NCBI RefSeq assembly: GCF_046105845.1 | Contig: NZ_CP151004.1 | Strand: one strand, 5' to 3' | Source: Escherichia coli | GTDB lineage: Bacteria > Pseudomonadota > Gammaproteobacteria > Enterobacterales > Enterobacteriaceae | Length of the DNA stretch: 64,000 nucleotides | Shown: piece after piece, positions 1 through 64,000 of the stretch | How the letters are laid out: every line of letters starts with the position of its first letter | How positions within the stretch are numbered: position 1 is the first letter of the stretch | Notes under the pieces: generated by a model | The model's database searches: none | The model's input: only the letters and a program-made list of their open reading frames with translations | What the model was told of the DNA's origin: nothing | Position numbers and translations under genes: made by a program

Positions 1-2270
1 AGTTAAAACAAAGTGCACTTGATTTCCATGAATTTCCAGTTCCAGGGAAAATCCAGGTTTCTCCAACCAAGCCTCTGGCAACGCAGCGCGATCTGGCGCT
101 GGCCTACTCACCAGGCGTTGCCGCACCTTGTCTTGAAATCGAAAAAGACCCGTTAAAAGCCTACAAATATACCGCGCGCGGTAACCTGGTGGCGGTGATC
201 TCTAACGGTACGGCTGTGCTGGGGTTAGGCAACATTGGCGCACTGGCAGGCAAACCGGTGATGGAAGGCAAGGGCGTTCTGTTTAAGAAATTCGCCGGGA
301 TTGATGTATTTGACATTGAAGTTGATGAACTCGACCCGGACAAATTTATTGAAGTCGTCGCCGCGCTCGAACCAACCTTCGGCGGCATCAACCTCGAAGA
401 CATTAAAGCGCCAGAATGTTTCTATATTGAACAGAAACTGCGCGAGCGGATGAATATTCCGGTATTCCACGACGATCAGCACGGCACGGCAATTATCAGC
501 ACTGCCGCCATCCTCAACGGCTTGCGCGTGGTGGAGAAAAACATCTCTGACGTGCGTATGGTGGTTTCCGGCGCGGGTGCTGCAGCAATCGCCTGTATGA
601 ACCTGCTGGTCGCGCTGGGTCTGCAAAAACATAACATCGTGGTTTGCGACTCAAAAGGCGTTATCTATCAGGGCCGTGAGCCAAACATGGCGGAAACCAA
701 AGCCGCATATGCGGTGGTGGATGACGGCAAACGTACCCTCGATGATGTGATTGAAGGCGCGGATATTTTCCTGGGATGTTCCGGCCCGAAAGTGCTGACC
801 CAGGAAATGGTGAAGAAAATGGCCCGTGCGCCAATGATCCTGGCGCTGGCGAACCCGGAACCGGAAATTCTGCCGCCGCTGGCGAAAGAAGTGCGTCCGG
901 ATGCCATCATCTGTACCGGCCGTTCCGACTACCCGAACCAGGTGAACAACGTTCTTTGCTTCCCGTTCATCTTCCGTGGCGCGCTGGACGTTGGCGCAAC
1001 CGCCATCAACGAAGAGATGAAACTGGCGGCGGTACGCGCGATTGCAGAACTGGCCCATGCGGAACAGAGTGAAGTGGTGGCTTCAGCTTATGGCGATCAG
1101 GATCTGAGCTTTGGTCCGGAATACATCATTCCAAAACCATTTGATCCGCGCTTGATCGTTAAGATCGCTCCTGCGGTCGCTAAAGCCGCGATGGAGTCGG
1201 GTGTGGCGACGCGTCCGATTGCTGATTTCGACGTCTACATCGACAAGCTGACGGAGTTCGTTTACAAAACCAACCTGTTTATGAAGCCGATTTTCTCCCA
1301 GGCTCGCAAAGCGCCGAAGCGCGTCGTTCTGCCGGAAGGGGAAGAGGCGCGCGTTCTGCATGCCACTCAGGAACTGGTAACGCTGGGGCTGGCGAAACCG
1401 ATCCTTATCGGTCGTCCGAACGTGATCGAAATGCGCATTCAGAAACTGGGCTTGCAGATCAAAGCGGGTGTTGATTTTGAGATCGTCAATAACGAATCCG
1501 ATCCGCGCTTTAAAGAGTACTGGACTGAATACTTCCAGATCATGAAGCGTCGCGGTGTCACTCAGGAACAGGCGCAGCGTGCATTGATCAGTAACCCGAC
1601 AGTGATCGGCGCGATCATGGTTCAGCGTGGCGAAGCCGATGCAATGATCTGCGGTACGGTGGGCGATTATCATGAACATTTTAGCGTGGTGAAAAATGTC
1701 TTTGGTTATCGCGATGGCGTTCACACCGCAGGTGCCATGAACGCGCTGCTGCTGCCGAGTGGTAACACCTTTATTGCCGATACATACGTCAATGACGAAC
1801 CAGACGCAGAAGAGCTTGCGGAGATCACCTTGATGGCGGCAGAAACTGTTCGTCGTTTTGGTATTGAGCCGCGCGTGGCTCTGTTGTCGCACTCCAACTT
1901 TGGTTCTTCTGACTGCCCGTCGTCGAGCAAAATGCGTCAGGCGCTGGAACTGGTCAGGGAACGTGCACCAGAACTGATGATTGATGGTGAAATGCACGGC
2001 GATGCAGCGCTGGTGGAAGCGATTCGCAGCGACCGTATGCCGGACAGCCCTTTGAAAGGTTCCGCCAATATTCTGGTGATGCCGAACATGGAAGCTGCCC
2101 GCATTAGTTACAACTTATTGCGCGTTTCCAGCTCGGAAGGTGTGACTGTCGGCCCGGTGCTGATGGGCGTGGCGAAACCGGTTCACGTGTTAACGCCGAT
2201 CGCATCGGTACGTCGTATCGTCAACATGGTGGCGCTAGCCGTGGTTGAAGCACAAACCCAACCGCTGTAA
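1..2270 (+). CDS. maeB: NADP-dependent malic enzyme MaeB (malic enzyme domain plus phosphotransacetylase-like C-terminal domain); 5' end lies upstream of window
   Basis: Open frame from window edge to TAA 2268-2270; translation (..[27 protein letters not shown].. to ..VVEAQTQPL) recognised as MaeB; ORF-track entry 189..2270 is only the first internal Met. Confidence 0.95.
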
Positions 2271-2289
2271 TTCATTCTTAACTCTCACG

Positions 2290-2320
2290 CTTACCCTGAA
2301 TATTCAGGGTAAGCGGTTTT
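2290..2320 (+). terminator. Rho-independent terminator after maeB
   Basis: Inverted repeat cttaccctg..cagggtaag followed by cggtttt, 20 nt after maeB stop. Confidence 0.75.
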
Positions 2321-2562
2321 CCTGAAATATATTAGCAAAGTTTATTACTGAGTTTGCGAATAATAAAAAAAGCAGTATATAAATTATCTCGATATTATTT
2401 TATTTATATTCATGCCTCGCATATGAAAGTTTATTCATAACAGTAAATATCTCTCCATTCTTAGTGATCTACCTCACCTTTTAAACGCGCTTGCCGAATT
2501 TTGTTATTTACTCTGACGAAAAATTGTCACGATACACGAAAGTTTTTCACAGGCGGCGACTC
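2321..2562 (+). promoter_or_regulatory. AT-rich upstream region of the eut operon (expected main eut promoter / EutR-responsive region)
   Basis: About 240 bp of strongly AT-rich non-coding sequence directly upstream of eutS; exact -35/-10 and EutR site not resolved by eye. Confidence 0.4.
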
Positions 2563-2898
2563 ATGGATAAAGAACGCATCATTCAGGAATTTGTGCCCGG
2601 TAAACAGGTCACACTGGCGCATCTCATCGCGCATCCCGGCGAGGAACTGGCGAAGAAAATCGGCGTTCCTGATGCGGGCGCAATCGGCATTATGACGCTA
2701 ACTCCCGGCGAAACGGCGATGATCGCCGGTGATTTAGCACTAAAAGCCGCCGATGTGCATATCGGTTTTCTCGACCGTTTTAGCGGCGCGTTGGTGATTT
2801 ATGGCTCGGTGGGTGCAGTAGAAGAAGCGTTATCACAAACCGTCAGCGGTTTAGGGCGTTTATTAAATTATACGCTTTGTGAAATGACCAAAAGTTAA
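2563..2898 (+). CDS. eutS: Ethanolamine-utilisation microcompartment shell protein EutS (BMC domain)
   Basis: 111-aa translation [29 protein letters not shown]..; first gene of eut cluster; upstream in-frame Met of ORF track (2491) rejected. Confidence 0.92.
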
Positions 2899-2910
2899 TA
2901 CGAGGCATTC

Positions 2911-3390
2911 ATGAAACGAATTGCGTTTGTGGGTACCGTCGGGGCAGGAAAAACAACGTTATTTAATGCGTTGCAGGGAGATTATACCCTCGCCAGAAAA
3001 ACGCAGGCCGTAGAATTTAATGATAAGGGCGATATTGATACGCCGGGTGAATATTTTAGCCATCCCCGCTGGTATCACGCCTTAATTACCACGCTACAGG
3101 ATGTGGACATGCTGATCTATGTCCATGGCGCAAATGACCCGGAAAGCCGATTGCCTGCCGGGTTGCTGGATATTGGCGTCAGCAAACGGCAAATCGCCAT
3201 CATCAGTAAAACGGACATGCCGGATGCTGACGTCGCCGCAACGCGAAAGTTATTGCTTGAGACGGGCTTCGAGGAGCCGATTTTCGAGCTAAACAGCCAC
3301 GACCCGCAAAGCGTGCAGCAACTGGTGGATTATCTGGCATCTCTCACCAAACAGGAGGAAGCAGGTGAAAAAACTCATCACAGCGAATGA
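2911..3390 (+). CDS. eutP: Ethanolamine utilisation protein EutP (P-loop NTPase)
   Basis: 159 aa, Walker A motif GTVGAGKTT near N-terminus; position between eutS and eutQ. Confidence 0.92.
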   Translation: MKRIAFVGTVGAGKTTLFNALQGDYTLARKTQAVEFNDKGDIDTPGEYFSHPRWYHALITTLQDVDMLIYVHGANDPESRLPAGLLDIGVSKRQIAIISKTDMPDADVAATRKLLLETGFEEPIFELNSHDPQSVQQLVDYLASLTKQEEAGEKTHHSE

Positions 3391-4066
3391 TATTCGTGAA
3401 GCACACGCGCGCGGCGAACAGGCAATGTCCGTGGTTCTGCGCGCCAGCATTATTACCCCGGAAGCCCGTGAAGTGGCAGATCTACTGGGTTTTACCATCA
3501 CTGAATGTGATGAATCGACCCCGGTAACGGCGTCCGTTCCCGCCAGCGTGCCAGCCGATAAAACCGAAAGCCAGCGCATCCGCGAAACCATCATCGCCCA
3601 GCTACCGGAAGGCCAGTTTACCGAAAGCCTGGTCGCGCAGCTGATGGAAAAAGTGATGAAGGAAAAACTGTCGCTGGAGCAGGGTGCAATGCAGCCGAGT
3701 TTCAAATCGGTGACCGGCAAAGGCGGCATCAAAGTTATTGATGGCAGCAGCGTCAAGTTTGGTCGTTTCGACGGCGCACAGCCACACTGCGTCGGATTAA
3801 CGGATCTGGTCACCGGAGACGACGGCAGCAGCATGGCCGCTGGTTTTATGCAGTGGGAGAACGCCTTCTTCCCGTGGACCCTGAACTATGACGAAATCGA
3901 CATGGTACTGGAAGGGGAACTGCACGTTCGCCACGAAGGCGAAACCATGATCGCCAAAGCAGGCGACGTGATGTTTATCCCGAAAGGCTCCAGCATCGAA
4001 TTTGGTACGACATCCAGCGTGAAATTCCTGTATGTCGCCTGGCCGGCTAACTGGCAATCCCTATGA
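3365..4066 (+). CDS. eutQ: Ethanolamine utilisation protein EutQ (cupin-fold)
   Basis: 233 aa; GTG start at 3365 preceded by aggaggaa SD; overlaps eutP 3' end; translation MKKLITANDIREAHARGEQ.. Confidence 0.9.
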   Translation: MKKLITANDIREAHARGEQAMSVVLRASIITPEAREVADLLGFTITECDESTPVTASVPASVPADKTESQRIRETIIAQLPEGQFTESLVAQLMEKVMKEKLSLEQGAMQPSFKSVTGKGGIKVIDGSSVKFGRFDGAQPHCVGLTDLVTGDDGSSMAAGFMQWENAFFPWTLNYDEIDMVLEGELHVRHEGETMIAKAGDVMFIPKGSSIEFGTTSSVKFLYVAWPANWQSL

Positions 4067-4866
4067 AAGATTTCATCACCGAAGCATGGCTAAGAGCGAA
4101 CCATACGCTCAGCGAAGGCGCAGAGATCCATCTCCCTGCGGACAGTCGCCTGACGCCCTCTGCCCGGGAGTTGCTGGAAAGCCGCCATCTGCGCATCAAG
4201 TTTATTGACGAGCAGGGCCGCCTGTTTGTTGACGATGAACAGCAGCAGCCGCAGCCCGTTCATGGGCTGACCAGTAGCGATGAACATCCGCAGGCGTGCT
4301 GCGAACTGTGCCGCCAGCCGGTGGCGAAAAAGCCGGATACGCTGACTCACCTGTCGGCGGAAAAAATGGTTGCCAAAAGCGATCCGCGTCTGGGTTTTCG
4401 TGCGGTTCTCGACAGCACCATTGCGCTGGCAGTGTGGCTGCAAATTGAACTGGCGGAACCGTGGCAGCCGTGGCTGGCGGATATCCGTTCGCGTCTTGGC
4501 AACATTATGCGTGCCGATGCGCTGGGGGAACCGCTGGGCGATCAAGCGATTGTCGGGCTTTCTGACGAAGATCTGCACCGGCTTTCTCATCAGCCGTTGC
4601 GTTATCTTGGTCACGATCATCTGGTGCCGGAAGCCAGCCACGGGCGCGATGCGGCGTTGCTGAATCTGCTACGCACCAAAGTGCGGGAAACCGAAACCGT
4701 AGCGGCGCAGGTGTTTATCACCCGCAGCTTTGAAGTATTACGCCCGGACATCTTGCAGGCGCTGAACCGCCTTTCCAGCACGGTCTACGTGATGATGATC
4801 CTGAGCGTAACGAAGCAGCCGCTAACGGTGAAGCAGATCCAACAACGACTGGGGGAAACGCAATGA
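4063..4866 (+). CDS. eutT: EutT corrinoid adenosyltransferase
   Basis: 267 aa; ATGA start/stop overlap with eutQ; position in eut operon. Confidence 0.9.
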
Positions 4867-5879
4867 TTATTGAACGTTGTCGTGAACTGGCGTTGCGAGC
4901 GCCCGCCACAGTGGTTTTTCCGGATGCGTTAGATCAACGTGTGCTGAAAGCTGCGCAATATTTACATCAACAAGGTCTGGCAACGCCCATTCTGGTCGCC
5001 AATCCGTTTGAACTTCGTCAGTTTGCGCTCAGTCACGGCGTGGCGATGGACGGGCTACAGGTGATAGATCCACATGGCAACCTCGCAATGCGGGAAGAAT
5101 TTGCCCATCGCTGGCTGGCCCGCGCGGGCGAAAAAACGCCGCCGGATGCGCTGGAAAAACTCACCGAACCGCTTATGTTCGCCGCAGCAATGGTCAGCGC
5201 CGGTAAAGCGGATGTCTGTATCGCGGGCAACCTCTCTTCCACGGCGAATGTGCTGCGTGCCGGATTACGCATTATCGGCTTGCAGCCAGGCTGTAAAACG
5301 CTCTCCTCCATTTTCCTGATGCTGCCACAGTACAGTGGCCCCGCATTGGGCTTTGCCGATTGCAGCGTGGTGCCACAGCCGACGGCGGCGCAGTTGGCGG
5401 ATATCGCGCTTGCCAGCGCCGAAACCTGGCGCGCCATCACCGGAGAAGAGCCGCGCGTGGCGATGTTGTCGTTTTCCAGTAACGGCAGCGCCCGTCACCC
5501 CTGCGTTGCCAATGTCCAGCAGGCGACAGAAATCGTCCGTGAGCGCGCGCCGCAGTTGGTAGTCGATGGCGAGTTGCAGTTTGACGCCGCCTTCGTGCCG
5601 GAAGTGGCGGCGCAAAAAGCGCCTGCCAGCCCGCTACAAGGCAAGGCCAATGTGATGGTTTTTCCGTCGCTGGAAGCCGGAAATATTGGCTACAAAATCG
5701 CACAACGACTCGGCGGATATCGTGCCGTCGGGCCATTGATACAAGGACTTGCCGCGCCGATGCACGATCTCTCTCGTGGTTGTAGCGTGCAGGAAATTAT
5801 CGAGCTGGCGCTGGTGGCAGCTGTGCCGCGTCAGACAGAAGTAAACCGTGAAAGCAGTTTACAAACACTGGTTGAATGA
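4863..5879 (+). CDS. eutD: EutD phosphotransacetylase (Pta family)
   Basis: 338 aa Pta-like translation; ATGA overlap with eutT. Confidence 0.92.
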
Positions 5880-5917
5880 ACGGTCCCGTTCTGGACCCTG
5901 ATAAAGAGGAAAGCACA

Positions 5918-6211
5918 ATGGAAGCATTAGGAATGATCGAAACCCGGGGCCTGGTTGCACTGATTGAGGCTTCTGACGCGATGGTTAAAGCTGCGCGCGT
6001 CAAGCTGGTTGGTGTTAAGCAGATTGGCGGCGGCCTGTGTACTGCCATGGTTCGTGGTGATGTTGCAGCCTGTAAAGCCGCGACCGACGCAGGTGCTGCA
6101 GCGGCACAGCGTATCGGCGAGCTGGTATCTGTACACGTTATCCCGCGTCCGCACGGCGACCTGGAAGAAGTCTTCCCGATCGGCCTGAAAGGCGATAGCA
6201 GCAACCTGTAA
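5918..6211 (+). CDS. eutM: EutM major microcompartment shell protein (BMC-H)
   Basis: 97 aa [28 protein letters not shown]..; SD aaagagga 8 nt upstream; ORF-track N-terminal extension (5876) rejected. Confidence 0.93.
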
Positions 6212-6317
6212 TCACCCTGTGTGACGTCGATTCGGGCGTCACGCTCTCTCCTTTTTCAGTTTACCTTCCGCGGAGGGTAGGGGGAGCTTTTACCTGAAAT
6301 ACGCCACGGAGGCGGGT

Positions 6318-6605
6318 ATGAAACTGGCAGTCGTCACTGGACAAATTGTTTGTACCGTACGCCATCACGGACTGGCGCATGACAAATTGCTGATGGTGGA
6401 AATGATTGATCCACAAGGTAATCCTGACGGGCAATGTGCCGTCGCCATCGACAATATTGGCGCGGGAACCGGGGAGTGGGTGTTGCTGGTGAGTGGCAGT
6501 TCTGCCCGCCAGGCGCATAAAAGCGAAACGTCACCGGTCGATCTGTGCGTGATTGGCATCGTCGATGAGGTGGTGTCTGGCGGTCAGGTAATTTTCCACA
6601 AATAA
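6318..6605 (+). CDS. eutN: EutN microcompartment vertex protein (BMC-P)
   Basis: 95 aa MKLAVVTGQIVCTVRHHGL..; follows eutM. Confidence 0.92.
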   Translation: MKLAVVTGQIVCTVRHHGLAHDKLLMVEMIDPQGNPDGQCAVAIDNIGAGTGEWVLLVSGSSARQAHKSETSPVDLCVIGIVDEVVSGGQVIFHK

Positions 6606-6616
6606 GGCAGAACATC

Positions 6617-8020
6617 ATGAATCAACAGGATATTGAACAGGTGGTGAAAGCGGTACTGCTGAAAATGCAAAGCAGTGACACGCCGCCCGCCGCCGTTCAT
6701 GAGATAGGCGTTTTCGCGTCCCTGGATGACGCCGTTGCGGCAGCCAAAATTGCCCAGCAAGGGTTAAAGAGCGTGGCAATGCGCCAGTTAGCCATTGCTG
6801 CCATTCGTGAAGCAGGCGAAAAACACGCCAGAGATTTAGCGGAACTTGCCGTCAGTGAAACCGGCATGGGCCGCATCGAAGATAAATTTGCCAAAAACGT
6901 CGCTCAGGCGCGCGGCACACCGGGCGTTGAGTGCCTCTCTCCGCAGGTGCTGACTGGCGACAACGGCCTGACTTTAATTGAAAACGCGCCCTGGGGCGTG
7001 GTGGCTTCGGTGACGCCTTCCACTAACCCGGCGGCAACCGTCATTAATAACGCCATCAGCCTGATTGCCGCGGGCAACAGCGTCATTTTTGCCCCGCATC
7101 CGGCGGCGAAAAAAGTCTCCCAGCGGGCGATCACGCTGCTCAACCAGGCGATTGTTGCCGCAGGCGGGCCGGAAAACTTACTGGTTACTGTGGCCAATCC
7201 GGATATCGAAACCGCGCAACGTTTGTTCAAGTTCCCGGGTATCGGCCTGCTGGTGGTGACCGGCGGCGAAGCGGTAGTGGAAGCGGCGCGTAAACACACC
7301 AATAAACGTCTGATTGCCGCAGGTGCTGGCAACCCGCCGGTAGTGGTGGATGAAACCGCTGACCTCGCCCGTGCAGCTCAGTCCATCGTCAAAGGCGCGT
7401 CTTTCGATAACAACATCATTTGTGCCGACGAAAAGGTACTGATTGTTGTGGATAGCGTAGCCGATGAACTGATGCGTCTGATGGAAGGCCAGCACGCGGT
7501 GAAACTGACCGCAGAGCAGGCGCAGCAGCTACAACCGGTGTTGCTGAAAAATATCGACGAGCGCGGAAAAGGCACCGTCAGCCGTGACTGGGTTGGTCGT
7601 GATGCGGCGAAAATCGCGGCGGCAATCGGCCTTACAGTTCCGGAACAAACGCGACTGCTGTTTGTAGAAACCACCGCAGAACATCCGTTTGCCGTGACCG
7701 AACTGATGATGCCGGTGCTGCCCGTCGTGCGCGTCGCCAACGTGGCGGATGCCATTGCGCTGGCGGTGAAACTGGAAGGCGGTTGCCACCACACGGCGGC
7801 AATGCACTCGCGCAATATCGAGAACATGAACCAGATGGCGAATGCCATTGATACCAGCATTTTCGTTAAGAACGGACCGTGCATTGCCGGGCTGGGGCTG
7901 GGCGGGGAAGGCTGGACCACCATGACCATCACCACGCCAACCGGTGAAGGGGTAACCAGCGCGCGTACGTTTGTCCGTCTGCGTCGCTGTGTATTAGTCG
8001 ATGCGTTTCGCATTGTTTAA
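6617..8020 (+). CDS. eutE: EutE CoA-acylating acetaldehyde dehydrogenase
   Basis: 467 aa aldehyde-dehydrogenase-like translation with N-terminal BMC-targeting-like helix; operon position. Confidence 0.92.
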   Translation: MNQQDIEQVVKAVLLKMQSSDTPPAAVHEIGVFASLDDAVAAAKIAQQGLKSVAMRQLAIAAIREAGEKHARDLAELAVSETGMGRIEDKFAKNVAQARGTPGVECLSPQVLTGDNGLTLIENAPWGVVASVTPSTNPAATVINNAISLIAAGNSVIFAPHPAAKKVSQRAITLLNQAIVAAGGPENLLVTVANPDIETAQRLFKFPGIGLLVVTGGEAVVEAARKHTNKRLIAAGAGNPPVVVDETADLARAAQSIVKGASFDNNIICADEKVLIVVDSVADELMRLMEGQHAVKLTAEQAQQLQPVLLKNIDERGKGTVSRDWVGRDAAKIAAAIGLTVPEQTRLLFVETTAEHPFAVTELMMPVLPVVRVANVADAIALAVKLEGGCHHTAAMHSRNIENMNQMANAIDTSIFVKNGPCIAGLGLGGEGWTTMTITTPTGEGVTSARTFVRLRRCVLVDAFRIV

Positions 8021-8030
8021 GGAGTAACCG

Positions 8031-8867
8031 ATGGCGCACGACGAACAATGGCTCACCCCACGTCTGCACATAGCGGCAACGCTGTGTAACCAGACGCCTG
8101 CCGCGACGGAATCTCCGCTGTGGCTGGGGGTGGATTTGGGCACCTGCGATGTGGTGTCGATGGTTGTTGACCGCGACGGTCAGCCGGTGGCGGTATGCCT
8201 CGACTGGGCTGATGTGGTCCGCGACGGCATCGTCTGGGATTTCTTCGGTGCGGTCACCATTGTTCGTCGCCATCTCGACACCCTCGAGCAGCAATTCGGT
8301 CGCCGTTTTAGCCATGCGGCGACCTCTTTTCCTCCAGGTACGGACCCGCGTATTTCCATCAACGTGCTGGAGTCTGCCGGGCTGGAAGTGAGCCATGTGC
8401 TGGATGAGCCAACCGCAGTCGCGGATCTGCTGCAACTGGACAACGCCGGTGTAGTGGATATCGGCGGTGGCACTACCGGCATTGCCATCGTGAAAAAGGG
8501 CAAGGTGACGTACTCGGCAGATGAAGCCACCGGCGGACATCACATCTCTCTGACTCTCGCCGGAAATCGTCGTATTTCGCTGGAAGAGGCAGAGCAGTAC
8601 AAGCGCGGTCACGGTGAAGAGATTTGGCCCGCGGTGAAACCGGTGTACGAAAAAATGGCGGACATTGTTGCCCGGCATATTGAAGGGCAGGGCATTACTG
8701 ATTTATGGCTGGCGGGCGGCTCCTGTATGCAACCGGGCGTGGCGGAACTGTTTTGCAAACAATTCCCGGCGTTACAGGTGCATCTACCGCAGCACAGTTT
8801 GTTTATGACCCCGCTGGCGATCGCCAGTAGCGGGCGAGAGAAAGCGGAGGGGATCTATGCAAAATGA
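8031..8867 (+). CDS. eutJ: EutJ Hsp70/actin-fold chaperone-like protein
   Basis: 278 aa; motifs DLGTCDV, VDIGGGTTGIA typical of actin/Hsp70 ATPase fold. Confidence 0.9.
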   Translation: MAHDEQWLTPRLHIAATLCNQTPAATESPLWLGVDLGTCDVVSMVVDRDGQPVAVCLDWADVVRDGIVWDFFGAVTIVRRHLDTLEQQFGRRFSHAATSFPPGTDPRISINVLESAGLEVSHVLDEPTAVADLLQLDNAGVVDIGGGTTGIAIVKKGKVTYSADEATGGHHISLTLAGNRRISLEEAEQYKRGHGEEIWPAVKPVYEKMADIVARHIEGQGITDLWLAGGSCMQPGVAELFCKQFPALQVHLPQHSLFMTPLAIASSGREKAEGIYAK

Positions 8868-10044
8868 ATTGCAGACCGCGCTCTTTCAGGCGTTCGATAC
8901 CCTGAATCTGCAACGGGTAAAAACATTTAGCGTTCCACCGGTGACGCTTTGCGGTCCGGGCGCGATGAGCAGTTGCGGGCAGCAAGCGCAAACGCGTGGG
9001 CTGAAACATCTGTTCGTGATGGCAGACAGCTTTTTGCATCAGGCGGGGATGACCGCCGGGCTGACGCGTAGCCTGGCCGTTAAAGGTATCGCCATGACGC
9101 TCTGGCCATGTCTGGTGGGCGAACCGTGCATCACCGACGTGTGTGCAGCCGTGGCGCAGTTGCGTGAATCGGGTTGCGATGGGGTGATCGCGTTTGGTGG
9201 TGGCTCGGTGCTGGATGCGGCAAAAGCCGTGGCGTTGCTGGTGACGAATCCCGATAGCACGCTGGCAGAAATGTCAGAAACCAGCATTCTGCAACCGCGC
9301 CTGCCGTTGATTGCCATTCCAACGACCGCCGGAACCGGCTCTGAAACCACCAACGTAACGGTGATTATCGACGCTGTGAGCGGGCGCAAGCAGGTGTTAG
9401 CCCACGCCTCGCTGATGCCGGATGTGGCGATTCTCGACGCTGCGCTGACCGAAGGCGTGCCGTCGCATGTCACGGCGATGACTGGCATTGATGCGTTAAC
9501 CCATGCTATTGAAGCGTACAGCGCGCTGAACGCGACACCGTTTACCGACAGCCTGGCGATTGGCGCAATCGCGATGATTGGTAAATCACTGCCGAAAGCG
9601 GTGGGCTACGGTCATGACCTTGCCGCGCGCGAGAGCATGTTGCTGGCTTCATGCATGGCGGGAATGGCGTTTTCCAGTGCGGGGCTTGGGTTATGCCACG
9701 CGATGGCGCATCAGCCGGGGGCGGCGCTGCATATTCCGCACGGTCTGGCGAACGCCATGTTGCTGCCAACGGTGATGGAATTTAACCGGATGGTTTGTCG
9801 TGAACGCTTTAGTCAGATTGGTCGGGCGCTGCGAACTAAAAAATCCGACGATCGTGACGCTATTAACGCGGTAAGTGAGCTGATTGCGGAAGTCGGGATT
9901 GGTAAACGACTGGGCGATATTGGTGCGACATCTGCGCATTACGGCGCATGGGCGCAGGCCGCGCTGGAAGATATTTGTCTGCGCAGCAACCCGCGTACCG
10001 CCAGCCTGGAGCAGATTATTGGTCTGTATGCTGCGGCGCAATAA
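8857..10044 (+). CDS. eutG: EutG iron-containing alcohol dehydrogenase
   Basis: 395 aa Fe-ADH-like translation; overlaps eutJ 3' end by 11 nt. Confidence 0.92.
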   Translation: MQNELQTALFQAFDTLNLQRVKTFSVPPVTLCGPGAMSSCGQQAQTRGLKHLFVMADSFLHQAGMTAGLTRSLAVKGIAMTLWPCLVGEPCITDVCAAVAQLRESGCDGVIAFGGGSVLDAAKAVALLVTNPDSTLAEMSETSILQPRLPLIAIPTTAGTGSETTNVTVIIDAVSGRKQVLAHASLMPDVAILDAALTEGVPSHVTAMTGIDALTHAIEAYSALNATPFTDSLAIGAIAMIGKSLPKAVGYGHDLAARESMLLASCMAGMAFSSAGLGLCHAMAHQPGAALHIPHGLANAMLLPTVMEFNRMVCRERFSQIGRALRTKKSDDRDAINAVSELIAEVGIGKRLGDIGATSAHYGAWAQAALEDICLRSNPRTASLEQIIGLYAAAQ

Positions 10045-10057
10045 AAGTGTACGGACA

Positions 10058-10160
10058 GTCCCCTCGCCCCTTTGGGGAGAGGGTTAGGGTGAGGGGAACA
10101 GAGTCGCGCCGGTGCAAACAATTACCCTCACCCCGGCCCCTCGGCTTCCAGAGTGAGGGA
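10058..10160. repeat. GC-rich palindromic intergenic repeat cluster (REP/BIME-like) between eutG and eutH
   Basis: cccctcgcccctttggggagagggttagggtgagggg ... ccctcaccccggcccctcgg; imperfect inverted repeats flanking a short spacer. Confidence 0.6.
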
Positions 10161-10213
10161 AAAACCCACTTTCAGCATTGGCAATAAATAACAACTAACA
10201 GGGAGTAAAGGTG

Positions 10214-11440
10214 ATGGGAATTAACGAAATCATCATGTACATCATGATGTTCTTTATGCTGATAGCTGCCGTAGACAGGATCCTGTCGCAGTTCGGTGGT
10301 TCTGCTCGTTTCCTCGGTAAGTTCGGTAAAAGTATCGAAGGATCAGGCGGGCAGTTTGAAGAAGGCTTTATGGCAATGGGCGCTCTGGGCCTGGCGATGG
10401 TCGGTATGACCGCGCTGGCACCGGTACTGGCTCACGTACTCGGGCCGGTAATTATCCCGGTTTACGAAATGCTCGGTGCAAACCCGTCAATGTTCGCCGG
10501 AACACTGCTGGCGTGCGATATGGGCGGGTTCTTCCTCGCCAAAGAGCTGGCGGGCGGCGACGTAGCAGCGTGGCTATACTCTGGGTTAATTCTCGGGTCG
10601 ATGATGGGGCCAACGATTGTGTTTTCCATTCCGGTGGCGCTCGGCATTATCGAACCTTCTGACCGTCGTTATCTGGCGCTCGGCGTGCTGGCGGGCATTG
10701 TGACCATTCCGATTGGCTGTATTGCTGGTGGTCTGGTTGCTATGTACTCCGGTGTGCAGATCAACGGTCAGCCGGTGGAATTCACCTTTGCGCTGATCCT
10801 GATGAACATGATCCCGGTACTTATCGTTGCGGTGCTGGTGGCGCTGGGGCTGAAATTCATCCCGGAAAAAATGATCAACGGCTTCCAGATCTTCGCCAAA
10901 TTCCTCGTTGCATTGATCACCCTCGGTCTTGCTGCCGCGGTAGTGAAATTCCTCCTTGGCTGGGAACTGATCCCCGGTCTGGATCCTATCTTTATGGCCC
11001 CTGGCGATAAACCCGGTGAAGTGATGCGCGCCATTGAAGTTATCGGTTCTATCTCCTGCGTTCTGTTAGGGGCGTACCCGATGGTACTGCTGCTGACTCG
11101 CTGGTTTGAAAAACCGCTGATGAGCGTCGGTAAAGTGCTGAATATGAACAACATCGCGGCAGCTGGCATGGTGGCAACGCTTGCCAACAATATCCCGATG
11201 TTCGGCATGATGAAGCAGATGGATACCCGCGGCAAAGTGATCAACTGTGCCTTCGCCGTTTCCGCTGCTTTCGCCCTGGGTGACCACTTAGGCTTCGCCG
11301 CTGCCAACATGAACGCCATGATTTTCCCGATGATTGTCGGCAAGTTGATCGGCGGCGTAACGGCGATTGGCGTGGCGATGATGCTGGTGCCAAAAGAAGA
11401 CGCGACCGCGGCCAAAACCGAAGTGGAGGCACAATCGTGA
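10214..11440 (+). CDS. eutH: EutH ethanolamine permease
   Basis: 408 aa polytopic membrane protein MGINEIIMYIMMFFMLIAAVD..; ATG at 10214 with ggag SD chosen over GTG at 10211. Confidence 0.9.
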   Translation: MGINEIIMYIMMFFMLIAAVDRILSQFGGSARFLGKFGKSIEGSGGQFEEGFMAMGALGLAMVGMTALAPVLAHVLGPVIIPVYEMLGANPSMFAGTLLACDMGGFFLAKELAGGDVAAWLYSGLILGSMMGPTIVFSIPVALGIIEPSDRRYLALGVLAGIVTIPIGCIAGGLVAMYSGVQINGQPVEFTFALILMNMIPVLIVAVLVALGLKFIPEKMINGFQIFAKFLVALITLGLAAAVVKFLLGWELIPGLDPIFMAPGDKPGEVMRAIEVIGSISCVLLGAYPMVLLLTRWFEKPLMSVGKVLNMNNIAAAGMVATLANNIPMFGMMKQMDTRGKVINCAFAVSAAFALGDHLGFAAANMNAMIFPMIVGKLIGGVTAIGVAMMLVPKEDATAAKTEVEAQS

Positions 11441-12840
11441 ACACTCGCCAGCTACTGAGCGTCGGTATCGATATCGGCACCACCACCACCCAGGTGATCT
11501 TCTCCCACCTGGAGCTGGTTAACCGTGCGGCGGTGTCGCAGGTGCCGCGCTACGAATTCATCAAACGCGAAATTAGCTGGCAAAGCCCGGTGTTCTTTAC
11601 CCCTGTCGATAAACAGGGTGGTTTAAAAGAAGCGGAACTGAAATCGCTGATTTTAGAGCAATATCAGGCTGCGGGCATTGCGCCGGAAAGCGTTGATTCT
11701 GGTGCCATCATCATCACCGGTGAAAGCGCGAAAACCCGCAACGCTCGCCCGGCGGTGATGACGCTCTCCCAGTCGCTGGGCGATTTTGTCGTCGCCAGCG
11801 CCGGGCCGCATCTCGAATCCGTGATCGCCGGTCACGGTGCCGGGGCGCAAACCCTTTCTGAACAACGGCTGTGTCGGGTCCTGAATATCGATATCGGCGG
11901 TGGCACCGCGAACTACGCCCTGTTCGATGCCGGAAAAATCAGCGGCACCGCCTGCCTCAACGTCGGCGGTCGCCTGCTGGAAACCGACAGCCAGGGGCGC
12001 GTGGTTTACGCTCATAAACCGGGGCAGATGATTGTGGATGAGTGCTTCGGTGCAGGCACTGACGCCCGTTCGCTGACCGGCGCGCAGCTGGTGCAGGTTA
12101 CCCGGCGGATGGCAGAACTGATTGTCGAAGTGATTGACGGAACGCTCTCGCCGCTCGCGCAGGCATTGATGCAAACCGGTTTGTTGCCCGCAGGTGTTAC
12201 GCCCGAAATCATTACGCTTTCTGGCGGCGTGGGCGAATGTTATCGCCACCAGCCCGCCGACCCGTTCTGTTTTGCCGATATCGGCCCGCTGCTGGCAACG
12301 GCGCTGCATGACCATCCGAGCCTGCGTGAGATGAACGTGCAGTTTCCGGCGCAAACCGTACGCGCCACGGTGATTGGCGCGGGTGCACATACCCTTTCGC
12401 TCTCTGGCAGCACAATCTGGCTGGAGGGCGTACAACTGCCGCTGCGCAATTTGCCGGTGGCGATCCCGATTGATGAAACGGATCTGGTGAGTGCCTGGCA
12501 ACAAGCGCTAATTCAACTGGATCTTTGCCCCAAAACTGACGCGTACGTGCTGGCGCTTCCCGCCTCGCTGCCTGTGCGTTACGCCGCGGTACTGACGGTC
12601 ATCAACGCGCTGGTCGATTTCGTCGCGCGTTTTCCGAATCCGCATCCCCTGCTGGTGGTGGCCGGGCAGGACTTTGGTAAAGCTCTGGGCATGTTGTTGC
12701 GCCCACAGCTACAACAACTCCCGTTGGCAGTCATTGACGAAGTGATTGTCCGCGCGGGGGACTATATCGACATTGGTACGCCTCTTTTTGGCCGATCGGT
12801 TGTGCCGGTGACGGTGAAATCACTCGCATTTCCTTCCTGA
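11437..12840 (+). CDS. eutA: EutA ethanolamine ammonia-lyase reactivase
   Basis: 467 aa; GTG start overlapping eutH stop; translation ..NTRQLLSVGIDIGTTTTQVIFS.. Confidence 0.9.
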   Translation: MNTRQLLSVGIDIGTTTTQVIFSHLELVNRAAVSQVPRYEFIKREISWQSPVFFTPVDKQGGLKEAELKSLILEQYQAAGIAPESVDSGAIIITGESAKTRNARPAVMTLSQSLGDFVVASAGPHLESVIAGHGAGAQTLSEQRLCRVLNIDIGGGTANYALFDAGKISGTACLNVGGRLLETDSQGRVVYAHKPGQMIVDECFGAGTDARSLTGAQLVQVTRRMAELIVEVIDGTLSPLAQALMQTGLLPAGVTPEIITLSGGVGECYRHQPADPFCFADIGPLLATALHDHPSLREMNVQFPAQTVRATVIGAGAHTLSLSGSTIWLEGVQLPLRNLPVAIPIDETDLVSAWQQALIQLDLCPKTDAYVLALPASLPVRYAAVLTVINALVDFVARFPNPHPLLVVAGQDFGKALGMLLRPQLQQLPLAVIDEVIVRAGDYIDIGTPLFGRSVVPVTVKSLAFPS

Positions 12841-12851
12841 GGGAACGACTT

Positions 12852-14213
12852 ATGAAACTAAAGACCACATTGTTCGGCAATGTATATCAGTTTAAGGATG
12901 TAAAAGAGGTGCTGGCTAAAGCCAACGAACTGCGTTCGGGGGATGTGCTGGCAGGCGTTGCAGCGGCAAGTTCACAGGAGCGCGTGGCGGCAAAGCAGGT
13001 GTTGTCGGAAATGACCGTAGCGGACATCCGCAATAATCCGGTGATTGCCTATGAAGATGACTGCGTGACGCGGCTGATTCAGGACGATGTTAACGAAACG
13101 GCCTACAACCAGATTAAAAACTGGAGCATCAGCGAACTGCGTGAGTATGTGCTAAGCGATGAAACCAGCGTGGACGACATTGCCTTTACCCGCAAAGGGC
13201 TGACCTCGGAAGTGGTCGCGGCGGTAGCGAAGATTTGCTCCAACGCGGACCTGATCTACGGCGCGAAGAAAATGCCGGTGATCAAAAAGGCCAATACCAC
13301 CATCGGTATTCCGGGCACCTTCAGCGCCCGCTTGCAGCCAAACGACACCCGTGACGACGTGCAAAGTATCGCCGCGCAAATCTACGAAGGGCTTTCCTTC
13401 GGGGTGGGCGATGCGGTGATCGGCGTTAACCCGGTGACTGACGACGTGGAAAACTTAAGCCGCGTGTTGGACACCATTTACGGCGTGATCGACAAATTCA
13501 ACATCCCAACTCAGGGCTGCGTGCTGGCGCACGTCACCACCCAGATTGAAGCGATCCGTCGTGGCGCACCAGGCGGGCTGATTTTCCAGAGTATCTGCGG
13601 CAGCGAAAAAGGGCTGAAAGAATTTGGCGTGGAGCTGGCGATGCTCGACGAAGCGCGCGCAGTGGGCGCAGAGTTCAATCGTATCGCCGGGGAAAACTGC
13701 CTCTACTTCGAAACCGGACAAGGTTCGGCGCTGTCTGCTGGCGCTAACTTCGGCGCAGACCAGGTGACGATGGAAGCGCGTAACTACGGGCTGGCGCGTC
13801 ATTACGATCCGTTTATCGTCAACACCGTGGTCGGCTTTATTGGGCCGGAGTATCTCTACAACGACCGCCAGATTATCCGTGCGGGCTTAGAAGATCACTT
13901 TATGGGTAAGCTGAGCGGCATCTCTATGGGCTGTGACTGCTGCTACACCAACCACGCTGACGCTGACCAGAACCTCAACGAAAACCTCATGATCCTGCTC
14001 GCCACCGCAGGCTGCAACTACATCATGGGGATGCCGCTGGGCGATGACATCATGCTCAACTATCAGACCACCGCATTCCACGACACTGCCACTGTGCGTC
14101 AGTTACTCAACCTGCGCCCGTCACCGGAGTTTGAACGCTGGCTGGAAAGCATGGGCATTATGGCAAACGGTCGCCTGACCAAACGGGCGGGCGATCCGTC
14201 ACTGTTCTTCTGA
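12852..14213 (+). CDS. eutB: Ethanolamine ammonia-lyase large subunit EutB
   Basis: 453 aa; begins 11 nt after eutA stop; recognised EutB translation. Confidence 0.95.
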   Translation: MKLKTTLFGNVYQFKDVKEVLAKANELRSGDVLAGVAAASSQERVAAKQVLSEMTVADIRNNPVIAYEDDCVTRLIQDDVNETAYNQIKNWSISELREYVLSDETSVDDIAFTRKGLTSEVVAAVAKICSNADLIYGAKKMPVIKKANTTIGIPGTFSARLQPNDTRDDVQSIAAQIYEGLSFGVGDAVIGVNPVTDDVENLSRVLDTIYGVIDKFNIPTQGCVLAHVTTQIEAIRRGAPGGLIFQSICGSEKGLKEFGVELAMLDEARAVGAEFNRIAGENCLYFETGQGSALSAGANFGADQVTMEARNYGLARHYDPFIVNTVVGFIGPEYLYNDRQIIRAGLEDHFMGKLSGISMGCDCCYTNHADADQNLNENLMILLATAGCNYIMGMPLGDDIMLNYQTTAFHDTATVRQLLNLRPSPEFERWLESMGIMANGRLTKRAGDPSLFF

Positions 14214-14233
14214 TGACGCGGAGATAACACATC

Positions 14234-15118
14234 ATGGATCAAAAACAGATTGAAGAAATTGTACGCAGCGTGATGGCGTCAATGGGACAAGCGGCCCCCG
14301 CGCCGTCAGAAGCAAAGTGCGCCACCACCTGTGCGGCACCGGTGACCTCGGAAAGCTGCGCGCTGGACTTAGGCTCTGCGGAAGCAAAAGCGTGGATTGG
14401 CGTTGAAAACCCGCATCGCGCAGACGTATTAACAGAACTGCGTCGCAGCACCGTGGCCCGCGTTTGTACCGGTCGTGCCGGTCCGCGTCCGCGTACCCAG
14501 GCGTTGCTGCGTTTCCTGGCCGATCACTCTCGTTCGAAAGATACCGTACTGAAAGAAGTGCCGGAAGAGTGGGTGAAAGCGCAGGGCTTGCTGGAAGTCC
14601 GCTCTGAAATTAGCGACAAAAATCTCTACCTGACTCGTCCGGATATGGGCCGCCGCCTGTGTGCAGAAGCTGTTGAAGCCCTGAAAGCACAGTGTGTTGC
14701 TAATCCGGACGTGCAGGTCGTTATTTCTGATGGCCTGTCAACTGATGCGATCACCGTGAACTACGAAGAGATCCTGCCACCGCTGATGGCGGGCCTGAAA
14801 CAGGCCGGGCTGAAAGTCGGTACGCCATTCTTTGTTCGTTATGGTCGCGTGAAGATTGAAGATCAGATCGGTGAGATCCTCGGCGCGAAAGTGGTGATCC
14901 TGCTGGTGGGGGAACGCCCGGGATTAGGGCAGTCAGAAAGTCTCTCCTGCTACGCCGTTTACTCGCCGCGTATGGCAACCACCGTTGAAGCCGATCGCAC
15001 CTGTATCTCTAACATTCACCAGGGCGGCACGCCGCCGGTTGAAGCCGCAGCCGTCATTGTGGATTTGGCGAAACGTATGCTGGAGCAGAAAGCATCCGGC
15101 ATCAACATGACCCGATAA
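14234..15118 (+). CDS. eutC: Ethanolamine ammonia-lyase small subunit EutC
   Basis: 294 aa; follows eutB. Confidence 0.93.
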
Positions 15119-15127
15119 GGAGGCATC

Positions 15128-15787
15128 ATGCCAGCTTTAGATTTGATTCGACCGTCGGTAACCGCCATGCGGGTGATTGCCTCCGTTAACGCCGAATTTG
15201 CGCGTGAACTGAAATTGCCGCCGCATATTCGTAGCCTTGGGCTGATTTCTGCCGACTCCGATGACGTAACCTACATTGCGGCTGACGAAGCGACCAAGCA
15301 GGCGATGGTCGAAGTGGTGTATGGCCGCTCGCTGTATGCGGGAGCTGCACACGGACCGTCACCGACTGCCGGTGAAGTGCTGATTATGCTCGGTGGGCCA
15401 AACCCGGCGGAAGTGCGTGCTGGTCTGGATGCGATGGTTGCGCATATTGAAAATGGCGCGGCTTTCCAGTGGGCTAATGATGCGCAAGATACGGCATTCC
15501 TGGCACATGTAGTTTCGCGTACCGGTTCTTATCTCTCATCAACCGCCGGGATCACGCTTGGCGATCCGATGGCGTATCTGGTGGCACCGCCGCTGGAAGC
15601 GACCTACGGCATTGATGCAGCCCTGAAATCTGCCGACGTACAGCTGGTGACCTATGTCCCGCCGCCGTCTGAAACCAACTACTCGGCAGCATTTTTAACC
15701 GGTAGCCAGGCCGCGTGTAAAGCAGCCTGTAACGCCTTTACCGATGCAGTGCTGGAAATCGCGCGTAATCCAATCCAGCGTGCGTAA
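15128..15787 (+). CDS. eutL: EutL microcompartment shell protein (tandem BMC domain)
   Basis: 219 aa; follows eutC. Confidence 0.92.
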
Positions 15788-15799
15788 CGGAGGTTGCCG

Positions 15800-16300
15800 A
15801 TGATCAATGCACTGGGATTGCTGGAAGTGGACGGCATGGTCGCCGCGATAGATGCAGCTGATGCCATGCTCAAAGCAGCTAACGTTCGTCTGCTCAGTCA
15901 CGAAGTGCTTGACCCTGGTCGCCTAACGCTGGTGGTGGAAGGCGATCTGGCGGCGTGTCGTGCGGCGCTGGACGCAGGTTGTGCTGCCGCGATGCGTACC
16001 GGGCGTGTCATCAGCCGTAAGGAGATCGGTCGGCCAGACGATGACACCCAGTGGCTGGTTACTGGCTTTAACCGCCAGCCGAAGCAACCCGTAAAGGAAC
16101 CCGACGCGCCAGTTATCGTCGCGGAATCTGCTGACGAGTTGTTGGCGCTGTTAACATCAGTACGTCAGGGAATGACGGCAGGAGAAGTGGCAGCCCACTT
16201 TGGCTGGCCGCTCGAAAAAGCCAGAAATGCGCTCGAACAGCTCTTTTCTGCCGGGACGTTACGTAAACGCAGTAGTCGTTATCGTCTCAAGCCCCATTAA
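15800..16300 (+). CDS. eutK: EutK microcompartment shell protein (BMC domain with C-terminal basic extension)
   Basis: 166 aa MINALGLLEVDGMVAAIDAADAMLKAANV..; ATG at 15800 with acggagg SD chosen over upstream TTG. Confidence 0.9.
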   Translation: MINALGLLEVDGMVAAIDAADAMLKAANVRLLSHEVLDPGRLTLVVEGDLAACRAALDAGCAAAMRTGRVISRKEIGRPDDDTQWLVTGFNRQPKQPVKEPDAPVIVAESADELLALLTSVRQGMTAGEVAAHFGWPLEKARNALEQLFSAGTLRKRSSRYRLKPH

Positions 16301-16345
16301 CCTGTCGGAGGTGCCGGGTGTCCTACAACACCCGGCATTAACATC

Positions 16346-17398
16346 ATGAAAAAGACCCGTACAGCCAATTTGCACCATCTTTATCATGAACCCTTACCCG
16401 AAAACCTGAAGCTCACGCCGAAGGTCGAAGTGGATAATGTTCATCAACGACAGACAACGGATGTCTATGAACATGCTTTGACGATTACCGCCTGGCAGCA
16501 GATTTACGATCAGCTGCATCCGGGCAAGTTTCATGGTGAATTTACGGAAATTCTACTCGATGATATTCAGGTTTTTCGTGAATACACCGGTCTGGCGCTG
16601 CGTCAGTCGTGCCTGGTCTGGCCGAACTCGTTCTGGTTTGGCATTCCGGCGACGCGCGGTGAGCAGGGATTTATCGGTTCGCAATGTTTGGGAAGCGCAG
16701 AAATTGCGACGCGCCCTGGCGGCACCGAGTTTGAATTAAGTACGCCGGACGATTACACGATCCTGGGCGTAGTGCTTTCTGAAGATGTCATCACCCGTCA
16801 GGCTAACTTTTTGCATAATCCGGATCGGGTATTACATATGCTGCGTAGCCAGTCGGCGCTGGAAGTGAAAGAACAGCATAAAGCCGCGCTGTGGGGCTTT
16901 GTCCAACAGGCGCTGGCGACATTTTGCGAGAACCCGGAAAATCTTCATCAGCCTGCTGTGCGTAAAGTGCTGGGGGATAATTTGCTAATGGCGATGGGGG
17001 CGATGCTGGAAGAAGCGCAGCCAATGGTGACGGCGGAAAGCATCAGTCATCAGAGTTACCGTAGATTACTTTCCCGCGCCCGTGAATATGTGCTGGAAAA
17101 TATGTCTGAGCCGGTGACGGTGCTGGACTTGTGTAATCAACTGCATGTCAGCCGCCGCACGCTACAAAACGCGTTTCACGCTATTTTAGGCATTGGCCCA
17201 AATGCGTGGCTGAAACGCATTCGCCTGAACGCCGTACGCCGCGAACTGATAAGCCCTTGGTCGCAAAGCACAACGGTAAAAGACGCAGCCATGCAGTGGG
17301 GATTCTGGCATCTGGGGCAATTCGCCACGGATTATCAGCAACTGTTTGCCGAGAAGCCGTCACTGACGCTGCATCAGCGGATGCGGGAATGGGGGTGA
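16346..17398 (+). CDS. eutR: EutR AraC-family transcriptional activator of the eut operon
   Basis: 350 aa with C-terminal AraC-type HTH; last gene of eut cluster. Confidence 0.92.
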
Positions 17399-17403
17399 GG
17401 GAG

Positions 17404-18306
<903 letters not shown>

Positions 18307-19176
18307 TTACCGCTTTCTCGAGTGTGCTTTCTGGTTGTCAAACCAGTGAAAATAACTGATCACGCCTTCGGCAATCGCTGTGGCGATTTTCTGGCGAAAT
18401 GCCGCCGTGCCTAACAGCCGCTCTTCTTCCGGATTGGTGATAAACGAGGTTTCCACCAGCACCGAAGGAACCGACGGCGATTTCAACACCACAAACGCGG
18501 CTTGTTCGGTGTTGCGGCTGTGCAGTTTATGCACCGGCTTAATCTTTTTCAGAATATGCGAGCCAAGCGTCAGGCTGTTTTTAATAGTATCGGTTTGCAC
18601 CAGATCAAACAGCACTTGCTGCAATAGGTGATCCTTGTCAGTCGCCTTTTTACCAGCAACTTCATCGGCGCGGTTTTCGCGTTCAGACAGGTATTTCGCC
18701 ATTGCGCTACTTGCACCGCGGTTAGAGAGGGCAAATACCGAAGCACCGGCAGCTTTCGGGTTGGTAAAGCCGTCGGCATGAATTGACATAAACAGATCTG
18801 CGCCATGTTTATGGGCGATTTCAACGCGATCGTAAAGTGGGATAAACGTATCGCCAGAACGCGTTAAACGCGCATCAATGCCATGATTACGCAAAATGGA
18901 ACGGACGTTTTTAGCAATCGCCAGCACCACATGTTTTTCTTTCGAACCGTTGCGTCCGATCGCTCCGGTATCAATCCCTCCGTGGCCTGGATCGAGAACA
19001 ACGACACGTTTGCCGCCAGATTTTTTTGCTTTCGGCTTGCTGTGTCCGTTGCTGGTTTTTAAAGGTTCTTCTTTGGCGATGGCTTGCGACATTCCTGACA
19101 ACGTCAGCGCTGCAAGTCCTGCTTTCAGCACCTGGCGGCGCGAAGTGAGTGTTTTTAGTGGTTTAAAAGTGCTCAT
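18307..19176 (-). CDS. amiA: N-acetylmuramoyl-L-alanine amidase AmiA (Tat-exported)
   Basis: 289 aa; N-terminal twin-arginine signal TSRRQVLKAGLAALTLSG; directly upstream of hemF. Confidence 0.94.
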   Translation of the reverse strand: MSTFKPLKTLTSRRQVLKAGLAALTLSGMSQAIAKEEPLKTSNGHSKPKAKKSGGKRVVVLDPGHGGIDTGAIGRNGSKEKHVVLAIAKNVRSILRNHGIDARLTRSGDTFIPLYDRVEIAHKHGADLFMSIHADGFTNPKAAGASVFALSNRGASSAMAKYLSERENRADEVAGKKATDKDHLLQQVLFDLVQTDTIKNSLTLGSHILKKIKPVHKLHSRNTEQAAFVVLKSPSVPSVLVETSFITNPEEERLLGTAAFRQKIATAIAEGVISYFHWFDNQKAHSRKR

Positions 19177-19389
19177 ACGGCCTGAGTTGTAATAATAAAG
19201 TTCCAGATGTTATATCGTATCGCGTAATCCGTTACGACCGTTTGCTGTTGAGAATTGTTTTACTTTTCATTTCAATAGTTGACAACTCCCCATTATGCCA
19301 CTTTTTCAACCGATTTTCGTCAGATATTGGCTAATTCGACCGTTCACGCCATAATCAGCCTTTTAACCCGCAAAAAGGTAACGAATACC

Positions 19390-19815
19390 ATGGAGATACG
19401 CGTATTTCGCCAGGAAGATTTCGAAGAGGTCATCACCCTTTGGGAGCGTTGCGACTTGCTGCGTCCGTGGAACGATCCGGAAATGGACATCGAGCGTAAG
19501 ATGAACCATGACGTCAGTTTGTTTCTGGTCGCTGAGGTAAACGGTGAAGTGGTCGGCACGGTGATGGGCGGTTATGACGGGCATCGCGGGTCTGCTTATT
19601 ATCTTGGCGTGCATCCAGAGTTTCGTGGGCGTGGGATTGCCAATGCGTTGCTTAATCGGTTGGAGAAAAAGCTGATTGCTCGCGGCTGCCCGAAAATTCA
19701 GATCAACGTGCCGGAAGATAACGACATGGTGCTCGGAATGTATGAACGCCTGGGATATGAACACGCCGACGTGCTGAGTTTGGGTAAGCGTTTGATTGAA
19801 GATGAAGAGTACTGA
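19390..19815 (+). CDS. ypeA: GNAT-family N-acetyltransferase YpeA
   Basis: 141 aa [24 protein letters not shown]..; ORF-track N-terminal extension (19279) rejected. Confidence 0.9.
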
Positions 19816-20251
19816 GTTTCATCCTGTCCATTATGATGCGCACGGTCGCCTGCGTTTACCCTTGCTCTTCTGGCTTGTGCTATTGCTTCAGGCGCGAACC
19901 TGGGTGCTGTTTGTCATTGCCGGTGCGTCGCGCGAGCAGGGTACTGCACTGCTAAATCTGTTTTATCCCGATCACGATAATTTCTGGCTGGGGTTGATTC
20001 CCGGCATTCCGGCGGTGCTGGCGTTTTTGCTGAGTGGTCGGCGGGCTTCATTTCCCCGTATCTGGCATGTGCTCTATTTTCTGTTGCTGTTGGCGCAAGT
20101 GGTTTTACTTTGCTGGCAACCGTGGCTGTGGCTGAACGGTGAATCCGTTAGCGGTATCGGTCTGTCGCTGGTAGTGGCGGATATTGTGGCGTTAATCTGG
20201 CTGCTGACCAATCGACGTTTACGCGCTTGTTTTAATGAAGAAAAAGAATAA
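19802..20251 (+). CDS. yfeZ: Inner-membrane protein YfeZ
   Basis: 149 aa hydrophobic protein [30 protein letters not shown]..; overlaps ypeA 3' end by 14 nt. Confidence 0.88.
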
Positions 20252-20311
20252 CGGCACTTTTTGGTGAATTTGCACTCCAAGCAACGTTATTGAATAACCA
20301 AAGGAAGTGAC

Positions 20312-20887
20312 ATGAAATCGCTGCGTTTAATGTTATGCGCTATGCCGCTGATGCTGACCGGCTGTTCCACGATGTCGTCAGTTAACTGGTCTGCCGCTAA
20401 CCCGTGGAACTGGTTTGGGTCGTCCACCAAAGTGAGCGAGCAGGGCGTTGGTGAATTAACGGCGTCCACACCACTGCAAGAACAACCCATTGCCGATGCG
20501 CTTGATGGCGATTATCGCCTGCGCAGCGGAATGAAAACCGCGAACGGCAACGTGGTGCGCTTTTTTGAAGTGATGAAAGGCGACAACGTGGCGATGGTGA
20601 TTAACGGCGATCAGGGTACGATCAGCCGCATTGATGTGCTGGATAGCGATATTCCTGCTGACACCGGTGTTAAAATCGGTACACCGTTTAGCGACCTTTA
20701 CAGCAAAGCATTTGGCAATTGCCAAAAAGCTGATGGTGATGATAATCGTGCCGTCGAATGTAAAGCCGAAGGCAGTCAACATATTAGCTACCAGTTCAGC
20801 GGGGAATGGAGTGGTCCTGAAGGGTTAATGCCTTCGGACGATACCCTGAAAAACTGGAAAGTCAGTAAAATTATCTGGCGGCGTTAA
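20312..20887 (+). CDS. yfeY: Lipoprotein YfeY
   Basis: 191 aa; signal peptide with lipobox LTGC; aaggaag SD. Confidence 0.9.
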   Translation: MKSLRLMLCAMPLMLTGCSTMSSVNWSAANPWNWFGSSTKVSEQGVGELTASTPLQEQPIADALDGDYRLRSGMKTANGNVVRFFEVMKGDNVAMVINGDQGTISRIDVLDSDIPADTGVKIGTPFSDLYSKAFGNCQKADGDDNRAVECKAEGSQHISYQFSGEWSGPEGLMPSDDTLKNWKVSKIIWRR

Positions 20888-20898
20888 TTTGCGTCTGA

Positions 20899-21882
<984 letters not shown>

Positions 21883-21906
21883 GCGTTTCTGATTCGATGA
21901 TGAAAG

Positions 21907-21938
21907 GCCAGCCAGTAACATTACTGACTGGCTTTTTT
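21907..21938. terminator. Bidirectional rho-independent terminator between yfeX (+) and yfeW (-)
   Basis: gccagccagtaa..ttactgactggc hairpin flanked by A-rich and tttttt runs. Confidence 0.75.
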
Positions 21939-21939
21939 A

Positions 21940-23241
21940 TTACTGCTTTAACGCCGCATACACCTGATCAACCACCCAACCATAAGTTGCAATCGGTAGC
22001 TGACCGCTTTCGAACATATTGGGATTTTTTTGTGGATCGGCAACTGGCGAATGTGGCTTGTTGCTTAACATCACAATCGCCATATGATTCACCGGATCGA
22101 TAACGGTCACCGTCCCGGTCCAGCCAGTGTGACCGTAGGTTTGCGGGCTTGCCAGCGTGCCAAACGTCGGTGTCATGGTGGCATTACCATTCACGCGCCA
22201 GCCGAGGCCAAAAGTGGCATCTTCCTTAGAGCTGGTGGTGAACATCTTCACCGTTTCTGCATTGAACAGCTGCACATCACCATAGCCACCGCCGTTCAGC
22301 ATCGTTTGCATTAACACCGCAATATCGCCGGTATTGGAAAACAAACCTGCGTGCCCGGAAACGCCGCCCATCGAATAAAAGGCTTTTTCATCGTGCACCT
22401 GACCCCAGAGAGTGGAGGTGCGGATATTCGGGAAATGGATCACGCCATCGCGGGTATTGCCGTTGAGTTCCGTGGCGGCAATTTGTTGCGGTTTAAAGCC
22501 TTTCAGTAGCGGATTAAACACCGTATGCGTCAGGCCGAGCGGGCGATAAATCGACTCTTCAACATAGCGGTCAAGTGGCTGACCGGTAACCGACTCGACG
22601 ATAAATCCAAGCAGCATATAATCGACATCGCTGTAGATATGCTTGCTGCCGGGCTGATACTCCAGCGGCGTGCGCTTGATCATCTCCAGCGTCTGGCCTT
22701 TATCCTGGGAATATAACGCGCCCGCGACCGCTTTATTCGGATATTGTGGGTCCGCCGGGAAACCGCCGCTGTGATGCAGCAGGTCAGAAATCCGCAGCGT
22801 GTTTTTGCCTTTGATGGTGTCATTTGGACTATCGGCAAATCCCGGAATATATTTCGCAATCCGATCGTCAGGATGCAGCTTGCCTTCGCTCATTAGCTTT
22901 TGCAGAGCAAAGTTAGTGGCGTACATCTTGGTATTGGAAGCCAGGTCATACAGCGTCCCGGTGGTGGCTTTGACAGGCTGTTCCATCAATACGCTGCCAT
23001 CGTACTTTTTCGCCGCTCCCCAGGCTTTGCGATACACAATCTGATTATCTTTTATAATCAGCAGGTTTACGCCGGGATAACCGGCGTCCACTTGCTGGCT
23101 AATCCAGCGATCCATCTGGTTAAGCCGTTCGACGTTGAACCCTGCTTTCTCTGGCGAACTTTCTGTCAGTACAGGGTATTTTGCGGCGCTGACGCTACAA
23201 CTAACAGCCAGCAGAGAAAGATAGAGCATTGTCCGTTTCAT
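21940..23241 (-). CDS. yfeW: Penicillin-binding protein 4B (beta-lactamase-fold DD-peptidase) YfeW
   Basis: 433 aa MKRTMLYLSLLAVSCSVSAA.. with signal peptide; ORF-track N-terminal extension rejected. Confidence 0.92.
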   Translation of the reverse strand: MKRTMLYLSLLAVSCSVSAAKYPVLTESSPEKAGFNVERLNQMDRWISQQVDAGYPGVNLLIIKDNQIVYRKAWGAAKKYDGSVLMEQPVKATTGTLYDLASNTKMYATNFALQKLMSEGKLHPDDRIAKYIPGFADSPNDTIKGKNTLRISDLLHHSGGFPADPQYPNKAVAGALYSQDKGQTLEMIKRTPLEYQPGSKHIYSDVDYMLLGFIVESVTGQPLDRYVEESIYRPLGLTHTVFNPLLKGFKPQQIAATELNGNTRDGVIHFPNIRTSTLWGQVHDEKAFYSMGGVSGHAGLFSNTGDIAVLMQTMLNGGGYGDVQLFNAETVKMFTTSSKEDATFGLGWRVNGNATMTPTFGTLASPQTYGHTGWTGTVTVIDPVNHMAIVMLSNKPHSPVADPQKNPNMFESGQLPIATYGWVVDQVYAALKQ

Positions 23242-23245
23242 GATA

Positions 23246-24670
<1,425 letters not shown>

Positions 24671-24673
24671 GGG

Positions 24674-25570
24674 TTATTCCTTGTCTAAAACCTGACGAAT
24701 AAAGCCGCCGTGTTGATCCAGGCGTTTTTTAGCTTCTGCGGCATCGAGATTTTTCAGCACCATCACAATGGCCGTTTTACAGTTGCGCTCGCAGGCAACC
24801 AATGCCGCTTCCGCTTGCTCTGCGCTACATCCGGTAGCGTTTTTGACGATATTGACCTGGCGCACATGCAGTTTTTCGTTGGTGGCGACCACATCGACCA
24901 TCAGGTTGCCGAACACTTTGCCGGATTTAATCATCAGCCCGGTGGAAAGCATATTGAGCACCAGTTTCTGCGCCGTGCCTGCTTTCATTCGCGAAGAACC
25001 GGTGACTACTTCGGCACCTACAATCGGTGTAATGGCAAACTCTGCGGTGGTTGAAACGGCGCTCCCCGGATTACAGGAAATTCCCACTGTGCGGCAGCCG
25101 AGCTGGCGCGCGTATTCCAGTCCGGCAATCACATACGGCGTACGACCGCTGGCGGCAATACCGACCACCACATCCTGCGCGGTTAAGCCGATATTTTTCA
25201 GATCATTAATACCACCTTCCCGGCTATCTTCCGCGCCTTCCACCGCGTGCTGAATGGCATATTCGCCGCCAGCAATCAAACCAACCACCAGACCCGGTTT
25301 CACGCCGTAGGTCGGCGGGCATTCGCTGGCATCCAGAATCCCCAGACGACCTGATGTTCCCGCACCGAGATAAATCAGACGCCCACCGCCGCTTACCTGG
25401 GCGTGGATAACATCGATCGCCGCGGCGATATCCGGCAGTACGCGCTCAACGGCAAGCGGCACGGTTTTATCTTCATCGTTGATAATCCGGCACATTTCCA
25501 GCGTCGATACGCGGTCAATTTCAGCCGAGGCGGCGTTCGAGCCTTCAGTAATCATCTTTTCAAGTTGCAT
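24674..25570 (-). CDS. murQ: N-acetylmuramic acid 6-phosphate etherase MurQ (SIS domain)
   Basis: 298 aa; murQ stop 3 nt upstream of murP start. Confidence 0.94.
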
Positions 25571-25733
25571 CGGTGGTGACCTTACTATTTACGATCAAAT
25601 AATTGCAGATGTATGGAATCATATATCCCGAATTGACAGACTTAAAGGAATCATTGAGTCTACACTCGCAGAGTGTGAAGAGCGTCATAAGAACTTAAGC
25701 GGAATTTTTGCTGCCAGCCCAGGAGAGTGGAAG
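25571..25733. promoter_or_regulatory. murQ-murR divergent promoter/operator region
   Basis: 163-bp AT-rich interval between divergently transcribed murQP and murR; by established biology carries MurR operators and a CRP site; individual sites not resolved. Confidence 0.4.
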
Positions 25734-26591
25734 ATGTTGTACCTGACGAAAATACGCAATGCGGAAAGTGAATTTACCGGGAACGAGCAAAAAATTGCTG
25801 ACTTTCTGCGGGCCAACGTGAGTGAGCTGAAATCTGTCTCTTCGCGCAAGATGGCGAAACAGCTCGGCATCAGTCAGTCGAGTATTGTGAAGTTTGCTCA
25901 GAAGCTCGGCGCTCAAGGATTTACTGAATTGCGTATGGCGTTAATTGGCGAATACAGTGCCAGCCGGGAGAAAACGAATGCCACGGCGCTGCACCTGCAC
26001 AGTTCGATTACCAGTGATGATTCGCTGGAAGTGATTGCCCGCAAACTGAATCGCGAAAAAGAGCTGGCGCTGGAGCAAACCTGCGCGTTGTTCGACTACG
26101 CGCGGCTGCAAAAAATCATTGAGGTCATCAGTAAAGCGCCATTTATCCAGATAACGGGCCTGGGCGGGTCGGCGTTGGTGGGGCGCGATCTTTCATTCAA
26201 ACTGATGAAAATTGGTTATCGTGTGGCCTGTGAAGCTGACACGCATGTACAAGCCACCGTTTCCCAGGCGCTAAAAAAAGGCGATGTACAAATCGCTATC
26301 TCTTACAGCGGCAGTAAAAAAGAGATTGTCTTGTGCGCCGAGGCAGCACGAAAGCAGGGGGCAACGGTGATTGCCATTACCTCGTTAACCGATTCCCCGC
26401 TGCGGCGGCTGGCGCATTACACCCTCGATACCGTTTCTGGCGAAACCGAATGGCGTAGCTCGTCGATGTCCACCCGCACGGCGCAAAATTCTGTTACCGA
26501 TTTACTGTTTGTTGGCCTTGTGCAACTCAATGATGTGGAGTCATTGAAAATGATTGAGCGCAGCAGTGAGCTAACACAACGCCTGAAATGA
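25734..26591 (+). CDS. murR: RpiR-family repressor MurR (HTH + SIS domain)
   Basis: 285 aa [14 protein letters not shown]..; ggagag SD; ORF-track start 25479 would overlap murQ and is rejected. Confidence 0.92.
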
Positions 26592-26719
26592 TGCATAAAG
26601 CAGCGACTGGATTGAGATTTTCCTGAATTAGTGAGCTGATCCGCAGCAATATTTTGTTTATCCTGTATTTTCAGAGGGAATGGAGTGTAACGCTCTGTAT
26701 TAACAAGGAGAGCATTAAA

Positions 26720-27511
26720 ATGGGTAAACTCACGGGCAAGACAGCACTGATTACGGGCGCATTGCAGGGAATTGGCGAAGGAATTGCCAGAACTTTTGCG
26801 CGTCATGGCGCAAACCTAATCTTGCTGGATATCTCCCCTGAGATCGAAAAGCTGGCGGACGAACTGTGTGGTCGTGGTCATCGCTGTACGGCGGTTGTCG
26901 CCGATGTGCGTGACCCGGCGTCGGTAGCCGCAGCTATCAAACGCGCGAAGGAAAAAGAAGGGCGCATTGATATCCTGGTGAATAACGCAGGCGTTTGTCG
27001 TCTGGGCAGTTTCCTCGATATGAGCGATGAAGATCGCGATTTCCATATTGATATCAATATTAAAGGTGTATGGAACGTCACGAAGGCGGTGCTGCCGGAG
27101 ATGATTGCCCGCAAAGATGGTCGCATTGTGATGATGTCTTCAGTCACTGGCGATATGGTGGCCGATCCGGGTGAAACGGCGTACGCTTTAACGAAAGCGG
27201 CGATTGTTGGCCTGACTAAATCGCTGGCGGTGGAGTACGCGCAGTCGGGGATTCGCGTTAACGCCATCTGCCCGGGATACGTCCGCACGCCAATGGCGGA
27301 AAGCATTGCCCGCCAGTCGAACCCGGAAGATCCAGAATCGGTGCTGACTGAAATGGCAAAAGCAATCCCGATGCGTCGCCTCGCCGATCCGCTGGAAGTC
27401 GGCGAACTGGCAGCCTTCCTCGCATCGGATGAATCAAGTTATTTAACCGGTACACAGAATGTGATTGATGGCGGCAGCACACTGCCGGAGACGGTTAGCG
27501 TCGGCATCTGA
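26720..27511 (+). CDS. ucpA: Short-chain dehydrogenase/reductase UcpA
   Basis: 263 aa with TGALQGIG Rossmann motif; aaggag SD. Confidence 0.92.
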   Translation: MGKLTGKTALITGALQGIGEGIARTFARHGANLILLDISPEIEKLADELCGRGHRCTAVVADVRDPASVAAAIKRAKEKEGRIDILVNNAGVCRLGSFLDMSDEDRDFHIDINIKGVWNVTKAVLPEMIARKDGRIVMMSSVTGDMVADPGETAYALTKAAIVGLTKSLAVEYAQSGIRVNAICPGYVRTPMAESIARQSNPEDPESVLTEMAKAIPMRRLADPLEVGELAAFLASDESSYLTGTQNVIDGGSTLPETVSVGI

Positions 27512-27523
27512 TTCACCTCTGTT

Positions 27524-27556
27524 TCCTCCCTGCATTTGTGGGGAGGATTTCGTCTT
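27524..27556 (+). terminator. Rho-independent terminator after ucpA
   Basis: tcctccc..gggagga hairpin followed by tttcgtctt. Confidence 0.7.
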
Positions 27557-27681
27557 GAACTAAGTTCTTATTCCCTTTTCAACTTCCAAATCACCAAACG
27601 GTATATAAAACCGTTACTCCTTTCACGTCCGTTATAAATATGATGGCTATTAGAAAGTCATTAAATTTATAAGGGTGCGCA

Positions 27682-28698
27682 ATGGCCGTTAACTTACTGA
27701 AAAAGAACTCACTCGCGCTGGTCGCTTCTCTGCTGCTGGCGGGCCATGTACAGGCAACGGAACTGCTGAACAGTTCTTATGACGTCTCTCGCGAGCTGTT
27801 TGCAGCCCTTAATCCGCCGTTTGAGCAACAATGGGCAAAAGATAACGGCGGCGACAAACTGACGATAAAACAATCTCATGCCGGGTCATCAAAACAGGCG
27901 CTGGCGATTTTGCAGGGCTTAAAAGCAGACGTTGTCACTTATAACCAGGTGACCGACGTACAAATCCTGCATGACAAAGGCAAGCTGATCCCGGCCGACT
28001 GGCAGTCGCGCCTGCCGAATAACAGCTCGCCGTTCTACTCCACCATGGGCTTCCTGGTGCGTAAGGGCAACCCGAAGAATATTCACGACTGGAACGACCT
28101 CGTGCGCTCCGACGTGAAGCTGATTTTCCCGAACCCGAAAACGTCGGGTAACGCACGTTATACCTATCTGGCGGCATGGGGTGCAGCGGATAAAGCTGAC
28201 GGTGGCGACAAAGCCAAAACCGAACAGTTTATGACCCAGTTCCTGAAAAACGTTGAAGTGTTCGATACCGGTGGCCGTGGCGCGACCACCACCTTTGCCG
28301 AGCGCGGGCTGGGCGATGTGCTGATTAGCTTCGAATCGGAAGTGAACAACATCCGCAAACAGTATGAAGCGCAGGGCTTTGAAGTGGTGATTCCGAAAAC
28401 CAATATTCTGGCGGAATTCCCGGTGGCGTGGGTCGATAAAAACGTGCAGGCCAACGGTACGGAAAAAGCAGCAAAAGCTTACCTGAACTGGCTCTACAGC
28501 CCGCAGGCGCAAACCATCATCACCGACTATTACTACCGCGTAAATAACCCGGAAGTCATGGACAAACTGAAAGACAAATTCCCGCAGACCGAACTGTTCC
28601 GCGTGGAAGACAAATTTGGCTCCTGGCCGGAAGTGATGAAAACCCACTTCACCAGCGGCGGCGAGTTAGACAAGCTGTTAGCGGCGGGGCGTAATTAA
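27682..28698 (+). CDS. cysP: Thiosulfate/sulfate-binding periplasmic protein CysP
   Basis: 338 aa with signal peptide; first gene of cysPUWAM. Confidence 0.94.
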
Positions 28699-29531
28699 TG
28701 TTTGCAGTTTCATCAAGACGCGTGCTGCCGGGCTTTACCTTAAGCCTCGGCACCAGTCTGCTGTTTGTGTGCCTGATTTTGCTGCTGCCGCTCTCCGCGC
28801 TGGTGATGCAGCTAGCTCAGATGAGCTGGGCGCAGTACTGGGAGGTGATCACCAACCCGCAGGTGGTCGCGGCCTACAAAGTGACGCTGCTGTCAGCGTT
28901 TGTGGCATCAATTTTTAACGGCGTTTTCGGTTTGCTGATGGCGTGGATCTTAACCCGCTATCGCTTTCCGGGCCGCACGCTGCTTGATGCGCTGATGGAT
29001 TTACCCTTTGCGCTGCCAACGGCAGTCGCCGGTTTGACGCTGGCCTCGCTCTTTTCCGTGAACGGTTTTTACGGTGAATGGCTGGCGAAGTTTGATATCA
29101 AAGTTACCTATACCTGGCTGGGGATTGCGGTGGCGATGGCTTTTACCAGTATTCCGTTTGTGGTGCGTACCGTGCAGCCGGTGCTGGAAGAGTTAGGCCC
29201 GGAATATGAAGAAGCGGCAGAAACGCTCGGCGCAACGCGCTGGCAGAGTTTCTGCAAAGTGGTGCTGCCGGAGCTTTCTCCGGCGCTGGTGGCGGGCGTG
29301 GCGCTGTCGTTTACCCGCAGCCTCGGTGAGTTTGGCGCGGTGATTTTTATCGCCGGAAACATCGCCTGGAAGACGGAAGTGACGTCGCTGATGATTTTTG
29401 TTCGCTTACAGGAGTTTGATTACCCGGCGGCGAGCGCGATTGCTTCGGTGATCCTCGCGGCATCCCTGCTGCTGCTGTTCTCAATTAACACTCTGCAAAG
29501 TCGCTTTGGTCGGCGTGTGGTAGGTCATTAA
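28698..29531 (+). CDS. cysU: Sulfate/thiosulfate ABC transporter permease CysU (CysT)
   Basis: 277 aa permease; TAATG stop/start overlap with cysP. Confidence 0.94.
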   Translation: MFAVSSRRVLPGFTLSLGTSLLFVCLILLLPLSALVMQLAQMSWAQYWEVITNPQVVAAYKVTLLSAFVASIFNGVFGLLMAWILTRYRFPGRTLLDALMDLPFALPTAVAGLTLASLFSVNGFYGEWLAKFDIKVTYTWLGIAVAMAFTSIPFVVRTVQPVLEELGPEYEEAAETLGATRWQSFCKVVLPELSPALVAGVALSFTRSLGEFGAVIFIAGNIAWKTEVTSLMIFVRLQEFDYPAASAIASVILAASLLLLFSINTLQSRFGRRVVGH

Positions 29532-30406
29532 TGGCGGAAGTGACACAGTTGAAGCGTTATGACGCGCGCCCGATTAACTGGGGCAAATGGTTTCTGATTG
29601 GCATCGGGATGCTGGTATCGGCGTTCATCCTGCTGGTGCCGATGATTTATATCTTCGTACAGGCATTCAGCAAAGGGCTGATGCCGGTTTTACAGAATCT
29701 GGCCGATCCGGACATGCTGCACGCCATTTGGCTGACGGTGATGATTGCGCTGATTGCCGTACCGGTGAACCTGGTGTTCGGCATTCTGCTGGCGTGGCTG
29801 GTGACGCGCTTTAACTTCCCCGGACGCCAGTTACTGCTGACGCTACTGGACATTCCGTTTGCCGTATCGCCGGTGGTTGCCGGTCTGGTGTATCTGCTGT
29901 TCTACGGCTCTAACGGCCCGCTCGGCGGCTGGCTGGATGAGCATAACCTGCAAATTATGTTCTCCTGGCCGGGAATGGTGCTGGTCACCATCTTTGTGAC
30001 ATGTCCGTTTGTGGTGCGCGAGCTGGTGCCGGTGATGTTAAGCCAGGGCAGCCAGGAAGACGAAGCGGCGATTTTGCTTGGCGCGTCCGGCTGGCAGATG
30101 TTCCGTCGCGTCACATTGCCGAATATTCGCTGGGCGCTGCTGTATGGCGTGGTGCTGACCAACGCCCGCGCGATTGGCGAGTTTGGCGCGGTATCGGTGG
30201 TTTCCGGCTCGATTCGCGGCGAAACACTTTCGCTGCCGTTACAGATTGAATTGCTGGAGCAGGACTACAACACCGTCGGCTCCTTTACCGCCGCCGCGTT
30301 GTTGACGCTGATGGCGATTATTACCCTGTTTTTAAAGAGTATGTTGCAGTGGCGCCTGGAGAATCAGGAAAAACGCGCGCAGCAGGAGGAACATCATGAG
30401 CATTGA
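29531..30406 (+). CDS. cysW: Sulfate/thiosulfate ABC transporter permease CysW
   Basis: 291 aa permease; start overlaps cysU stop. Confidence 0.94.
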
Positions 30407-31493
30407 GATTGCCAATATTAAGAAGTCTTTTGGTCGCACCCAGGTGCTGAATGATATCTCACTGGATATTCCCTCTGGTCAGATGGTCGCGCTGCTGGGG
30501 CCGTCCGGTTCCGGGAAAACCACGCTGCTGCGCATTATCGCCGGGCTGGAGCATCAAACCAGCGGGCATATTCGCTTCCACGGCACCGACGTCAGCCGCC
30601 TGCATGCGCGCGATCGTAAAGTCGGTTTCGTGTTTCAGCATTACGCGCTGTTCCGCCATATGACGGTGTTCGACAATATCGCTTTCGGCCTGACGGTGCT
30701 GCCGCGTCGCGAGCGCCCGAATGCCGCAGCCATCAAAGCGAAAGTGACAAAATTGCTGGAGATGGTGCAGCTTGCGCATCTGGCGGATCGTTATCCAGCA
30801 CAGCTTTCCGGCGGCCAGAAACAGCGTGTGGCACTGGCGCGCGCGCTGGCTGTAGAACCGCAAATTCTGCTGCTTGATGAACCGTTTGGCGCGCTGGATG
30901 CGCAGGTGCGTAAAGAGTTGCGTCGCTGGCTGCGTCAGTTACATGAAGAGCTGAAATTCACCAGCGTGTTTGTGACCCATGATCAGGAAGAAGCGACCGA
31001 AGTAGCCGATCGTGTAGTGGTGATGAGCCAGGGCAATATCGAGCAGGCTGATGCACCGGACCAGGTATGGCGCGAACCAGCGACCCGTTTTGTACTCGAA
31101 TTTATGGGCGAAGTGAACCGCCTGCAGGGAACCATTCGCGGCGGGCAGTTCCATGTTGGCGCACATCGCTGGCCGCTGGGCTATACACCTGCGTATCAGG
31201 GGCCGGTGGATCTCTTCCTTCGTCCGTGGGAAGTGGATATCAGCCGCCGTACCAGCCTCGATTCGCCGCTGCCGGTACAGGTACTGGAAGCCAGCCCGAA
31301 AGGCCACTACACCCAATTAGTCGTGCAGCCGCTGGGGTGGTACAACGAAGCGCTGACGGTCGTGATGCACGGCGACGACGCCCCGCAACGTGGCGAGCGT
31401 TTATTCGTTGGTCTGCAACATGCGCGGCTGTATAACGGCGACGAGCGTATTGAAACCCGCGATGAGGAACTTGCTCTCGCACAAAGCGCCTGA
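30396..31493 (+). CDS. cysA: Sulfate/thiosulfate ABC transporter ATP-binding protein CysA
   Basis: 365 aa; Walker [10 protein letters not shown] and ABC signature LSGGQKQR. Confidence 0.95.
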
Positions 31494-31514
31494 TAGGTTG
31501 AGTGAATGTTAAAC

Positions 31515-31546
31515 GCCCGGAGGCGCTTCCCGCGATCCGGGCTTTT
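31515..31546 (+). terminator. Terminator-like hairpin between cysA and cysM (possible partial terminator)
   Basis: gcccgga..tccgggc stem followed by ttttt. Confidence 0.5.
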
Positions 31547-31567
31547 TAATGGCAAGGTTTGTAATCT

Positions 31568-31603
31568 GTAGGCCTGATAAGACGCGCAAGCGTCGCATCA
31601 GGC
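31568..31603. repeat. REP (repetitive extragenic palindrome)
   Basis: gtaggcctgataagacgcgcaagcgtcgcatcaggc, classic E. coli REP-type palindrome. Confidence 0.85.
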
Positions 31604-31626
31604 AACACCACGTATGGACAGAGATC

Positions 31627-32538
31627 GTGAGTACATTAGAACAAACAATTGGCAATACGCCTCTGGTGAAGTTGCAGCGAATGGGGCCGAATAACGGCAG
31701 TGAAGTCTGGTTGAAACTGGAAGGCAATAACCCGGCAGGTTCGGTGAAAGATCGTGCGGCGCTTTCGATGATCGTCGAGGCGGAAAAGCGCGGGGAAATT
31801 AAACCGGGTGATGTCTTAATCGAAGCCACCAGTGGTAACACCGGCATTGCGCTGGCAATGATTGCCGCGCTTAAAGGCTATCGCATGAAATTGCTGATGC
31901 CCGACAACATGAGCCAGGAACGCCGTGCGGCGATGCGTGCTTATGGTGCGGAACTGATTCTTGTCACCAAAGAGCAGGGCATGGAAGGTGCGCGCGATCT
32001 GGCGCTGGAGATGGCCAATCGTGGTGAAGGAAAGCTGCTCGATCAGTTCAATAATCCTGATAATCCCTTCGCTCATTACACCACCACCGGGCCGGAAATC
32101 TGGCAGCAAACTGGCGGGCGCATTACCCATTTTGTCTCCAGCATGGGAACAACCGGCACTATCACCGGCGTTTCACGCTTTATGCGCGAACAATCCAAAC
32201 CGGTGACCATTGTTGGCCTGCAGCCGGAAGAGGGCAGTAGCATTCCCGGCATTCGCCGCTGGCCTGCGGAATATCTGCCGGGGATTTTCAACGCTTCGCT
32301 GGTGGATGAGGTGCTGGATATTCATCAGCGAGAAGCGGAAAACACCATGCGCGAACTGGCAGTGCGGGAAGGAATATTCTGTGGCGTCAGCTCCGGCGGC
32401 GCGGTTGCCGGAGCACTGCGCGTGGCAAAAGCTACCCCCGGCGCGGTGGTTGTGGCGATCATCTGCGATCGCGGCGATCGCTACCTTTCTACCGGGGTGT
32501 TTGGGGAAGAGCATTTTAGTCAGGGGGCGGGGATTTAA
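31627..32538 (+). CDS. cysM: Cysteine synthase B (O-acetylserine sulfhydrylase B) CysM
   Basis: 303 aa (V)STLEQTIGNTPLVKLQRMG..; GTG start; ORF-track start 31549 lies in REP and is rejected. Confidence 0.93.
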   Translation: MSTLEQTIGNTPLVKLQRMGPNNGSEVWLKLEGNNPAGSVKDRAALSMIVEAEKRGEIKPGDVLIEATSGNTGIALAMIAALKGYRMKLLMPDNMSQERRAAMRAYGAELILVTKEQGMEGARDLALEMANRGEGKLLDQFNNPDNPFAHYTTTGPEIWQQTGGRITHFVSSMGTTGTITGVSRFMREQSKPVTIVGLQPEEGSSIPGIRRWPAEYLPGIFNASLVDEVLDIHQREAENTMRELAVREGIFCGVSSGGAVAGALRVAKATPGAVVVAIICDRGDRYLSTGVFGEEHFSQGAGI

Positions 32539-32540
32539 GA

Positions 32541-32933
<393 letters not shown>

Positions 32934-32934
32934 G

Positions 32935-33000
<66 letters not shown>

Positions 33001-33013
33001 GAGAAAAAATTAA

Positions 33014-33865
33014 ATGAGTAGTTTGTTGTTGTTTAACGATAAGAGCAGGGCATTGCAGGCGGATATCGTCGCCGTGCAGTCGCAGGTAGTGTACGGCAGC
33101 GTAGGCAACAGCATTGCCGTGCCTGCTATCAAACAGAACGGCCTGAATGTCTTTGCCGTGCCGACGGTATTGCTGAGCAATACACCGCATTATGACACTT
33201 TCTACGGTGGTGCGATTCCGGACGAATGGTTTAGCGGCTATTTGCGTGCGCTTCAGGAGCGTGATGCGTTGCGCCAACTTCGTGCTGTAACCACGGGCTA
33301 TATGGGAACGGCATCGCAAATCAAAATCCTTGCCGAGTGGCTGACTGCGCTACGCAAAGACCATCCTGACCTATTGATCATGGTCGATCCGGTGATTGGC
33401 GATATTGATAGCGGAATTTATGTCAAACCTGACCTTCCCGAGGCGTATCGACAATATTTACTGCCGCTGGCGCAGGGAATTACCCCCAATATTTTTGAGC
33501 TGGAAATCCTGACCGGTAAAAATTGCCGCGATCTCGACAGTGCCATTGCTGCCGCAAAAAGTCTGCTTTCAGACACATTAAAATGGGTGGTGATTACCAG
33601 CGCCTCCGGTAATGAAGAAAATCAGGAGATGCAGGTGGTGGTGGTCAGTGCCGACAGCGTGAATGTCATTTCCCATTCACGGGTTAAAACTGACCTGAAA
33701 GGGACTGGCGACCTGTTTTGTGCTCAGCTTATCAGTGGCTTGTTGAAAGGTAAGGAATTAACTGACGCGGTACATAGCGCGGGATTACGTGTGCTGGAGG
33801 TGATGCGCTATACCCAGCAGCATGGTAGCGATGAATTGATTTTGCCGCCGCTGGCGGAAGCATAA
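33014..33865 (+). CDS. pdxK: Pyridoxal/pyridoxine/pyridoxamine kinase PdxK
   Basis: 283 aa [32 protein letters not shown].. Confidence 0.94.
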
Positions 33866-33892
33866 AAAATGGCGCCGATGGGCGCCATTTTT
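33864..33892. terminator. Bidirectional rho-independent terminator between pdxK (+) and crr (-)
   Basis: aaaaaa-atggcgcc-gatg-ggcgccat-ttttt; perfect 8-bp stem with A and T tracts on either side. Confidence 0.85.
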
Positions 33893-33906
33893 CACTGCGG
33901 CAAGAA

Positions 33907-34416
33907 TTACTTCTTGATGCGGATAACCGGGGTTTCACCCACGGTTACGCTACCGGACAGTTTGATCAGTTCTTTGATTTCGTCCATGTTGGAGATAACA
34001 ACCGGAGTCAGGGTAGACTTGGCTTTCTCTTCCAGCAGCGGCAGATCAAATTCAATGACAGTATCGCCAACTTTCACGCGCTGACCTTCTTCAGCAATAC
34101 GCTTGAAGCCTTCGCCTTTCAGTTCAACGGTGTCGATACCGAAGTGGACGAACAGTTCAACGCCGCTATCAGATTCGATAGAGAACGCGTGGTTAGTTTC
34201 AAAGATTTTACCAATGGTGCCGTCTACAGGCGCGACCATTTTGTTTCCAGTTGGTTTGATAGCAATGCCATCACCAACGATTTTTTCCGCAAAAACGACA
34301 TCCGGCACGTCTTCGATATTGACGATCTCGCCAGAGAGCGGAGCAATGATCTCAATAGTTCCGGTATCCTTCTTGTCGTCGGAAACCAGAGATTTCAGTT
34401 TATCGAACAAACCCAT
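33907..34416 (-). CDS. crr: PTS glucose-specific EIIA component (EIIA-Glc)
   Basis: 169 aa [37 protein letters not shown].. Confidence 0.97.
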
Positions 34417-34456
34417 GATCTTCTCCTAAGCAGTAAATTGGGCCGCATCTCGTGGA

Positions 34457-36184
34457 TTAGCAGATTGTTTTTTCTTCAATGAACTTGTTAACCAGCGTCA
34501 TTAACTCGTCCGTTGTCGGTTGAGCAAGAGCCTGCTCTGCTAACACCTTCGCATCTTCGAAGTTCGTGTTACGGATAATCTTCTTAATGCGCGGGATAGA
34601 AATGGCGCTCATAGAGAATTCGTCCAGACCCATCCCCAGCAACAGAAGTGTAGCACGTTCATCGCCAGCAAGCTCACCACACATGCCAGTCCATTTGCCT
34701 TCAGCATGAGAAGCATCAATAACTTGCTTGATCAAGTTCAGCACGGACGGTGACATTGGCTGGTAAAGGTGTGAAATCATATCATTACCACGGTCAACTG
34801 CCAGAGTGTACTGCGTTAAATCATTGGTGCCGATACTAAAGAAATCAACTTCTTTGGCTAAATGACGTGCAATTGTTGCGGCAGCCGGTGTTTCCACCAT
34901 TACGCCGATTTCAATTGACTCGTCAAACGCTTTACCTTCGTCGCGCAGTTCCTGTTTGTAGATTTCGATCTCTTTGCGCAGTGCACGTACTTCTTCAACA
35001 GAGATGATCATCGGGAACATAATGCGCAATTTACCGAAAGCCGAGGCACGCAGGATAGCGCGGAGCTGATCGCGCAGGATCTCTTTACGATCCATCGCGA
35101 TACGGATAGCGCGCCAGCCGAGGAACGGGTTCTCTTCTTTCGGGAAGTTCATGTATGGCAGCTCTTTGTCGCCGCCGATGTCCATGGTACGAACGATAAC
35201 CGCCTGCGAGCCACACGCTTCAGCCACTGCTTTGTAAGCAGCAAACTGTTCTTCTTCAGTGGGCAGCGCGTCGCGGTCCATGAACAGGAACTCAGTACGA
35301 TACAGACCAACGCCTTCAGCGCCGTTACGCTCTGCACCTTCAACGTCACGAACCGTACCAATGTTAGCGCACACTTCTACCTGGTGACCGTCCAGCGTAA
35401 TAGCTGGCAGATCTTTCAGTTTAGCAAGCTCTGCTTTTTCAGAAGCCACTTGCTCCTGAACAGCGCGCATTTTATCAATAACTTCGTTGGTTGGATTGAC
35501 GTAAACCTGATTATTTACGGCATCCAGAATCAGATAGTCGTCATTTTTCACCTGAGAGGTGACGCTACCGGTACCCACGATAGCAGGCAGTTCCAGAGAA
35601 CGCGCCATGATAGAGGTGTGGGAAGTACGGCCACCCGCGTCGGTGATGAAACCCAGCACCTTCTTCAGGTTCAGCTGTGCGGTTTCGGACGGCGTCAGGT
35701 CAGCGGCAACCAGAATGACTTCATCCTGAATGGCGCTCAGGTCGATAATCTTCAGGCCCAGGATGTTGCGCAGCAGGCGCTTACCGATATCACGTACGTC
35801 AGCCGCACGTTCTTTCAGGTATTCATCATCCAGCTCTTCCAGGGCAGAAGCCTGACCTTCGATAACTTCATGAGCAGCTGCGTCAGCTGTCATGTGCTTA
35901 TCTTTAATCAGGGCTATGATTTCCTGCTCCAGCTCCTCATCTTCGAGCAGCATAATATGCCCTTCAAAGATGGCTTCTTTTTCTTCACCGAACGTTTCAC
36001 CAGCTTTCGTTTTGATCGTTTCCAGCTGGGCTGATGCCTTGGCACGACCGCTCAGAAAACGTTCAACTTCCTGATCAACCTGGTCGGCAGAAATTTTTTT
36101 CCGGTCAATGACAATTTCGTCTTCTTTCAGAAGCAGAGCTTTACCGAAAGCGATACCCGGGGATGCTAAAATGCCTGAAATCAT
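34457..36184 (-). CDS. ptsI: PTS Enzyme I (phosphoenolpyruvate-protein phosphotransferase)
   Basis: 575 aa [30 protein letters not shown].. Confidence 0.97.
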
Positions 36185-36228
36185 AACCCTACCTTACTTG
36201 TGACTGATTTTTAAAAGAACCCGGGAAA

Positions 36229-36486
36229 TTACTCGAGTTCCGCCATCAGTTTAACCAGATGTTCAACCGCTTTCTGCTCGTCTTCGCCTTCTGCGGAGAT
36301 AGTCACAACGGTACCTTGAGTCAGGCCCAGAGTCTGCAGTTTAAACAGGCTTTTCGCGCTGGCGCTTTTGCCGTTGGAAGTCACAGTAATTTCAGAAGTG
36401 AAGCCCTTAGCTTCTTTTACAAACTGGGCAGCAGGGCGGGTGTGCAGACCGTTCGGAGCGGTAATGGTAACTTCTTGCTGGAACAT
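36229..36486 (-). CDS. ptsH: PTS phosphocarrier protein HPr
   Basis: 85 aa [29 protein letters not shown].. Confidence 0.97.
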
Positions 36487-36818
36487 TGTATTTCCCCAAC
36501 TTATAGGTTTAGTGTTGTGGAACTAAAGTCTAGCCTGGCGGTTCGACTTTAGCCTGTATTGTTAGCGCCAGTTTTTAACAGACGCGATGCACGAAGAGCG
36601 CAATACAGTCCATTGCTGGCGGGTGTTGACCGCTGACGTTTCGTACGTCATTAAACATTATGCCGCTAAAGGAAGAATTGAACCAAATCATAAAATCGAT
36701 TCAGCTTTGGCTTTTCCTGTAACGATTAATTTCGCGCATCAAAATAATTAGTCTGGTTAAATACCAGTTCCGACAGGCTGAATCAATGCCAGGAGGGGCG
36801 AAAGTTTGAAGCAGGCCA
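36487..36818 (-). promoter_or_regulatory. ptsHI-crr upstream regulatory region (multiple promoters expected)
   Basis: About 330-bp non-coding interval upstream of ptsH; by established biology carries ptsH promoters with CRP and Mlc control; individual sites not resolved. Confidence 0.4.
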
Positions 36819-36847
36819 CAAAAAAGCACCTGAAAAGGTGCTTTTTT
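36819..36847 (-). terminator. Rho-independent terminator after cysK (symmetrical A/T flanks)
   Basis: aaaaaa-agcacc-tgaaaa-ggtgct-ttttt, 20 nt downstream of cysK stop. Confidence 0.8.
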
Positions 36848-36869
36848 ACGCATTTTTAACAAGCTGGCA

Positions 36870-37841
36870 TTACTGTTGCAATTCTTTCTCAGTGAAGAGA
36901 TCGGCAAACAATGCGGTGCTTAAATAACGCTCACCCGATGACGGTAGAATAACCACAATATTCTTGTTGGTAAAGCTTTCATCTTCTTGTAGTTTCAACG
37001 CCGCAGCAACAGCTGCTCCAGAAGAGATACCTGCAAGAATACCTTCTTCTTCCATCAGACGACGCGCGGTAGAAATGGCTTCTTCATTGGTGATGCCAAT
37101 GACTTTATCGACCAGCTTGAGATCGAGGTTCGCCGGGATAAAACCAGCGCCAATACCCTGAATTTTATGCGGGCCAGGTTTAATCTCTTCACCTGCCAGC
37201 GCCTGGGCGATAACTGGAGAATCGGTTGGCTCAACGGCGACAGAGATAAGATCGGTCTTGCCTTTGGTGCCTTTAATGTAGCGGCTGACGCCGGTCAGCG
37301 TACCGCCAGTCCCAACGCCAGCAATAAATACATCAACCTGACCGTCGGTATCTTCCCAGATCTCCGGACCGGTGGTTTTTTCGTGAATTTCAGGGTTTGC
37401 CGGATTGCTGAATTGTTGCAGCAGCAGGTATTTCTCTGGATTGCTGGCGACAATTTCTTCTGCTTTTTGGATTGCGCCTTTCATGCCTTTAGCACCTTCG
37501 GTCAGCACCAGGTTTGCACCTAACGCTTTCAGCAGCTTGCGGCGTTCAATACTCATGGTTTCTGGCATGGTCAGGGTGAGTTTGTAACCGCGAGCGGCAG
37601 CGACATAGGCCAGTGCAATCCCGGTATTACCGCTGGTCGGTTCAACCAGTTCAACGCCTGGTTTCAGCACGCCGCGCTTTTCGGCATCCCAAATCATGTT
37701 GGCACCGATACGGCACTTAACGCTGAAGCTGGGGTTACGAGATTCCACCTTCGCCAGAATGCGTCCGTTACCGATGCGATTCAGGCGAACCAGCGGCGTG
37801 TGACCGATAGTCAGCGAGTTATCTTCAAAAATCTTACTCAT
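36870..37841 (-). CDS. cysK: Cysteine synthase A (O-acetylserine sulfhydrylase A) CysK
   Basis: 323 aa [44 protein letters not shown].. Confidence 0.97.
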
Positions 37842-38025
37842 GGCCTGTCCTTAACTGTATGAAATTGGGATACAACAGGTAGCATACCCGCTCAGAGAAT
37901 ATGCGGAAGTAAGGATTTAGCATATCTATATGCAGAAGGGAAATAATGACATGCAAGATGGAATAAGGGGCGGCATAAGCCACCCCTGTTTCACACAAGC
38001 GGTTTACAAAATAACCGGTAGATTG

Positions 38026-38787
38026 TTACCGCCACATCGCGTGTTTATCGCGATAGCAATCGACCCACATCGCCGTCGCACCACAAACGGCAACGGGCAT
38101 GATGAACAGATTAAGCAGAGGGATCATCGTAAACAGGCTGGTTAAAGCACCAAACTGCATATTGGTGATTTTGCGTGTGCGCAGGGCGGTGCGCATCTCT
38201 TTAAACGGCACTTTGTGGTTATCGAAGGGGTAATCGCAATACTGGATGGCTAACATCCAGGCGCTAAACAGGAACCACAGTACCGGCGCGACGGTTTGCC
38301 CAATACCAGGGATGAAGTAAAGAATTAGCAATACAATTGCGCGCGGCAGATACCAGGCAAATTTTTGCCATTCGCGTTTCATGATTCGCGGCACATCTTT
38401 CATGATACCGAAAATCCCGGTATCTGGCGGTGTAGCGCCAGTCAATCGTGCTTCCAGTTGTTCAGCCAATAAACCATTGAACGGAGCGGCAATCCAGTTA
38501 GCAATCGTTGAGAAGAAATAGCCAAACACTAACAGCACAGAGATGACAGCCAGAGGCCACAACAGATAGCTCAGCCATTGTAACCAGTCCGGAACATAAC
38601 TCATGAGAGTCGGGATCCAGACATCGAGTTGCGTAAAGAGCCACCAGAATGCGCCCCCCATCAACAAAATATTGACCAGCAGCGGTAAAATAACGAAACG
38701 CCGAATCCCAGGTTGCGAGACGAGCTTCCAGCCTTGCGCAAAATAGTAAAAACCGCTGCGTGGGGCAGATGTGAATGATGAAACCAT
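38026..38787 (-). CDS. cysZ: Sulfate transporter CysZ
   Basis: 253 aa polytopic membrane protein [31 protein letters not shown].. Confidence 0.94.
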
Positions 38788-39016
38788 AATCAGGATGAGC
38801 TCCTTTTGACCAATCCCAGGAAAATTCTGCGTATTTTACCGGGTAATTGCGCAATGGACAGTTAGGATATGTTCGAAAAAACAGCAAAAAGCACGATTTC
38901 ATCTATCTTTGTGCTGTGAAAGTTAATAGTGCACTTGCACTTGAGGTAATCGGCAAATACTCTTAGTGAGTAAATGTTTGCCGTGGTGGCAAGGTGTTAG
39001 AACAACAGAGAATATA

Positions 39017-40015
39017 ATGATGCAGGATTTGCGTCTGATATTAATCATTGTTGGCGCGATCGCCATAATCGCTTTACTGGTACATGGTTTCTGGACCAGC
39101 CGTAAAGAACGATCTTCTATGTTCCGCGATCGGCCATTAAAACGAATGAAGTCAAAACGTGACGACGATTCTTATGACGAGGATGTCGAAGATGATGAGG
39201 GCGTTGGTGAGGTTCGTGTTCACCGCGTGAATCATGCCCCGGCTAACGCCCAGGAGCATGAGGCTGCTCGTCCGTCGCCGCAACACCAGTACCAACCGCC
39301 TTATGCGTCTGCGCAGCCGCGTCAACCGGTCCAGCAGCCGCCTGAAGCGCAAGTACCGCCGCAACATGCTCCGCGTCCAGCGCAGCCGGTGCAGCAACCC
39401 GTGCAGCAGCCTGCCTATCAGCCGCAGCCTGAACAGCCGTTGCAGCAGCCAGTTTCGCCACAGGTCGCATCAGCGCCACAGCCAGTGCATTCAGCACCGC
39501 AACCGGCACAACAGGCTTTCCAGCCTGCAGAGCCTGTAGCGGCACCACAGCCTGAGCCTGTAGCGGAACCGGCTCCAGTTATGGATAAACCGAAGCGCAA
39601 AGAAGCGGTGATTATCATGAACGTCGCGGCGCATCACGGTAGCGAGCTAAACGGTGAACTGCTTCTTAACAGCATTCAACAAGCGGGCTTCATTTTTGGC
39701 GATATGAATATTTACCATCGTCATCTTAGCCCGGATGGCAGCGGCCCGGCGTTATTCAGCCTGGCGAATATGGTGAAACCGGGAACCTTTGATCCTGAAA
39801 TGAAGGATTTCACTACTCCGGGTGTCACTATCTTTATGCAGGTACCGTCTTACGGTGACGAGCTGCAGAACTTCAAGCTGATGCTGCAATCTGCGCAGCA
39901 TATTGCCGATGAAGTGGGCGGTGTCGTGCTTGACGATCAGCGCCGTATGATGACTCCGCAGAAATTGCGCGAGTACCAGGACATCATCCGCGAAGTCAAA
40001 GACGCCAACGCCTGA
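39017..40015 (+). CDS. zipA: Cell division protein ZipA
   Basis: 332 aa [25 protein letters not shown].. with N-terminal TM anchor, P/Q-rich linker, C-terminal FtsZ-binding domain; ORF-track extension (38966) rejected. Confidence 0.93.
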
Positions 40016-40044
40016 TACACTTAAGGCAAATTAACTCCTCTTCG

Positions 40045-40068
40045 AACCCCCGCTTGTCGGGGGTTTTT
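40045..40068 (+). terminator. Rho-independent terminator after zipA
   Basis: cccccg-cttgt-cggggg hairpin followed by ttttt. Confidence 0.8.
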
Positions 40069-40076
40069 AGCATTGA

Positions 40077-42101
<2,025 letters not shown>

Positions 42102-42102
42102 G

Positions 42103-42321
42103 ATGGAAAAAGAGCAGCTGATTGAAATAGCCAATACGATAATGCCGTTTGGCAAATACAAAGGGCGTCGCTTAATCGACCTGCCGGAGGAGTATCTTCT
42201 GTGGTTTGCCCGCAAAGATGAGTTCCCGGCAGGGAAGCTCGGTGAGCTAATGCAAATCACGCTGCTGATTAAAACTGAGGGGCTGACGCAACTGGTCCAG
42301 CCCCTGAAGCGTCCTCTTTAA
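42103..42321 (+). CDS. ypeB: Small protein YpeB (DUF3820)
   Basis: 72 aa MEKEQLIEIANTIMPFGKYKGRRLIDLPEEYLLWF..; starts 1 nt after ligA stop. Confidence 0.85.
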   Translation: MEKEQLIEIANTIMPFGKYKGRRLIDLPEEYLLWFARKDEFPAGKLGELMQITLLIKTEGLTQLVQPLKRPL

Positions 42322-43316
42322 GCTTTATTGGCGCGGCTTTCCTGCTGCGCCTGTAACTGTTCGGTCTGGTGTTTGTATCGACGCGCCAGCACCGCACAGA
42401 CCATCAATTGGATCTGATGGAAAATCATCAGAGGCAGCACCATCATACCGATCACCGATGTGGGGAAAAGAATGTTTGCCATCGGGATGCCATTTGCCAG
42501 ACTCTTTTTCGAACCACAAAAGACGATAGTAATTTCATCTGCCTTATTGAAGCCCAGTCGGCGTGCCATAAAGACGTTAACTACAATCACGATAGCCAGA
42601 AGAACGCAGCTGACCACCACGATAAACAGCAATGATCCCCAGCCAACTTTATGCCAGATACCATTAACAACGGCTTCGCTGAACGCTGTATAAACCACCA
42701 ATAGAATGGACGTCTGGTCAGTTTTCGCAATCCATTTTTTATTGCGCGACACCCAGTCACCAATCCACGGCCGGGAAAGATGCCCCAACACAAACGGCAG
42801 CAGCAGTTGCAGCATAATTTTACCGACCTGCTCAAGGCTGCCCCCTGCACCGTGAACATTCATCACCAGACCAACCAGCAATGGTGAAAGGAAAATCCCC
42901 AGCAGGCTGGATGCTGACGCAGAACAAACCGCCGCCGCGACGTTACCGCCCGCCATTGACGTGAAGGCGATTGCAGACTGCACGGTAGCGGGGAGAATGC
43001 ACAAGTAGAGAAAACCGGAGTAGAGCATCGGGTCGACATTTACCGGTTTCCACCAGGCAAACAGCACGCCCAGAATCGGAAACAGCACGAAGGTGCTGCA
43101 CATTACCCACAAATGCAGTCGCCAGTGCCCACCGCCAGCAATAATCGCCTCACGCGACAACTTCGCGCCGTGCATAAAAAACAGCAGGGCAATCGCTGCG
43201 GTGGTCAGATTTTCAAAGAAGGGGACGAAATCGCCTCTGGCCGGAAAGAAAGAGGCCAGCAACACCACCGTGATCAGGGTTAAGGTGAAAGGATCGAGGA
43301 TACGAAAAAGTTTCAT
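42318..43316 (-). CDS. yfeH: Putative bile-acid/Na+ symporter family membrane transporter YfeH
   Basis: 332 aa polytopic membrane protein; stop codon overlaps ypeB stop in antiparallel. Confidence 0.88.
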   Translation of the reverse strand: MKLFRILDPFTLTLITVVLLASFFPARGDFVPFFENLTTAAIALLFFMHGAKLSREAIIAGGGHWRLHLWVMCSTFVLFPILGVLFAWWKPVNVDPMLYSGFLYLCILPATVQSAIAFTSMAGGNVAAAVCSASASSLLGIFLSPLLVGLVMNVHGAGGSLEQVGKIMLQLLLPFVLGHLSRPWIGDWVSRNKKWIAKTDQTSILLVVYTAFSEAVVNGIWHKVGWGSLLFIVVVSCVLLAIVIVVNVFMARRLGFNKADEITIVFCGSKKSLANGIPMANILFPTSVIGMMVLPLMIFHQIQLMVCAVLARRYKHQTEQLQAQQESRANKA

Positions 43317-43405
43317 AAAGACTCCAGATGATCGATGGTTCTATTGTGCTTCTTCCAGTTTGAGAAATAAAATTGATTTATTGCATCCATTCATGAAGAA
43401 AACAG

Positions 43406-44332
43406 ATGAATTATTCTTTAAAACAATTAAAGGTTTTCGTCACAGTAGCGCAGGAGAAAAGTTTTAGTCGTGCAGGAGAGCGTATCGGCCTGAGCCAGTC
43501 GGCAGTGAGTCACAGTGTGAAGGAGCTGGAAAATCATACTGGTGTTCGCCTGCTGGACAGAACCACGCGTGAAGTGGTGCTTACAGATGCAGGGCAGCAG
43601 TTGGCTTTGCGTCTTGAGCGACTGCTGGATGAACTTAACAGCACGTTGCGCGATACCGGGCGTATGGGGCAACAACTGAGCGGAAAAGTTCGGGTCGCTG
43701 CCAGCCAGACCATTTCCGCGCATCTTATTCCGCAATGCATTGCTGAAAGCCATCGCCGCTATCCAGATATTCAGTTTGTCCTGCACGATCGTCCGCAGCA
43801 GTGGGTGATGGAAAGTATTCGCCAGGGAGATGTCGATTTTGGCATCGTCATCGATCCAGGCCCAGTGAGCGATCTGCAATGTGAAGCGATTCTTTCCGAG
43901 CCTTTCTTCTTGCTTTGCCATCGCGATAGCGCTTTGGCCGAGGAAGATTATGTACCCTGGCAGGCATTACAGGGAGCGAAATTGGTGTTGCAGGATTACG
44001 CGTCAGGCAGCCGACCGCTGATTGACGCAGCTCTGGCGCGCAACGGTATTCAGGCGAATATTGTGCAGGAGATTGGTCATCCGGCGACGCTGTTCCCGAT
44101 GGTAGCCGCAGGCATCGGCATCAGTATTCTTCCCGCACTGGCGCTACCATTGCCTGAAGGTAGCCCACTGGTGATAAAGCGCATTACACCGGTGGTAGAA
44201 CGCCAGTTGATGCTGGTGCGCAGGAAGAACCGTTCACTTTCCACCGCCGCACAAGCGTTATGGGACGTGGTACGAGACCAGGGCCATGCGCTAATGGCTG
44301 GGCGGGAAGGGGATCCGTTGTATCAGATATAG
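43406..44332 (+). CDS. yfeR: LysR-type transcriptional regulator YfeR
   Basis: 308 aa [42 protein letters not shown].. (N-terminal HTH); divergent from yfeH. Confidence 0.92.
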
Positions 44333-44664
44333 ATATCGATCTGAGTCGTTTTTTCAACAGGATTTGGAAGGGATGCATTCAGAGACAAACGCTGCTCTTT
44401 CTCCTGCGCTTTTTCTGCCTGCTGTCTTTGCAACTGCGCCAGTTGTGTTTCCAGTAGGGTGATTTGCTGCTGAATCAATTCGGCCTGTTTTTGCTTGTCT
44501 TCAGCACTGCCGCTAGTGTCTGCAATCTCTTTAATTTGTTGAGTGAGTTTGATGATTTGCTGACTTATCCGCGCAATTTGTGAAGCAACATCGCTACCTT
44601 CTGATGCCCTGTTACTACTCTGTGTTTGTATGGAAGGAATTGAAGTTGGAGAGATAGTGGCCAT
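44323..44664 (-). CDS. Hypothetical coiled-coil protein, FlxA-like (flagellar-regulon-type protein of unknown function)
   Basis: 113-aa ORF with GAGG SD 8 nt upstream of ATG; S/T-rich N-terminus then Q/L/K/E-rich predicted coiled coil ([57 protein letters not shown]), C-terminus ..QIDIYI; own sigma-28-like promoter; family assignment from memory, not searched. Confidence 0.6.
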
Positions 44665-44692
44665 TGTTCAGTCCTCGTCACTGTACGAGGTA

Positions 44693-44719
44693 ATATCGGC
44701 AGAAGAACAAGGAACTTGA
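44693..44719 (-). promoter_or_regulatory. Putative sigma-28 (FliA)-dependent promoter of the FlxA-like ORF
   Basis: Minus-strand read TCAAGTTC-N11-GCCGATAT vs FliA consensus TAAAGTTT-N11-GCCGATAA; 28 nt upstream of the ORF start. Confidence 0.5.
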
Positions 44720-44752
44720 GAAGAAAAATCAATCTTACAAACCGCATATAGC

Positions 44753-44779
44753 AAAAAAGCGCCTTTAGGGCGCCTTTTT
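44753..44779 (-). terminator. Rho-independent terminator of the valU-valX-valY-lysV tRNA operon
   Basis: A-tract, gcgcc..ggcgc hairpin, T-tract immediately 3' of lysV. Confidence 0.75.
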
Positions 44780-44783
44780 ACAT

Positions 44784-44859
44784 TGGTGGGTCGTGCAGGA
44801 TTCGAACCTGCGACCAATTGATTAAAAGTCAACTGCTCTACCAACTGAGCTAACGACCC
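44784..44859 (-). tRNA. lysV: tRNA-Lys (anticodon UUU)
   Basis: Reverse complement reads GGGTCGTTAGCTCAGTTGGTAGAGCAGTTGACTTTTAATCAATTGGTCGCAGGTTCGAATCCTGCACGACCCACCA; 76 nt with encoded CCA. Confidence 0.97.
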
Positions 44860-44863
44860 GAAG

Positions 44864-44939
44864 TGGTGGGTGATGACGGGATCGAACCGCCGACCCCCTC
44901 CTTGTAAGGGAGGTGCTCTCCCAGCTGAGCTAATCACCC
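44864..44939 (-). tRNA. valY: tRNA-Val (anticodon UAC)
   Basis: Reverse complement reads GGGTGATTAGCTCAGCTGGGAGAGCACCTCCCTTACAAGGAGGGGGTCGGCGGTTCGATCCCGTCATCACCCACCA; 4-nt spacer to lysV. Confidence 0.97.
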
Positions 44940-44985
44940 ACTTCGGTACTTCACATTTTTACAAGAAATTTAGCTGGTGAGAAAG

Positions 44986-45061
44986 TGGTGGGTGATGACG
45001 GGATCGAACCGCCGACCCCCTCCTTGTAAGGGAGGTGCTCTCCCAGCTGAGCTAATCACCC
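44986..45061 (-). tRNA. valX: tRNA-Val (anticodon UAC)
   Basis: Identical 76-nt tRNA-Val copy. Confidence 0.97.
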
Positions 45062-45105
45062 ACTTCTCAATTTCTTGCTACACGGCGGAGACTACATAAA
45101 GTAGT

Positions 45106-45181
45106 TGGTGGGTGATGACGGGATCGAACCGCCGACCCCCTCCTTGTAAGGGAGGTGCTCTCCCAGCTGAGCTAATCACCC
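45106..45181 (-). tRNA. valU: tRNA-Val (anticodon UAC)
   Basis: Identical 76-nt tRNA-Val copy; first gene of the tRNA operon. Confidence 0.97.
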
Positions 45182-45198
45182 CCGCTGTGTGGAGTCGC

Positions 45199-45226
45199 AT
45201 TATAGGGAGAGTTCAAAATGAGTCAA
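45199..45226 (-). promoter_or_regulatory. Sigma-70 promoter of the valU tRNA operon (stringent-type)
   Basis: Minus-strand read TTGACT-N16-TATAAT followed by GC-rich discriminator gcgactcc, about 18 nt upstream of valU. Confidence 0.7.
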
Positions 45227-45439
45227 CGCATTTTCTAAAGAAATTGTTCGTTCGTCGTAAATTTAAGCAAGATGATCGCAAAACAGACCGTGTTGCGCAA
45301 TTTGTCAACGAAAACAATAATGCGTAAGGTTGCAACCCGAACTACATTGAGGAATCAGGCGGGAGTGATAGAATATCGCCCACTCAATTTTTCCAGGATT
45401 TGCCGGTTGTCGGCATCTTTCTAAACGTAAGGCCATTTC

Positions 45440-46855
45440 ATGAAAATCAAAACTCGCTTCGCGCCAAGCCCAACAGGCTATCTGCACGTTGGCGGCGCGC
45501 GTACTGCTCTTTACTCCTGGCTTTTTGCACGTAACCACGGCGGTGAGTTCGTGCTGCGTATTGAAGACACCGATCTTGAGCGTTCCACGCCGGAAGCTAT
45601 CGAAGCCATTATGGATGGCATGAACTGGCTGAGCCTGGAGTGGGATGAAGGTCCGTACTACCAGACCAAACGTTTTGATCGCTACAACGCGGTGATCGAT
45701 CAGATGCTGGAAGAGGGCACAGCTTATAAATGCTATTGCTCTAAAGAGCGCCTGGAAGCGCTGCGCGAAGAGCAAATGGCGAAAGGTGAGAAACCGCGTT
45801 ATGACGGTCGCTGCCGCCACAGCCATGAGCATCATGCTGATGATGAACCGTGCGTTGTACGTTTTGCTAACCCGCAGGAAGGTTCTGTTGTTTTTGACGA
45901 TCAGATCCGTGGTCCGATCGAATTCAGCAACCAGGAGCTGGATGATCTGATTATCCGTCGTACCGATGGTTCTCCAACCTATAACTTCTGTGTGGTGGTT
46001 GACGACTGGGATATGGAAATCACCCACGTTATCCGTGGCGAAGACCATATCAACAACACGCCACGCCAGATCAACATTCTTAAAGCACTGAAAGCGCCGG
46101 TACCGGTTTACGCGCACGTTTCTATGATCAACGGCGATGACGGCAAAAAACTGTCCAAACGTCACGGGGCGGTCAGCGTAATGCAGTATCGTGATGACGG
46201 TTATCTGCCAGAAGCACTGCTGAACTATCTGGTGCGTCTGGGCTGGTCCCACGGCGATCAGGAAATCTTCACTCGTGAAGAGATGATCAAATACTTCACC
46301 CTGAATGCCGTCAGCAAATCTGCCAGTGCGTTCAACACCGACAAGCTGCTGTGGCTGAACCATCACTACATTAACGCGCTACCGCCGGAGTATGTTGCTA
46401 CTCACTTACAGTGGCACATTGAGCAGGAAAATATCGATACCCGTAACGGCCCGCAGCTGGCTGATCTGGTGAAACTGCTGGGCGAACGCTGCAAGACGCT
46501 GAAAGAGATGGCACAGAGCTGCCGTTATTTCTACGAAGATTTTGCTGAGTTCGATGCCGACGCCGCGAAAAAACATCTGCGTCCGGTAGCGCGTCAGCCG
46601 CTGGAAGTGGTTCGTGACAAACTGGCCGCGATTACTGACTGGACCGCTGAAAACGTTCATCACGCTATTCAGGCGACGGCGGATGAGCTGGAAGTGGGTA
46701 TGGGTAAAGTTGGTATGCCGCTGCGTGTCGCCGTAACTGGTGCGGGGCAGTCTCCGGCGCTGGATGTTACCGTTCACGCAATCGGTAAGACCCGCAGTAT
46801 CGAGCGTATCAACAAAGCGCTGGCTTTTATTGCTGAACGCGAAAATCAGCAGTAA
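45440..46855 (+). CDS. gltX: Glutamate--tRNA ligase GltX
   Basis: 471 aa [30 protein letters not shown].. with class I HVGG and KLSKR motifs. Confidence 0.97.
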
Positions 46856-46872
46856 TTAGCGCATAAAAGATA

Positions 46873-46904
46873 AACGGCAGGAGAGATACCCCTGCCGTTT
46901 TTTA
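46873..46904. terminator. Bidirectional rho-independent terminator between gltX (+) and yfeD (-)
   Basis: 9-bp stem aacggcagg/cctgccgtt followed by tttttt; A-rich on the 5' side. Confidence 0.8.
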
Positions 46905-46905
46905 T

Positions 46906-47298
46906 TTATTCTGATTCATCTATGTCGAGACGAGCAAGGAAATTACGAATTCCTTCGCGTGACAAAAATTGCGCAACTTTTTCCTGCTCACTGTGAGTCA
47001 TGTTGTCTATTGCGCTGATGATTTGCCGATAAGCAGGAGTGCGAATCCCCGGTGCGTATTCGGCAAGGGGTTCTTCGGCTTCCAGAAGCATCGGCGTGTT
47101 ATGGAAGGCTGGCGTGTTCTGAATAAACTCGCAAACTTGCGTATCGACCAGAATAAGTCTGGCACGACCGCCTTTCACGCCAGGAAACTTTTCCGTTTTC
47201 CAGCCTTTTTCTCTGATCCAACGGTTAACAGTTTGTTTAGCCACACCGAGGCATTCAGCCAGTTCTTCGGTGGTCATTTTATTGCGTAATCTTTTCAT
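46906..47298 (-). CDS. yfeD: Small putative DNA-binding protein YfeD (HTH)
   Basis: 130 aa MKRLRNKMTTEELAECLGVAKQTVNRWIREKGW..; paralogous to adjacent yfeC. Confidence 0.88.
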   Translation of the reverse strand: MKRLRNKMTTEELAECLGVAKQTVNRWIREKGWKTEKFPGVKGGRARLILVDTQVCEFIQNTPAFHNTPMLLEAEEPLAEYAPGIRTPAYRQIISAIDNMTHSEQEKVAQFLSREGIRNFLARLDIDESE

Positions 47299-47299
47299 A

Positions 47300-47644
47300 T
47301 TATTTGCTATCGCGAATCCCTAAGCGTTGTAATAATCCGATAATCCCTTCCCGCAGAAGCAAGGATGTAAACTGTTTTTGTTCAACTGGCGTCATCTCTT
47401 TCGCCAGTGTCACCAGCAACACTTCAAGCGGCGCATCACCAGACAGGGCAGGCGCTTCTCCCTGACCTTCTGGACGTTCAGCATTGCGAATATATTCACG
47501 AACCTGTTCATTGACGTGAACCAGTCGGGCTTTGCCACCCTGGACGCCAGGTTTTGGTGACGTTGTCCAGCCTTCCTTGCGTACCCATTTATTAATGGTC
47601 TGGCGGCTATAGCCGGTCAGTCTGGCAAGTTCATCTGGCGTCAT
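47300..47644 (-). CDS. yfeC: Small putative DNA-binding protein YfeC (HTH)
   Basis: 114 aa MTPDELARLTGYSRQTINKWVRKEGW..; strong SD aaggagagg before this ATG; alternative upstream start at 47659 would add 5 aa. Confidence 0.85.
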   Translation of the reverse strand: MTPDELARLTGYSRQTINKWVRKEGWTTSPKPGVQGGKARLVHVNEQVREYIRNAERPEGQGEAPALSGDAPLEVLLVTLAKEMTPVEQKQFTSLLLREGIIGLLQRLGIRDSK

Positions 47645-47818
47645 CCTCTCCTTGAACATAACAATTCCCTGAATGTATGTGGGTCTATTAGTCGTTCATT
47701 TTATAACACCACTTTACAGGAAACCGTGACATGAATAACTACTGAATGCGAGCGGTTTTCCAAAATTGTTCATTTGCCTGATTTTTCAGCGATTGAAACT
47801 ACACGTTGCAATTTGCCG

Positions 47819-47847
47819 TTGACACATTCGGGCGGAATTCATATGAT
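47819..47847 (+). promoter_or_regulatory. Sigma-70 promoter of the alaX-alaW tRNA operon (stringent-type)
   Basis: TTGACA-N17-TATGAT followed by GC-rich discriminator gccgcccg, about 30 nt upstream of alaX. Confidence 0.7.
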
Positions 47848-47879
47848 GCCGCCCGTCAACTCGACAAGCTTTACGTGAC

Positions 47880-47955
<76 letters not shown>

Positions 47956-47994
47956 AATTTTGCACCCAGCAAATTTGGTACGTAAACGCATCGT

Positions 47995-48070
<76 letters not shown>

Positions 48071-48079
48071 AATTTCCAA

Positions 48080-48105
48080 CCCTCGCTGCAAAGCGGGGGT
48101 TTTTT
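48080..48105 (+). terminator. Rho-independent terminator after alaW
   Basis: ccctcgct-gcaa-agcggggg hairpin followed by tttttt. Confidence 0.8.
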
Positions 48106-48277
48106 GTCTCTGCTTTTTGCCGCTTTTGTAATACAGTCTACGTCCGGGTTAGCGCCGCCTGGTGAAAGCATCATTGGATGAAAAATCGGCAACAGGCTGG
48201 CCCCTGTTTGCTTCGCGATGCGAATAAACTTATTATTTGTGTGCCTGAAAACCCCGATCAGTGAGAGTAGTGTACTC

Positions 48278-50467
48278 ATGTTTGTGGAGCATAACCTGAT
48301 AAAAAATATCAAGATATTCACACTAGCGTTTACGCTCACCGTGGTACTTATTCAGCTATCCCGTTTTATTTCGCCACTTGCCATTATCCATTCCAGTTAT
48401 ATCTTTCTGGCGTGGATGCCACTGTGCGTAATGCTGTCAATCTTGTTTATCTTTGGCTGGCGCGGTGTCGTTCCCGTTTTATGCGGGATGTTTTGCACCA
48501 ATCTGTGGAACTTTCATCTCTCTTTTTTACAGACCGCGGTCATGCTCGGCAGCCAGACGTTTGTGGTGTTGTGTGCCTGCGCAATATTACGCTGGCAGCT
48601 GGGGACGCGTTGGCGTTATGGATTGACCAGCCGATATGTCTGGCAACGTCTTTTCTGGCTTGGTTTGGTGACGCCGATCGGCATCAAATGCAGCATGTAT
48701 CTTGTGGGGAGCTTTTTTGATTTCCCGCTAAAGATATCCACCTTTTTCGGCGATGCGGATGCCATTTTCACAGTCGTTGATTTACTAAGCCTTTTCACCG
48801 CTGTGCTGATTTACAACATGCTTTTCTACTATCTCACTCGCATGATTGTAAGTCCCCACTTTGCGCAGATATTGTGGTGCAGGGATATCGCTCCGTCGTT
48901 GGGCAAAGAGAAACGCGCATTTACCTTAAGCTGGCTGGCAGCGTTAAGCGTGCTGCTACTTCTGCTGTGCACACCGTATGAAAATGACTTTATTGCCGGT
49001 TACCTGGTGCCCGTTTTCTTCATTATCTTTACCCTCGGGGTCGGTAAGCTCCGCTATCCGTTTTTAAATCTCACCTGGGCTGTTTCAACGCTTTGCCTTC
49101 TGAATTACAACCAGAACTTTTTGCAAGGGGTGGAAACCGAATATTCGCTGGCATTTATTCTCGCGGTGCTGATTTCCTTTAGCGTTTGCCTGCTCTATAT
49201 GGTGCGCATTTATCATCGCAGTGAATGGCTTAATCGCCGCTGGCATTTGCAGGCGCTGACCGATCCGTTAACGCTCCTACCCAACTTTCGTGCGTTAGAA
49301 CAAGCGCCGGAGCAAGAGGCGGGCAAGAGTTTTTGCTGCCTGCGCATTGATAATCTTGAGTTTATGAGTCGTCATTACGGCTTAATGATGCGCGTTCACT
49401 GTATCCGATCAATTTACCGTACGCTGCTGCCGTTGATGCAGGAAAACGAAAAGTTGTATCAATTGCCGGGTAGTGAACTGCTGTTAGTGCTGAGCGGGCC
49501 GGAAACGGAAGGGCGACTCCAGCATATGGTTAACATCCTGAATAGTCGGCAAATTCACTGGAACAATACCGGGCTGGATATGGGCTATGGTGCTGCCTGG
49601 GGGCGTTTTGATGGAAATCAGGAAACCCTGCAACCCTTGTTGGGGCAGTTAAGCTGGCTGGCGGAGCAATCCTGCGCACATCATCATGTGCTGGCGCTGG
49701 ATAGCAGAGAGGAGATGGTTTCCGGGCAGACCACTAAACAGGTGCTATTGCTGAATACCATTCGTACGGCGTTAGATCAGGGTGATTTGCTGCTCTACGC
49801 CCAGCCAATTCGCAACAAAGAGGGTGAAGGTTATGATGAGATCCTCGCGCGACTGAAATATGACGGCGGCATTATGACCCCGGATAAGTTTCTGCCCCTT
49901 ATTGCTCAGTTTAACCTTAGCGCGCGTTTTGATTTGCAAGTGCTGGAATCCTTGTTGAAGTGGCTGGCAACACACCCTTGCGACAAAAAAGGTCCGCGCT
50001 TTTCAGTCAATTTAATGCCGCTCACGCTGCTGCAAAAGAATATTGCCGGGCGGATTATTCGTCTGTTTAAGCGTTATCACATCTCCCCGCAGGCGGTCAT
50101 TCTTGAGATCACCGAGGAGCAGGCGTTTTCTAACGCAGAAAGCAGCATGTACAACATCGAGCAACTGCATAAGTTTGGCTTCCGGATTGCGATTGATGAC
50201 TTTGGCACCGGCTATGCCAACTACGAACGGTTAAAGCGTTTGCAGGCTGATATCATCAAAATTGATGGTGTCTTTGTGAAAGATATCGTCACGAATACGC
50301 TGGATGCGATGATTGTGAGATCAATTACCGATCTGGCGAAAGCGAAGTCATTGAGTGTGGTCGCGGAGTTTGTCGAGACGCAACAGCAGCAGGCGCTATT
50401 GCATAAGCTCGGGGTGCAATATCTGCAAGGGTATTTGATTGGTCGCCCGCAGCCATTAGCTGATTAA
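48278..50467 (+). CDS. pdeA: Cyclic-di-GMP phosphodiesterase PdeA (YfeA): N-terminal membrane sensor domain, degenerate GGDEF, EAL domain
   Basis: 729 aa MFVEHNLIKNIKIFTLAFTL..; C-terminal EAL signatures (..IAIDDFGTGYANYERL..); ORF-track extension (48218) rejected. Confidence 0.92.
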   Translation: MFVEHNLIKNIKIFTLAFTLTVVLIQLSRFISPLAIIHSSYIFLAWMPLCVMLSILFIFGWRGVVPVLCGMFCTNLWNFHLSFLQTAVMLGSQTFVVLCACAILRWQLGTRWRYGLTSRYVWQRLFWLGLVTPIGIKCSMYLVGSFFDFPLKISTFFGDADAIFTVVDLLSLFTAVLIYNMLFYYLTRMIVSPHFAQILWCRDIAPSLGKEKRAFTLSWLAALSVLLLLLCTPYENDFIAGYLVPVFFIIFTLGVGKLRYPFLNLTWAVSTLCLLNYNQNFLQGVETEYSLAFILAVLISFSVCLLYMVRIYHRSEWLNRRWHLQALTDPLTLLPNFRALEQAPEQEAGKSFCCLRIDNLEFMSRHYGLMMRVHCIRSIYRTLLPLMQENEKLYQLPGSELLLVLSGPETEGRLQHMVNILNSRQIHWNNTGLDMGYGAAWGRFDGNQETLQPLLGQLSWLAEQSCAHHHVLALDSREEMVSGQTTKQVLLLNTIRTALDQGDLLLYAQPIRNKEGEGYDEILARLKYDGGIMTPDKFLPLIAQFNLSARFDLQVLESLLKWLATHPCDKKGPRFSVNLMPLTLLQKNIAGRIIRLFKRYHISPQAVILEITEEQAFSNAESSMYNIEQLHKFGFRIAIDDFGTGYANYERLKRLQADIIKIDGVFVKDIVTNTLDAMIVRSITDLAKAKSLSVVAEFVETQQQQALLHKLGVQYLQGYLIGRPQPLAD

Positions 50468-50474
50468 CAGGCGT

Positions 50475-50506
50475 AAAAAAGCCGGGGAATGATCCCCGGC
50501 TTTTTT
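50475..50506. terminator. Bidirectional rho-independent terminator between pdeA (+) and nupC (-)
   Basis: aaaaaa-gccgggga-atga-tccccggc-tttttt; perfect 8-bp GC stem. Confidence 0.85.
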
Positions 50507-50516
50507 ATGTATGGTT

Positions 50517-51719
50517 TTACAGCACCAGTGCTGCGATTGACGCAGACAGCACACTCACCAGGGTAGAGCCGTAAACCAGTTTCAGACCGAAGCGAGAAAC
50601 CACGTTACCTTGCTCTTCATTCAGGCCTTTAACCGCACCAGCGATAATCCCGATAGAAGAGAAGTTAGCGAAGGAAACCAGGAACACAGAGATGATGCCT
50701 TCAGCACGCGGAGAGAGCGTGGAAGCAATTTTCTGCAGATCCATCATCGCAACGAACTCGTTGGAAACCAGTTTGGTCGCCATGATACTGCCCACTTGCA
50801 GTGCTTCACTGGAAGGAACACCCATCACCCATGCAATCGGATAGAAGATGTAGCCCAGGATGCCCTGGAAGGAGATGCTGTAGCCAAACCAGCCAGTCAC
50901 GGTGGCAAACAGTGCGTTCAGCGCGGCGATCAGGGCGATAAAGCCGATCAGCATCGCGGCAACGATAATGGCAACTTTGAAACCTGCCAGAATGTATTCA
51001 CCCAGCATTTCGAAGAAGCTCTGACCTTCGTGCAGGTTGGACATCTGGATGTTTTCTTCACTGGCATCAACACGGTAAGGGTTGATCAGCGACAGCACGA
51101 TAAAGGTGCTGAACATGTTCAGTACCAGCGCCGCAACGACGTATTTCGGTTCCAGCATGGTCATGTATGCACCAACGATGGACATCGACACGGTGGACAT
51201 CGCCGTGGCAGCCATGGTGTACATGCGATTGCGGGAGATTTTGCCGAGGATATCTTTATAGGCAATAAAGTTTTCAGACTGACCCAGAATCAGGGAGCTG
51301 ACGGCGTTAAAGGATTCCAGTTTGCCCATACCGTTGACTTTGGAGAGCAGGAAACCAATTGCGCGGATAATTACCGGCAACACGCGAATGTGCTGGAGAA
51401 TACCGATCAGTGCAGAGATAAAGACGATTGGGCACAGCACTTTCAGGAAGAAGAATGCCAGGCCTTGATCATTCATGCTACCAAAGACGAAGTTAGTCCC
51501 TTCGTTGGCAAATCCGAGCAGTTTTTCGAACATTTCGGAGAAGCCTTTCACGAAGCCTAAACCAACGTCGGAGTTCAGGAAGAACCACGCCAGTAACACT
51601 TCGATAACAAGCAGTTGAATAACATAACGGATACGAATTTTTTTGCGGTCGCTGCTTACCAGCAGTGCGAGAATCGCAACAACGGCAAGTGCCAGTACAA
51701 AATGAAGGACGCGGTCCAT
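50517..51719 (-). CDS. nupC: Nucleoside:H+ symporter NupC
   Basis: 400 aa [53 protein letters not shown]..; ORF-track extension rejected. Confidence 0.95.
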
Positions 51720-51984
51720 ATTTGCTCCAAATATGAGGCAGGTTAAATTTCCGTGCACATTCTATGTAACATGGTTAAGGAAAACGAGATCTGACACACA
51801 CTATAATGACGTCCTGTGACCAGCTTCAAAAATAGTGAGCTGTCATACATTTCTGCTATGTTGTGTATGGAAGCTGAAAGTTATGTAAATGTGCTAACAT
51901 TAAACATAACCATAACATTCAAGTCATCAATCTTTTCGTAGTCATAATCCTGGTCTATCAGAGAAATCACCACAACCCATTTAA

Positions 51985-52005
51985 ATGAATTTGATAATCA
52001 TTCTC
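51985..52005 (+). promoter_or_regulatory. Putative Fur box in mntH promoter
   Basis: tgaatttgataatcattctcg resembles Fur consensus GATAATGATAATCATTATC; about 50 nt upstream of mntH. Confidence 0.55.
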
Positions 52006-52020
52006 GTTTGGCATAGCATG

Positions 52021-52042
52021 AAACATAGCAAAGGCTATGTTT
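52021..52042 (+). promoter_or_regulatory. Putative MntR operator in mntH promoter
   Basis: Perfect inverted repeat aaacatagc-aaag-gctatgttt, 13 nt upstream of mntH start. Confidence 0.6.
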
Positions 52043-52045
52043 TAG

Positions 52046-53293
<1,248 letters not shown>

Positions 53294-53321
53294 TTCAACT
53301 GGCGTCGTACCAGGCATCACT

Positions 53322-53410
53322 GGCGGATGCGGCGTAAAACGCCTTATCCGCCCTATGCGTTAAAGAGACGGTTTGTAGGTCTGATAAGACGCGCTAGCGT
53401 CGCATCAGGC
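53322..53410. repeat. BIME: two REP palindromes between mntH and ypeC
   Basis: ggcggatgcggcgtaaaacgccttatccgcc and gtaggtctgataagacgcgctagcgtcgcatcaggc. Confidence 0.85.
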
Positions 53411-53434
53411 ATTGTGCTCCATTGGCGAATGTGT

Positions 53435-53761
53435 TTAATGGCGGTGTCCATGTCCGCGGCCTTTTCCACGATGATCGTCACGATCGCGCCAGCCTTCACG
53501 ATAGCCACGCTCATACGCTTTACGCTTATCCCAGCCACGATGGTAGCCATTATCATGACGCCACCAGCGGTTCTTACGCCATTCATAATTGCGATGCCAG
53601 TAGTCACGGTCGCGCCAGTGACCACCGTCCCAGTAATTACCGTAATGATCGCGATCGCCAATTTGTAATTTGATTGATGGCAGTAGGGTGATTTCACCTG
53701 CGTTTGCCGCAAGCGGGGTAAATGCCATCAGGGCGGCCGCCAGAAACAGTGACCTGAACAT
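53435..53761 (-). CDS. ypeC: Secreted basic repeat protein YpeC (DUF2502)
   Basis: 108 aa [21 protein letters not shown].. signal peptide then periodic H/R/D/W-rich repeats ([29 protein letters not shown]..). Confidence 0.88.
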
Positions 53762-53875
53762 TGTTATTCTCCTTCACGATCGAAGCCGTCAGCGGCCTGT
53801 TAACGCAATATTACGGGGAGGTAAAGCCCCGTATCATCGCCATAACTCTTAAATCATAAAGGAGAGCATTTTTTG

Positions 53876-55132
53876 CTAAACGTTATCGTGGGGGGGCTGT
53901 TGCTTCGGACGATTGACCATCATCATCGGCTTACCTGCTAATAACAGCCATGCCGGAAGCATGACGATACAGAGCAGCGGTAGCAATGTGGTATTGGGTA
54001 CAACGACTGCCGCCATAAAAAGACTTAACCAGCCATCGCGTGTTACCACCAGCACGATGCCGAGAATAGCGCAGGAAACGGTTATTGCCGCTGGAACGGC
54101 GGGAACGTGCTCATGCAGCATCAACCCTAATGCCACCCCGACAAACACTGCCGGGAAGATTCGCCCACCGCGAAAGCCACTGGCGGCAGCAACGACCAGG
54201 GCGGCAAGTTTAATTACCGCCAGCAAAAAGTAATCGCTGGTGCTGAAAGCCTGATTTGCCACCATCTGCTGCATCTCATCCAGCCCTTTAAACAGCGAAA
54301 CTGGTCCACCCATAACCCCCAGAATACCGAGAATAAATCCGCCAATACCCAGCACGAGCACCGGATTTTTCATTTGATGCATCATCGCGTGCAACCGTGG
54401 TAAGCACCATACGGCGACCATCCCTGCTGCGATGGCAATCGCCGCGACAATTGCACCGCTGAGAATATCGGTCATTTCCATTTTTCCGTAATGCGCAATG
54501 GGCAGTGAAAAATGGGGATGGAAAAATAATCCGGTAGTAAGTGCACCAGCTGCTGCCGCCATTAACGGCGCAAAAAGACGATCCCATAGCGGAACTTCAC
54601 TACTACCATTTAAGGTTTGCGAAAATATCAACGCCGCCGCAACAGGTGTGCCAAACAGTGCGCCGATGGTGCCGGCAGAGGCTAAAATAGTCCACTCCAT
54701 TCGGTTGACGCGCGGTAACAGACGAGCGCCAATGGCAACCGCAAGGGCGATATTGACGGTCATGATCGGATGTTCCGGCCCCAGGCTGACGCCGCCAGCA
54801 AGACCGAGAATTAATGCTACGATAAGTCCAGGTAGCGCAGAGGGCGGAACCGGTGCGCCGATCAGCGGTTCACAGGCGGGGTCTGGTCCAGCATGCCCCT
54901 GGCTGAAACGGATAACCAACCCCACCGCAATACCTGTTAGCGTTAATATGGCGATGATCCAGAAAGGTGAATCCTGAGCTATCCCCAGAGTTCCCGGCAG
55001 TCGTTGCCAGAGCAAATTCTGTAATACCGAGGCGATTTTCATCACCACAATCAGAATAAGACTGGACGCAATCCCAATTGCCACGGCGGGGAGCGATAAT
55101 AACAACATGGTTCTGGCTCGCGGATGGAGCAT
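53876..55132 (-). CDS. yfeO: Putative ion-transport membrane protein YfeO (ClC channel-like)
   Basis: 418 aa polytopic membrane protein [32 protein letters not shown].. Confidence 0.9.
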
Positions 55133-55335
55133 GTTCTATTCCTTATGCGGGGTCAGATACTTAGTTTGCCCAGCTTGCAAAAAGGCATCGCTGCAATTGG
55201 TGCTGAAACGATAAAGTAATTGTGTGACCCAGATCGATATTTACAGGGAGCCTGCCTTTCCGGCGTTGTTGTTATGCCCCCAGGTATTTACAGTGTGAGA
55301 AAGAATTATTTTGACTTTAGCGGAGCAGTTGAAGA

Positions 55336-56301
55336 ATGACAAAGTATGCATTAGTCGGTGATGTGGGCGGCACCAACGCACGTCTTGCTCTGTGTGATAT
55401 TGCCAGTGGTGAAATCTCGCAGGCTAAGACCTATTCAGGGCTTGATTACCCCAGCCTCGAAGCGGTCATTCGCGTTTATCTTGAAGAACATAAGGTCGAG
55501 GTGAAAGACGGCTGTATTGCCATCGCTTGCCCAATTACCGGTGACTGGGTGGCAATGACCAACCATACCTGGGCGTTCTCAATTGCCGAAATGAAAAAGA
55601 ATCTCGGTTTTAGCCATCTGGAAATTATTAACGATTTTACCGCTGTATCGATGGCGATCCCGATGCTGAAAAAAGAGCATCTGATTCAGTTTGGTGGCGC
55701 AGAACCGGTCGAAGGTAAGCCTATTGCGGTTTACGGTGCCGGAACGGGGCTTGGGGTTGCGCATCTGGTCCATGTCGATAAGCGTTGGGTAAGCTTGCCA
55801 GGCGAAGGCGGTCACGTTGATTTTGCGCCGAATAGTGAAGAAGAGGCCATTATCCTCGAAATACTGCGTGCAGAAATTGGTCATGTTTCGGCGGAACGCG
55901 TGCTTTCTGGCCCAGGACTGGTGAATTTGTATCGCGCAATTGTTAAAGCCGACAACCGCCTGCCAGAAAATCTCAAGCCAAAAGATATTACCGAACGCGC
56001 GCTGGCTGACAGCTGCACCGATTGCCGCCGTGCGTTGTCGCTGTTTTGCGTCATTATGGGCCGTTTTGGCGGCAATCTGGCGCTCAATCTCGGGACATTT
56101 GGCGGCGTGTTTATTGCGGGTGGTATCGTGCCGCGCTTCCTTGAGTTCTTCAAAGCCTCTGGTTTCCGTGCCGCATTTGAAGATAAAGGGCGCTTTAAAG
56201 AATATGTCCATGATATTCCGGTGTATCTCATCGTCCATGACAATCCGGGTCTTCTCGGTTCCGGTGCACATTTACGCCAGACCTTAGGCCACATTCTGTA
56301 A
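55336..56301 (+). CDS. glk: Glucokinase Glk
   Basis: 321 aa [35 protein letters not shown].. Confidence 0.97.
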
Positions 56302-56314
56302 CTCCTTCCTGTTA

Positions 56315-56345
56315 TATCGGGAGGTAACTCTCCCGATAATCTTTT
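56315..56345 (+). terminator. Rho-independent terminator after glk
   Basis: tatcgggag-gtaact-ctcccgata hairpin followed by atctttt. Confidence 0.75.
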
Positions 56346-56519
56346 AAATCATACAGTTAATTCAATTTTCCTTTGTGTCCCCTCACAAGGCCGACCTGCG
56401 TCACACTTCCGTACAGCGGGATTAATTCTCCAGTAAATGCATTATTTGTCTGGTAACGGCGATTTGTTTTGCACGTTCATAATTTCACTCGTCAACTATC
56501 ACTGAACGAGGAATTAACG

Positions 56520-56846
56520 ATGAGTAAGAAACTGATTGCCTTATGTGCCTGCCCGATGGGCCTGGCTCACACCTTTATGGCCGCTCAGGCGCTGGAAGAA
56601 GCGGCGGTAGAAGCCGGTTATGAAGTGAAAATTGAAACCCAGGGTGCGGACGGCATCCAGAACCGCCTGACGGCGCAGGATATCGCCGAAGCGACCATCA
56701 TCATCCACTCCGTGGCGGTTACCCCGGAAGATAACGAACGTTTCGAATCACGCGACGTTTATGAAATCACTTTGCAGGACGCAATTAAAAATGCTGCGGG
56801 CATCATCAAAGAAATCGAAGAGATGATTGCCTCTGAACAACAGTAA
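56520..56846 (+). CDS. fryB: PTS fructose-like EIIB component FryB
   Basis: 108 aa MSKKLIALCACPMGLAHTFMAAQALEEAA.. (EIIB-Fru-type CxxC phosphorylation site); ORF-track extension rejected. Confidence 0.92.
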   Translation: MSKKLIALCACPMGLAHTFMAAQALEEAAVEAGYEVKIETQGADGIQNRLTAQDIAEATIIIHSVAVTPEDNERFESRDVYEITLQDAIKNAAGIIKEIEEMIASEQQ

Positions 56847-56867
56847 TATTCGACAGGGATAATTGTT

Positions 56868-58115
56868 ATGGCCATTAAAAAACGCAGTGCAACCGTTGTG
56901 CCTGGCGCATCCGGTGCGGCAGCGGCAGTTAAGAATCCGCAGGCCTCTAAAACCAGCTTCTGGGGTGAACTCCCGCAGCATGTGATGTCAGGGATTTCAC
57001 GCATGGTGCCGACCTTAATTATGGGCGGTGTGATCCTCGCTTTCAGCCAGCTGATTGCTTATAGCTGGCTTAAAATTCCTGCTGAGATCGGCATCATGGA
57101 TGCTCTTAATAGCGGGAAATTCTCCGGTTTCGACCTCTCCTTACTTAAATTTGCCTGGCTGTCGCAGTCCTTCGGCGGCGTGTTGTTTGGTTTCGCCATT
57201 CCGATGTTTGCTGCATTTGTGGCGAACTCTATAGGTGGCAAACTGGCGTTTCCGGCTGGTTTTATCGGCGGCTTGATGTCTACCCAGCCGACGCAACTGC
57301 TGAACTTCGATCCCAGCACTATGCAATGGGCGACCTCTTCGCCGGTGCCGTCCACCTTCATTGGTGCGCTGATTATTTCTATCGTTGCCGGTTACCTTGT
57401 GAAATGGATGAACCAGAAAATCCAGTTACCGGATTTCCTGTTAGCGTTCAAAACCACATTTTTGCTACCGATTCTTTCCGCCATTTTTGTCATGCTGGCG
57501 ATGTACTACGTCATCACCCCCTTTGGCGGCTGGATCAACGGCGGTATTCGTACCGTGCTGACTGCCGCAGGTGAGAAGGGCGCGCTGATGTACGCGATGG
57601 GGATCGCCGCGGCGACAGCAATCGACCTTGGTGGCCCGATCAACAAAGCCGCAGGTTTCGTTGCCTTCAGCTTTACCACGGACCACGTATTACCGGTCAC
57701 CGCACGTTCTATCGCTATCGTTATTCCGCCGATTGGTCTGGGTCTGGCGACCATTATTGACCGTCGTTTAACCGGCAAACGCCTGTTCAGTGCTCAGCTT
57801 TATCCGCAGGGTAAAACCGCCATGTTCCTGGCCTTTATGGGGATCAGTGAAGGTGCGATTCCGTTTGCACTGGAAAGCCCCATCACCGCCATTCCGTCGT
57901 ATATGGTCGGCGCGATTGTCGGCTCAACCGCCGCTGTCTGGCTGGGCGCAGTGCAATGGTTCCCGGAATCCGCTATCTGGGCATGGCCACTGGTCACTAA
58001 CCTCGGCGTCTACATGGCGGGGATCGCGCTGGGGGCAGTCATAACTGCGCTGATGGTGGTGTTCCTGCGTCTGATGATGTTCCACAAAGGTAAATTGTTA
58101 ATCGATAGCCTGTAA
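56868..58115 (+). CDS. fryC: PTS fructose-like EIIC component FryC
   Basis: 415 aa polytopic membrane protein. Confidence 0.93.
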
Positions 58116-58129
58116 GAAGGACAATCCTG

Positions 58130-59215
58130 ATGACATTACTCGCTTCGCTGCGCGACTGGCTTAAGGAGCAACAACTGGATGCGGTGCTTCTCTCCTCACG
58201 GCAGAACAAACAGCCGCATCTGGGGATCTCCACCGGATCAGGCTATGTGGTGATTAGCCGTGTAAGTGCGCACATTCTGGTGGATTCGCGCTACTACGCG
58301 GATGTCGAAGCCCGCACGCAAGGCTACCAGCTGCATTTGCTTGACGCGACGAACACGCTTACCACTATCGTCAATCAAATCATTGCCGATGAGCAGTTGC
58401 AAGCGCTCGGTTTTGAAGGCCAGCAGGTATGTTGGGAAACCGCGCACCGCTGGCAGTCTGAACTCAATGCGAAACTGGTTAGCGCCACGCCGGATGTGCT
58501 GCGGCAAATCAAAACGCCAGAGGAGGTGGAGAAAATCCGCCTCGCCTGTGGGATTGCCGATCGCGGTGCTGAGCATATTCGCCGCTTTATTCAGGCGGGG
58601 ATGAGCGAGCGCGAGATAGCCGCTGAACTGGAGTGGTTTATGCGCCAGCAGGGCGCAGAAAAAGCCTCTTTCGATACCATTGTCGCCAGCGGCTGGCGTG
58701 GGGCGCTGCCGCACGGCAAAGCCAGCGACAAGATTGTTACAGCGGGCGAGTTTGTCACTCTCGATTTCGGTGCGCTGTATCAGGGCTACTGCTCTGATAT
58801 GACGCGCACCTTGCTGGTGAATGGCGAAGGGGTGAGCGCCGAATCTCACCCGCTGTTTAACGTCTATCAAATTGTCCTGCAGGCACAGCTCGCAGCAATC
58901 TCCGCGATTCGCCCCGGCGTGCGCTGCCAGCAGGTTGACGACGCCGCGCGCCGGGTCATTACAGAAGCAGGTTATGGCGACTATTTCGGTCATAACACCG
59001 GTCATGCTATCGGCATTGAAGTCCATGAAGAGCCGCGTTTTTCACCGCGGGATACCACGACGCTACAGCCAGGCATGTTACTGACCGTGGAGCCGGGGAT
59101 TTATTTGCCAGGGCAAGGGGGCGTGCGCATCGAAGATGTTGTGCTGGTCACCCCGCAAGGCGCAGAAGTGCTCTACGCCATGCCGAAAACAGTGTTGCTC
59201 ACGGGAGAGGCATAA
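58130..59215 (+). CDS. ypdF: Xaa-Pro aminopeptidase-family metallopeptidase YpdF (M24)
   Basis: 361 aa with pita-bread fold motifs (..[13 protein letters not shown]..). Confidence 0.92.
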
Positions 59216-60252
59216 TGGATTTATCGTTATTAAAAGCGTTGAGCGAGGCAGATGCGATAGCCTCCTCGGAACAGGAAGTACGGCAGATCCTGCTGGAAGA
59301 AGCGGATCGCCTGCAAAAAGAAGTGCGATTTGATGGGCTGGGATCGGTGCTGATCCGCCTCAATGAATCGACAGGTCCGAAGGTGATGATCTGTGCGCAT
59401 ATGGACGAAGTGGGATTTATGGTGCGCAGCATCTCCCGCGAAGGGGCGATCGATGTGTTGCCGGTTGGCAATGTACGCATGGCTGCCCGCCAGCTTCAGT
59501 CGGTGCGTATCACTACCCGTGAAGAGTGCAAAATTCCAGGCCTACTTGACGGCGACCGGCAGGGGAATGATGTCAGCGCCATGCGCGTGGACATTGGTGC
59601 GCGCTCGTATGACGAAGTGATGCAGGCGGGAATTCGTCCAGGCGATCGCGTCACCTTTGATACAACTTTTCAGGTTCTCCCTCACCAGCGGGTGATGGGG
59701 AAAGCCTTTGATGATCGCCTCGGTTGCTATCTGCTGGTGACGTTACTACGTGAGCTGCACGACGCCGAACTGCCTGCGGAGGTGTGGCTGGTGGCAAGTT
59801 CCAGCGAAGAGGTGGGATTACGCGGCGGGCAAACTGCCACCCGCGCGGTGTCGCCGGACGTCGCCATTGTGCTTGATACCGCCTGCTGGGCGAAAAACTT
59901 TGATTATGGCGCGGCTAACCATCGTCAGATTGGTAACGGGCCGATGCTGGTGTTAAGCGATAAATCGCTGATTGCGCCGCCAAAACTTACCGCGTGGATT
60001 GAAACCGTGGCGGCAGAAATTGGCGTGCCGTTGCAGGCGGATATGTTCAGCAACGGTGGCACGGACGGTGGGGCGGTGCACTTAACCGGCACTGGCGTAC
60101 CCACAGTGGTGATGGGGCCTGCCACCCGCCACGGACATTGCGCGGCATCGATTGCCGATTGTCGCGACATTTTGCAGATGCAGCAACTTTTATCTGCCCT
60201 TATTCAACGTCTTACGCGTGAGACGGTTGTTCAACTGACGGATTTCAGATGA
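59215..60252 (+). CDS. ypdE: M42-family aminopeptidase YpdE
   Basis: 345 aa; start overlaps ypdF stop. Confidence 0.92.
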
Positions 60253-60276
60253 TCTCCTGATTAACCCGGAGCGGTT

Positions 60277-62772
60277 ATGCTAACGATTCAATTTCTCTGT
60301 CCTTTGCCTAACGGTCTGCATGCTCGTCCGGCGTGGGAACTTAAAGAACAGTGCAGCCAGTGGCAAAGCGAAATCACCTTCATCAACCATCGCCAGAACG
60401 CAAAGGCAGATGCCAAAAGCTCGCTGGCGCTGATTGGCACTGGCACTTTATTTAATGACAGTTGCAGCCTGAACATTAGCGGCAGCGATGAAGAGCAGGC
60501 GCGGCGCGTGCTGGAAGAGTACATCCAGGTGCGCTTTATCGACAGCGACAGCATTCAGCCGACGCAGGCAGAACTGACGGCGCATCCGCTGCCGCGTTCA
60601 TTAAGCCGTCTGAATCCTGATTTACTGTACGGCAATGTGCTGGCAAGCGGCGTCGGCGTGGGTACGCTGACCCTGTTACAGAGCGACAGCCTCGACAGTT
60701 ATCGGGCCATCCCGGCCAGTGCGCAAGACTCCACCCGGCTGGAGCACAGCCTGGCAACGCTTGCCGAGCAACTGAACCAGCAGCTGCGTGAGCGTGACGG
60801 CGAAAGCAAAACTATCCTCAGCGCCCATTTGTCGCTGATTCAGGATGATGAATTTGCAGGCAATATCCGTCGCCTTATGGCAGAACAGCATCAGGGGCTG
60901 GGGGCGGCGATCATCAGCAATATGGAGCAGGTTTGCGCCAAACTATCTGCTTCTGCCAGCGATTATCTGCGCGAGCGGGTCAGCGACATTCGCGATATCA
61001 GCGAACAGTTGCTGCATATCACCTGGCCGGAACTGAAGCCGCGCAACAATCTGGTGCTGGAAAAACCGACTATTCTGGTGGCCGAGGATTTAACCCCAAG
61101 CCAGTTTTTGAGCCTCGATTTAAAAAATCTTGCGGGCATGATTCTGGAGAAAACCGGGCGCACCTCGCATACCCTGATTCTGGCCCGTGCCTCGGCGATC
61201 CCGGTACTGAGTGGCTTGCCGCTGGATGCGATCGCGCGCTATGCCGGGCAACCGGCAGTGCTTGACGCCCAGTGCGGCGTGCTGGCGATTAACCCTGATG
61301 ACGCGGTGAGCGGTTATTATCAGGTCGCGCAGACGCTGGCGGATAAACGCCAAAAACAACAGGCGCAGGCCGCCGCGCAGCTGGCCTATTCCCGTGATAA
61401 CAAGCGTATTGATATTGCGGCGAATATCGGCACCGCTCTGGAAGCGCCAGGCGCGTTTGCCAACGGCGCGGAAGGTGTTGGGCTGTTCCGTACTGAAATG
61501 CTCTATATGGATCGCGACAGCGCGCCGGACGAGCAGGAGCAATTTGAAGCCTACCAGCAGGTGCTACTGGCGGCGGGCGACAAGCCGATTATCTTCCGCA
61601 CGATGGACATCGGCGGCGATAAAAGCATTCCTTATCTGAATATTCCCCAGGAAGAGAACCCGTTCCTCGGCTATCGCGCGGTACGTATTTACCCGGAATT
61701 TGCGGGCCTGTTCCGCACTCAACTGCGGGCCATTTTGCGCGCCGCCAGTTTCGGCAACGCCCAGTTGATGATCCCAATGGTTCACAGCCTCGATCAGATC
61801 TTATGGGTGAAGGGCGAGATCCAAAAAGCGATCGTTGAGCTTAAGCGCGATGGCCTGCGTCATGCAGAGACGATTACGCTGGGTATCATGGTGGAAGTGC
61901 CGTCGGTGTGCTACATCATCGATCACTTCTGCGATGAGGTAGATTTCTTCAGTATCGGCTCCAACGATATGACCCAGTATCTGTATGCGGTCGATCGTAA
62001 TAACCCGCGCGTATCGCCGCTGTATAACCCGATTACGCCATCGTTCCTGCGCATGTTGCAGCAGATTATTACCACTGCGCATCAGCGGGGTAAATGGGTA
62101 GGCATTTGCGGTGAACTGGGCGGTGAAAGCCGTTATCTGCCGCTACTGCTTGGGCTGGGCCTGGACGAGTTAAGTATGAGTAGCCCGCGCATTCCGGCGG
62201 TGAAAAGCCAGCTTCGTCAACTGGATAGCGAGGCGTGTCGGGAACTGGCGCGTCAGGCATGTGAATGCCGCAGCGCGCAGGAAATTGAAGCGTTACTCAC
62301 CGCCTTTACGCCGGAAGAAGACGTTCGCCCACTGCTGGCGCTGGAGAATATCTTTGTTGATCAGTCCTTTAGCAATAAAGAGCAGGCGATCCAGTTCCTG
62401 TGCGGTAACCTCGGCGTTAACGGGCGCACTGAACATCCGTTCGAGCTGGAAGAGGATGTCTGGCAGCGGGAAGAGATTGTTACCACCGGCGTTGGTTTTG
62501 GCGTAGCGATCCCGCACACCAAATCTCAGTGGATCCGTCATTCCAGTATCAGCATTGCCCGGCTGGTGAAACCGGTTGACTGGCAGTCAGAAATGGGCGA
62601 AGTCGAACTGGTGATCATGCTGACACTGGGCGCTAACGAAGGGATGAATCATGTGAAAGTCTTCTCGCAGCTGGCGCGTAAACTGGTGAATAAAAACTTC
62701 CGCCAGTCGCTGTTCGCCGCGCAAGATGCGCAAAGCATCCTGACGCTGCTGGAAACGGAATTAACCTTCTGA
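60277..62772 (+). CDS. fryA: PTS multiphosphoryl transfer protein FryA (fused HPr-like, Enzyme I-like and EIIA-like domains)
   Basis: 831 aa; N-terminal HPr-like domain (..LHARPA..), central EI-like PEP-utilising domain (..GGRTSHT.., ..SIGSNDMTQY..), C-terminal EIIA-like domain. Confidence 0.93.
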   Translation: MLTIQFLCPLPNGLHARPAWELKEQCSQWQSEITFINHRQNAKADAKSSLALIGTGTLFNDSCSLNISGSDEEQARRVLEEYIQVRFIDSDSIQPTQAELTAHPLPRSLSRLNPDLLYGNVLASGVGVGTLTLLQSDSLDSYRAIPASAQDSTRLEHSLATLAEQLNQQLRERDGESKTILSAHLSLIQDDEFAGNIRRLMAEQHQGLGAAIISNMEQVCAKLSASASDYLRERVSDIRDISEQLLHITWPELKPRNNLVLEKPTILVAEDLTPSQFLSLDLKNLAGMILEKTGRTSHTLILARASAIPVLSGLPLDAIARYAGQPAVLDAQCGVLAINPDDAVSGYYQVAQTLADKRQKQQAQAAAQLAYSRDNKRIDIAANIGTALEAPGAFANGAEGVGLFRTEMLYMDRDSAPDEQEQFEAYQQVLLAAGDKPIIFRTMDIGGDKSIPYLNIPQEENPFLGYRAVRIYPEFAGLFRTQLRAILRAASFGNAQLMIPMVHSLDQILWVKGEIQKAIVELKRDGLRHAETITLGIMVEVPSVCYIIDHFCDEVDFFSIGSNDMTQYLYAVDRNNPRVSPLYNPITPSFLRMLQQIITTAHQRGKWVGICGELGGESRYLPLLLGLGLDELSMSSPRIPAVKSQLRQLDSEACRELARQACECRSAQEIEALLTAFTPEEDVRPLLALENIFVDQSFSNKEQAIQFLCGNLGVNGRTEHPFELEEDVWQREEIVTTGVGFGVAIPHTKSQWIRHSSISIARLVKPVDWQSEMGEVELVIMLTLGANEGMNHVKVFSQLARKLVNKNFRQSLFAAQDAQSILTLLETELTF

Positions 62773-62774
62773 CG

Positions 62775-63632
62775 TTAGCCCTGAAAACGGGCGCTGTACT
62801 CTCCCGGCGTCAGGCCAAACTGACGCCGGAAAACGCGACAAAAATAGTCGCTGTCCGGAAAACCGCAACGCTGTGCCACTTCATGAATCGACAGATGATA
62901 TTTCTGCAAAATCATCCTCGCCTTCGCCATTCGCACCCAACGCACATATTCGATAAAACGCATTGTTCCATGCTGCGCAAACAGTTTTGACAGATGATTG
63001 GGCGTGATATTAAAAAACTGCGCCACGCTCTCACGGGTGAGCGGCTGGGCATAATTATCCTGAACCCAGTTACAAATGCTGTGATAGAGAAAATCGCCGC
63101 GCGGCTGCGAATTGCCCGGCGGCATATTCACCACGTTACGGCAAAGATGCAGCAAACTTAACACCAGCGGCTGAATGATATTCTGCTCCAGCGGCGAACG
63201 GCTAAGATGGGTGAGGGCAGTAAGCATTGCTTCACCTTCGCCGCGTTGCAGGCTGGGAAGTTGGATCTGGCGAGCAGGATGTAACAACGACGTGGTGCGG
63301 CTATCGTAAAATGATAAGCCAAGCCAGGTCGGTGCGAACACCAGGCTTAACAGCATCACCGGTTTGTTGTTGACCGGTAAATTAGCCGCGCGTGCCGGAA
63401 TAAACAGCATTTCTCCTTCCACCATACGTTGCTGCTTTGCTTCCAGCAGATTGCCGTATTCGCCGCGTAGCACGATATCCAGACGGGGAAAATCAATACA
63501 TAAACTGCCCACTGGCAATGAGGCAGGCTGGCTGGCAAACCAGACGCGCCCCAGTAGTTGCGGGTTAAGCACCAGGCCGCTGAACAGATCGGCGAAAAAT
63601 TGTTGATCGGCGGGCAAGCCTGGTGCTTTCAT
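62775..63632 (-). CDS. ypdC: AraC-family transcriptional regulator YpdC
   Basis: 285 aa with C-terminal AraC-type HTH; stop 2 nt from fryA stop (convergent). Confidence 0.9.
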   Translation of the reverse strand: MKAPGLPADQQFFADLFSGLVLNPQLLGRVWFASQPASLPVGSLCIDFPRLDIVLRGEYGNLLEAKQQRMVEGEMLFIPARAANLPVNNKPVMLLSLVFAPTWLGLSFYDSRTTSLLHPARQIQLPSLQRGEGEAMLTALTHLSRSPLEQNIIQPLVLSLLHLCRNVVNMPPGNSQPRGDFLYHSICNWVQDNYAQPLTRESVAQFFNITPNHLSKLFAQHGTMRFIEYVRWVRMAKARMILQKYHLSIHEVAQRCGFPDSDYFCRVFRRQFGLTPGEYSARFQG

Positions 63633-63644
63633 GAAAGTTCCCGA

Positions 63645-64000
63645 TTAAAGATGCATTAACTGGCGGAATTCTTTAACTTTGCTGCGGCTGACCGGCACTT
63701 CAAAATCCAGATCTTTCAGCCGCAGAATATAGGTGTTATTAAACCACGGTTCGATCTCGCGGATTTTGTTCAGATTGACACAAAATGAGCGATGGCAGCG
63801 GAAAAAATGCGACGGCGGCAGCTTGCTGCAAAACTCGGTAATGTTCATCGGCATTACGTAGGATTCACGCCGCGTATAGACAAAGGTCATTTTCTCGTGC
63901 GCTTCGGCGTAATAGATATCGTTAATTGGCGTGACAATGATTCGCTCATCTTTCACCAGATTAATGGTGTCATTCTCACGCGTTACCGTCGCGGCAGGCG
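63645..64000 (-). CDS. ypdB: LytTR-family response regulator YpdB, C-terminal part only (gene continues beyond window end)
   Basis: Open frame from window edge to stop at 63645; translation ends ..SRSKVKEFRQLMHL, a LytTR DNA-binding domain; N-terminal receiver domain outside window. Confidence 0.85.
   Translation of the reverse strand, partial: PAATVTRENDTINLVKDERIIVTPINDIYYAEAHEKMTFVYTRRESYVMPMNITEFCSKLPPSHFFRCHRSFCVNLNKIREIEPWFNNTYILRLKDLDFEVPVSRSKVKEFRQLMHL

Follow-up and report, generated by a model that had tools for sequence, protein, structure and literature searches.

What is the small gene that lies between the LysR-family regulator yfeR and a tRNA operon in this Escherichia coli chromosome, what transcribes it, and what might its product do? 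The FliA dependence of FlxA has been on record since the 1990s, with no function assigned; all work has concerned the K-12 prophage copy, and the gene was still listed among the uncharacterised genes in 2024. A first-pass annotation of the window (the whole 64-kb stretch of DNA analysed here) had proposed that a FlxA-like gene with a sigma-28-type promoter occupies this interval. Our main reading, to which we assign a probability of about 0.8, is that the gene is a chromosomal member of the FlxA family and a class 3 gene transcribed by sigma-28 (FliA) from TCAAGTTC-N11-GCCGATAT, with a leader of about 20 nt.

A FlxA-family gene downstream of the lysV tRNA operon

The flxA-like coding sequence (113 aa; 44323-44664, minus strand) was defined from the list of open reading frames together with Pfam, BLASTP, RefSeq and dN/dS analyses. 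It begins with ATG, and a Shine-Dalgarno sequence, GAGG (44673-44676, minus strand), could be read 8 nt before the start codon. At the other end of the gene, the final 10 nt run into the 3' end of yfeR (43406-44332, plus strand), stop codon included; yfeR is its convergent neighbour in every syntenic locus. Upstream and in the same direction lies the valU-valX-valY-lysV operon (44784-45181, minus strand), comprising three tRNA-Val(UAC) genes and one tRNA-Lys(UUU) gene. The operon has a sigma-70 promoter at 45199-45226 and an intrinsic terminator with a GC stem and T6 tract at 44753-44773 (minus strand). The tRNA-Lys gene itself spans 44784-44859, leaving 119 nt between it and the flxA-like open reading frame. 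An Rfam search of the leader and intergenic region returned the tRNAs and nothing else.

The open reading frame next to the lysV terminator and the spacing of its Shine-Dalgarno sequence were thus as first described, and the translation contained the S/T-rich N-terminus, the Q/L/E/K-rich core and the ...IDIYI end attributed to it. The proposed FlxA affiliation, examined with profile and BLASTP searches, was borne out by significant similarity. The protein matched Pfam PF14282 (FlxA) over residues 15-92 (i-E=7.1e-15, 55.4 bits), and all 57 relatives aligned with it (57/57) matched the same model. BLASTP against K-12 FlxA gave 45% identity across 74 aa (E=3e-13), and PHROG 11044, the family of the Qin prophage FlxA, was matched at 1.4e-9. 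Existing names agree with this assignment: at the identical locus of E. coli 042 the RefSeq PGAP name is "FlxA-like family protein" (WP_000201400.1), and in O157 Sakai the gene is annotated as ECs_3279 "flxA". Structural neighbours in AFDB50 were all FlxA or otherwise unannotated FlxA-like proteins, and the homologues there include proteins of Citrobacter koseri, Enterobacter, Cronobacter and Yersinia. According to the alignments and an AlphaFold2 (AF2) model, the protein also shows the traits of the family: its length falls within ~105-125 aa, the N-terminus is of low complexity, the core is a coiled coil of two helices, and the C-terminus carries the [IV]-D-x-Y-[IV] motif. NCBIfam offered no specific model, with coiled-coil noise far below the cut-offs, PADLOC found no match to a defence system, and a literature search found no mention of ECs3279 or 'FlxA-like'. 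Judged by these matches, the lysV-adjacent gene is a real, previously annotated relative of E. coli FlxA.

The K-12 prototype (b1566, Qin prophage) belongs to the same Pfam family, has a similar length (110 aa), and is built alike: an N-terminus rich in S/T is followed by two helices, and the sequence finishes with ...IDIY[IV]. The two proteins are nevertheless distant, since their identity is limited to the 74-aa core. Moreover, K-12 flxA is prophage-borne, whereas the gene described here occupies a chromosomal slot kept across several enterobacterial families. By family profile and genomic context, the lysV-linked gene is a chromosomal, position-conserved member of the FlxA family, alongside the prophage-borne prototype.

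A conserved candidate sigma-28 promoter

The candidate promoter consists of a -35 element, TCAAGTTC (44712-44719, minus strand), and a -10 element, GCCGATAT (44693-44700, minus strand), separated by 11 nt. The -35 element is located 33 nt downstream of the lysV terminator. The whole motif (44693-44719, minus strand) has three mismatches at 16 positions relative to the consensus used, which combined a -35 element TAAAGTTT, an 11-nt spacer and a -10 element GCCGATAA. When TAAAGTTT-N11-GCCGATAA was searched for with up to three mismatches, this site was the sole match in the window. By chance, 0.43 matches of this quality would be expected per window, and at least one turned up in 39 of 100 shuffles. 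By mismatch count alone, the motif is not improbable; the significance of this candidate promoter comes from its position, strand, matrix score and conservation.

We scored the site with a FliA matrix built from 52 FliA ChIP-seq sites (PMC4183435 Table 2). At 19.4 bits, it was the best match on either strand of the window and ranked 9/53 when placed among the ChIP-seq sites, higher than the sites of fliC, fliA, flgKL, trg and aer. The distance from the -10 element to the ATG is 28 nt in the window gene, and TCAAG...GCCGATA lies 27-31 nt before the ATG in each of the 15 syntenic orthologues, all of which keep TCAAG in the -35 element and GCCGATA in the -10 element. In 14/15 of them, the motif is the top match of the entire locus, and the spacer sequences have diverged. 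The motif was also found in Pantoea and Serratia, and in two unlinked family members (L032 and L035). A locus from Xylophilus (L041) was left out as support, because what resembles a -10 element there is part of a terminator hairpin.

The -10 octamer GCCGATAA spans -15 to -8 in the sigma-28 open complex (PMC12784957), so that +1 falls eight nt past its end. With this geometry, the transcription start is predicted at 44684-44686 (minus strand), giving a leader of ~20-22 nt. The first-pass annotation had tentatively placed a motility-regulon gene between a LysR regulator and a tRNA operon. The position holds, and control by sigma-28 is supported at the sequence level, by the best matrix match, a score above those of many bound FliA sites and a conserved position. 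These features support the conclusion that the flxA-like gene carries a well-conserved flagellar sigma-28 promoter.

K-12 flxA offers a direct comparison. Deletion of fliA lowered its expression from 280 to 2, and its promoter was bound by FliA (PMC4183435); an array study of a fliA deletion reported a 28-fold decrease (PMC1935009). FliA dependence is measured for K-12 flxA but predicted from promoter sequence for the lysV-linked gene. In both genes the promoter immediately precedes a short leader; the -10-to-ATG distance in K-12 is 24 nt, and the -35 element there contains TAAAG rather than TCAAG. A closer counterpart is the modABC promoter, TCAACTTCCTGCTTTTCCTGCCGATATT, which is nearly identical to the flxA-like 28-mer, TCAAGTTCCTTGTTCTTCTGCCGATATT, although it drives an unrelated operon. 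FliA occupied the mod site in vivo (FAT 32), and deletion of fliA lowered mod expression from 182 to 61 (PMC4183435). This likeness shows that such a variant of the motif can function with FliA, which is not proof for the flxA-like copy.

Could the match be a coincidence, and the gene owe its expression to tRNA-operon read-through or to a promoter that escaped recognition? The chance expectation given above would allow it, and the gene is co-directional with a very strong tRNA operon that ends only a short distance upstream. However, the motif has the correct strand and distance, it persists in all 15 orthologues while the spacers diverge, and it recurs at unlinked family members. An intrinsic terminator also stands between the tRNA operon and the gene, and the Shine-Dalgarno sequence of a read-through RNA is predicted to be sequestered (see below). 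A scan for sigma-70 promoters from the terminator to the open reading frame found no candidate. We consider a coincidental match very improbable. Under sigma-28 control, expression would rise only after completion of the hook-basal body, once exported FlgM frees FliA, as for K-12 flxA, and the product would be a dispensable accessory of the late flagellar programme.

A possible fold-back element over the ribosome-binding site

Folding and a duplex test pointed to an inverted repeat in the leader region (44673-44690, minus strand), formed by CCTCGT (44685-44690) and ACGAGG (44673-44678). The ACGAGG arm covers the Shine-Dalgarno sequence, and the CCTCGT arm follows shortly on the -10 element, at the predicted start site or upstream of it. 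The fold of the window leader had an energy of -8.6 kcal/mol (z=-2.7 against shuffles). Because arm positions shift between lineages, a column-wise alignment would have been tailored to the proposed structure, and shuffle z-scores and the duplex test were used in place of column-wise covariation. Comparison of cognate with non-cognate duplexes in 13 lineages gave p=1e-4, showing that the two arms co-vary. The hairpin is weak (-5 to -9 kcal/mol, 6-10 bp), was non-significant in about half of the lineages and was absent in L009, L025, L029 and Pantoea. Complementarity to the Shine-Dalgarno sequence was absent from the five K-12 sigma-28 promoters compared; the leader of K-12 flxA likewise differs from that of the lysV-linked gene in lacking it.

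Fold-back inhibition of read-through transcripts is known from the transposase genes of IS10 and IS50. The arrangement here resembles these systems in that the ribosome-binding site has its complement upstream of the (here predicted) transcription start, such that only externally initiated RNAs would form the hairpin. RNAs that read through from the strong tRNA operon would occlude their ribosome-binding site by folding back, whereas sigma-28 transcripts would start within the complementary sequence and leave the Shine-Dalgarno sequence free. In other words, a complementary sequence placed upstream of the gene's own start site would confine the occluding hairpin to RNAs initiated elsewhere. 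The present case differs from IS10 and IS50: the gene belongs to the flagellar regulon of the host, follows a tRNA operon and does not encode a transposase, and its hairpin is short, missing in some lineages and predicted from sequence. Protection from tRNA-operon read-through by anti-Shine-Dalgarno fold-back is an unproven lead.

Predicted structure and possible roles of the product

The AF2 model contains two helices, at residues 22-49 and 54-98 (pLDDT ~78-94), with pLDDT values below 50 at residues 1-20 and 96-113. In this model, the protein starts with ~20 disordered, uncharged residues rich in S/T, continues as an antiparallel hairpin of two helices and closes with a disordered tail that ends in the family-wide [IV]-D-x-Y-[IV] motif. 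Across the family, the first 20 residues contain 38% S/T, 6% charged residues and 3% Leu, compared with 13%, 20% and 13%, respectively, in the open reading frames of the window; this composition resembles that of export signals and stands well apart from background. Searches of the PDB by sequence profile and with Foldseek yielded nothing but coiled coils and helical hairpins of designed or generic type, all with E >0.1 by fold, and pointed to no function on the basis of fold. A weak Foldseek neighbour was the type III stalk protein CdsO (E ~0.9).

The N-terminus might be recognised by the flagellar type III export apparatus and the protein exported in the manner of FlgM; we regard this as the most likely specific mechanism, and one that is still doubtful. 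In the export substrates FlgD, FliD and FlgM, too, the disordered N-terminus has much S/T, few charged residues and little Leu, and class 3 (sigma-28) expression, characteristic of FlgM-type late substrates, is likewise predicted for the small flxA-like protein. However, the protein has no sequence similarity to any of the late substrates. We know of no chaperone or docking motif for the FlxA family. Disorder with a high S/T content is not confined to type III signals, and pLDDT values below 50 are likewise non-specific.

Hints of export come from the K-12 paralogue only and are circumstantial. K-12 FlxA was detected in cell-free culture filtrate together with FlgK, FliD, FliC, FlgL, FlgM and FlgE, in a list that also contains the cytoplasmic protein CheY (PMC6391000). 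In a further study, K-12 FlxA protein and mRNA changed in opposite directions at 42 °C, a temperature at which flagellar export fails (PMC6551532).

The main alternative is that the product, made under sigma-28 control, is not exported and serves in the cytoplasm as a small coiled-coil adaptor or as a regulator in late flagellar functions or motility, acting for example on an export-gate, motor or signalling component. We see this as a serious possibility to which we give somewhat less than even odds. Many cytoplasmic coiled-coil adaptors look like the modelled helical hairpin, the weak match to CdsO would be compatible with such a role, and the K-12 class 3 genes ycgR, yhjH/pdeH and cheY encode cytoplasmic modulators (PMC4183435). 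The presence of CheY in the same filtrate as FlxA points the same way. On the other hand, apart from CheY, every flagellar-regulon protein reported in that filtrate alongside FlxA is a known export substrate, and a cytoplasmic role leaves the family-wide uncharged, S/T-rich, disordered N-terminus unexplained.

Taking export and fold-back together, the FlxA family might comprise unrecognised small late flagellar export substrates under sigma-28, with the lysV copy additionally carrying an anti-Shine-Dalgarno shield against read-through; we rate this combined proposal as unlikely. If FlxA-family proteins do leave through the growing flagellum as FlgM does, their cellular level would report export activity. 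If neither export nor fold-back holds, this is an ordinary, correctly annotated accessory gene.

An old slot with two alternative occupants in E. coli

The gene order flxA-like/yfeR/yfeH/ypeB/ligA recurs in Kluyvera, Pseudocitrobacter, Pluralibacter, Pantoea and Serratia. The slot is thus shared by at least five other enterobacterial genera, in Serratia without the tRNAs. A survey of the yfeR-lysV interval showed that the gene is kept across genera, and that within E. coli it is present in 1316/5426 complete genomes (24%), including O157:H7, BL21(DE3) and other B strains, and 042. In 4089/5426 genomes xapR is found in its place. K-12 lacks the lysV-linked gene. In K-12-type E. coli, the 397-bp segment made up of the promoter and the flxA-like gene (44333-44729, no strand), with flxA-like as its only gene, is swapped for the 4.4-kb xapR-xapB-xapA-yfeN block. 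This block, a xanthosine-utilisation cluster plus a porin gene, is unrelated to the flxA-like gene and fills exactly the same interval, from the lysV terminator to the yfeR stop codon.

The earlier proposal of horizontal acquisition next to a tRNA gene rested on an AT-rich composition, estimated by eye at 43-45% GC. The estimate was correct. Comparison with flanking genes gave 44.2% GC and 41% GC3 for the flxA-like open reading frame, against 50-54% GC and 54-61% GC3 for ligA, ypeB, yfeH, yfeR and gltX. This low GC, together with the patchy distribution in E. coli, the location of the prototype flxA in the Qin prophage, the match to a PHROG family and the unusual closeness of the yfeR/flxA-like segment to Pseudocitrobacter (83-94% identity, compared with ~80% for flanking genes), could indicate that the gene is cargo of mobile or phage origin, acquired recently by integration at the lysV tRNA gene. 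However, the 397-bp segment contains no integrase or phage genes, and a repeat of the tRNA-Lys 3' end flanking it was looked for and not found. The slot and the convergent overlap with yfeR are shared with the five genera named above. In addition, the flxA-like junction is continuous with the Pseudocitrobacter arrangement, whereas an extra tRNA-end duplication lies on the xap side in K-12. The low GC of the first proposal stands, but tRNA-linked import does not, and we consider recent cargo highly unlikely. The horizontal-looking signal fits allele exchange at a conserved locus with a Pseudocitrobacter-like lineage, and, by its distribution and junctions, the flxA-like gene is an old resident of this slot in enteric bacteria and not a recent import.

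The FlxA family thus has a chromosomal member with its own putative sigma-28 promoter, at a position conserved across Enterobacterales, and E. coli is split between carriers of the flxA-like gene and strains with the xanthosine cluster. This combination makes the locus cleaner genetic material for finding the function of FlxA.

Selection on the gene and its promoter

Between the window gene and its Pseudocitrobacter counterpart, dN/dS was 0.14, and the flxA-like gene is under purifying selection between genera. Within E. coli, where ~75% of complete genomes are without it, the gene looks dispensable. The value of dN/dS between two E. coli alleles, 042-type and O157-type, was 0.63. The O157 allele carries D110G in the otherwise invariant IDIYI motif and sits next to a yfeR pseudogene, and frameshifted or truncated versions of the gene are also known (P0001, P0002 and P0007).

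These observations, with the carriage of the gene by about a quarter of genomes, raise the question of whether it might be a decaying, functionless remnant in E. coli, retained only where xap-yfeN was not swapped in, with the promoter as a relic. The low long-term dN/dS and the maintenance of gene and promoter across several enterobacterial families argue against this, and we think it improbable. The window allele is itself intact and keeps all family-conserved residues. Furthermore, the 042-type and O157-type alleles have 13 differences in the coding sequence, yet their promoter, Shine-Dalgarno sequence and leader are identical.

A FlxA-family gene occupies the lysV-yfeR interval

The flxA-like ORF (44323..44664, minus strand; 113 aa, ATG start) lies within the gene order ligA-ypeB-yfeH-yfeR-[flxA-like ORF]-lysV-valY-valX-valU-gltX. 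It is co-directional with tRNA-Lys(UUU) (44784-44859, minus strand), 119 nt downstream of it, and a terminator comprising a GC hairpin and T6 (44753-44773, minus strand) separates the two. A Shine-Dalgarno (SD) sequence, GAGG, was read 8 nt upstream of the ATG, and the ORF finishes in a 10-nt overlap with the 3' end of the convergent yfeR. Its GC content is 44.2% (GC3, 41%), compared with 50-54% (GC3, 54-61%) for ligA, ypeB, yfeH, yfeR, and gltX. The ORF, SD, promoter, terminator, and low GC described in the first-pass annotation were all found where it had placed them.

The proposed membership of the FlxA family was borne out by several searches. The protein matched Pfam FlxA (PF14282; 7.1e-15), K-12 FlxA (45% identity across 74 residues, E=3e-13), and the PHROG family centred on Qin prophage FlxA, and the identical locus in E. 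coli 042 is named 'FlxA-like family protein' in RefSeq (WP_000201400.1). Likewise, ECs_3279 is labelled 'flxA' in the Sakai O157:H7 record. A HMMER scan of 1.84 billion representatives returned relatives in 89 clusters, most of them of 105-125 aa, and PF14282 was matched by 57/57 aligned relatives. AFDB50 neighbours were FlxA or FlxA-like proteins from many Enterobacterales, including Citrobacter koseri, Enterobacter, Cronobacter, Kosakonia, Yersinia, Serratia, and Brenneria, and, outside that order, from beta- and gammaproteobacteria and some Firmicutes; no AFDB50 neighbour had an assigned function. One AFDB50 entry, W2CGH6 ('Protein flxA (fragment)', Tannerella sp. oral taxon BU063), shares 94% identity with the E. 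coli protein and most likely represents E. coli contamination of that single-cell assembly.

The gene belongs to a known family and is already annotated accordingly, and a sigma-28 promoter is what the family predicts; the finding is thus correct but largely ordinary. What is added here is quantitative and comparative support for that promoter, conserved synteny that corrects the island reading of the locus, the split of E. coli between flxA-like and xap states at this locus, and two testable leads, export and fold-back insulation.

The sigma-28-type promoter is conserved among orthologues

The sigma-28 (FliA)-type promoter, TCAAGTTC-N11-GCCGATAT, is located at 44693-44719 on the minus strand. 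It is the sole site in the window with three or fewer mismatches from the consensus, but as 0.43 such matches are expected by chance, the mismatch count by itself is weak evidence. We therefore derived a position weight matrix from 52 FliA ChIP-seq sites (Fitzgerald et al.; PMC4183435 Table 2). The promoter scored 19.4 bits, the top value on both strands of the 64-kb window, and ranked 9 when set beside the 52 real sites scored leave-one-out, exceeding fliC, fliAZY, flgKL, trg, aer, and ycgR. Its sequence is almost equal to that of the modABC promoter, which is FliA-bound and FliA-dependent (PMC4183435). The second-best match in the window (17.7 bits; GAAATATATTCCGGGATTTGCCGATAGT, 22828-22855, minus strand) is intragenic, on the sense strand of yfeW/pbp4b; FliA ChIP-seq in K-12 commonly detects sites within genes.

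Orthologue comparison is stronger evidence than the matrix score. A genome scan identified at least 15 syntenic orthologues (54-88% protein identity) in Pseudocitrobacter, Kluyvera, Pluralibacter, Enterobacter sp., and other Enterobacteriaceae. TCAAG...GCCGATA was present 27-31 nt upstream of the ATG in 15/15 orthologues listed, with scores of 13.6-21.1 bits, and was the best site of the entire locus in 14 of them. The 11-nt spacers and surroundings had diverged while the motif was kept. Only three window sites reach 13.6 bits in 128 kb (both strands), which makes it implausible that chance placed the motif repeatedly. The proposed promoter is thereby upheld at the sequence level, as the best site of the window and one retained in all orthologues listed.

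The motif also precedes distant relatives in Pantoea (18.7 bits), Serratia (23.2 bits), and loci L025 and L026, as well as, with a 12-nt spacer, L029. Two unlinked members in unrelated contexts carry it at 17.6 (L032) and 19.9 bits (L035), and it is weak or absent at a few high-GC or Negativicutes loci. At a Xylophilus sp. locus (L041, ~2935-2975), the sigma-28-like -10 element preceding a FlxA homologue lies within the terminator-like hairpin of the upstream argG (arms AAGGGCTTGCCG...CGGCAAGCCCTT, then T6); this match may be coincidental.

No sigma-70-like promoter was found between the terminator and the ORF. Expression of K-12 flxA, which has a FliA ChIP peak, falls from 280 to 2 units in a fliA deletion (PMC4183435), and an independent array study found a 28-fold decrease (PMC1935009). 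As K-12 lacks the flxA-like gene and a literature search for it (ECs3279, 'FlxA-like') found no paper, its own FliA dependence is one that we infer. By analogy with the prototype and the established flagellar hierarchy, it would be a class 3 gene, switched on when FlgM export frees FliA.

The gene is an old resident of its slot, with probable allele exchange

All 15 orthologous loci listed share the order gltX, tRNA-Val copies plus tRNA-Lys, flxA-like, convergent yfeR, yfeH, and ypeB. The arrangement is the same in Pantoea (L038), is flxA-like/yfeR/yfeH/ypeB/ligA without the tRNAs in Serratia (L040), and is gltX/tRNAs/flxA-like/ypeB/ligA in L025. Given this shared gene order across genera, the gene is a long-standing occupant of the lysV-yfeR slot in Enterobacterales, not an island. 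We found no integrase and no tRNA 3'-end repeat at the locus and, with the slot common to several genera, rejected a tRNA-linked island.

Horizontal acquisition beside the tRNA, as the first-pass annotation had proposed, is therefore retained only in part: the low GC stands, the island insertion does not, and allele exchange is suggested instead. GC3 is 41-42% in the E. coli and Pseudocitrobacter alleles and 57-64% in Kluyvera, Pluralibacter, and related orthologues. Furthermore, between E. coli and Pseudocitrobacter (L004/L005), nucleotide identity is 83-94% across yfeR/flxA-like (window 43317-44783) and 80-81% in ligA, ypeB, and yfeH. The shared low GC3 and raised identity suggest that this segment was exchanged between genera as alleles at a homologous locus.

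Among 5426 complete E. coli genomes, 1316 carry the flxA-like gene, including 042, O157:H7, O145, O121, and BL21(DE3)/B, and 4089 carry xapR. In K-12, the stretch between a point ~24 nt beyond the lysV terminator and the stop codon of yfeR is occupied exactly by xapR-xapB-xapA-yfeN (L002 3530-7930). The swapped unit of 397 bp (44333-44729) comprises promoter and gene; one breakpoint precedes the -35 element by 10 nt, and the other coincides exactly with the stop codon of yfeR. A third arrangement, in strain HH97, contains a 160-bp remnant with 84% identity. That the window junction sequence runs on into the Pseudocitrobacter arrangement suggests an ancestral flxA-like state and a derived xap state.

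In K-12 (L002 3325-3535), the final ~20 nt of lysV and the terminator are duplicated in tandem on the xap side, with ~110 nt of an RtT-like element between the copies; the window contains one copy only. At this position, E. coli genome H1 carries an annotated 'RtT sRNA'.

The leader may insulate the gene from tRNA-operon read-through

Upstream of the ATG, at the predicted short leader, CCTCGT (44685-44690, minus strand) is the reverse complement of ACGAGG (44673-44678, minus strand), which includes the SD, so that the two can pair. In the sigma-28 open complex, GCCGATAA lies at -15 to -8 (PMC12784957), which places the predicted +1 at ~44684-44686; the 5' arm would then span -5 to +1, and the sigma-28 transcript would lack most of it. 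The arm geometry recurs with other sequences in other lineages (leaders of L004-L018, L025, and L026), such as CCTTAT/ATAAGG in Kluyvera. In L015 (AACTCC-A-TTT/AAA-GGAGTT) and L017 (AACTCTTTTT/GAAAGGAGTT), the 5' arm begins inside the -10 element.

The SD region pairs with the post--10 segment in the MFE fold of 12 of 16 tRNA-linked orthologues, with fold z-scores down to -4.2 that are non-significant in about half of the orthologues. Duplexes between the post--10 and SD segments of one and the same lineage averaged -6.33 kcal/mol, compared with -4.30 for non-cognate pairs (permutation p=1e-4), and with shuffled 5' segments as the reference z was -6.9; the two segments co-vary across lineages. 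The stems are short, and the feature is absent in four lineages. No comparable complementarity was found in five K-12 sigma-28 promoters (flgM, flgK, fliC, fliD, and flxA) or in the leaders of unlinked FlxA-family members.

If RNA from the highly active tRNA operon escapes termination, it would mask its own ribosome-binding site, and sigma-28 transcripts would not. Fold-back inhibition in IS10 and IS50 follows the same logic, in that external RNAs occlude themselves and native transcripts do not. With a predicted start site, we tentatively propose, at somewhat below even odds, that the leader protects the gene against read-through. This anti-SD feature is unreported.

Protein architecture and possible export

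An AlphaFold2 model built with a 57-sequence alignment contains helices at residues 22-49 and 54-98 with a short turn between them (block-mean pLDDT 78-94), and residues 1-20 and 96-113 have pLDDT <50. The protein is thus modelled as an antiparallel helical hairpin with both ends disordered. Family N-termini start M-[TSA]-[TS]-I, and their first 20 residues are 38% S/T, 6% charged, and 3% Leu; window ORFs of at least 200 aa (n=52) have 13%, 20%, and 13%, respectively, and none reaches the family combination. The tail motif G-[VI]-N-R-P-x(6-8)-[IV]-[DN]-x-Y-[IV] is kept. No hydrophobic signal peptide is present, and PDB sequence and fold searches returned generic coiled coils only.

K-12 flxA is still listed as uncharacterised and, in the original 1997 study, was reportedly dispensable for motility. 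Our preferred specific hypothesis, with a probability of roughly 0.3, has the flagellar export apparatus handling FlxA proteins. The family N-termini resemble in composition those of FlgD, FliD, and FlgM. A 0.22-um cell-free filtrate contained K-12 FlxA, quantified from 5 peptides; the flagellar-regulon proteins listed for that filtrate were FlgK, FliD, FliC, FlxA, FlgL, FlgM, FlgE, and CheY (PMC6391000); besides FlxA, these comprise six known export substrates and one cytoplasmic protein, CheY. At 42 C, export collapses and class 3 transcription falls, and flxA is singled out for opposite protein and mRNA responses, their direction not given in the main text (PMC6551532). An unexported substrate accumulating in the cell would yield such discordance. 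The main alternative, a cytoplasmic coiled-coil adaptor, has somewhat better odds, though still below even.

Selection and allele variation

Compared with Pseudocitrobacter faecalis, the gene has a dN/dS of 0.14, so that long-term selection is purifying. Between 042-type and O157-type E. coli alleles the ratio is 0.63, and selection within the species looks relaxed. Relative to the window allele, the O157/B-type allele (L021; L024 6113-7371) has 9 nonsynonymous and 4 synonymous changes, among them D110G, which alters the family-invariant IDIYI motif, yet it is unchanged from the -35 element through the ATG. The yfeR beside the O157 allele contains an internal stop and is annotated as a pseudogene.

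Two database relatives of 159 aa (P0001 and P0002; 34 member sequences in total) carry a frameshift at or near an A6 run (44349-44354, minus strand; GAAAAAACG). These, either real pseudogenes or assembly errors, extend into yfeR antisense and lose the IDIYI end. P0007 (95 aa), subject to the same two readings, is truncated earlier. The flxA-like segment has 100% matches among the 5426 complete genomes; for yfeW-murP (window 22000-23500), the best identity is 98.4%, marking a locally divergent or recombinant region in the window's strain.

Follow-up and report, generated by a model that had tools for sequence, protein, structure and literature searches.

Replacement hotspots, at which alternative cassettes occupy one chromosomal position, exist in Escherichia coli, the O-antigen cluster between galF and gnd being an example. 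The slot between yfeR and the tRNA gene lysV resembles such hotspots. In the annotation of K-12 MG1655 the order there is lysV-xapR-xapB-xapA-yfeN-yfeR. This xapABR-yfeN locus for xanthosine utilisation encodes the purine nucleoside phosphorylase II XapA, the permease XapB and the LysR activator XapR (Seeger et al. 1995, as cited in PMC2395238), and xapR-xapA has been reported as a repeatedly co-transferred unit (PMC2395238). A second known system close to the locus treated here is flxA of K-12 (b1566), a FliA-dependent gene of the Qin cryptic prophage, whose 110-aa product belongs to Pfam family PF14282. Almost nothing on this family was found in the literature.

The window analysed here is a stretch of 64,000 nucleotides from E. 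coli (GCF_046105845.1, NZ_CP151004.1). In it, the stop of yfeR and the start of lysV are separated by 451 bp (44333-44783), and the sole substantial ORF, at 44323-44664 on the minus strand, codes for 113 aa. The features of the slot and its surroundings are the following.

43406-44332, plus strand: yfeR, an intact ORF of 308 aa for a LysR-family regulator (Pfam HTH_1 and LysR_substrate); the left anchor
44323-44664, minus strand: flxA-like gene, 113 aa, PF14282, with the RefSeq name 'FlxA-like family protein'
44334-44742, no strand assigned: window-specific segment of 409 bp, from blastn breakpoints and junction sequences against K-12
44672-44676, minus strand: GAGGA as Shine-Dalgarno sequence, 7 nt before the ATG at 44664, as read from the DNA
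44693-44700, minus strand: putative sigma-28-type -10 element GCCGATAT, a sequence match comparable with FliA ChIP-mapped promoters (PMC4183435)
44712-44719, minus strand: putative sigma-28-type -35 element TCAAGTTC, with an 11-nt spacer to the -10 element
44753-44773, minus strand: intrinsic terminator of the valU-valX-valY-lysV operon (GCGCC...GGCGC and a T run), where the sequence shared with K-12 resumes
44784-44859, minus strand: lysV, tRNA-Lys(UUU), by ARAGORN and Rfam; the right anchor
44864-45181, minus strand: valY, valX and valU, three tRNA-Val(UAC) genes of the same operon as lysV, by ARAGORN and Rfam
45199-45226, minus strand: candidate sigma-70-like promoter of the tRNA operon, TTGACT-16-TATAAT, by consensus match
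45440-46855, plus strand: gltX, conserved, beyond the tRNA operon, by ORF call

Blastn against K-12 showed collinearity on both sides of the slot at 97-98% identity, and YfeR shares 98.4% of its residues with the K-12 protein. The alignment breaks at 44333, one base past the yfeR stop, and homology returns at 44743, at the terminator of the lysV operon; by eye, weak similarity to K-12 reaches about 44733. Between these points the window has 409 bp and K-12 has the yfeN-xapA-xapB-xapR block of 4,559 bp. The K-12 locus thus fills exactly the same slot, from yfeR stop to lysV terminator, with 4.56 kb against 0.41 kb, and is unrelated to the flxA-like gene in both sequence and function. With K-12 queries, tblastn found no XapA, XapB or YfeN anywhere in the 64 kb, and the sole match of XapR was the paralogue yfeR, at 26% identity, so that the set of phosphorylase, permease and activator is missing from the window. 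The GC content of the 409-bp segment is 0.44, that of the whole window 0.53. A hexamer, ATATAG/AGATAG, lies near both junctions and is too short to interpret, and an Rfam search over 43300-45500 returned only tRNAs, with no RtT copy in this allele.

A preliminary description of the window had given 44332 as the end of yfeR and 44784 as the start of lysV, and the ORF call and ARAGORN returned exactly these positions. The K-12 map that it gave, with xapR, xapB, xapA and yfeN between lysV and yfeR, agrees with the MG1655 annotation, and the absence it proposed extends to the entire window; an interval of about 450 bp is not what K-12 has. It had also described yfeR and the tRNA operon as intact and the junctions as clean, as is the case, one junction lying a single base after the yfeR stop and the other just outside the lysV terminator. 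The lone FlxA-like ORF that it placed in the interval was likewise recovered, as the one credible ORF.

The flxA-like gene is convergent with yfeR, and its final 10 nt (...Y-I-stop) overlap the final 10 nt of that gene. Its product matches PF14282 at 55.7 bits (cut-off 26.3, E = 5.9e-15), and orthologues from five other genera score 63-75 bits, all above the cut-off. Between genera dN/dS is about 0.1 (0.10 between Scandinavium and Kluyvera, 0.14 between the window and Pseudocitrobacter faecalis), and the ORF is a real gene under purifying selection. In an AlphaFold2 model built with 50 homologues, two helices (22-49 and 54-97) are predicted to form a hairpin between disordered ends; the mean pLDDT is 68. 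Foldseek searches of the PDB with this model returned nothing at E < 0.1; the best match was the helical hairpin of the FliJ-like protein CdsO (E = 0.24), a score that any helical hairpin could reach and which serves as a lead only. NCBIfam gave sub-threshold coiled-coil noise only, and word-indexed protein searches gave few named matches, with no Salmonella or Escherichia outgroup among them. A phage origin of the gene was considered and rejected, as tblastn against 50,697 phage records found no match.

The protein belongs to the same family as the K-12 prophage protein. The two are of similar length, both have a central coiled-coil region, and both end in the C-terminal IDIY[IV] motif that the alignment shows to be common to the FlxA family. 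Both genes are preceded by promoters of sigma-28 type with an 11-nt spacer, TAAAGATT-N11-GCCGATAG in K-12 and the putative TCAAGTTC-N11-GCCGATAT here. Their identity, however, is 45% and covers only 74 residues, and the K-12 gene is borne by a prophage whereas the flxA-like gene sits at a conserved chromosomal position overlapping yfeR. K-12 itself has no copy of the chromosomal gene.

The predicted sigma-28 (FliA) promoter is found at 44719-44693 on the minus strand, about 28 nt upstream of the flxA-like ATG. On this strand the motif starts 33 nt past the T-run of the tRNA-operon terminator and is followed by GAGGA and then the ATG at 44664. It fits the sigma-28 consensus TAAAGTTT-N11-GCCGATAA, and FliA ChIP-mapped promoters resemble it, namely those of flgKL (TCAAGTCC...GCCGATAA), motAB (...GCCGATAT) and K-12 flxA (PMC4183435). 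The pattern TMAAG-N14-GCCGATA has one match in the window against 0.01 expected by chance; among the loci compared, each of the 12 with a flxA-type gene has a single match, and the 10 without such a gene have none. The upstream regions of six taxa were aligned, comprising two E. coli haplotypes, two Pseudocitrobacter, Enterobacter hormaechei and Scandinavium. In this alignment CTCAAG and TGCCGATA are invariant while the adjoining bases diverge, and the AGGA of the Shine-Dalgarno sequence is invariant as well. The consensus match, the likeness to mapped promoters, the uniqueness of the pattern and its invariance across taxa together point to the flxA-like gene as a putative FliA-dependent member of the late-flagellar class. 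A 5'-UTR hairpin that would occlude the Shine-Dalgarno sequence (44690-44673) was also considered and discarded; at -8.6 kcal/mol its z of -1.6 is not significant, and it lacks conservation in Enterobacter and Scandinavium. An IS1203 insertion interrupts the flxA-like gene of strain 1916D18 (L004 6582-8236), and the sigma-28 -10 element carries a G>A change (ACCGATAT; L004 8266-8291), so that the gene appears to be decaying there.

The frequency of the two arrangements was surveyed in 5,426 complete E. coli genomes, the xap block being counted at a coverage of at least 80% of the K-12 block. The block was present in 4,066 genomes (75%). The 409-bp flxA-like segment was present in 1,316, always as a single chromosomal copy, and the contiguous yfeR-flxA-lysV stretch in at least 1,200. 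The two sets were counted separately and add up to 5,382 of the 5,426 genomes, a sum in which any genome with both would be counted twice. Carriers of the flxA segment include E. coli B, BL21(DE3), LY180, O157:H7, O55:H7 and O145; in O157:H7 genomes the xap query matches only RtT or tRNA-adjacent bits. Variable presence of xapB and xapR among E. coli phylogroups has been published (PMC9602453). As the flxA-like ORF is annotated in RefSeq, the absence of xap is ordinary, known variation: the difference between yfeR and lysV is a common dimorphism, already annotated as strain variation, and not a private deletion. No paper was found that says outright that xapABR is missing from B or O157 strains.

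The slot was then compared across genera. A search with YfeR gave eight loci, with none from E. albertii, E. fergusonii or Salmonella. The Salmonella-like loci were reached through an identical HPr protein and are identified only by having ptsJ/yfeJ as neighbours and by a LigA identity of about 93%. The flxA-like gene is alone in the slot in Enterobacter hormaechei, Scandinavium goeteborgense, Pluralibacter, Pseudocitrobacter faecalis and a Pseudocitrobacter MAG. In all of these the same arrangement was found, with a convergent PF14282 ORF of 113-115 aa, a 10-nt overlap with the yfeR stop, and then the Lys/Val tRNA operon and gltX. The remaining loci contained the following.

Citrobacter: yfeR-xapA-xapB-xapR-lysV
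Pseudocitrobacter vendiensis and two divergent Escherichia (L010, L012): yfeN-xapABR
Most Salmonella-like loci: yfeN-xapA-xapB...
One Salmonella-like locus: REP/BIME elements only
Another Salmonella-like locus: unrelated content
Kluyvera, with both elements: yfeR-flxA-yfeN-xapA-xapB-xapR
Leclercia, with both elements: yfeR-xapA-xapB-xapR-flxA-lysV

In Kluyvera and Leclercia, xap is thus found on opposite sides of the flxA-like gene, and the slot is hypervariable across Enterobacteriaceae. Some of these loci have peculiarities of their own. The 'empty' Salmonella-like slot is a 191-bp spacer of REP/BIME sequence and a partial RtT unit (L039, first 7 kb reverse-complemented, 4817-5007), and the Salmonella-like locus with unrelated content has no tRNA within 2.2 kb (L035, reverse-complemented, 4812-7000). 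In the divergent 'E. coli' SCPM-O-B-8794 (L010 10969-17551) the block is enlarged: ahead of xapA-xapB-xapR lie yfeN, a gene for an additional XapB-like permease at 61% identity, and a further 1.2 kb or so.

We consider it probable, for the explanation as a whole, that a variable chromosomal slot exists here in two common allelic forms, of which the short interval is one. This strain would carry the older resident, a flxA-like gene with its own sigma-28-type promoter and ribosome-binding site, transcribed towards yfeR. Strains of K-12 type would carry a horizontally mobile yfeN-xapA-xapB-xapR xanthosine cassette and would have lost the flxA-like gene. The two alleles, unrelated in sequence, take up the same position, which begins one base past the yfeR stop and stops just short of the lysV terminator.

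The relative age of the occupants is suggested by the distribution across genera, by the Leclercia junction and by divergence relative to the flanks, which together indicate that the flxA-like gene was probably there first and that in strains of K-12 type it gave way to xap, a mobile cassette. In Leclercia the flxA gene retains the tail ATCAGACGTAA, which elsewhere is the end of yfeR, and yfeR has a new C-terminus (...YRIC); by its sequence, this junction shows that xapABR went into a pre-existing yfeR/flxA overlap. The flxA segments of the window and P. faecalis are 82-87% identical in DNA and their flanks 75-85%, with a dS of 0.56 in flxA and 0.72 in yfeR, so that the divergence of flxA tracks that of the flanks. 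The xapB genes of K-12 and Pseudocitrobacter vendiensis, by comparison, are 97-99% identical in DNA against 75-81% in the flanks (L006 12871-14124 against L001), which has the appearance of a recent intergenus transfer. The flxA-like gene can also move between genera, unless the contig is chimeric, since the segment of the Pseudocitrobacter MAG (L005 4465-4860) is 92-97% identical to positions 44323-44720 of the window with yfeR at about 85%; between this MAG and E. coli, dS is 0.10 in the flxA segment and 0.71 in yfeR. On balance the comparison favours more than one entry of xap into the slot, with K-12-type strains and Citrobacter ending without flxA.

The preliminary description had left the choice between an alternative occupant here and an insertion in K-12. 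Each half has proved partly right: the slot does have alternative occupants (4,066 genomes with xap against 1,316 with the flxA-like segment), and that xap is the later addition is suggested by the other genera.

An unlikely origin for the two alleles is reciprocal loss from a composite ancestor, in which a slot that held both flxA and yfeN-xapABR was reduced by deletion of flxA in K-12 types and of yfeN through xapR in the present type. The order and orientations in Kluyvera equal those of K-12 plus flxA, and an 8-mer, AATCAATC, that borders the flxA -35 element on its outer side in the window recurs immediately beyond the yfeN stop in K-12, although this could be chance. E. coli HH97 has a decayed slot with fragments of flxA (84-88% identity) and xapB (81-84% identity) in the composite order, but it is a singleton full of homopolymer runs. 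This slot (L024 6644-7860) forms a third state of 1,217 bp, either a relic of a flxA and xap composite or poor sequence. No intact composite occurred among the E. coli genomes sampled, and the order in Leclercia is opposite to that in Kluyvera, so that composites arose more than once. A composite ancestor concerns origin and is compatible with later exchange of the alleles by recombination.

It is quite doubtful, too, that the slot is an old two-allele locus maintained by selection across genera of Enterobacteriaceae, with a FliA-regulon flxA-like gene, possibly for a FliJ/CdsO-like helical hairpin that acts at the flagellar type III apparatus or is exported by it, set against a nucleoside-scavenging cassette. 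If this were true, a core late-flagellar gene kept by a quarter of E. coli and many relatives would be missing from K-12, the strain that serves as reference for the flagellar regulon.

That xap is ancestral, and that a flxA-like cassette was imported from other Enterobacteriaceae in its place, is very unlikely. The facts that speak for it, and against an older flxA, are the 75% majority of the xap type, its presence in divergent Escherichia, Citrobacter and most Salmonella-like loci, the low GC (0.44) of the flxA segment, and the near-identity of the flxA segments of E. coli and the Pseudocitrobacter MAG. Deep haplotypes exist within both alleles, at 93% versus 99% identity for xap and 97% versus 100% for flxA, and they too count against an older flxA; the two E. 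coli flxA haplotypes, however, are about 3% apart, a distance similar to that between phylogroups, and this counts against an import. The overlap geometry of flxA and yfeR and the promoter, moreover, have been kept in six genera with divergence that tracks the flanks, and at the Leclercia junction it is xap that was put into an existing yfeR/flxA overlap.

Under the preferred reading of two common alleles, exchange between lineages would probably proceed by homologous recombination in yfeR and in the near-invariant tRNA operon, not by site-specific integration. E. coli B, of flxA type, and K-12, of xap type, are about 99.9% identical on either side of the slot as far as the junctions: the final 250 bp of yfeR contain only three differences, and 5.8 kb of the tRNA/gltX flank contain four. 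Outside the final ~250 bp of yfeR, these flanks therefore give no sign of an imported tract. When eleven E. coli loci were compared, the 48 variable positions in yfeR did not segregate with slot type. This uncoupling of allele and flank fits exchange by homologous recombination and is the pattern that would be expected, though not a demonstration, of repeated events with crossovers close to the cassette. REP elements may contribute to rearrangement, as they abut the xapR-side junction and fill the empty Salmonella-like slot. The slot shares with the replacement hotspots of E. coli its unrelated sequences at one position between conserved flanks, here with flank haplotypes uncoupled from the cassette, and differs from them in its tiny scale of one gene against four.

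An integrase-mediated island, in which one occupant integrated site-specifically at the 3' end of lysV, is effectively refuted. Like tRNA-associated integrative islands, the slot lies beside the 3' side of a tRNA gene and varies in content between strains and genera, and some strains have a copy of the last 17 nt of lysV inside a 156-bp RtT-like unit. Unlike them, it has no integrase or mobility gene between ligA and pdeA (the annotation of a near-identical strain shows only core genes over 40 kb), no attL/attR-like direct repeats of the tRNA 3' end in 44200-45300, and a boundary outside the tRNA and its terminator. The inspection of the junctions for direct repeats that the preliminary description recommended found none flanking the 409-bp segment, whether att-like or of target-site type, and the RtT-like duplication, which accompanies either allele, encloses no more than about 100 nt. 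The 'tRNA-proximal variable slot' proposed there stands as a variable slot and is not to be read as an integrase-type island. A strain-private deletion or an assembly artefact, for which nothing speaks except the shortness of the interval, is refuted, and chance is excluded with it, because the 409-bp segment is found once per genome, identical or nearly so, in 1,316 of the 5,426 complete genomes and recurs in other genera.

Further variation was seen around the slot. The RtT-like tandem unit mentioned above lies downstream of lysV in many strains and consists of the lysV terminator, the last 17 nt of lysV and about 100 nt more (L003 3885-4040; L001 3330-3500; L007 11400-11540). It is found in K-12, VCSW7 and P. 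faecalis, with two extra copies in Escherichia sp. L012, and is absent from the window (44743-44783) and from O157 and B types; since it accompanies both slot alleles, it is an independent copy-number polymorphism. The tRNA array varies as well. Strain 118UI, which has a flxA segment 100% identical to that of the window, carries Lys-Val-Lys-Val where the window (44784-45181) and K-12 have Lys-Val-Val-Val, and a Pseudocitrobacter MAG has Lys-Lys-Lys-Val-Lys (variant arrays at L023 20451-20813; L005 4923-5519; L025 20451-21050). In the BL21(DE3) assembly CP081489, a 5S rRNA gene and mobB/mobA directly follow two Val genes, which indicates a rearrangement at the tRNA operon.

Beyond gltX, yfeD (~46830-47300) is unusually divergent among E. 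coli strains. The window and E. coli B have 41 differences in one 250-bp bin, and VCSW7 and E. coli B have 20-31 per bin, with 0-10 in the neighbouring bins; identity to K-12 is 93.8% for YfeD and 99.8-100% for GltX and YfeC. Compared with K-12, the window lacks about 958 bp that include yfeS, the gene for a WGR-domain protein, and the junction between cysM and yfeK at 32543/32544 is clean; yfeS is also absent in strain 118UI and is present in BL21 and B. The K-12 IS186 between nupC and pdeA is absent as well (~50485-50496), and at this empty site the blast segments overlap by 12 bp, consistent with a target duplication in K-12.

The difference at this locus is a textbook accessory-gene replacement in a recombination-prone slot and not a new kind of element. 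What is mildly new is that a conserved chromosomal occupant, with a putative sigma-28 promoter footprinted phylogenetically, is missing in K-12, and that the slot is hypervariable across Enterobacteriaceae. K-12 is unrepresentative at the yfeR-lysV slot, with a practical consequence that is modest but real. XapA, XapB and XapR should be missing from roughly a quarter of E. coli, among them O157:H7 and the B/BL21 strains used in production. These strains would then be predicted to lack the use of xanthosine, a second purine nucleoside phosphorylase and the nicotinamide salvage that has been described as dependent on XapA (PMC3923242). The present strain is accordingly predicted not to use xanthosine via XapAB, and would make a FlxA-family helical-hairpin protein of about 12 kDa alongside the late flagellar genes. 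For studies of the flagellar regulon and of FlxA, the chromosomal flxA-like gene is a better-conserved subject than the prophage flxA of K-12.

Follow-up and report, generated by a model that had tools for sequence, protein, structure and literature searches.

Near-consensus sigma-70 promoters of the valU and alaW tRNA operons on either side of gltX in Escherichia coli, and the likeness of the valU promoter to rrnB P1

A sub-optimal 16-bp spacer between the -35 and -10 hexamers is a feature of the rrn P1 promoters, and rrnB P1 of Escherichia coli MG1655 reads TTGTCA-N16-TATAAT-GCGCCACC-A. Three hallmarks have been described for rRNA promoters: the region from -60 to -40 holds an A+T-rich UP element, the discriminator (-8 to -1) is rich in G+C, and transcription begins nine bases after the -10 hexamer (Shin et al., 2021; PMC7822876). 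Among tRNA promoters, those of the valU and alaW operons have been the subject of dedicated studies, one of them on the two promoters together (Brun et al., 1990, J Mol Biol 214:845, going by its title) and another on FIS and what its title calls the 'non-overlapping' promoters of valU and gltX (Champagne and Lapointe, 1998, Mol Microbiol 27:1141). Both promoters are already known: they were mapped in 1990, their response to FIS was studied in 1998, and the valU start was re-mapped in 2014. In K-12, RNA circularisation placed the start of the valU operon 9 nt upstream of mature valU, with the EcoCyc start said in the same report to lie 2 nt further downstream, and the full-length polycistronic transcript was given there as approximately 438 nt, with a Rho-independent terminator that is removed by RNase P (PMC4176162). 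The current names of the transcription units are valUXY-lysV and alaWX.

The stretch of E. coli DNA analysed here (the window, 64 kb in all, from contig NZ_CP151004.1) carries both operons in the annotated order ligA-ypeB-yfeH-yfeR-(FlxA-like)-(lysV, valY, valX, valU)-gltX-yfeD-yfeC-(two tRNA-Ala)-pdeA. In the K-12 annotation valU-valX-valY-lysV are b2401-b2404 and gltX is b2400, while the promoter-proximal tRNA-Ala gene is alaW (b2397) and the distal one alaX (b2396). The tRNA genes and terminators of the two operons are as follows.

44784-45181, minus strand: valU, valX and valY (tRNA-Val, anticodon UAC) and lysV (tRNA-Lys, UUU); ARAGORN, Rfam and K-12 annotation
44753-44773, minus strand: Rho-independent terminator of the valU operon, a hairpin (44773-44759) followed by a T-run (44758-44753)
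47880-48070, plus strand: alaW and alaX, two identical tRNA-Ala genes (GGC); ARAGORN, K-12 annotation and Rfam
48078-48107, plus strand: Rho-independent terminator of the alaWX operon, a 10-pair stem followed by TTTTGTCTCT

An Rfam scan of 44200-48400 at the gathering threshold returned six tRNAs and no further RNA element. By megablast the gltX region is present in 5,425 of 5,426 complete E. coli genomes, and the valU promoter module likewise in 5425 of the 5426. Locus, gene order, transcription start and transcript length are those of the K-12 valU and alaW promoters, and the promoter DNA is without differences: alignment to MG1655 shows both promoter cores to be identical, with the identity running down to the tRNA in each case, from the UP element onward at valU and from -100 onward at alaW, and the valU-gltX intergenic region differs by 3 SNPs only, all in its gltX-proximal half. 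As both promoter regions are identical to those of MG1655, experiments performed in K-12 carry over directly.

The left flank of lysV does differ from K-12, which has xapR there (followed by xapB, xapA and yfeN) where the window has a gene of the FlxA-like family (about 44325-44666, minus strand), next to yfeR. Of 5,426 E. coli genomes, 1,307 have the FlxA-like/lysV junction in complete form, and this side of the tRNA operon therefore varies from strain to strain. The closest record, NZ_CP082357.1 (strain VCSW7), is about 156 bp longer across a 3.5-kb query and carries an annotated 'RtT sRNA' beside the FlxA-like gene and lysV, in the region that matches approximately 44250-44800 of the window.

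Each of the two operons is preceded by a near-consensus promoter. For valU the original prediction of TTGACT-N16-TATAAT with a GC-rich discriminator is exact, the site being TTGACT-N16-TATAAT-GCGACTCC at 45226-45191 on the minus strand, with 6 of the 8 discriminator bases G or C. The second predicted promoter, assigned to alaX, is likewise exact as a site (TTGACA-N17-TATGAT-GCCGCCCG, 47819-47855, plus strand) and carries the wrong gene name, the promoter-proximal gene being alaW. In a consensus scan each of the two matches 11 of the 12 hexamer positions, its spacer (16 bp for valU, 17 bp for alaW) falls in the 16-18 bp range of sigma-70 promoters, and a rescan of the whole 64-kb window on both strands yielded no other site of at least 11/12. 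Dinucleotide shuffles contain a mean of 0.56 such sites and at least two of them in 12% of cases, so that the number of sites is not significant by itself, and consensus matches are in themselves no evidence of function. These considerations are what could be said for regarding the hexamers as chance matches, with the operons transcribed from elsewhere. The likelihood of that is nevertheless negligible: the mapped valU start is the position that this promoter predicts, the elements are invariant across approximately 70 species, and upstream of neither operon did the scan find a second promoter-like site in the right orientation. Each site precedes the leading gene of a tRNA operon by at most 40 nt, on the correct strand, a placement with a roughly estimated chance of 6e-4 per random site. 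The chance reading is already refuted for valU, and both sites are real operon promoters in the expected places.

The elements of the valU promoter, read from upstream to downstream on the minus strand, are given below.

45231-45247, minus strand: UP element ACAATTTCTTTAGAAAA (consensus scan; conserved)
45221-45226, minus strand: -35 hexamer TTGACT (scan; invariant in 75 of 75)
45205-45220, minus strand: 16-nt spacer CATTTTGAACTCTCCC (scan; 16 nt in 75 of 75)
45199-45204, minus strand: -10 hexamer TATAAT (scan; invariant in 75 of 75)
45191-45198, minus strand: 8-nt discriminator GCGACTCC (invariant in 75 of 75)
45190, minus strand: transcription start of the operon, an A, 9 nt downstream of the -10 hexamer (K-12 mapping, PMC4176162)
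45182-45189, minus strand: rest of the 9-nt leader, which reads ACACAGCGG when the start base is counted in and is removed by RNase P (sequence and PMC4176162)

The published start corresponds to A45190 of the window, 9 nt after the -10 hexamer, in sequence that is identical in K-12; it thus falls where the promoter places it, not elsewhere. A45190 is followed by CACAGCGG and then by the mature 5' end of tRNA-Val at 45181, as called by ARAGORN. Counted from A45190 to the last base of the T-run (44753), the transcript is exactly 438 nt long, in agreement with the published length. The UP element was sought with the core consensus AAAWWTWTTTTNNAAAA, which reportedly derives from Estrem et al. 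in 1998. With at most 2 mismatches this consensus is matched once in the window, both strands included, at 45247-45231 on the minus strand, ending 4 nt upstream of the valU -35 hexamer. Approximately 1.4 matches are expected by chance anywhere in the window, and a match in this one register is therefore very unlikely to be accidental.

Conservation was followed across representative genomes in one scan anchored on GltX, and therefore unbiased with respect to the promoters, which gave 80 Enterobacteriaceae loci from approximately 30 genera. The tRNA-Val/Lys operon is divergent from gltX in all 70 loci with enough upstream sequence, and the downstream, co-oriented tRNA-Ala pair is present in 68 of 72. 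All 75 valU sequences have TTGACT, a 16-nt spacer, TATAAT, GCGACTCC and a start A, and 71 have the 9-nt leader. The alaW sequences uniformly have TTGACA, 17 nt and TAT(G/T)AT (70 of 70), with the GCCGCCCG discriminator in 66. Measured against a neutral yardstick of 212 four-fold degenerate gltX sites, whose mean identity to the window is 0.58, the constraint is evident: columns conserved at 97% or above make up 92% of the valU core and 62% of the alaW core, as compared with 4% of the four-fold degenerate sites. Few non-coding segments of the locus are under constraint as strong as that on the valU promoter. Gene conversion among paralogous copies was considered as a cause of its invariance and rejected, since the module is single-copy, with no second copy in E. 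coli genomes.

The pattern of constraint differs between the spacers of the two promoters. The valU spacer is nearly frozen across genera, 45214 being its sole variable position, and hexamer recognition alone does not explain this extra constraint on 45205-45220. The alaW spacer combines an upstream half that is free to vary (about 47826-47833) with a conserved GGAATTCA downstream. Each promoter stands one step short of full consensus in every species examined (approximately 70), and the fourth base of the alaW -10 hexamer toggles between G and T and is never A, though A would make 12/12 (TATTAT in 45 sequences, TATGAT in 25, TATAAT in 0). Selection may actively keep the promoters sub-optimal in order to tune their kinetics, or the valU spacer may hold an unrecognised element for RNA polymerase or another factor; we advance this pair of explanations only tentatively and regard it as rather doubtful. 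What is new here is so only mildly, namely the one-step distance from consensus in all species and the frozen valU spacer beside an alaW spacer of which half drifts. The sequence elements, the valU start, the operon transcript and the deep conservation are established here or in the cited literature.

The tandem tRNA-Val(UAC) genes of the valU operon range from 2 to 5 across loci, with 3 Val and 1 Lys in 50 of 56 full-flank loci, 5 tRNA-Val genes in Intestinirhabdus alba, 4 in Kosakonia sp. and 2 in several species including E. albertii; many assemblies break inside the tRNA-Val repeat. In Escherichia sp. E1V33 (4944-5019 of its locus sequence) and Citrobacter sp. NCU1 (3090-3165 of its locus sequence) the promoter-proximal tRNA-Ala has the anticodon UGC. 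Its 6-7 differences from alaW are concentrated in the anticodon and T arms, and the second copy is identical to alaW. Such a pattern suggests gene conversion or replacement by a tRNA-Ala of the UGC type more than a change of one base in the anticodon.

The alaW promoter has the following elements.

47819-47824, plus strand: -35 hexamer TTGACA (scan; invariant in 70 of 70)
47825-47841, plus strand: 17-nt spacer (scan; 17 nt in 70 of 70; downstream GGAATTCA conserved)
47842-47847, plus strand: -10 hexamer TATGAT (scan; G or T at the fourth base across species)
47848-47855, plus strand: discriminator GCCGCCCG, 8 of 8 bases G or C (GCCGCCCG in 66 of 70)

The first tRNA-Ala begins at 47880, and the alaW start probably lies at 47854-47856, as predicted from the sequence, giving a leader of about 25 nt. 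The promoter is without a UP element, there being no match to the consensus and only 55% A+T in the 22 nt upstream of the -35 hexamer. Like valU, alaW is also part of a divergent pair: the yfeC start of Kim et al. (2012) corresponds to 47704 on the minus strand, leaving approximately 151 bp to the predicted start of alaW. Within 47644-47855 there are conserved blocks at about 47722-47741 and 47776-47793.

The valU promoter lies back-to-back with gltX, whose ATG is at 45440, as the original prediction had read from the sequence and as the annotation agrees. The table of Kim et al. (2012), which contains ORF-associated transcription starts only and covers gltX and yfeC, gives two gltX starts (Table S1; PMC3415461). 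Transferred through the MG1655 alignment, one of these is A45357 and the other belongs to the main gltX promoter, which has an extended -10 element and a weak -35.

45347-45382, plus strand: main gltX promoter, TTGAGG-N16-TGaTAGAAT, with its start at A45382 (scan; Kim 2012 start; conserved module)

The 258-bp spacer between the operon and gltX resolves into four zones. The valU module (45182-45268, comprising leader, core, UP element and a block from -60 to -78) has an identity of 0.82-1.0; approximately 70 bp follow (45269-45341) at 0.46-0.70, which is the neutral rate (0.58); the gltX promoter module (45342-45381) has 0.75-0.85; and a conserved 5'-UTR hairpin and Shine-Dalgarno region occupies 45400-45440. 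The hairpin of the gltX 5' UTR (TGCCGGTTGTCGGCA, 45401-45415, then TCTTTCT) stands just upstream of the conserved ribosome-binding region at 45422-45439. A small conserved island, TTGTCAACGAAAA, is found at about 45300-45312 within the otherwise neutral 45269-45341.

The original prediction went further and regarded the tRNA operon and the synthetase gene as sharing one divergent control region, a claim which is too strong. In its fullest form it would make valU and gltX one bidirectional control unit, in which a shared element, for example one bound by FIS, reciprocally couples transcription of the tRNAs and the synthetase. Several observations are in keeping with such a unit. The valU start is separated from the two gltX starts by only 167 bp (45190 to 45357) and 192 bp (45190 to 45382), the divergent arrangement is found in 70 of 70 Enterobacteriaceae loci, FIS influences both promoters according to the title of Champagne and Lapointe (1998), and the intergenic region is listed both by FabR ChIP-chip in Salmonella and by PdhR gSELEX in E. 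coli. Conserved synteny alone is however no demonstration of co-regulation, the same title calls the two promoters 'non-overlapping', and the conservation profile shows two separate modules and, between them, approximately 70 bp that change at the neutral rate. This neutral stretch speaks for promoters that are adjacent and not one shared element, and we consider a single control unit unlikely, if worth keeping in view. Judged from the sequence, the valU and gltX promoters are adjacent, their arrangement is ancient, and there is no sign of a shared element between them.

Any influence of FIS would be exerted from candidate sites upstream of the two tRNA promoters.

45250-45268, minus strand: conserved block upstream of valU, about -60 to -78, with the candidate FIS site GCTTAAATTTACGAC (45268-45254) centred at -71
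47776-47790, plus strand: candidate FIS site GCCTGATTTTTCAGC upstream of alaW, centred at about -72, with key positions conserved

Within the valU block, 45252-45261 has a mean identity of 0.98 across 72 species, as against 0.58 at neutral sites. Promoters of the rrn P1 class have FIS sites upstream, site I being centred near -71. The block is a candidate FIS site by the analogy of its position with rrnB P1 and by the title of the 1998 study, and on the same title and positional analogy a coupling of valU and gltX through FIS at this valU-proximal block is possible. Against the degenerate FIS consensus, a comparison which has no statistical power, the valU candidate has 2 mismatches and the alaW candidate 1. 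Calling FIS sites by this consensus was tried and rejected, as its 108 matches are fewer than the 137 +/- 12 in shuffled sequence.

The resemblance of valU to rrnB P1 is close. Both have a 16-bp spacer, TATAAT and an A start 9 nt from the -10 hexamer; both contain the 14-mer CTCCCTATAATGCG around the -10 hexamer, the last 5 nt of the spacers being identical; both have an 8-nt G+C-rich discriminator that starts with GCG (GCGCCACC and GCGACTCC, respectively); and the UP element of rrnB P1 matches the AAAWWTWTTTTNNAAAA pattern in the same register as that of valU. The valU promoter shows all three of the rRNA promoter hallmarks of PMC7822876, and the 16-bp spacer in addition. The original prediction of a stable-RNA promoter architecture for the two operons is borne out, and for valU it was if anything an understatement, given the 16-bp spacer, the 14-mer of rrnB P1, the transcription start and the UP element. 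The alaW promoter has the discriminator and not the UP element or the 16-bp spacer; because it is without a UP element and its spacer is 17 bp, it resembles rrn P1 less closely than valU does.

A mechanism can be proposed from these features. At valU the UP element, contacted by alpha-CTD, and the near-consensus hexamers would recruit RNA polymerase strongly, and the 16-bp spacer, the 8-nt G+C-rich discriminator with its C at the second position after the -10 hexamer and a start 9 nt from that hexamer would make the open complex short-lived. Such instability would in turn confer sensitivity to the initiating ATP, to ppGpp/DksA and to supercoiling, so that valU output would track all three, and FIS probably activates the promoter from about -71. 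Initiation at A45190 yields the 438-nt polycistronic precursor ending at 44753, which is processed by RNase P. At alaW a perfect -35 hexamer, a 17-bp spacer, a 5/6 -10 hexamer and an all-G+C discriminator are found together, and the all-G+C discriminator probably brings the same regulation, without recruitment through a UP element. Open-complex instability, control by ppGpp/DksA and growth rate, activation by FIS and the alaW start we infer from the sequence and from what is established for this promoter class. It is highly probable that the two sites are the sigma-70 promoters of the valUXY-lysV and alaWX operons, valU being of the rrn P1 class with the regulation of that class.

Stringent and growth-rate control have been reported for the class of tRNA promoters with G+C-rich discriminators (PMC5137449). 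The same article describes pArgX as activated in vitro by DksA alone, without ppGpp, and because regulation thus differs among tRNA promoters the behaviour of one is not simply transferable to valU and alaW. By analogy ppGpp control is quite likely for valU and likely, by a somewhat smaller measure, for alaW; tRNA promoters not being uniform, as pArgX illustrates, it is put here as likely and not as demonstrated. The non-canonical response of pArgX to DksA (PMC5137449) would also sit well with promoters that are strong but constitutive, their G+C-rich discriminators reflecting supercoiling sensitivity or an optimisation of promoter escape, as would the reported link between discriminator G+C content and supercoiling sensitivity (PMC8422995) and the study by Figueroa-Bossi et al. 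(1998), cited in PMC5137449, of a tRNA promoter whose sensitivity to supercoiling reportedly parallels its stringent response. Sensitivity to supercoiling and to ppGpp are, however, usually coupled through the same open-complex instability and are therefore not alternatives; moreover, all the sequence features to which PMC7822876 attributes DksA/ppGpp sensitivity are the same in valU as in rrnB P1, and the stringent response inhibits stable-RNA promoters as a class (PMC5137449). Purely constitutive promoters are accordingly improbable, and growth-rate and ppGpp control of the rrn P1 type is the reading that we prefer.

As a finding, the identification of these promoters is correct but ordinary, and its value is that of confirmation and of annotation, since the RefSeq records have no feature annotated at the promoter positions. 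Among known tRNA promoters, those of tyrT, leuV, argX and thrU-tufB are of the same class, with near-consensus hexamers and a G+C-rich discriminator. The paralogous Val/Lys operon lysT-valT-lysW-valZ-lysYZQ encodes the same tRNA species as the valU operon and has, according to PMC4176162, an identical terminator. The lysT promoter was considered as a close paralogue of the valU promoter and rejected, the same scan giving no match of at least 9/12. From rrnB P1 the valU promoter differs in its -35 hexamer (TTGACT, as against TTGTCA), in being without a tandem P2 promoter, and in its product, which is a 438-nt tRNA precursor whose leader measures 9 nt, where rrnB P1 drives an rRNA operon with antitermination signals. 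The valU promoter is a very close analogue of rrnB P1 in a tRNA operon, and it is on this account a convenient natural test case for the co-selection of spacer, discriminator and start-site spacing.

Follow-up and report, generated by a model that had tools for sequence, protein, structure and literature searches.

Relatives of YfeC and YfeD

The Pfam family PF07037, 'Transcription regulator YfeC-like' (formerly DUF1323), includes YfeC (b2398) and YfeD (b2399) of Escherichia coli K-12. Published work already covers the genes, the family, the binding sites in vivo and several mutant phenotypes; these phenotypes are pleiotropic and concern the release of eDNA and gut colonization (PMC8464067, PMC5847654).

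The solved structures that come closest belong to two groups. The Mu-type HTH domains (MuA, 1tns; the Mu c repressor, 1g4d/1qpm) are phage-borne and carried with the body of a transposase or repressor. BldC (6ama/6amk), RacA (5i41/5i44) and the DNA-binding domain of pSK1 Par (8csh), the best fold matches over the N-terminal ~50 residues, are small, consist of little beyond a MerR-type winged helix-turn-helix (wHTH) domain, and bind DNA as oligomers. The MerR family proper (CueR, SoxR, BmrR) activates through promoter distortion, and the excisionase/HTH_17 proteins (Xis, TorI, AlpA) belong to the same fold class as YfeC and YfeD.

Genes and gene order

The DNA analyzed here, hereafter the window, is a stretch of 64,000 nt from E. 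coli contig NZ_CP151004.1. It contains the operon yfeC-yfeD, which encodes two small paralogous transcription factors that were already known, and its flanks:

46906..47298, minus strand: yfeD coding sequence, 130 aa (open reading frame; PF07037, 2e-61; RefSeq annotation)
47300..47659 (119 aa) or 47300..47644 (114 aa, K-12), minus strand: yfeC coding sequence (open reading frame; PF07037, 3e-51)
45440-46855, plus strand: gltX, flank
47880-47955 and 47995-48070, plus strand: two tRNA-Ala(GGC) genes (ARAGORN; Rfam)
44784-45181, minus strand: valU-valX-valY-lysV, flank

A sequence-only reading of the window had described two minus-strand reading frames of 130 and 114 aa as tandem paralogues with a common N-terminal HTH, and had called them yfeD and yfeC. 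Both frames are present, the second extending further to an ATG at 47659, and the names are those of the RefSeq annotation. The two products align over nearly their whole length (BLASTP, 46 of 125 positions identical, 37%, E 1e-26), and both match the PF07037 model in full, with 206.1 bits for YfeD (residues 8-129 on model positions 1-122) and 173.2 bits for YfeC (residues 1-113 on model positions 1-122), far above the gathering score of 22.9 bits. The same reading would have been given up if the two proteins lacked formal similarity or if one copy were not expressed; the pairwise alignment is strong, and ChIP-exo signal was obtained for both as myc-tagged proteins at their native loci. YfeC was also detected by proteomics. 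The observation is real but ordinary and carries little weight as a discovery; what it offers are corrections, concerning the fold class, the yfeC start, the toxin-antitoxin assignment and the autoregulation peak, and a lead in the dimorphism of yfeD.

The stretch is present in 5425 of the 5426 complete E. coli genomes. YfeC of the window does not differ from the K-12 protein, and YfeD shares 93% identity with its K-12 counterpart; nothing essential differs from the K-12 genes, the window having the non-K-12 allele of the 3' part of yfeD. The order of two tRNA-Ala genes, a divergent spacer, yfeC-yfeD and convergent gltX is kept in most of 80 Enterobacteriaceae loci, and the spacer, at 47645-47879 in the window, is constant at ~235 nt, so that the placement beside tRNA promoters, already noticed in the window, is a conserved one. 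Distant family members likewise adjoin gltX. The placement had been described as lying between the gltX terminator and the alaX promoter; the flanks are right, and the promoter belongs to the alaWX operon, whose promoter-proximal gene in K-12 is alaW. The family is restricted to the chromosome of Enterobacterales. A plasmid origin was considered and rejected, the 13 'plasmid' matches being mostly of megabase size or otherwise non-mobilizable, apparently chromosomal DNA. The only Rfam matches in the window were six tRNAs, and the yfeC leader contained no RNA element.

Architecture of the proteins

The two proteins appear to be built from three parts, placed as follows by AlphaFold2 (AF2) models:

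47113-47277, minus strand: YfeD wHTH domain, residues ~8-62 (secondary structure, fused AF2 model)
46930-47037, minus strand: YfeD C-terminal helical hairpin, residues ~88-123 (fused AF2 model)
47480-47644, minus strand: YfeC wHTH domain, residues 1-55 in the 114-aa numbering (AF2 model, pLDDT 79)
Residues 56-72 in the 114-aa numbering, minus strand: YfeC disordered linker (AF2 model)
47324-47428, minus strand: YfeC hairpin, residues 73-107 in the 114-aa numbering (AF2 model)

In the model of YfeC, helices at residues 3-10 and 14-24, strands at 28-30 and 40-42 and a helix at 46-54 are followed by a segment with pLDDT <50 (residues 58-66) and by two helices with pLDDT >90 (73-83 and 86-107). 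The N-terminal part would be a wHTH domain of Mu-type or MerR-like build, with a recognition helix around RQT(I/V)N(K/R)W and a wing GW-T...PGV(Q/K)GG(K/R)AR; the middle part, a predicted disordered linker of 15-30 residues, appears to evolve fast; and the C-terminal part would form a conserved helical hairpin, MTxxEQxxLxxLLxREGIxG(L/F)LxRLGI. Identity between YfeC and YfeD drops from 51% over the N-terminal domain to 18% over the linker and is 33% over the hairpin. The divergent C-terminal halves of the earlier description are therefore a property of the middle linker only, as conservation between the paralogues returns in the C-terminal ~40 residues. A segment MTxxEQ...REGIxGLLxRLGI is conserved across the 58 family members, distant ones included, with E88, R98, G100, L105, R107 and L108 conserved in at least 90% of them. 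Values of dN/dS are 0.03-0.19 for the whole genes, 0.04-0.10 for the N-terminal domain, 0.07-0.12 for the C-terminal region and 0.13-0.29 for the linker. Judged from these ratios, both yfeC and yfeD are under purifying selection and functional, which counts against one copy being idle.

The family profile matched the N-terminal domain of Mu transposase (1tns, E 6.9e-5, with the wing GVxGGKA aligned) and the Mu c repressor (1g4d, E 0.014, wing aligned), and the winged-helix fold can be superposed on the Mu repressor domain. Consistently, a Salmonella orthologue carries the UniRef label 'HTH Mu-type domain-containing protein'. The match of YfeC to Pfam HTH_Tnp_Mu_1 (PF02316; 14.8 bits, E 0.037) lies below the gathering score of 23.3, and YfeD is not listed for this model. 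Unlike the Mu proteins, YfeC and YfeD are chromosomal and have neither a transposase nor a repressor body; beyond the Mu-type domain they possess the family-specific hairpin. Foldseek returned nothing at E<=1e-3 with the whole chain; placement was possible for the N-terminal domain only, with local matches to BldC and RacA. The proteins share only 13-24% sequence identity with BldC, RacA and pSK1 Par, in which the hairpin has no counterpart; in profile and fold searches, none of the solved structures matched it. BldC oligomerizes head-to-tail and RacA by a coiled coil, modes that YfeC and YfeD need not share.

The names under which the proteins are filed elsewhere need correction. PGAP calls yfeD a member of the MerR family, but the matches to Pfam MerR_1 (12.3 and 12.8 bits) remain below the cut-off of 21.6; in contrast to MerR proper, YfeC and YfeD appear to have a disordered linker between the wHTH domain and the helices and no effector-binding domain, and YfeC mostly represses. 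A listing as LysR proteins is a table entry in PMC4797297 and is a misfiling, considering the length of 114-130 aa vs. about 300 and the absence of HTH_1 or LysR_substrate matches. With an N-terminal winged helix of the Mu-type/MerR-like class, the proteins support neither filing. Membership of the excisionases (Xis/AlpA, TIGR01764) was rejected as well: the scores of 27.5 and 18.6 bits are below 28.8, and the neighbors are gltX and tRNA-Ala genes rather than an integrase. YfeD is above the HTH_17 threshold (31.3 vs. 27 bits). Unlike excisionases, YfeC and YfeD have no integrase or attachment site nearby, occupy a fixed core locus and have an extra C-terminal domain. Some copies are labeled 'AlpA' by JGI.

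Operon structure and regulatory elements

The following elements were placed around the two genes:

47298..47302, minus strand: operon junction, consisting of the yfeC stop TAA, 1 nt and the yfeD ATG (sequence)
46872..46900, no strand assigned: hairpin with T-runs on both sides between convergent gltX and yfeD (terminator scan, 12-bp stem; sequence)
47700..47731, minus strand: candidate yfeCD promoter (conservation in a 71-sequence intergenic alignment)
47776..47800, no strand assigned: conserved block GCCTGATTTTTCAGCGATTGAAAC, ~64 nt upstream of the alaW transcription start (alignment conservation)
47819..47847, plus strand: alaWX promoter, TTGACA, 17 nt, TATGAT, then a GC-rich discriminator (promoter scan, 11 of 12 matches)
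48048..48081, no strand assigned: published ChIP-exo peak 'yfeC', NC_000913.2 2516052-2516085 (peak list; K-12 annotation)

The gap between yfeC and yfeD varies from -20 to +9 nt across the measurable loci, 45 of which have a gap of exactly 1 nt; in one exceptional locus (L050), a third copy sits between the two genes. As read from the sequence, the TAA-T-ATG junction implies that translation of yfeC and yfeD is coupled. Upstream of the K-12 start, the ATG at 47659 is kept in all 71 loci and opens a segment M[I/L/F]KERM in which five synonymous codons are used for Arg, and PGAP annotates yfeC as 119 aa. Probably, this ATG is the real start of yfeC, in which case the K-12 start has been placed 15 nt too far downstream. 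The two genes would be co-transcribed from the candidate promoter, ~55-60 nt upstream of the start at 47659. It has an extended -10 element, TGtTATAAA (47708-47700), with a conserved TGTCAC box (47731-47726) 20 nt upstream, and its spacer contains a conserved TTTCCnGTAAA element. The spacing of 20 nt between TGTCAC and TATAAA may be compared with the 19-20-bp spacers of MerR-type promoters; a simple consensus promoter scan did not call this promoter at 47700..47731. The transcript would end at the hairpin shared with convergent gltX, which is likely a bidirectional intrinsic terminator, judging from its stem and T-runs. The alaWX promoter is divergent from yfeC. Two further sequences in this region may be mentioned. 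ATTCAGGGAATTG was considered as an operator candidate and is more simply seen as the Shine-Dalgarno region of the upstream yfeC start. The TTTCCnGTAAA element of the promoter spacer resembles the strong abgR site and was not adopted as an operator.

DNA binding and autorepression

According to the sequence-only reading, no target had been assigned to these regulators. This is outdated, as ChIP-exo gave 50 sites for YfeC and 36 for YfeD, and a motif and the transcriptome of a ΔyfeC mutant are available as well (Gao et al., 2021, PMC8464067). A single YfeD site is identical to a YfeC site, and binding of the two is otherwise largely different; 40% of the YfeC sites are intragenic. Of the 50 genes bound by YfeC, 20 change expression in the mutant, and 16 of these 20 direct targets are repressed by YfeC; several ribosomal-protein genes are among the targets. 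Expression is low (baseMean 55 and 267), and neither pdeA nor gltX belongs to the set with differential expression in ΔyfeC. The operon yfeCD itself is listed as a direct YfeC target, and yfeD is ~20-fold up in ΔyfeC (log2FC +4.33, padj 5e-133) (PMC8464067). The K-12 RefSeq product name of YfeC is 'DNA-binding transcriptional dual regulator'.

A YfeC matrix was rebuilt from 17 of the 50 published peaks, and the window was scanned with it. The motif is a weak TTTCGGAAAC-like palindrome of about 9.6 bits over 12 positions (17 sites), and the 64-kb window holds many matches elsewhere that equal or exceed those in the spacer. The best match in the spacer (score 10.7, top 1.6e-4 of window positions) coincides with the conserved block GCCTGATTTTTCAGCGATTGAAAC, which is also Fis-site-like; the function of this block, as far as its sequence goes, is ambiguous. 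Since the motif is weak and its best spacer match falls on a Fis-like block, no operator is claimed here.

For the explanation as a whole, i.e., an operon of known paralogous regulators with three-part architecture, which oligomerize through the hairpin and of which YfeC probably represses yfeCD, we estimate a probability of roughly 0.75. The C-terminal hairpin would provide the surface for dimerization or higher oligomerization, and the two wHTH domains of an oligomerized pair would read short, weakly palindromic sites of the TTTC..GAAA type. An AF2 model of a YfeC-(GGGGS)6-YfeD fusion, made with a paired alignment of 35 rows, gave a pTM of 0.32 and a pLDDT of 67, with no confident inter-chain or inter-domain packing; it speaks neither for nor against a heterodimer. 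Dimerization through the hairpin, like the operon structure and the domain architecture, is one of the parts that we infer. Autorepression of yfeCD by YfeC is probable, yet uncertain. The published peak named 'yfeC' maps to the 3' end of the distal tRNA-Ala gene, and ~400 nt separate it from the start of yfeC; this 'autoregulation' peak is therefore located off the yfeC promoter. For this placement, coordinates were shifted by +1976 to +1978 from NC_000913 version.2 to.3, a shift that was checked against the aroM, adrA and ychN peaks. Furthermore, tRNA genes are a class of sites prone to ChIP artifacts. Polarity of the deletion construct could also account for the 20-fold rise of yfeD.

Alternative roles and origins

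Rather than classical regulators, YfeC and YfeD might be loosely specific architectural or nucleoid-associated proteins that oligomerize on DNA like BldC, RacA and pSK1 Par, the minimal MerR-like proteins that are also their best structural matches. A weak motif, strongest peaks inside genes (mukF, abgR, fdoG, yheO) and pleiotropic mutant phenotypes (eDNA release, gut colonization) would suit such a role, and the 40% of intragenic sites fit a loosely specific protein as well as a classical regulator. However, sites number only 50 and 36 rather than hundreds, expression is low, and the mutation alters the expression of 20 of the 50 bound genes, which makes this role rather unlikely. Less likely still is that the proteins regulate their conserved neighbors, i.e., the alaWX tRNA operon, pdeA or gltX, and owe their fixed position to this function. 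The gene order with its constant ~235-nt divergent spacer in most of the 80 loci, the presence of distant family members beside gltX, the YfeC peak between the tRNA genes and pdeA, the conserved block near -64 of the alaW promoter, which holds the best matrix match of the spacer, and the ribosomal-protein genes among the targets all point in this direction. Yet, pdeA and gltX remain outside the differentially expressed set in ΔyfeC, the conserved block also fits a Fis site, as expected at a tRNA promoter, ChIP artifacts are frequent at tRNA genes, and synteny in a core region may reflect simple inheritance. The expression data on pdeA and gltX in ΔyfeC gave no support for a functional role of the tRNA-side placement.

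Two other proposals are very improbable. Among solved structures, only the N-terminal domains of Mu transposase and Mu repressor show a significant link by sequence, which could suggest that the genes are remnants of a Mu-like prophage with a decayed repressor or transposase DNA-binding module; but the flanks contain no phage genes, tblastn against 50,697 phage genomes gave no match at E<=0.01, and the position is identical across the Enterobacteriaceae under strong purifying selection. A recent prophage origin is refuted by these data, which allow at most an ancient domestication of the domain. Similarly, YfeD and YfeC were predicted 'with high confidence' by RASTA-Bacteria to be a type II toxin-antitoxin pair, a prediction repeated in PMC5847654, and the two genes are indeed small, neighboring and coupled in translation, with an HTH in one of them, and both proteins match Pfam 'YdaS_toxin' weakly (E 0.0014 and 0.037). 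These matches score 18.8 and 14.3 bits against a threshold of 30 and cover the HTH only, and no toxin family in Pfam or NCBIfam was matched above threshold. Moreover, ΔyfeC was made in three studies and no growth defect ensued, despite the 20-fold rise of yfeD, and, unlike mobile toxin-antitoxin modules, the family is core-chromosomal, stays at one fixed locus and is missing from both phages and true plasmids. As YfeC and YfeD belong, as paralogues along their full length, to a single DNA-binding family, neither is a distinct toxin. The prediction, although still cited in the literature, is wrong and effectively refuted.

Two alleles of yfeD

Comparison of E. coli genomes delimited a segment with two alleles:

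46862..47095, no strand assigned: yfeD codons ~68-130 and the terminator

The 3' part of yfeD exists in E. coli as two deeply diverged alleles, found in 41% vs. 59% of the genomes and ~18% divergent. This sharp polymorphism seems not to have been described before. The family is found almost only at one locus, between the tRNA-Ala operon and gltX with its invariant 235-nt spacer, ribosomal-protein genes are among the published YfeC targets, and two ancient yfeD alleles coexist (41%/59%). YfeC and YfeD could be read as a lineage-specific module linked with the translation machinery or the expression of tRNAs; this is a speculative and improbable reading. If true, the partner or oligomerization surface of YfeD would be under long-term balancing selection or repeated introgression. 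In the part encoding the linker and the hairpin, dS between the two alleles is about 1.4.

The yfeCD locus and its transcription

The two neighbouring minus-strand genes are real and were correctly identified as yfeD and yfeC, the names that they also carry in RefSeq, and they are already known, annotated and partly characterised; the most interesting remainder is the tie of their family to one locus, together with a dimorphism of yfeD. The sequence-only reading had placed them between gltX and tRNA-Ala genes with tRNA clusters around, and the flanks match this description. The stretch is present in 5425 of 5426 complete E. coli genomes.

Features of the yfeCD region (window coordinates)
past gltX, the valU-valX-valY-lysV cluster (flank)
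end at 46855, plus strand, gltX (flank)
46872-46900, hairpin with a 12-bp stem and T-runs on both sides, between the convergent gltX and yfeD
46906-47298, minus strand, yfeD, ORF of 130 aa
end at 47300, minus strand, yfeC, ORF starting at 47644 (114 aa, K-12 annotation) or 47659 (119 aa)
47708-47700, minus strand, candidate yfeC promoter with extended -10 TGtTATAAA, conserved in a 71-sequence alignment
47776-47800, conserved block GCCTGATTTTTCAGCGATTGAAAC, ~64 nt upstream of the start of alaW, holding the best YfeC matrix match in the spacer
from 47880, plus strand, two tRNA-Ala(GGC) genes (flank)

A single nucleotide separates the yfeC stop from the yfeD start (TAA-T-ATG). Across 80 loci from Escherichia, Citrobacter, Salmonella, Klebsiella, Enterobacter, Kosakonia, Kluyvera, Leclercia, Atlantibacter and others, this junction ranges, where measurable, from -20 to +9 nt, and 45 of these loci have precisely 1 nt there. 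Upstream of yfeC, a TGTCAC box lying 20 nt upstream of the candidate extended -10 is likewise conserved in the 71-sequence alignment; a simple consensus scan made no call at the candidate promoter. The yfeC gene most likely reaches 47659, the K-12 start at 47644 probably being 15 nt too far downstream. This reading is based on an in-frame ATG 15 nt 5' of the K-12 start, which is kept in all 71 loci with enough sequence, on a similar basic extension (MKRLRNK) at the N-terminus of YfeD, and on the 119-aa form of YfeC that PGAP annotates in most genomes. The added region encodes M-(I/L/F)-K-E-R-M, and its Arg codon varies between CGA, CGG, AGG, AGA and CGT and its Glu codon between GAA and GAG; such synonymous variation points to a constrained coding sequence rather than a mere ribosome-binding site.

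Architecture and class of the proteins

YfeC and YfeD are tandem paralogues, as had been proposed from the sequence: BLASTP aligned them over 125 columns, nearly the full length of both, with 37% identity (E 1e-26), and each matches Pfam PF07037, "Transcription regulator YfeC-like", over its full length (2e-61 and 3e-51). An AlphaFold2 model of YfeC, built from a 58-member family alignment (pLDDT 79), consists of an N-terminal domain with helices at 3-10, 14-24 and 46-54 and a wing formed by a β-hairpin at 28-30 and 40-42, a stretch at 58-66 with pLDDT below 50, and, with pLDDT above 90, a pair of helices at 73-83 and 86-107. A fused AlphaFold2 model gives YfeD the same arrangement of elements. 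The shared helix-turn-helix core is thus borne out, with 51% identity between the N-terminal domains, but the C-terminal halves, described earlier as divergent, are so only in the linker (18%); the C-terminal hairpin (33%) carries a motif, MTxxEQxxLxxLLxREGIxG(L/F)LxRLGI, that is as conserved across the family as the helix-turn-helix. Family-profile and Foldseek/structure searches found no solved structure resembling this hairpin. We infer that it is the oligomerisation surface: these very small DNA-binding proteins have this one conserved module besides the helix-turn-helix, and the motif in the literature has the form of an inverted repeat. In a YfeC-linker-YfeD fusion modelled from a paired alignment, the two proteins were packed without confidence (pTM 0.32).

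The family profile matched the N-terminal DNA-binding domains of the phage Mu transposase (1tns, E 6.9e-5) and, at E 0.014, of the Mu c repressor (1g4d), and the wing, GW..T...GVxGGKA, aligned with both. Fold matches to the N-terminal domain were the pSK1 Par DNA-binding domain (6.2), RacA (5.8), mycobacteriophage Xis (5.6), MerR-family proteins (5.1), BldC (5.0) and the Mu repressor (4.5, 26% identity). Foldseek matched BldC and RacA only locally and gave no significant match to the whole chain. Neither protein reached the Pfam thresholds of MerR_1 and HTH_Tnp_Mu_1 or the cut-off of TIGR01764 (excisionase); the sole threshold passed was that of HTH_17, by YfeD only. The Mu-type assignment is not new, since a Salmonella orthologue is already named "HTH Mu-type domain-containing protein" in UniRef. 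One widely used table files both proteins under the LysR family (PMC4797297), and PGAP names the yfeD product "MerR family transcriptional regulator"; both proteins fail the models of these two families.

Function and possible autoregulation

The earlier statement that these regulators have no assigned target is out of date, in view of published sites and targets and of the K-12 RefSeq label of YfeC, "DNA-binding transcriptional dual regulator". Working with both proteins tagged in their native loci, Gao et al. (2021; PMC8464067) mapped 50 sites of YfeC and 36 of YfeD by ChIP-exo; the YfeC motif is described there as inverted repeats rich in TTC (MEME E 7.1e-10). Deletion of yfeC altered the expression of 205 genes, and 16 of the 20 direct targets, which include chaB, panD, rpmH, rpmB, rpsU, grxC, hybE and lpp, were repressed by YfeC (PMC8464067). 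The two site lists share only one identical site, ispB/sfsB, which argues against an obligate YfeC/YfeD heterodimer under those conditions. YfeC has been detected by proteomics. An older screen tied yfeC to the release of extracellular DNA. An E. coli K1 ΔyfeC mutant showed reduced small-intestine colonisation and lethality in neonatal rats, and LEE expression was unaffected in an EHEC ΔyfeC mutant.

Autorepression of yfeCD by YfeC is plausible but not established, since the relevant peak sits over the distal tRNA-Ala gene, at its 3' end, the rise of yfeD in the deletion strain could be a polar effect, and a rebuilt matrix is weak and has better matches elsewhere. tRNA genes are common ChIP artefacts. 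Between NC_000913.2 and.3, coordinates at this peak shift by what we take to be +1976 to +1978, in agreement with the aroM, adrA and ychN peaks falling beside their named genes. After this shift, the peak labelled "yfeC" (NC_000913.2 2516052-2516085), put forward as evidence of direct autoregulation (PMC8464067), corresponds to ~48048-48081 in the window, upstream of pdeA and ~400 nt from the yfeC start. In the same study, "yfeCD" is on the direct-target list, and yfeD was 20-fold up in ΔyfeC (log2FC 4.33, padj 5e-133; PMC8464067). The matrix rebuilt from 17 published peaks is a weak TTTCGGAAAC-like palindrome of ~9.6 bits; its best match in the spacer, at 47784-47795, ranks in the top 1.6e-4 of window positions, with many better ones elsewhere in the window. 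The conserved block around this match would fit a Fis site as well.

Loosely specific, architectural DNA binding in the mode of BldC and RacA is a real alternative to regulation of defined targets, and it is favoured by the fold matches, by the weak motif and by the many intragenic sites. Synteny and the one doubtful peak are all that suggests local regulation of alaWX, pdeA or gltX, and neither pdeA nor gltX is among the differentially expressed genes of the published ΔyfeC data. The published prediction of a toxin-antitoxin pair fails, since YfeC and YfeD are paralogues that belong to a single DNA-binding family, neither has a toxin-family match above threshold in Pfam or NCBIfam, published deletions are harmless, and the genes occupy an immobile core locus. 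A recent prophage remnant is excluded by gene context and by a phage search, in which tblastn against 50,697 phage genomes found no match.

Distribution and selection

The YfeC-like family is very small. Searched exhaustively with HMMER, 1.84 billion representative proteins yielded 78 matches at E<=0.001, many of them frameshifted fragments; a word-indexed search yielded 574 proteins, and among the 120 matches listed, all those with a source name were from Enterobacterales. The few "plasmid" matches were mostly to megabase-size or otherwise non-mobilizable records, which apparently carry chromosomal DNA. A second paralogue lies 3' of yfeC in all 80 loci. Most loci have a convergent gltX downstream; upstream, wherever that flank was recovered, there are divergent tRNA-Ala(GGC) genes, usually two, at a near-uniform distance of about 235 nt, and in most pdeA comes next. 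The spacer between yfeC and the first tRNA-Ala gene (47645-47879 in the window) is near constant, ~231-236 nt, in roughly 70 species of many genera, and it holds several blocks of strong conservation, of which the Fis-site-like one at 47776-47800 stands out. Even distant members (34-49% identity), one a single gene and one a tandem pair, adjoin gltX. The single gene (L091:413-763, a metagenomic contig from SRR26825337), 49% identical to YfeC and convergent with gltX, may represent the state before duplication.

Enterobacter sp. BIGb0383 (L050:4001-5129) has three tandem genes, yfeC plus two YfeD-like copies that overlap at ATGA-type junctions; with a third copy sitting between the two genes, it is the exception to the junction range. 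At four loci (L056, L061, L064 and L069; Atlantibacter and one strain labelled Citrobacter freundii), the second gene is nearer to YfeC (47-51% identity) than to YfeD (35-37%), and in Enterobacter pulveris (L083) it is about equidistant (32-33%), which suggests independent duplication, gene conversion or a third type of paralogue.

YfeC is more conserved than YfeD: mean identity among orthologues goes from 87% (N-terminal domain) to 72% (C-terminal region) for YfeC, and from 67% to 51% for YfeD. Both genes are under purifying selection, with dN/dS values, relative to Escherichia, Citrobacter and Salmonella, of 0.07-0.19 for yfeC, 0.03-0.14 for yfeD and 0.01-0.04 for gltX; constraint is weakest in the linker.

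A two-allele polymorphism in yfeD

Compared with K-12, YfeC is identical and the intergenic region matches at 234 of 235 positions, whereas yfeD DNA is 89.6% identical and YfeD differs at nine residues. The differences cluster in one segment.

46862-47095, variable segment, codons ~68-130 of yfeD and the terminator between gltX and yfeD

Here dN is 0.087 and dS 1.44, against a dS of 0.048 in codons 1-67, and the flanking DNA matches at 98-99.5%. Among 5426 complete E. coli genomes, identity to the window segment is bimodal, being at least 95% in 2240, 90-95% in two and 80-90% (about 82%) in 3184; yfeD thus shows a sharp two-allele polymorphism. E. whittamii and cryptic-clade strains carry a segment 97-98% identical to the K-12 type, although their yfeC is only ~90% identical, and the window type is closest to E. 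albertii (86.5%). The alleles look ancient and exchanged by recombination.

The window itself differs from K-12, its best E. coli match over 46700-47900 being 99.7%. In E. coli AF39 (L096, NZ_OZ547136.1), an IS200C lies in the gltX-yfeD intergenic/terminator region, at the equivalent of ~46856-46905. K-12 (L001:1-118) carries IS186C directly past pdeA; this element is absent from the corresponding part of the window (50467-51758), where a 413-aa ORF on the opposite strand follows ~50 nt after pdeA.

Follow-up and report, generated by a model that had tools for sequence, protein, structure and literature searches.

The 49 bp between the convergent genes pdeA and nupC of Escherichia coli are mostly taken up by a GC-rich hairpin, which raises the question of whether this element is a transcription terminator, a landing site for the insertion sequence IS186, or both, and of how its uninterrupted state in the present strain is to be read. 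The stretch of DNA analysed here, 64 kb long, is referred to as the window. Taken together, the evidence makes it very probable that the hairpin is a bidirectional terminator of pdeA and nupC doubling as an IS186 target, and that it is unoccupied here in what is both the ancestral and the majority state.

The hairpin between pdeA and nupC

The features of the locus, with the tracts, stem arms and loop read directly from the window sequence, are as follows.

48278-50467, plus strand: coding sequence of pdeA (yfeA), c-di-GMP phosphodiesterase, within the open reading frame 48218-50467; start mapped from the K-12 orthologue (L001 279-2468)
50475-50506, both strands: predicted bidirectional intrinsic (Rho-independent) terminator, based on sequence, fold, terminator scan and conservation
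50475-50480: A6 tract
50481-50488: left stem arm, GCCGGGGA
50484-50497: IS186 target motif GGGG-AATGAT-CCCC (GGGGAATGATCCCC), the sole GGGG-N6-CCCC in the 64 kb window
50486-50495: GGAATGATCC, the 10 bp duplicated either side of IS186 where the element has inserted in the allele of the window, as read at the junctions of strains SFE8, MIN6 and 602354
50489-50492: hairpin loop, ATGA
50493-50500: right stem arm, TCCCCGGC
50501-50506: T6 tract
50517-51719, minus strand: coding sequence of nupC, nucleoside:H+ symporter, within the open reading frame 50517-51758; extent mapped from L001 3867-5069

The genes were named after their orthologues, found annotated in 5,425 of 5,426 complete E. coli genomes. 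A reading of the sequence without database searches had described a perfect hairpin with a loop of four nucleotides and flanking A and T tracts at 50475-50506, and the sequence reads exactly so. With both tracts included, the 32 nt form a perfect palindrome with arms of 14 nt. The A tract starts 7 nt past the stop codon of pdeA (50465-50467, plus strand), and 10 nt separate the T tract from the stop codon of nupC (50517-50519, minus strand), so that the hairpin lies just downstream of both genes.

The stem comprises 8 bp, seven of them G-C, and closes a loop of 4 nt, with a T6 tract on each strand. In a 52-nt context the RNA folds with -31.1 kcal/mol on the plus and -25.1 kcal/mol on the minus strand (z = -7.4 and -7.7), a stability reached by none of 200 shuffled sequences. 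A terminator scan detects the hairpin at 50475-50506 on both strands, and on each transcribed strand a stable GC-rich stem-loop is followed by a U-tract. The hairpin is conserved across E. coli with minor variants, namely G or T in the loop, G or A at the base of the stem and, rarely, a shortened spacer. Structurally it does not differ from known bidirectional Rho-independent terminators, which display the same GC-rich stem-loop between an A-tract and a T-tract right after both stops. From these features we infer that 50475-50506 acts as the shared intrinsic terminator of pdeA and nupC. A promoter reading was discarded, since the promoter-like TTAACA-18-AATGAT that overlaps the hairpin is one of seven matches of this kind in the region, where chance alone would give 6.2.

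The IS186 target motif and the occupied site of K-12

IS186 encodes a DDE transposase of the IS4 family. For its target consensus the work of SaiSree et al. 2001 is reportedly also named. The sequence-only reading had held that IS186 prefers palindromes of the GGGG-N6-CCCC type, in agreement with the published consensus 5'-GGGG(N6/N7)CCCC-3', which Lee et al. 2016 (PMC5009759) deduced from 59 insertions newly arisen in mutation-accumulation lines. According to this study K-12 contains only 54 IS186 target sites, 19 with an N6 and 35 with an N7 spacer; laboratory insertions occur in both orientations, some sites are hit repeatedly, and the N6 core is called the duplicated part (PMC5009759).

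Positions 50484-50497 match this consensus exactly, with an N6 spacer. No GGGG-N7-CCCC is present in the 64 kb window, and if the spacer is relaxed to 4-8 nt only one other G4...C4 site appears, GGGGAGGTAAAGCCCC at 53815-53830, whose N8 spacer lies outside the N6/N7 rule. The bare motif is not statistically remarkable, as 0.6 occurrences per window are expected by chance and at least one is found in 41% of shuffles, and alone it would not prove that the site is a target. What gives the motif meaning is not its count but the perfect palindrome, its position and the occupation of orthologous sites.

The most familiar occupied site is that of K-12. The annotation of MG1655 lists 'insertion sequence:IS186C' at 2514273-2515617 between nupC (b2393) and pdeA (b2395), which bears out the earlier statement that K-12 carries an IS186 copy between nupC and yfeA. 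Likewise, when 2 kb with the site at the centre served as query, the match to K-12-type genomes was broken into two parts that together span 3,350 bp, and an IS4-like transposase is annotated between these parts. The proposal would have fallen had the K-12 alignment revealed no IS element at this position; instead, IS186C is located inside the orthologous hairpin. The junctions read ...CCGGGGAATTATCC|IS|GGAATTATCCCCGG..., or in longer form ...AAAAAAACCGGGGAATTATCC | CATAAGCGC...GCGCTTATG | GGAATTATCCCCGGCTTTTTT..., and once the 1,339-bp element and one of the two 10-bp duplicates are taken out, an intact GGGG-N6-CCCC hairpin results, AAAAAAACCGGGGAATTATCCCCGGCTTTTTT. The duplicated sequence is GGAATTATCC (10 bp), which places IS186C at the centre, or dyad, of the hairpin. 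The length of this duplication is ambiguous: IS186 has C...G at its ends and every target contributes GG...CC, so that 6, 8, 10 and 12 bp all fit the data, according to whether the outermost C/G bases are counted with the element or with its target.

The site of IS186C thus corresponds to that of the window in locus, hairpin and GGGG-N6-CCCC geometry, with the element exactly at the dyad. However, the site in the window is unoccupied, and it differs from the reconstructed empty site of K-12 at two positions: the base of the stem at 50481 carries G in place of A, and the loop at 50491 carries G in place of T. The flanking haplotypes of the two differ at 21 of 1,780 positions. The claim that the site is intact and empty stands, since the whole palindrome was read and contains no IS186. 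The term 'pre-insertion state' applies in so far as the window presents an empty site of the ancestral type, but not in the literal sense of the progenitor allele of K-12, given the two differing nucleotides and the other haplotype.

The arrangement suggests how terminator and target could coincide. The G4 and C4 runs of the stem, spaced by six bases, would present the IS186 transposase with its GGGG-N6-CCCC target; insertion at the dyad of the palindrome by staggered cuts would duplicate GG-N6-CC, and the transposase would presumably recognise its target symmetrically. The same insertion would split the stem and deprive both pdeA and nupC of their terminator. At the orthologous pdeA/nupC sites the duplication does have the palindrome at its centre, and IS186 is found in either orientation, as with the laboratory insertions of Lee et al. 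2016. The published hot spots (fimA, menC and the lon promoter) are situated in coding or promoter DNA and were hit in laboratory lines, whereas the pdeA/nupC site is a terminator occupied in natural isolates.

Occupation by IS186 separates the halves of the stem by 1.3 kb, and the RNAs across the junctions fold no better than shuffled sequences (z of -0.2, +0.9 and +0.4, compared to -5.9 for the intact site). A terminator-like site was found at neither junction of the occupied loci. Insertion is therefore predicted to destroy the terminator for both genes, and transcripts of pdeA and nupC would read into the element. In the K-12 orientation, read-through from nupC is predicted to run in the sense direction of the transposase gene; with the element flipped, this would apply to read-through from pdeA. 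Inside IS186, on the strand antisense to insL, a terminator-like hairpin, GCCGGAAAGGGAGCTCCGGC followed by TTTTTTATTA, is located (L002 3050-3069), which in the K-12 orientation would be met by read-through from pdeA about 570 nt into the element.

A few empty sites carry rare alleles. In N1420 (L015) the A and T flanking the loop are lost, giving GGGG-ATTA-CCCC, which keeps the hairpin but has an N4 spacer; VG38-53E1 (L017) has an N5 spacer and PEC209 (L016) has GGG in place of GGGG. Under the published rule these alleles would be poor IS186 targets, and some of the shortened centres may be homopolymer sequencing errors.

Occupancy among E. coli genomes and the empty state of the window

The state of the site in the 5,426 complete E. 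coli genomes was determined with three 120-nt queries, each either joining 40 nt of flank to 80 nt of IS or covering the intact site, at an E-value cut-off of 1e-42 to exclude half-matches. The site is empty in 4,422 genomes (81.5%). IS186 is present in the K-12 orientation in 470 genomes, 448 with the K-12 allele and 22 with other alleles, and in the flipped orientation in 464, of which 36 carry the allele of the window and 428 match with about two mismatches; E. coli C and ETEC H10407 belong to the flipped class. About 70 genomes (1.3%) were left unclassified by the three queries. The resulting total of 934 occupied sites, about 17%, counts genomes and not insertion events, and is inflated by laboratory derivatives of K-12 and by clonal inheritance. 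IS186 as such occurs in 2,210 of the 5,426 genomes (41%, leaving 59% without) with 8,524 copies, 836 of them on plasmids. About 11% of all copies sit at pdeA/nupC, and about 43% of the genomes that bear the element have it there.

Insertion with a 10-bp duplication at the orthologous position was read in K-12, CFS3292, E. coli C, SFE8, MIN6, 602354 and 14EC001. The duplication GGAATTATCC is found in K-12 and CFS3292, both in the K-12 orientation, and in E. coli C, where the element is flipped. The second duplication, GGAATGATCC, is found in SFE8 and MIN6 (K-12 orientation) and in 602354 (flipped), with hairpin arms identical to those of the window; these three strains establish that the exact hairpin allele of the window is competent for insertion. 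Four classes of junction are thus observed at an identical position, both orientations on each of two duplication alleles. The occupied flanks fall into two haplotypes, which are 8 of 1,780 positions apart and each internally identical, and the window represents a third flanking haplotype with 17 differences over the same 1,780 positions from the nearer occupied one.

A duplication is copied, on both sides, from whatever target was present at insertion, and two duplication alleles therefore imply at least two independent insertions. A single ancestral insertion shared by descent was rejected: the left and right copies of GGAATTATCC agree with each other, as do those of GGAATGATCC, and the flanks differ at 8 sites. 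Judged from the junction sequences, there have been at least two insertions at pdeA/nupC and, most simply, four; the differences in orientation would represent two further events, either new insertions or in-place inversions via the inverted repeats.

In the window itself no remnant of IS186 was detected along the 64 kb, neither its inverted repeat, CATAAGCGCTAACTTAAGGGTTG, at up to three mismatches, nor a blastn match, nor a tblastn match to InsL. On comparison of these sequences the site is best read as never occupied, since empty sites prevail across all alleles and the window has a haplotype other than the two occupied ones. With 81.5% of genomes in the same state, the empty site is ordinary and not a special relic. 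Over positions 38001-63000 the best match among the 5,426 complete genomes is 98.5% identical over 25 kb and fully colinear, and in the 2 kb around the site identity rises to up to 99.5% (strain GN25). The source lineage is either poorly represented among complete E. coli assemblies or mosaic.

Other readings of the locus have to be set against that of a terminator doubling as an IS186 target. The hairpin may be a terminator only, its likeness to an IS186 target being inconsequential in a genome that lacks the element and whose site is empty for lack of exposure. We consider the chances of this to be roughly even, and it is compatible with the dual reading rather than opposed to it, since the site would still be a competent target. 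It accords with the absence of IS186 from the 64 kb window and with the restriction of the element to 2,210 of the 5,426 genomes; moreover, the lineage of the window has no relative closer than the 98.5% match from which its IS content could be deduced. However, at least three other strains have IS186 inserted in this very allele, and the 836 plasmid copies demonstrate that the element also travels, so exposure can arise. For the source genome itself, the site may never be at risk, considering the lack of IS186 in the window and in 59% of all genomes.

Much less probable is a post-excision state, in which IS186 was lost precisely by recombination between the 10-bp duplications. Such an event would restore exactly the same sequence without a scar, and one excision was recorded among 857 IS events in mutation-accumulation lines (PMC5009759). 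Yet empty sites prevail across several hairpin alleles, the haplotype of the window is 17 differences in 1,780 positions away from the nearest occupied one, and precise excision is rare, so that parsimony favours a site that was never occupied; we regard an excision here as highly improbable. Slighter still are the odds that the palindrome belongs to a REP/BIME-like repeat family or forms a structured regulatory RNA. Between convergent genes, a GC-rich intergenic palindrome does occupy a frequent location of REP elements, and weak Rfam matches to sRNA and leader models were obtained, but the flanking A and T tracts are the signature of an intrinsic terminator. A repeat family was dismissed because the sequence occurs at a median of one place per genome and has no second copy in the window. 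A known RNA family was dismissed as well: in an Rfam scan at a permissive E-value all matches were sub-threshold, none scoring above 28.8 bits where the gathering scores are 45 or higher, and they align to generic terminator hairpins of unrelated models.

On the reading of a terminator doubling as an IS186 target, the strain keeps the ancestral, uninterrupted pdeA/nupC terminator, and the site is the one place in the window where insertion of IS186 would be anticipated, should the genome contain the element or receive it on a plasmid. For annotation, a difference specific to K-12 finds its explanation: K-12, together with 17% of the genomes, lacks the predicted terminator for both genes. The underlying biology is already known from the annotated IS186C, the published target consensus and the textbook terminator. 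A literature search found no paper joining IS186 with nupC, and what is mildly new is limited to the tallies across the species and the evidence that the site was used recurrently; the tallies offer a modest, reusable picture of IS186 funnelled into few hairpin sites.

Other resident IS186 sites

In K-12 all three IS186 copies reside in GGGG-N6-CCCC sites. IS186A, downstream of dnaJ, is inserted in GGGG-ATCACT-CCCC and IS186B, downstream of hokE, in GGGG-AGTAAT-CCCC, each with a 10-bp GG-N6-CC duplication. These sites, dnaJ/hokC and hokE/entD, resemble that of pdeA/nupC in being GC-rich hairpins, (G)CGGGGA-N4-TCCCCG(C), at the 3' ends of genes with 10-bp duplications; in contrast, they belong to other loci and lack the symmetric A and T tracts of the pdeA/nupC terminator.

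Eight further natural copies were inspected, two at dnaJ/mokC and one each at pdeA/nupC, ygeQ, cas3/hok, hokE/entD, plasmid-borne hokD and inside yeaR. The G4...C4 pattern fits six of the eight, and most of the eight sites are short hairpins at gene ends. Imperfect duplications accompany the copies at yeaR and at plasmid hokD, and at yeaR the flanks also seem non-canonical. Several natural copies adjoin toxin genes of the hok family, namely hokE, the hok gene beside cas3 and plasmid hokD.

IS186 fills the dnaJ/hokC site (NC_000913.3 15387-16731 and its orthologues L003, L022 and L024) in about 1,590 of the 5,426 genomes, in 678 with a K-12-like and in 922 with a flipped orientation, and thus more often than the pdeA/nupC site. 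Since this site is fuller and likewise holds both orientations, the pattern at pdeA/nupC is typical of resident IS186 sites and not exceptional. Together the two sites hold ~30% of the 8,524 IS186 copies in the 5,426 genomes. One might speculate that IS186 in nature lives mainly in a few terminator-type G4/C4 hairpins, which would serve as low-cost landing pads, although we rate so general a rule as rather doubtful. Both orientations of IS186 occur on identical flanking haplotypes, which could mean that the same pads were hit repeatedly or that the element flipped in place by recombination between its inverted repeats. These repeats are 23 bp long, or about 26 bp with the contribution of the palindromic target, and may be the substrate for such a flip. 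Neither a terminator niche nor in-situ flipping of IS186 was found in the IS186 literature searched.

One occupied pdeA/nupC locus departs from the common pattern. In EM20-18-50 (L009, NZ_CP063467.1) the 10-mers flanking IS186 are unlike: the left one is GGATCTCTCC, the right one GGAATTATCC, and they differ at 4 nt. The left 10-mer is one base from the duplication at the dnaJ site, GGATCACTCC. The mismatch may reflect gene conversion between IS186 copies that ran a few bases into the flank, or an assembly error.

Follow-up and report, generated by a model that had tools for sequence, protein, structure and literature searches.

The closest described systems are the mntH promoters of Salmonella enterica and of Escherichia coli K-12. 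The S. enterica promoter carries orthologous versions of three elements, an OxyR site, a Fur box over the -35 hexamer and an MntR repeat between the -10 hexamer and the ribosome-binding site, details that are reportedly set out in Kehres et al. (2000, 2002) and Ikeda et al. (2005). The K-12 promoter is the same locus as the one analysed here, and it likewise has a Fur box over the promoter, an adjoining AAACATAGCAAAGGCTATGTTT palindrome and dual repression by iron and manganese. Such repression was the subject of a 2001 paper by Patzer and Hantke (J Bacteriol 183:4806), the title of which, as cited in PMC2189734, PMC4676285 and PMC8632737, is ‘Dual repression by Fe2+-Fur and Mn2+-MntR of the mntH gene’. 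mntH-lacZ fusions are responsive to Fur and MntR (PMC4676285; PMC8788741), with the Fur dependence reported in PMC4676285; a review assigns separate MntR, Fur and OxyR sites to the E. coli mntH promoter (PMC8632737); and the mntH sites of E. coli, Salmonella and Shigella were used for a published MntR matrix (PMC3182930).

That both iron and manganese repress E. coli mntH has been on record since 2001, and the Fur and MntR operators of mntH are an already characterised control region, none of it new. No discovery is made here; what the analysis does indicate is that an experimentally supported operator pair is recoverable from raw sequence by the scan. This analysis contributes the motifs, where they lie with respect to the predicted promoter and how well they are conserved, and the regulation by Fur, MntR and OxyR comes from the literature. 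Taking these together, we consider it very likely that the interval is the sigma-70 promoter-operator region of E. coli mntH, with one promoter under the control of Fur, MntR and OxyR.

The nupC–mntH interval and its promoter

The window is the whole stretch of DNA that was analysed, 64,000 nucleotides of E. coli sequence, and the interval under study lies between the divergent genes nupC and mntH. The features to which we refer are as follows.

50517–51719, minus strand: nupC, the divergent neighbour that bounds the intergenic region
51944–51980, no strand assigned: OxyR-like site, ATAGnTnnnAnCTAT-N7-ATAGnTnnnAnCTAT, ending 10 bp upstream of the -35 hexamer
51985–52042: interval within the nupC/mntH divergent intergenic region, directly upstream of mntH, with the sequence ATGAATTTGATAATCATTCTCGTTTGGCATAGCATGAAACATAGCAAAGGCTATGTTT
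51985–52074, plus strand: ypeD (b4819, ‘protein YpeD’, 29 aa; RefSeq), lying over both operators and the first 20 nt of mntH
51986–52006, no strand assigned: Fur operator, comprising the 19-mer GAATTTGATAATCATTCTC (51987–52005) and the 7-1-7 unit TGATAATCATTCTCG (51992–52006)
51991–51996, plus strand: predicted -35 hexamer of the mntH promoter, TTGATA, inside the Fur box and invariant in the alignment
52014–52019, plus strand: -10 hexamer, TAGCAT, predicted by promoter scan
52021–52042, no strand assigned: MntR operator, AAACATAGC-AAAG-GCTATGTTT, identified from its perfect inverted repeat, related sites, matrix score and conservation
52044–52050, plus strand: Shine-Dalgarno region of mntH, AGAGGCA, read from the sequence
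52055–53293, plus strand: mntH, NRAMP-family Mn2+/H+ symporter, identified from its ORF, NCBIfam NF001923 and the RefSeq annotation

The mntH ORF runs for 412 codons from its ATG at 52055, and in a profile search its product matched NCBIfam NF001923, ‘Mn(2+) uptake NRAMP transporter MntH’, with 622.6 bits. The gene order in the RefSeq annotation of strains 042 and K-12 is pdeA/nupC, ypeD, mntH, ypeC, and the remainder of the window is ordinary E. coli chromosome, with the eut operon at one end and ypdB at the other. A query of 501 bases that spans the site had matches in 5,424 of 5,426 complete E. coli genomes, many of them 100% identical, and the nupC–mntH region is part of the E. coli core genome. 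The alleles of strain 042 and strain 13E0767 are identical to that of the window over all 501 bases, and the K-12 promoter differs at one base in 118, a position outside both operators; in contrast to K-12, the window strain, which is a non-K-12 strain, is without IS186 beside nupC. The region is absent from two of the 5,426 genomes, and one E. coli assembly has a second copy of the intergenic region on a plasmid-typed record.

We scanned a genome collection with MntH and retained the 80 closest loci, which are from Enterobacteriaceae and encode proteins of 89–99% identity; the 130 nt upstream of each mntH were then aligned, giving 81 sequences, that is, the window and 80 species. The conserved blocks in this alignment are the OxyR-like site, the Fur box, a TAnnnT hexamer, the palindrome and the Shine-Dalgarno region, in which GAGGCA is conserved, while the sequence between these blocks varies. 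Similarly, within E. coli we found substitutions in the spacer between the Fur box and the -10 hexamer and none in the operators. In one of the aligned sequences, that of Trabulsiella odontotermitis TbOT1.10 (L032), 16 bp (ATATTTCAGAGGCAGA) made up of the end of the MntR box and the Shine-Dalgarno region are tandemly duplicated, and the duplication lies after the palindrome and before the mntH ATG.

The promoter scan found a single plus-strand sigma-70-like promoter in 51700–52100, composed of TTGATA, a 17-bp spacer and TAGCAT, with a score of 9/12. The -10 hexamer occurs in the 81 aligned sequences as TAGCAT, TAGCTT, TAATAT, TAACAT, TAGTTT or TAGCCT; it varies at positions 3–5 only, and thus TAnnnT is kept. 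From this predicted promoter we infer a transcript start at ∼52026. The elements are therefore read in the order OxyR-like site, Fur box with the -35 hexamer, -10 hexamer, MntR box with the inferred +1, Shine-Dalgarno region and ATG. One base lies between the predicted -10 hexamer and the first base of the palindrome, and the palindrome spans the inferred start.

The classical 19-bp Fur consensus is GATAATGATAATCATTATC, and Fur boxes are also described as overlapping 7-1-7 units. The original prediction placed a Fur-box-like sequence upstream of the palindrome, and this string, TGAATTTGATAATCATTCTCG, is indeed present at 51986–52006, base 51985 being the A of an ATG. In the Fur motif scan of the window, the 19-mer at 51987–52005 matched the consensus at 15 of 19 positions, including all 11 of the core TGATAATCATT (51992–52002). 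This is the joint-best match in 64 kb, with one other site equal to it and ∼0.1 expected based on simulated windows. The 7-1-7 unit TGATAATCATTCTCG matches at 12 of 14 positions, and the box contains the predicted -35 hexamer. Across the alignment, TTGATAATCATTCTC (51991–52005) is nearly invariant, as is TTGATAATCATTC(T/G)C in the orthologous promoters of the window and the 80 species.

Canonical Fur boxes share the 11-bp core TGATAATCATT with the mntH box, and the overlap with a promoter hexamer is as in classic Fur-repressed genes; compared to canonical boxes, however, the mntH box matches at only 15 of 19 positions and its left 7-1-7 unit is weak (11/14). The weak left unit fits the modest two-site, 25-bp Fur cluster that Chen et al. 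(2007) predicted at -56 from mntH (PMC2189734), a position that corresponds to ∼51999 in the window, the centre of the Fur box. The Salmonella Fur box is nearer the consensus than that of the window, and the sequences from two Salmonella subspecies (L015 and L016) combine an identical palindrome with an ATTATCA Fur half-site.

Two features of the region were absent from the original prediction: the OxyR-like site upstream of the -35 hexamer, and the annotated small ORF ypeD, to which we return below. OxyR sites consist of four ATAG/CTAT elements spaced at 10 bp and abutting the -35 hexamer, a degenerate motif. The OxyR-like site, with its four elements, matches 13 of 20 specified positions, which is the maximum in the window and is reached at only 22 of ∼128,000 positions counted on both strands. 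Orthologous sites score 13–16 of 20 in 76 of the 81 aligned sequences and are found at the same 10-bp offset from the -35 hexamer (TTGATAA) in 67 of them, and the CTATCAGAGAAATCA block within the site (51955–51969) is strongly conserved throughout the alignment.

We infer a steric mechanism for each of the two repressors. Fe2+-Fur on the Fur box at 51986–52006, which contains the -35 hexamer, would keep RNA polymerase off the promoter when iron is sufficient. Mn2+-MntR, a dimer of the DtxR family, would bind the palindrome at 52021–52042 when manganese is sufficient, and bound MntR would block either open-complex formation or promoter escape, because a single base separates the palindrome from the -10 hexamer and the inferred start falls within it. 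The OxyR-like site at 51944–51980, just upstream of the -35 hexamer, would give H2O2-dependent activation. The proposal that mntH is subject to dual repression by iron and manganese is supported by the published regulation, the motif scores, the promoter geometry and the conservation. Its companion, that the palindrome is in position to occlude the start of the transcript, agrees with the predicted promoter, the inferred +1 of which falls within the left arm.

The MntR palindrome

A perfect inverted repeat with 9-bp arms had been predicted between the Fur box and mntH, and we find it as described: the left arm AAACATAGC (52021–52029), the loop AAAG (52030–52033) and the right arm GCTATGTTT (52034–52042). 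The spacings given for it are also correct. The palindrome starts 15 positions past the last base of the Fur box, with 14 bases between the two (52007–52020), and its last base lies 13 positions before the A of the mntH ATG, since 12 bases (TAGAGGCACAAG, including AGAGG) separate them.

The palindrome is not rare as such. Perfect inverted repeats with 9-bp arms and loops of ≤10 bases occur at about 12 distinct loci in the window, compared to about 3.7 hits expected from simulated sequence; the majority of the remaining loci resemble terminators. We therefore rejected rarity as evidence, and the significance of the palindrome comes instead from the identity of its motif, its position and its conservation.

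With respect to motif identity, the 9+4+9 palindrome has an ATAGC-N4-GCTAT core with A/T-rich flanks, and the other E. coli MntR sites, one in the mntS/rybA promoter and two at mntP, share both the core and the flanks. In K-12, the rybA/mntS 5' end has one copy of the motif, with 4 mismatches, and the region upstream of mntP has two, with 3 mismatches each; chance predicts 0 sites in these 3-kb stretches. Of all these sites, only that of mntH is perfectly palindromic. A matrix made from the three mntS/mntP sites only ranked the mntH palindrome first in the window, with 28.5 bits versus 12.8 for the runner-up and 15.9 for the best of 20 simulated windows, a comparison that is partly circular, the mntH pattern having been used to find the sites at mntS and mntP. 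The mntP sites differ from the mntH site in that they lie ∼360–420 bp upstream of the mntP ATG, and they were reportedly found to be activating, not repressing (Waters et al. 2011).

With respect to conservation, 80 of the 81 sequences in the alignment share AAACATAGCAAAGGCTAT exactly, and the remaining one differs from it at a single spacer base. The conserved symmetric part of the operator is formed by the inner five pairs, ATAGC-N4-GCTAT, which are invariant in all 81 sequences. The perfect 9-bp symmetry on which the original prediction drew holds for the window but not as a general feature of these promoters, as it occurs in only 21 of the 81 sequences, from Escherichia, Salmonella, Kluyvera and most Citrobacter. 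A full-text literature search with the operator sequence gave no useful match.

Additional copies of parts of the operator occur nearby. The heptamer CATAGCA is directly repeated 12 bp apart, at 52012–52018 and at 52024–52030, so that the -10 hexamer TAGCAT duplicates the core of the MntR half-site. Salmonella differs from the window in having an extra exact copy of AACATAGC 12 bp upstream; the sequences with an exact AACATAGC at the position of the upstream repeat are those of Salmonella arizonae, Salmonella diarizonae and E. whittamii. We considered a second MntR dimer site formed from the upstream CATAGCA, and rejected it, as there is no inverted partner at the right spacing; the MntR operator might still reach as far as this copy, which overlies the -10 hexamer. 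Half-site copies are also found near nupC, namely GCTATGTT (51855–51862) and AAACATAACC (51902–51911), which lie about 200 and about 152 bp, respectively, upstream of the mntH ATG. A G(C/T)TATGTT element is present at -198 to -219 in 13 of 16 other loci checked, from several genera, and this element may be part of the nupC promoter rather than an MntR site.

The small ORF ypeD

The annotated ORF ypeD covers both operators, and it was called from ribosome profiling, with initiation reported at its ATG (51985) and conservation listed on the basis of tBLASTn matches in Salmonella and Citrobacter koseri (bioRxiv 10.1101/2021.07.02.450978). This ATG is 41 nt upstream of the inferred mntH start, and the reported translation thus implies an additional, unmapped upstream transcript, beyond the simple one-promoter model. 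If ypeD is genuinely translated, the two operators would sit inside a functional upstream ORF, and there are two ways in which this could matter. In the first, a longer transcript would start from a promoter, as yet unmapped, that lies before 51985, and Fur and MntR, when bound, would be roadblocks to it. In the second, translation of the short ORF would modulate initiation at mntH; the short ORF ends on the mntH start codon, as ATGA, in 16 of the 81 sequences, among them those of Enterobacter and several Citrobacter. Either would place a second layer of control, translational or at the level of elongation, on a textbook promoter. We judge this arrangement to be improbable. A regulatory meaning of ypeD translation, or of an upstream transcript, is the sole residual novelty at this locus, and it is unlikely.

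If the interval were conserved because it encodes YpeD, with the operator-like motifs incidental, we expected the reading frame to be maintained. The RefSeq annotation, the ribosome profiling and the tBLASTn matches in Salmonella and Citrobacter are all in keeping with a coding function, and the ypeD ATG is kept in 72 of the 81 sequences. However, the ORF that follows from the aligned ATG varies from 8 to 31 aa, and its frame relative to that of mntH can be any of the three. A stop ends it after 11 codons in 39 of the 81 sequences, and after 8 codons in Escherichia sp. E1V33, E. whittamii and the E. coli species-representative strain SCPM-O-B-8794. Even within E. coli the frame is not maintained: the window allele is found in 3,358 genomes, but at least 871 have TAA at codon 9 and 42 have TGA at codon 9, so that ypeD is cut to 8 codons in at least 913 of 5,426 genomes. 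The DNA motifs, in contrast, are invariant across these changes of frame.

Other properties of ypeD point in the same direction. There is no NCBIfam model for it and no Shine-Dalgarno sequence upstream of its ATG, and the ‘TG’ of this ATG lies at the left end of the extended Fur box. Indeed, translation of the Fur box gives the peptide MNLIIIL, and translation of the MntR box gives KHSKGY. We rejected coding constraint on ypeD based on ORF integrity in the 81-sequence alignment and among the E. coli alleles, and regard it as very unlikely that coding of YpeD accounts for conservation of the interval. In most genera, as in at least 913 of the 5,426 E. coli genomes, the reading frame of ypeD is cut short or shifted, and its apparent conservation, judged from these sequence comparisons, is therefore probably a by-product of the operators. 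Thus, as a caveat on the annotation, conservation of YpeD is not to be read as evidence of peptide function.

Annotation of the ORF by PGAP is inconsistent on identical DNA, which is variously given as ‘YpeD’, as an 18-aa ‘hypothetical protein’ that starts at 52018, or as nothing. In two of the aligned sequences, from Enterobacter soli (L027) and from a metagenome-assembled ‘Proteobacteria’ genome (L050), the upstream ATG shares the frame of mntH and no stop lies between the two; if used, it would add a 23-residue N-terminal extension to MntH.

RNA structure and chance resemblance

An alternative to a DNA operator is that the palindrome works as a hairpin in the 5' leader of the mntH transcript, where it would affect translation or stability or be part of a manganese-sensing RNA. 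Transcribed in full, the 22-mer could pair into a hairpin of 9 bp directly before the Shine-Dalgarno region, and the 55-nt fold of 52021–52075 has an MFE of -12.6 kcal/mol with z = -2.2. There is moreover a precedent for manganese riboswitches in E. coli, at mntP (PMC8632737). If the helix were the conserved element, changes in one arm should be matched in the other, and they are not. Pair 4 is C:A in 60 of the 81 sequences (G52039 to A) and pair 2 is A:C in 12 of the 81 (T52041 to C), while the partners, C52024 and A52022, never change, such that all changes are in the right arm. Over the 81 sequences there are 72 non-pairing cells, with 8 more in which there are alignment gaps, and zero compensatory or G:U changes.

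Three further results stand against a hairpin. An Rfam scan gave no family match, the sole hit being a chance snoRNA with 17 bits against a threshold of 50. The same motif is found at other MntR-regulated promoters at non-equivalent transcript positions. Finally, the full hairpin would not be transcribed, because the predicted start (∼52026) is inside the left arm. With respect to a structured leader or a yybP-ykoY manganese riboswitch in particular, we found neither an Rfam match nor covariation in support of a helix. Since the right-arm changes are uncompensated and Rfam provides no match, we favour a protein operator and consider the hairpin highly improbable; the pattern of a fixed inner core with tolerant outer positions fits a protein-binding site.

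That the motifs are a chance resemblance, an AT-rich Fur-like promoter beside a fortuitous palindrome, is extremely unlikely: 9-bp inverted repeats do occur at about 12 loci in the window and the AT-rich Fur consensus does overlap the -35-like TTGATA, but both motifs are top or joint-top scoring in 64 kb, both are near-invariant over 80 species while their flanks diverge, and regulation by Fur and MntR is published.

Matches to Fur motifs are also found elsewhere in the window. The second site that matches the Fur consensus at 15 of 19 positions, GATAAAGATATTCATGATG, is on the minus strand at 40134–40152, in the 3' end of yfeR just before yfeN, and this match is probably due to chance. In addition, TGATAAAAAATATCA at 48297–48311, near the start of pdeA (yfeA), matches the Fur 7-1-7 unit at 12 of 14 positions.
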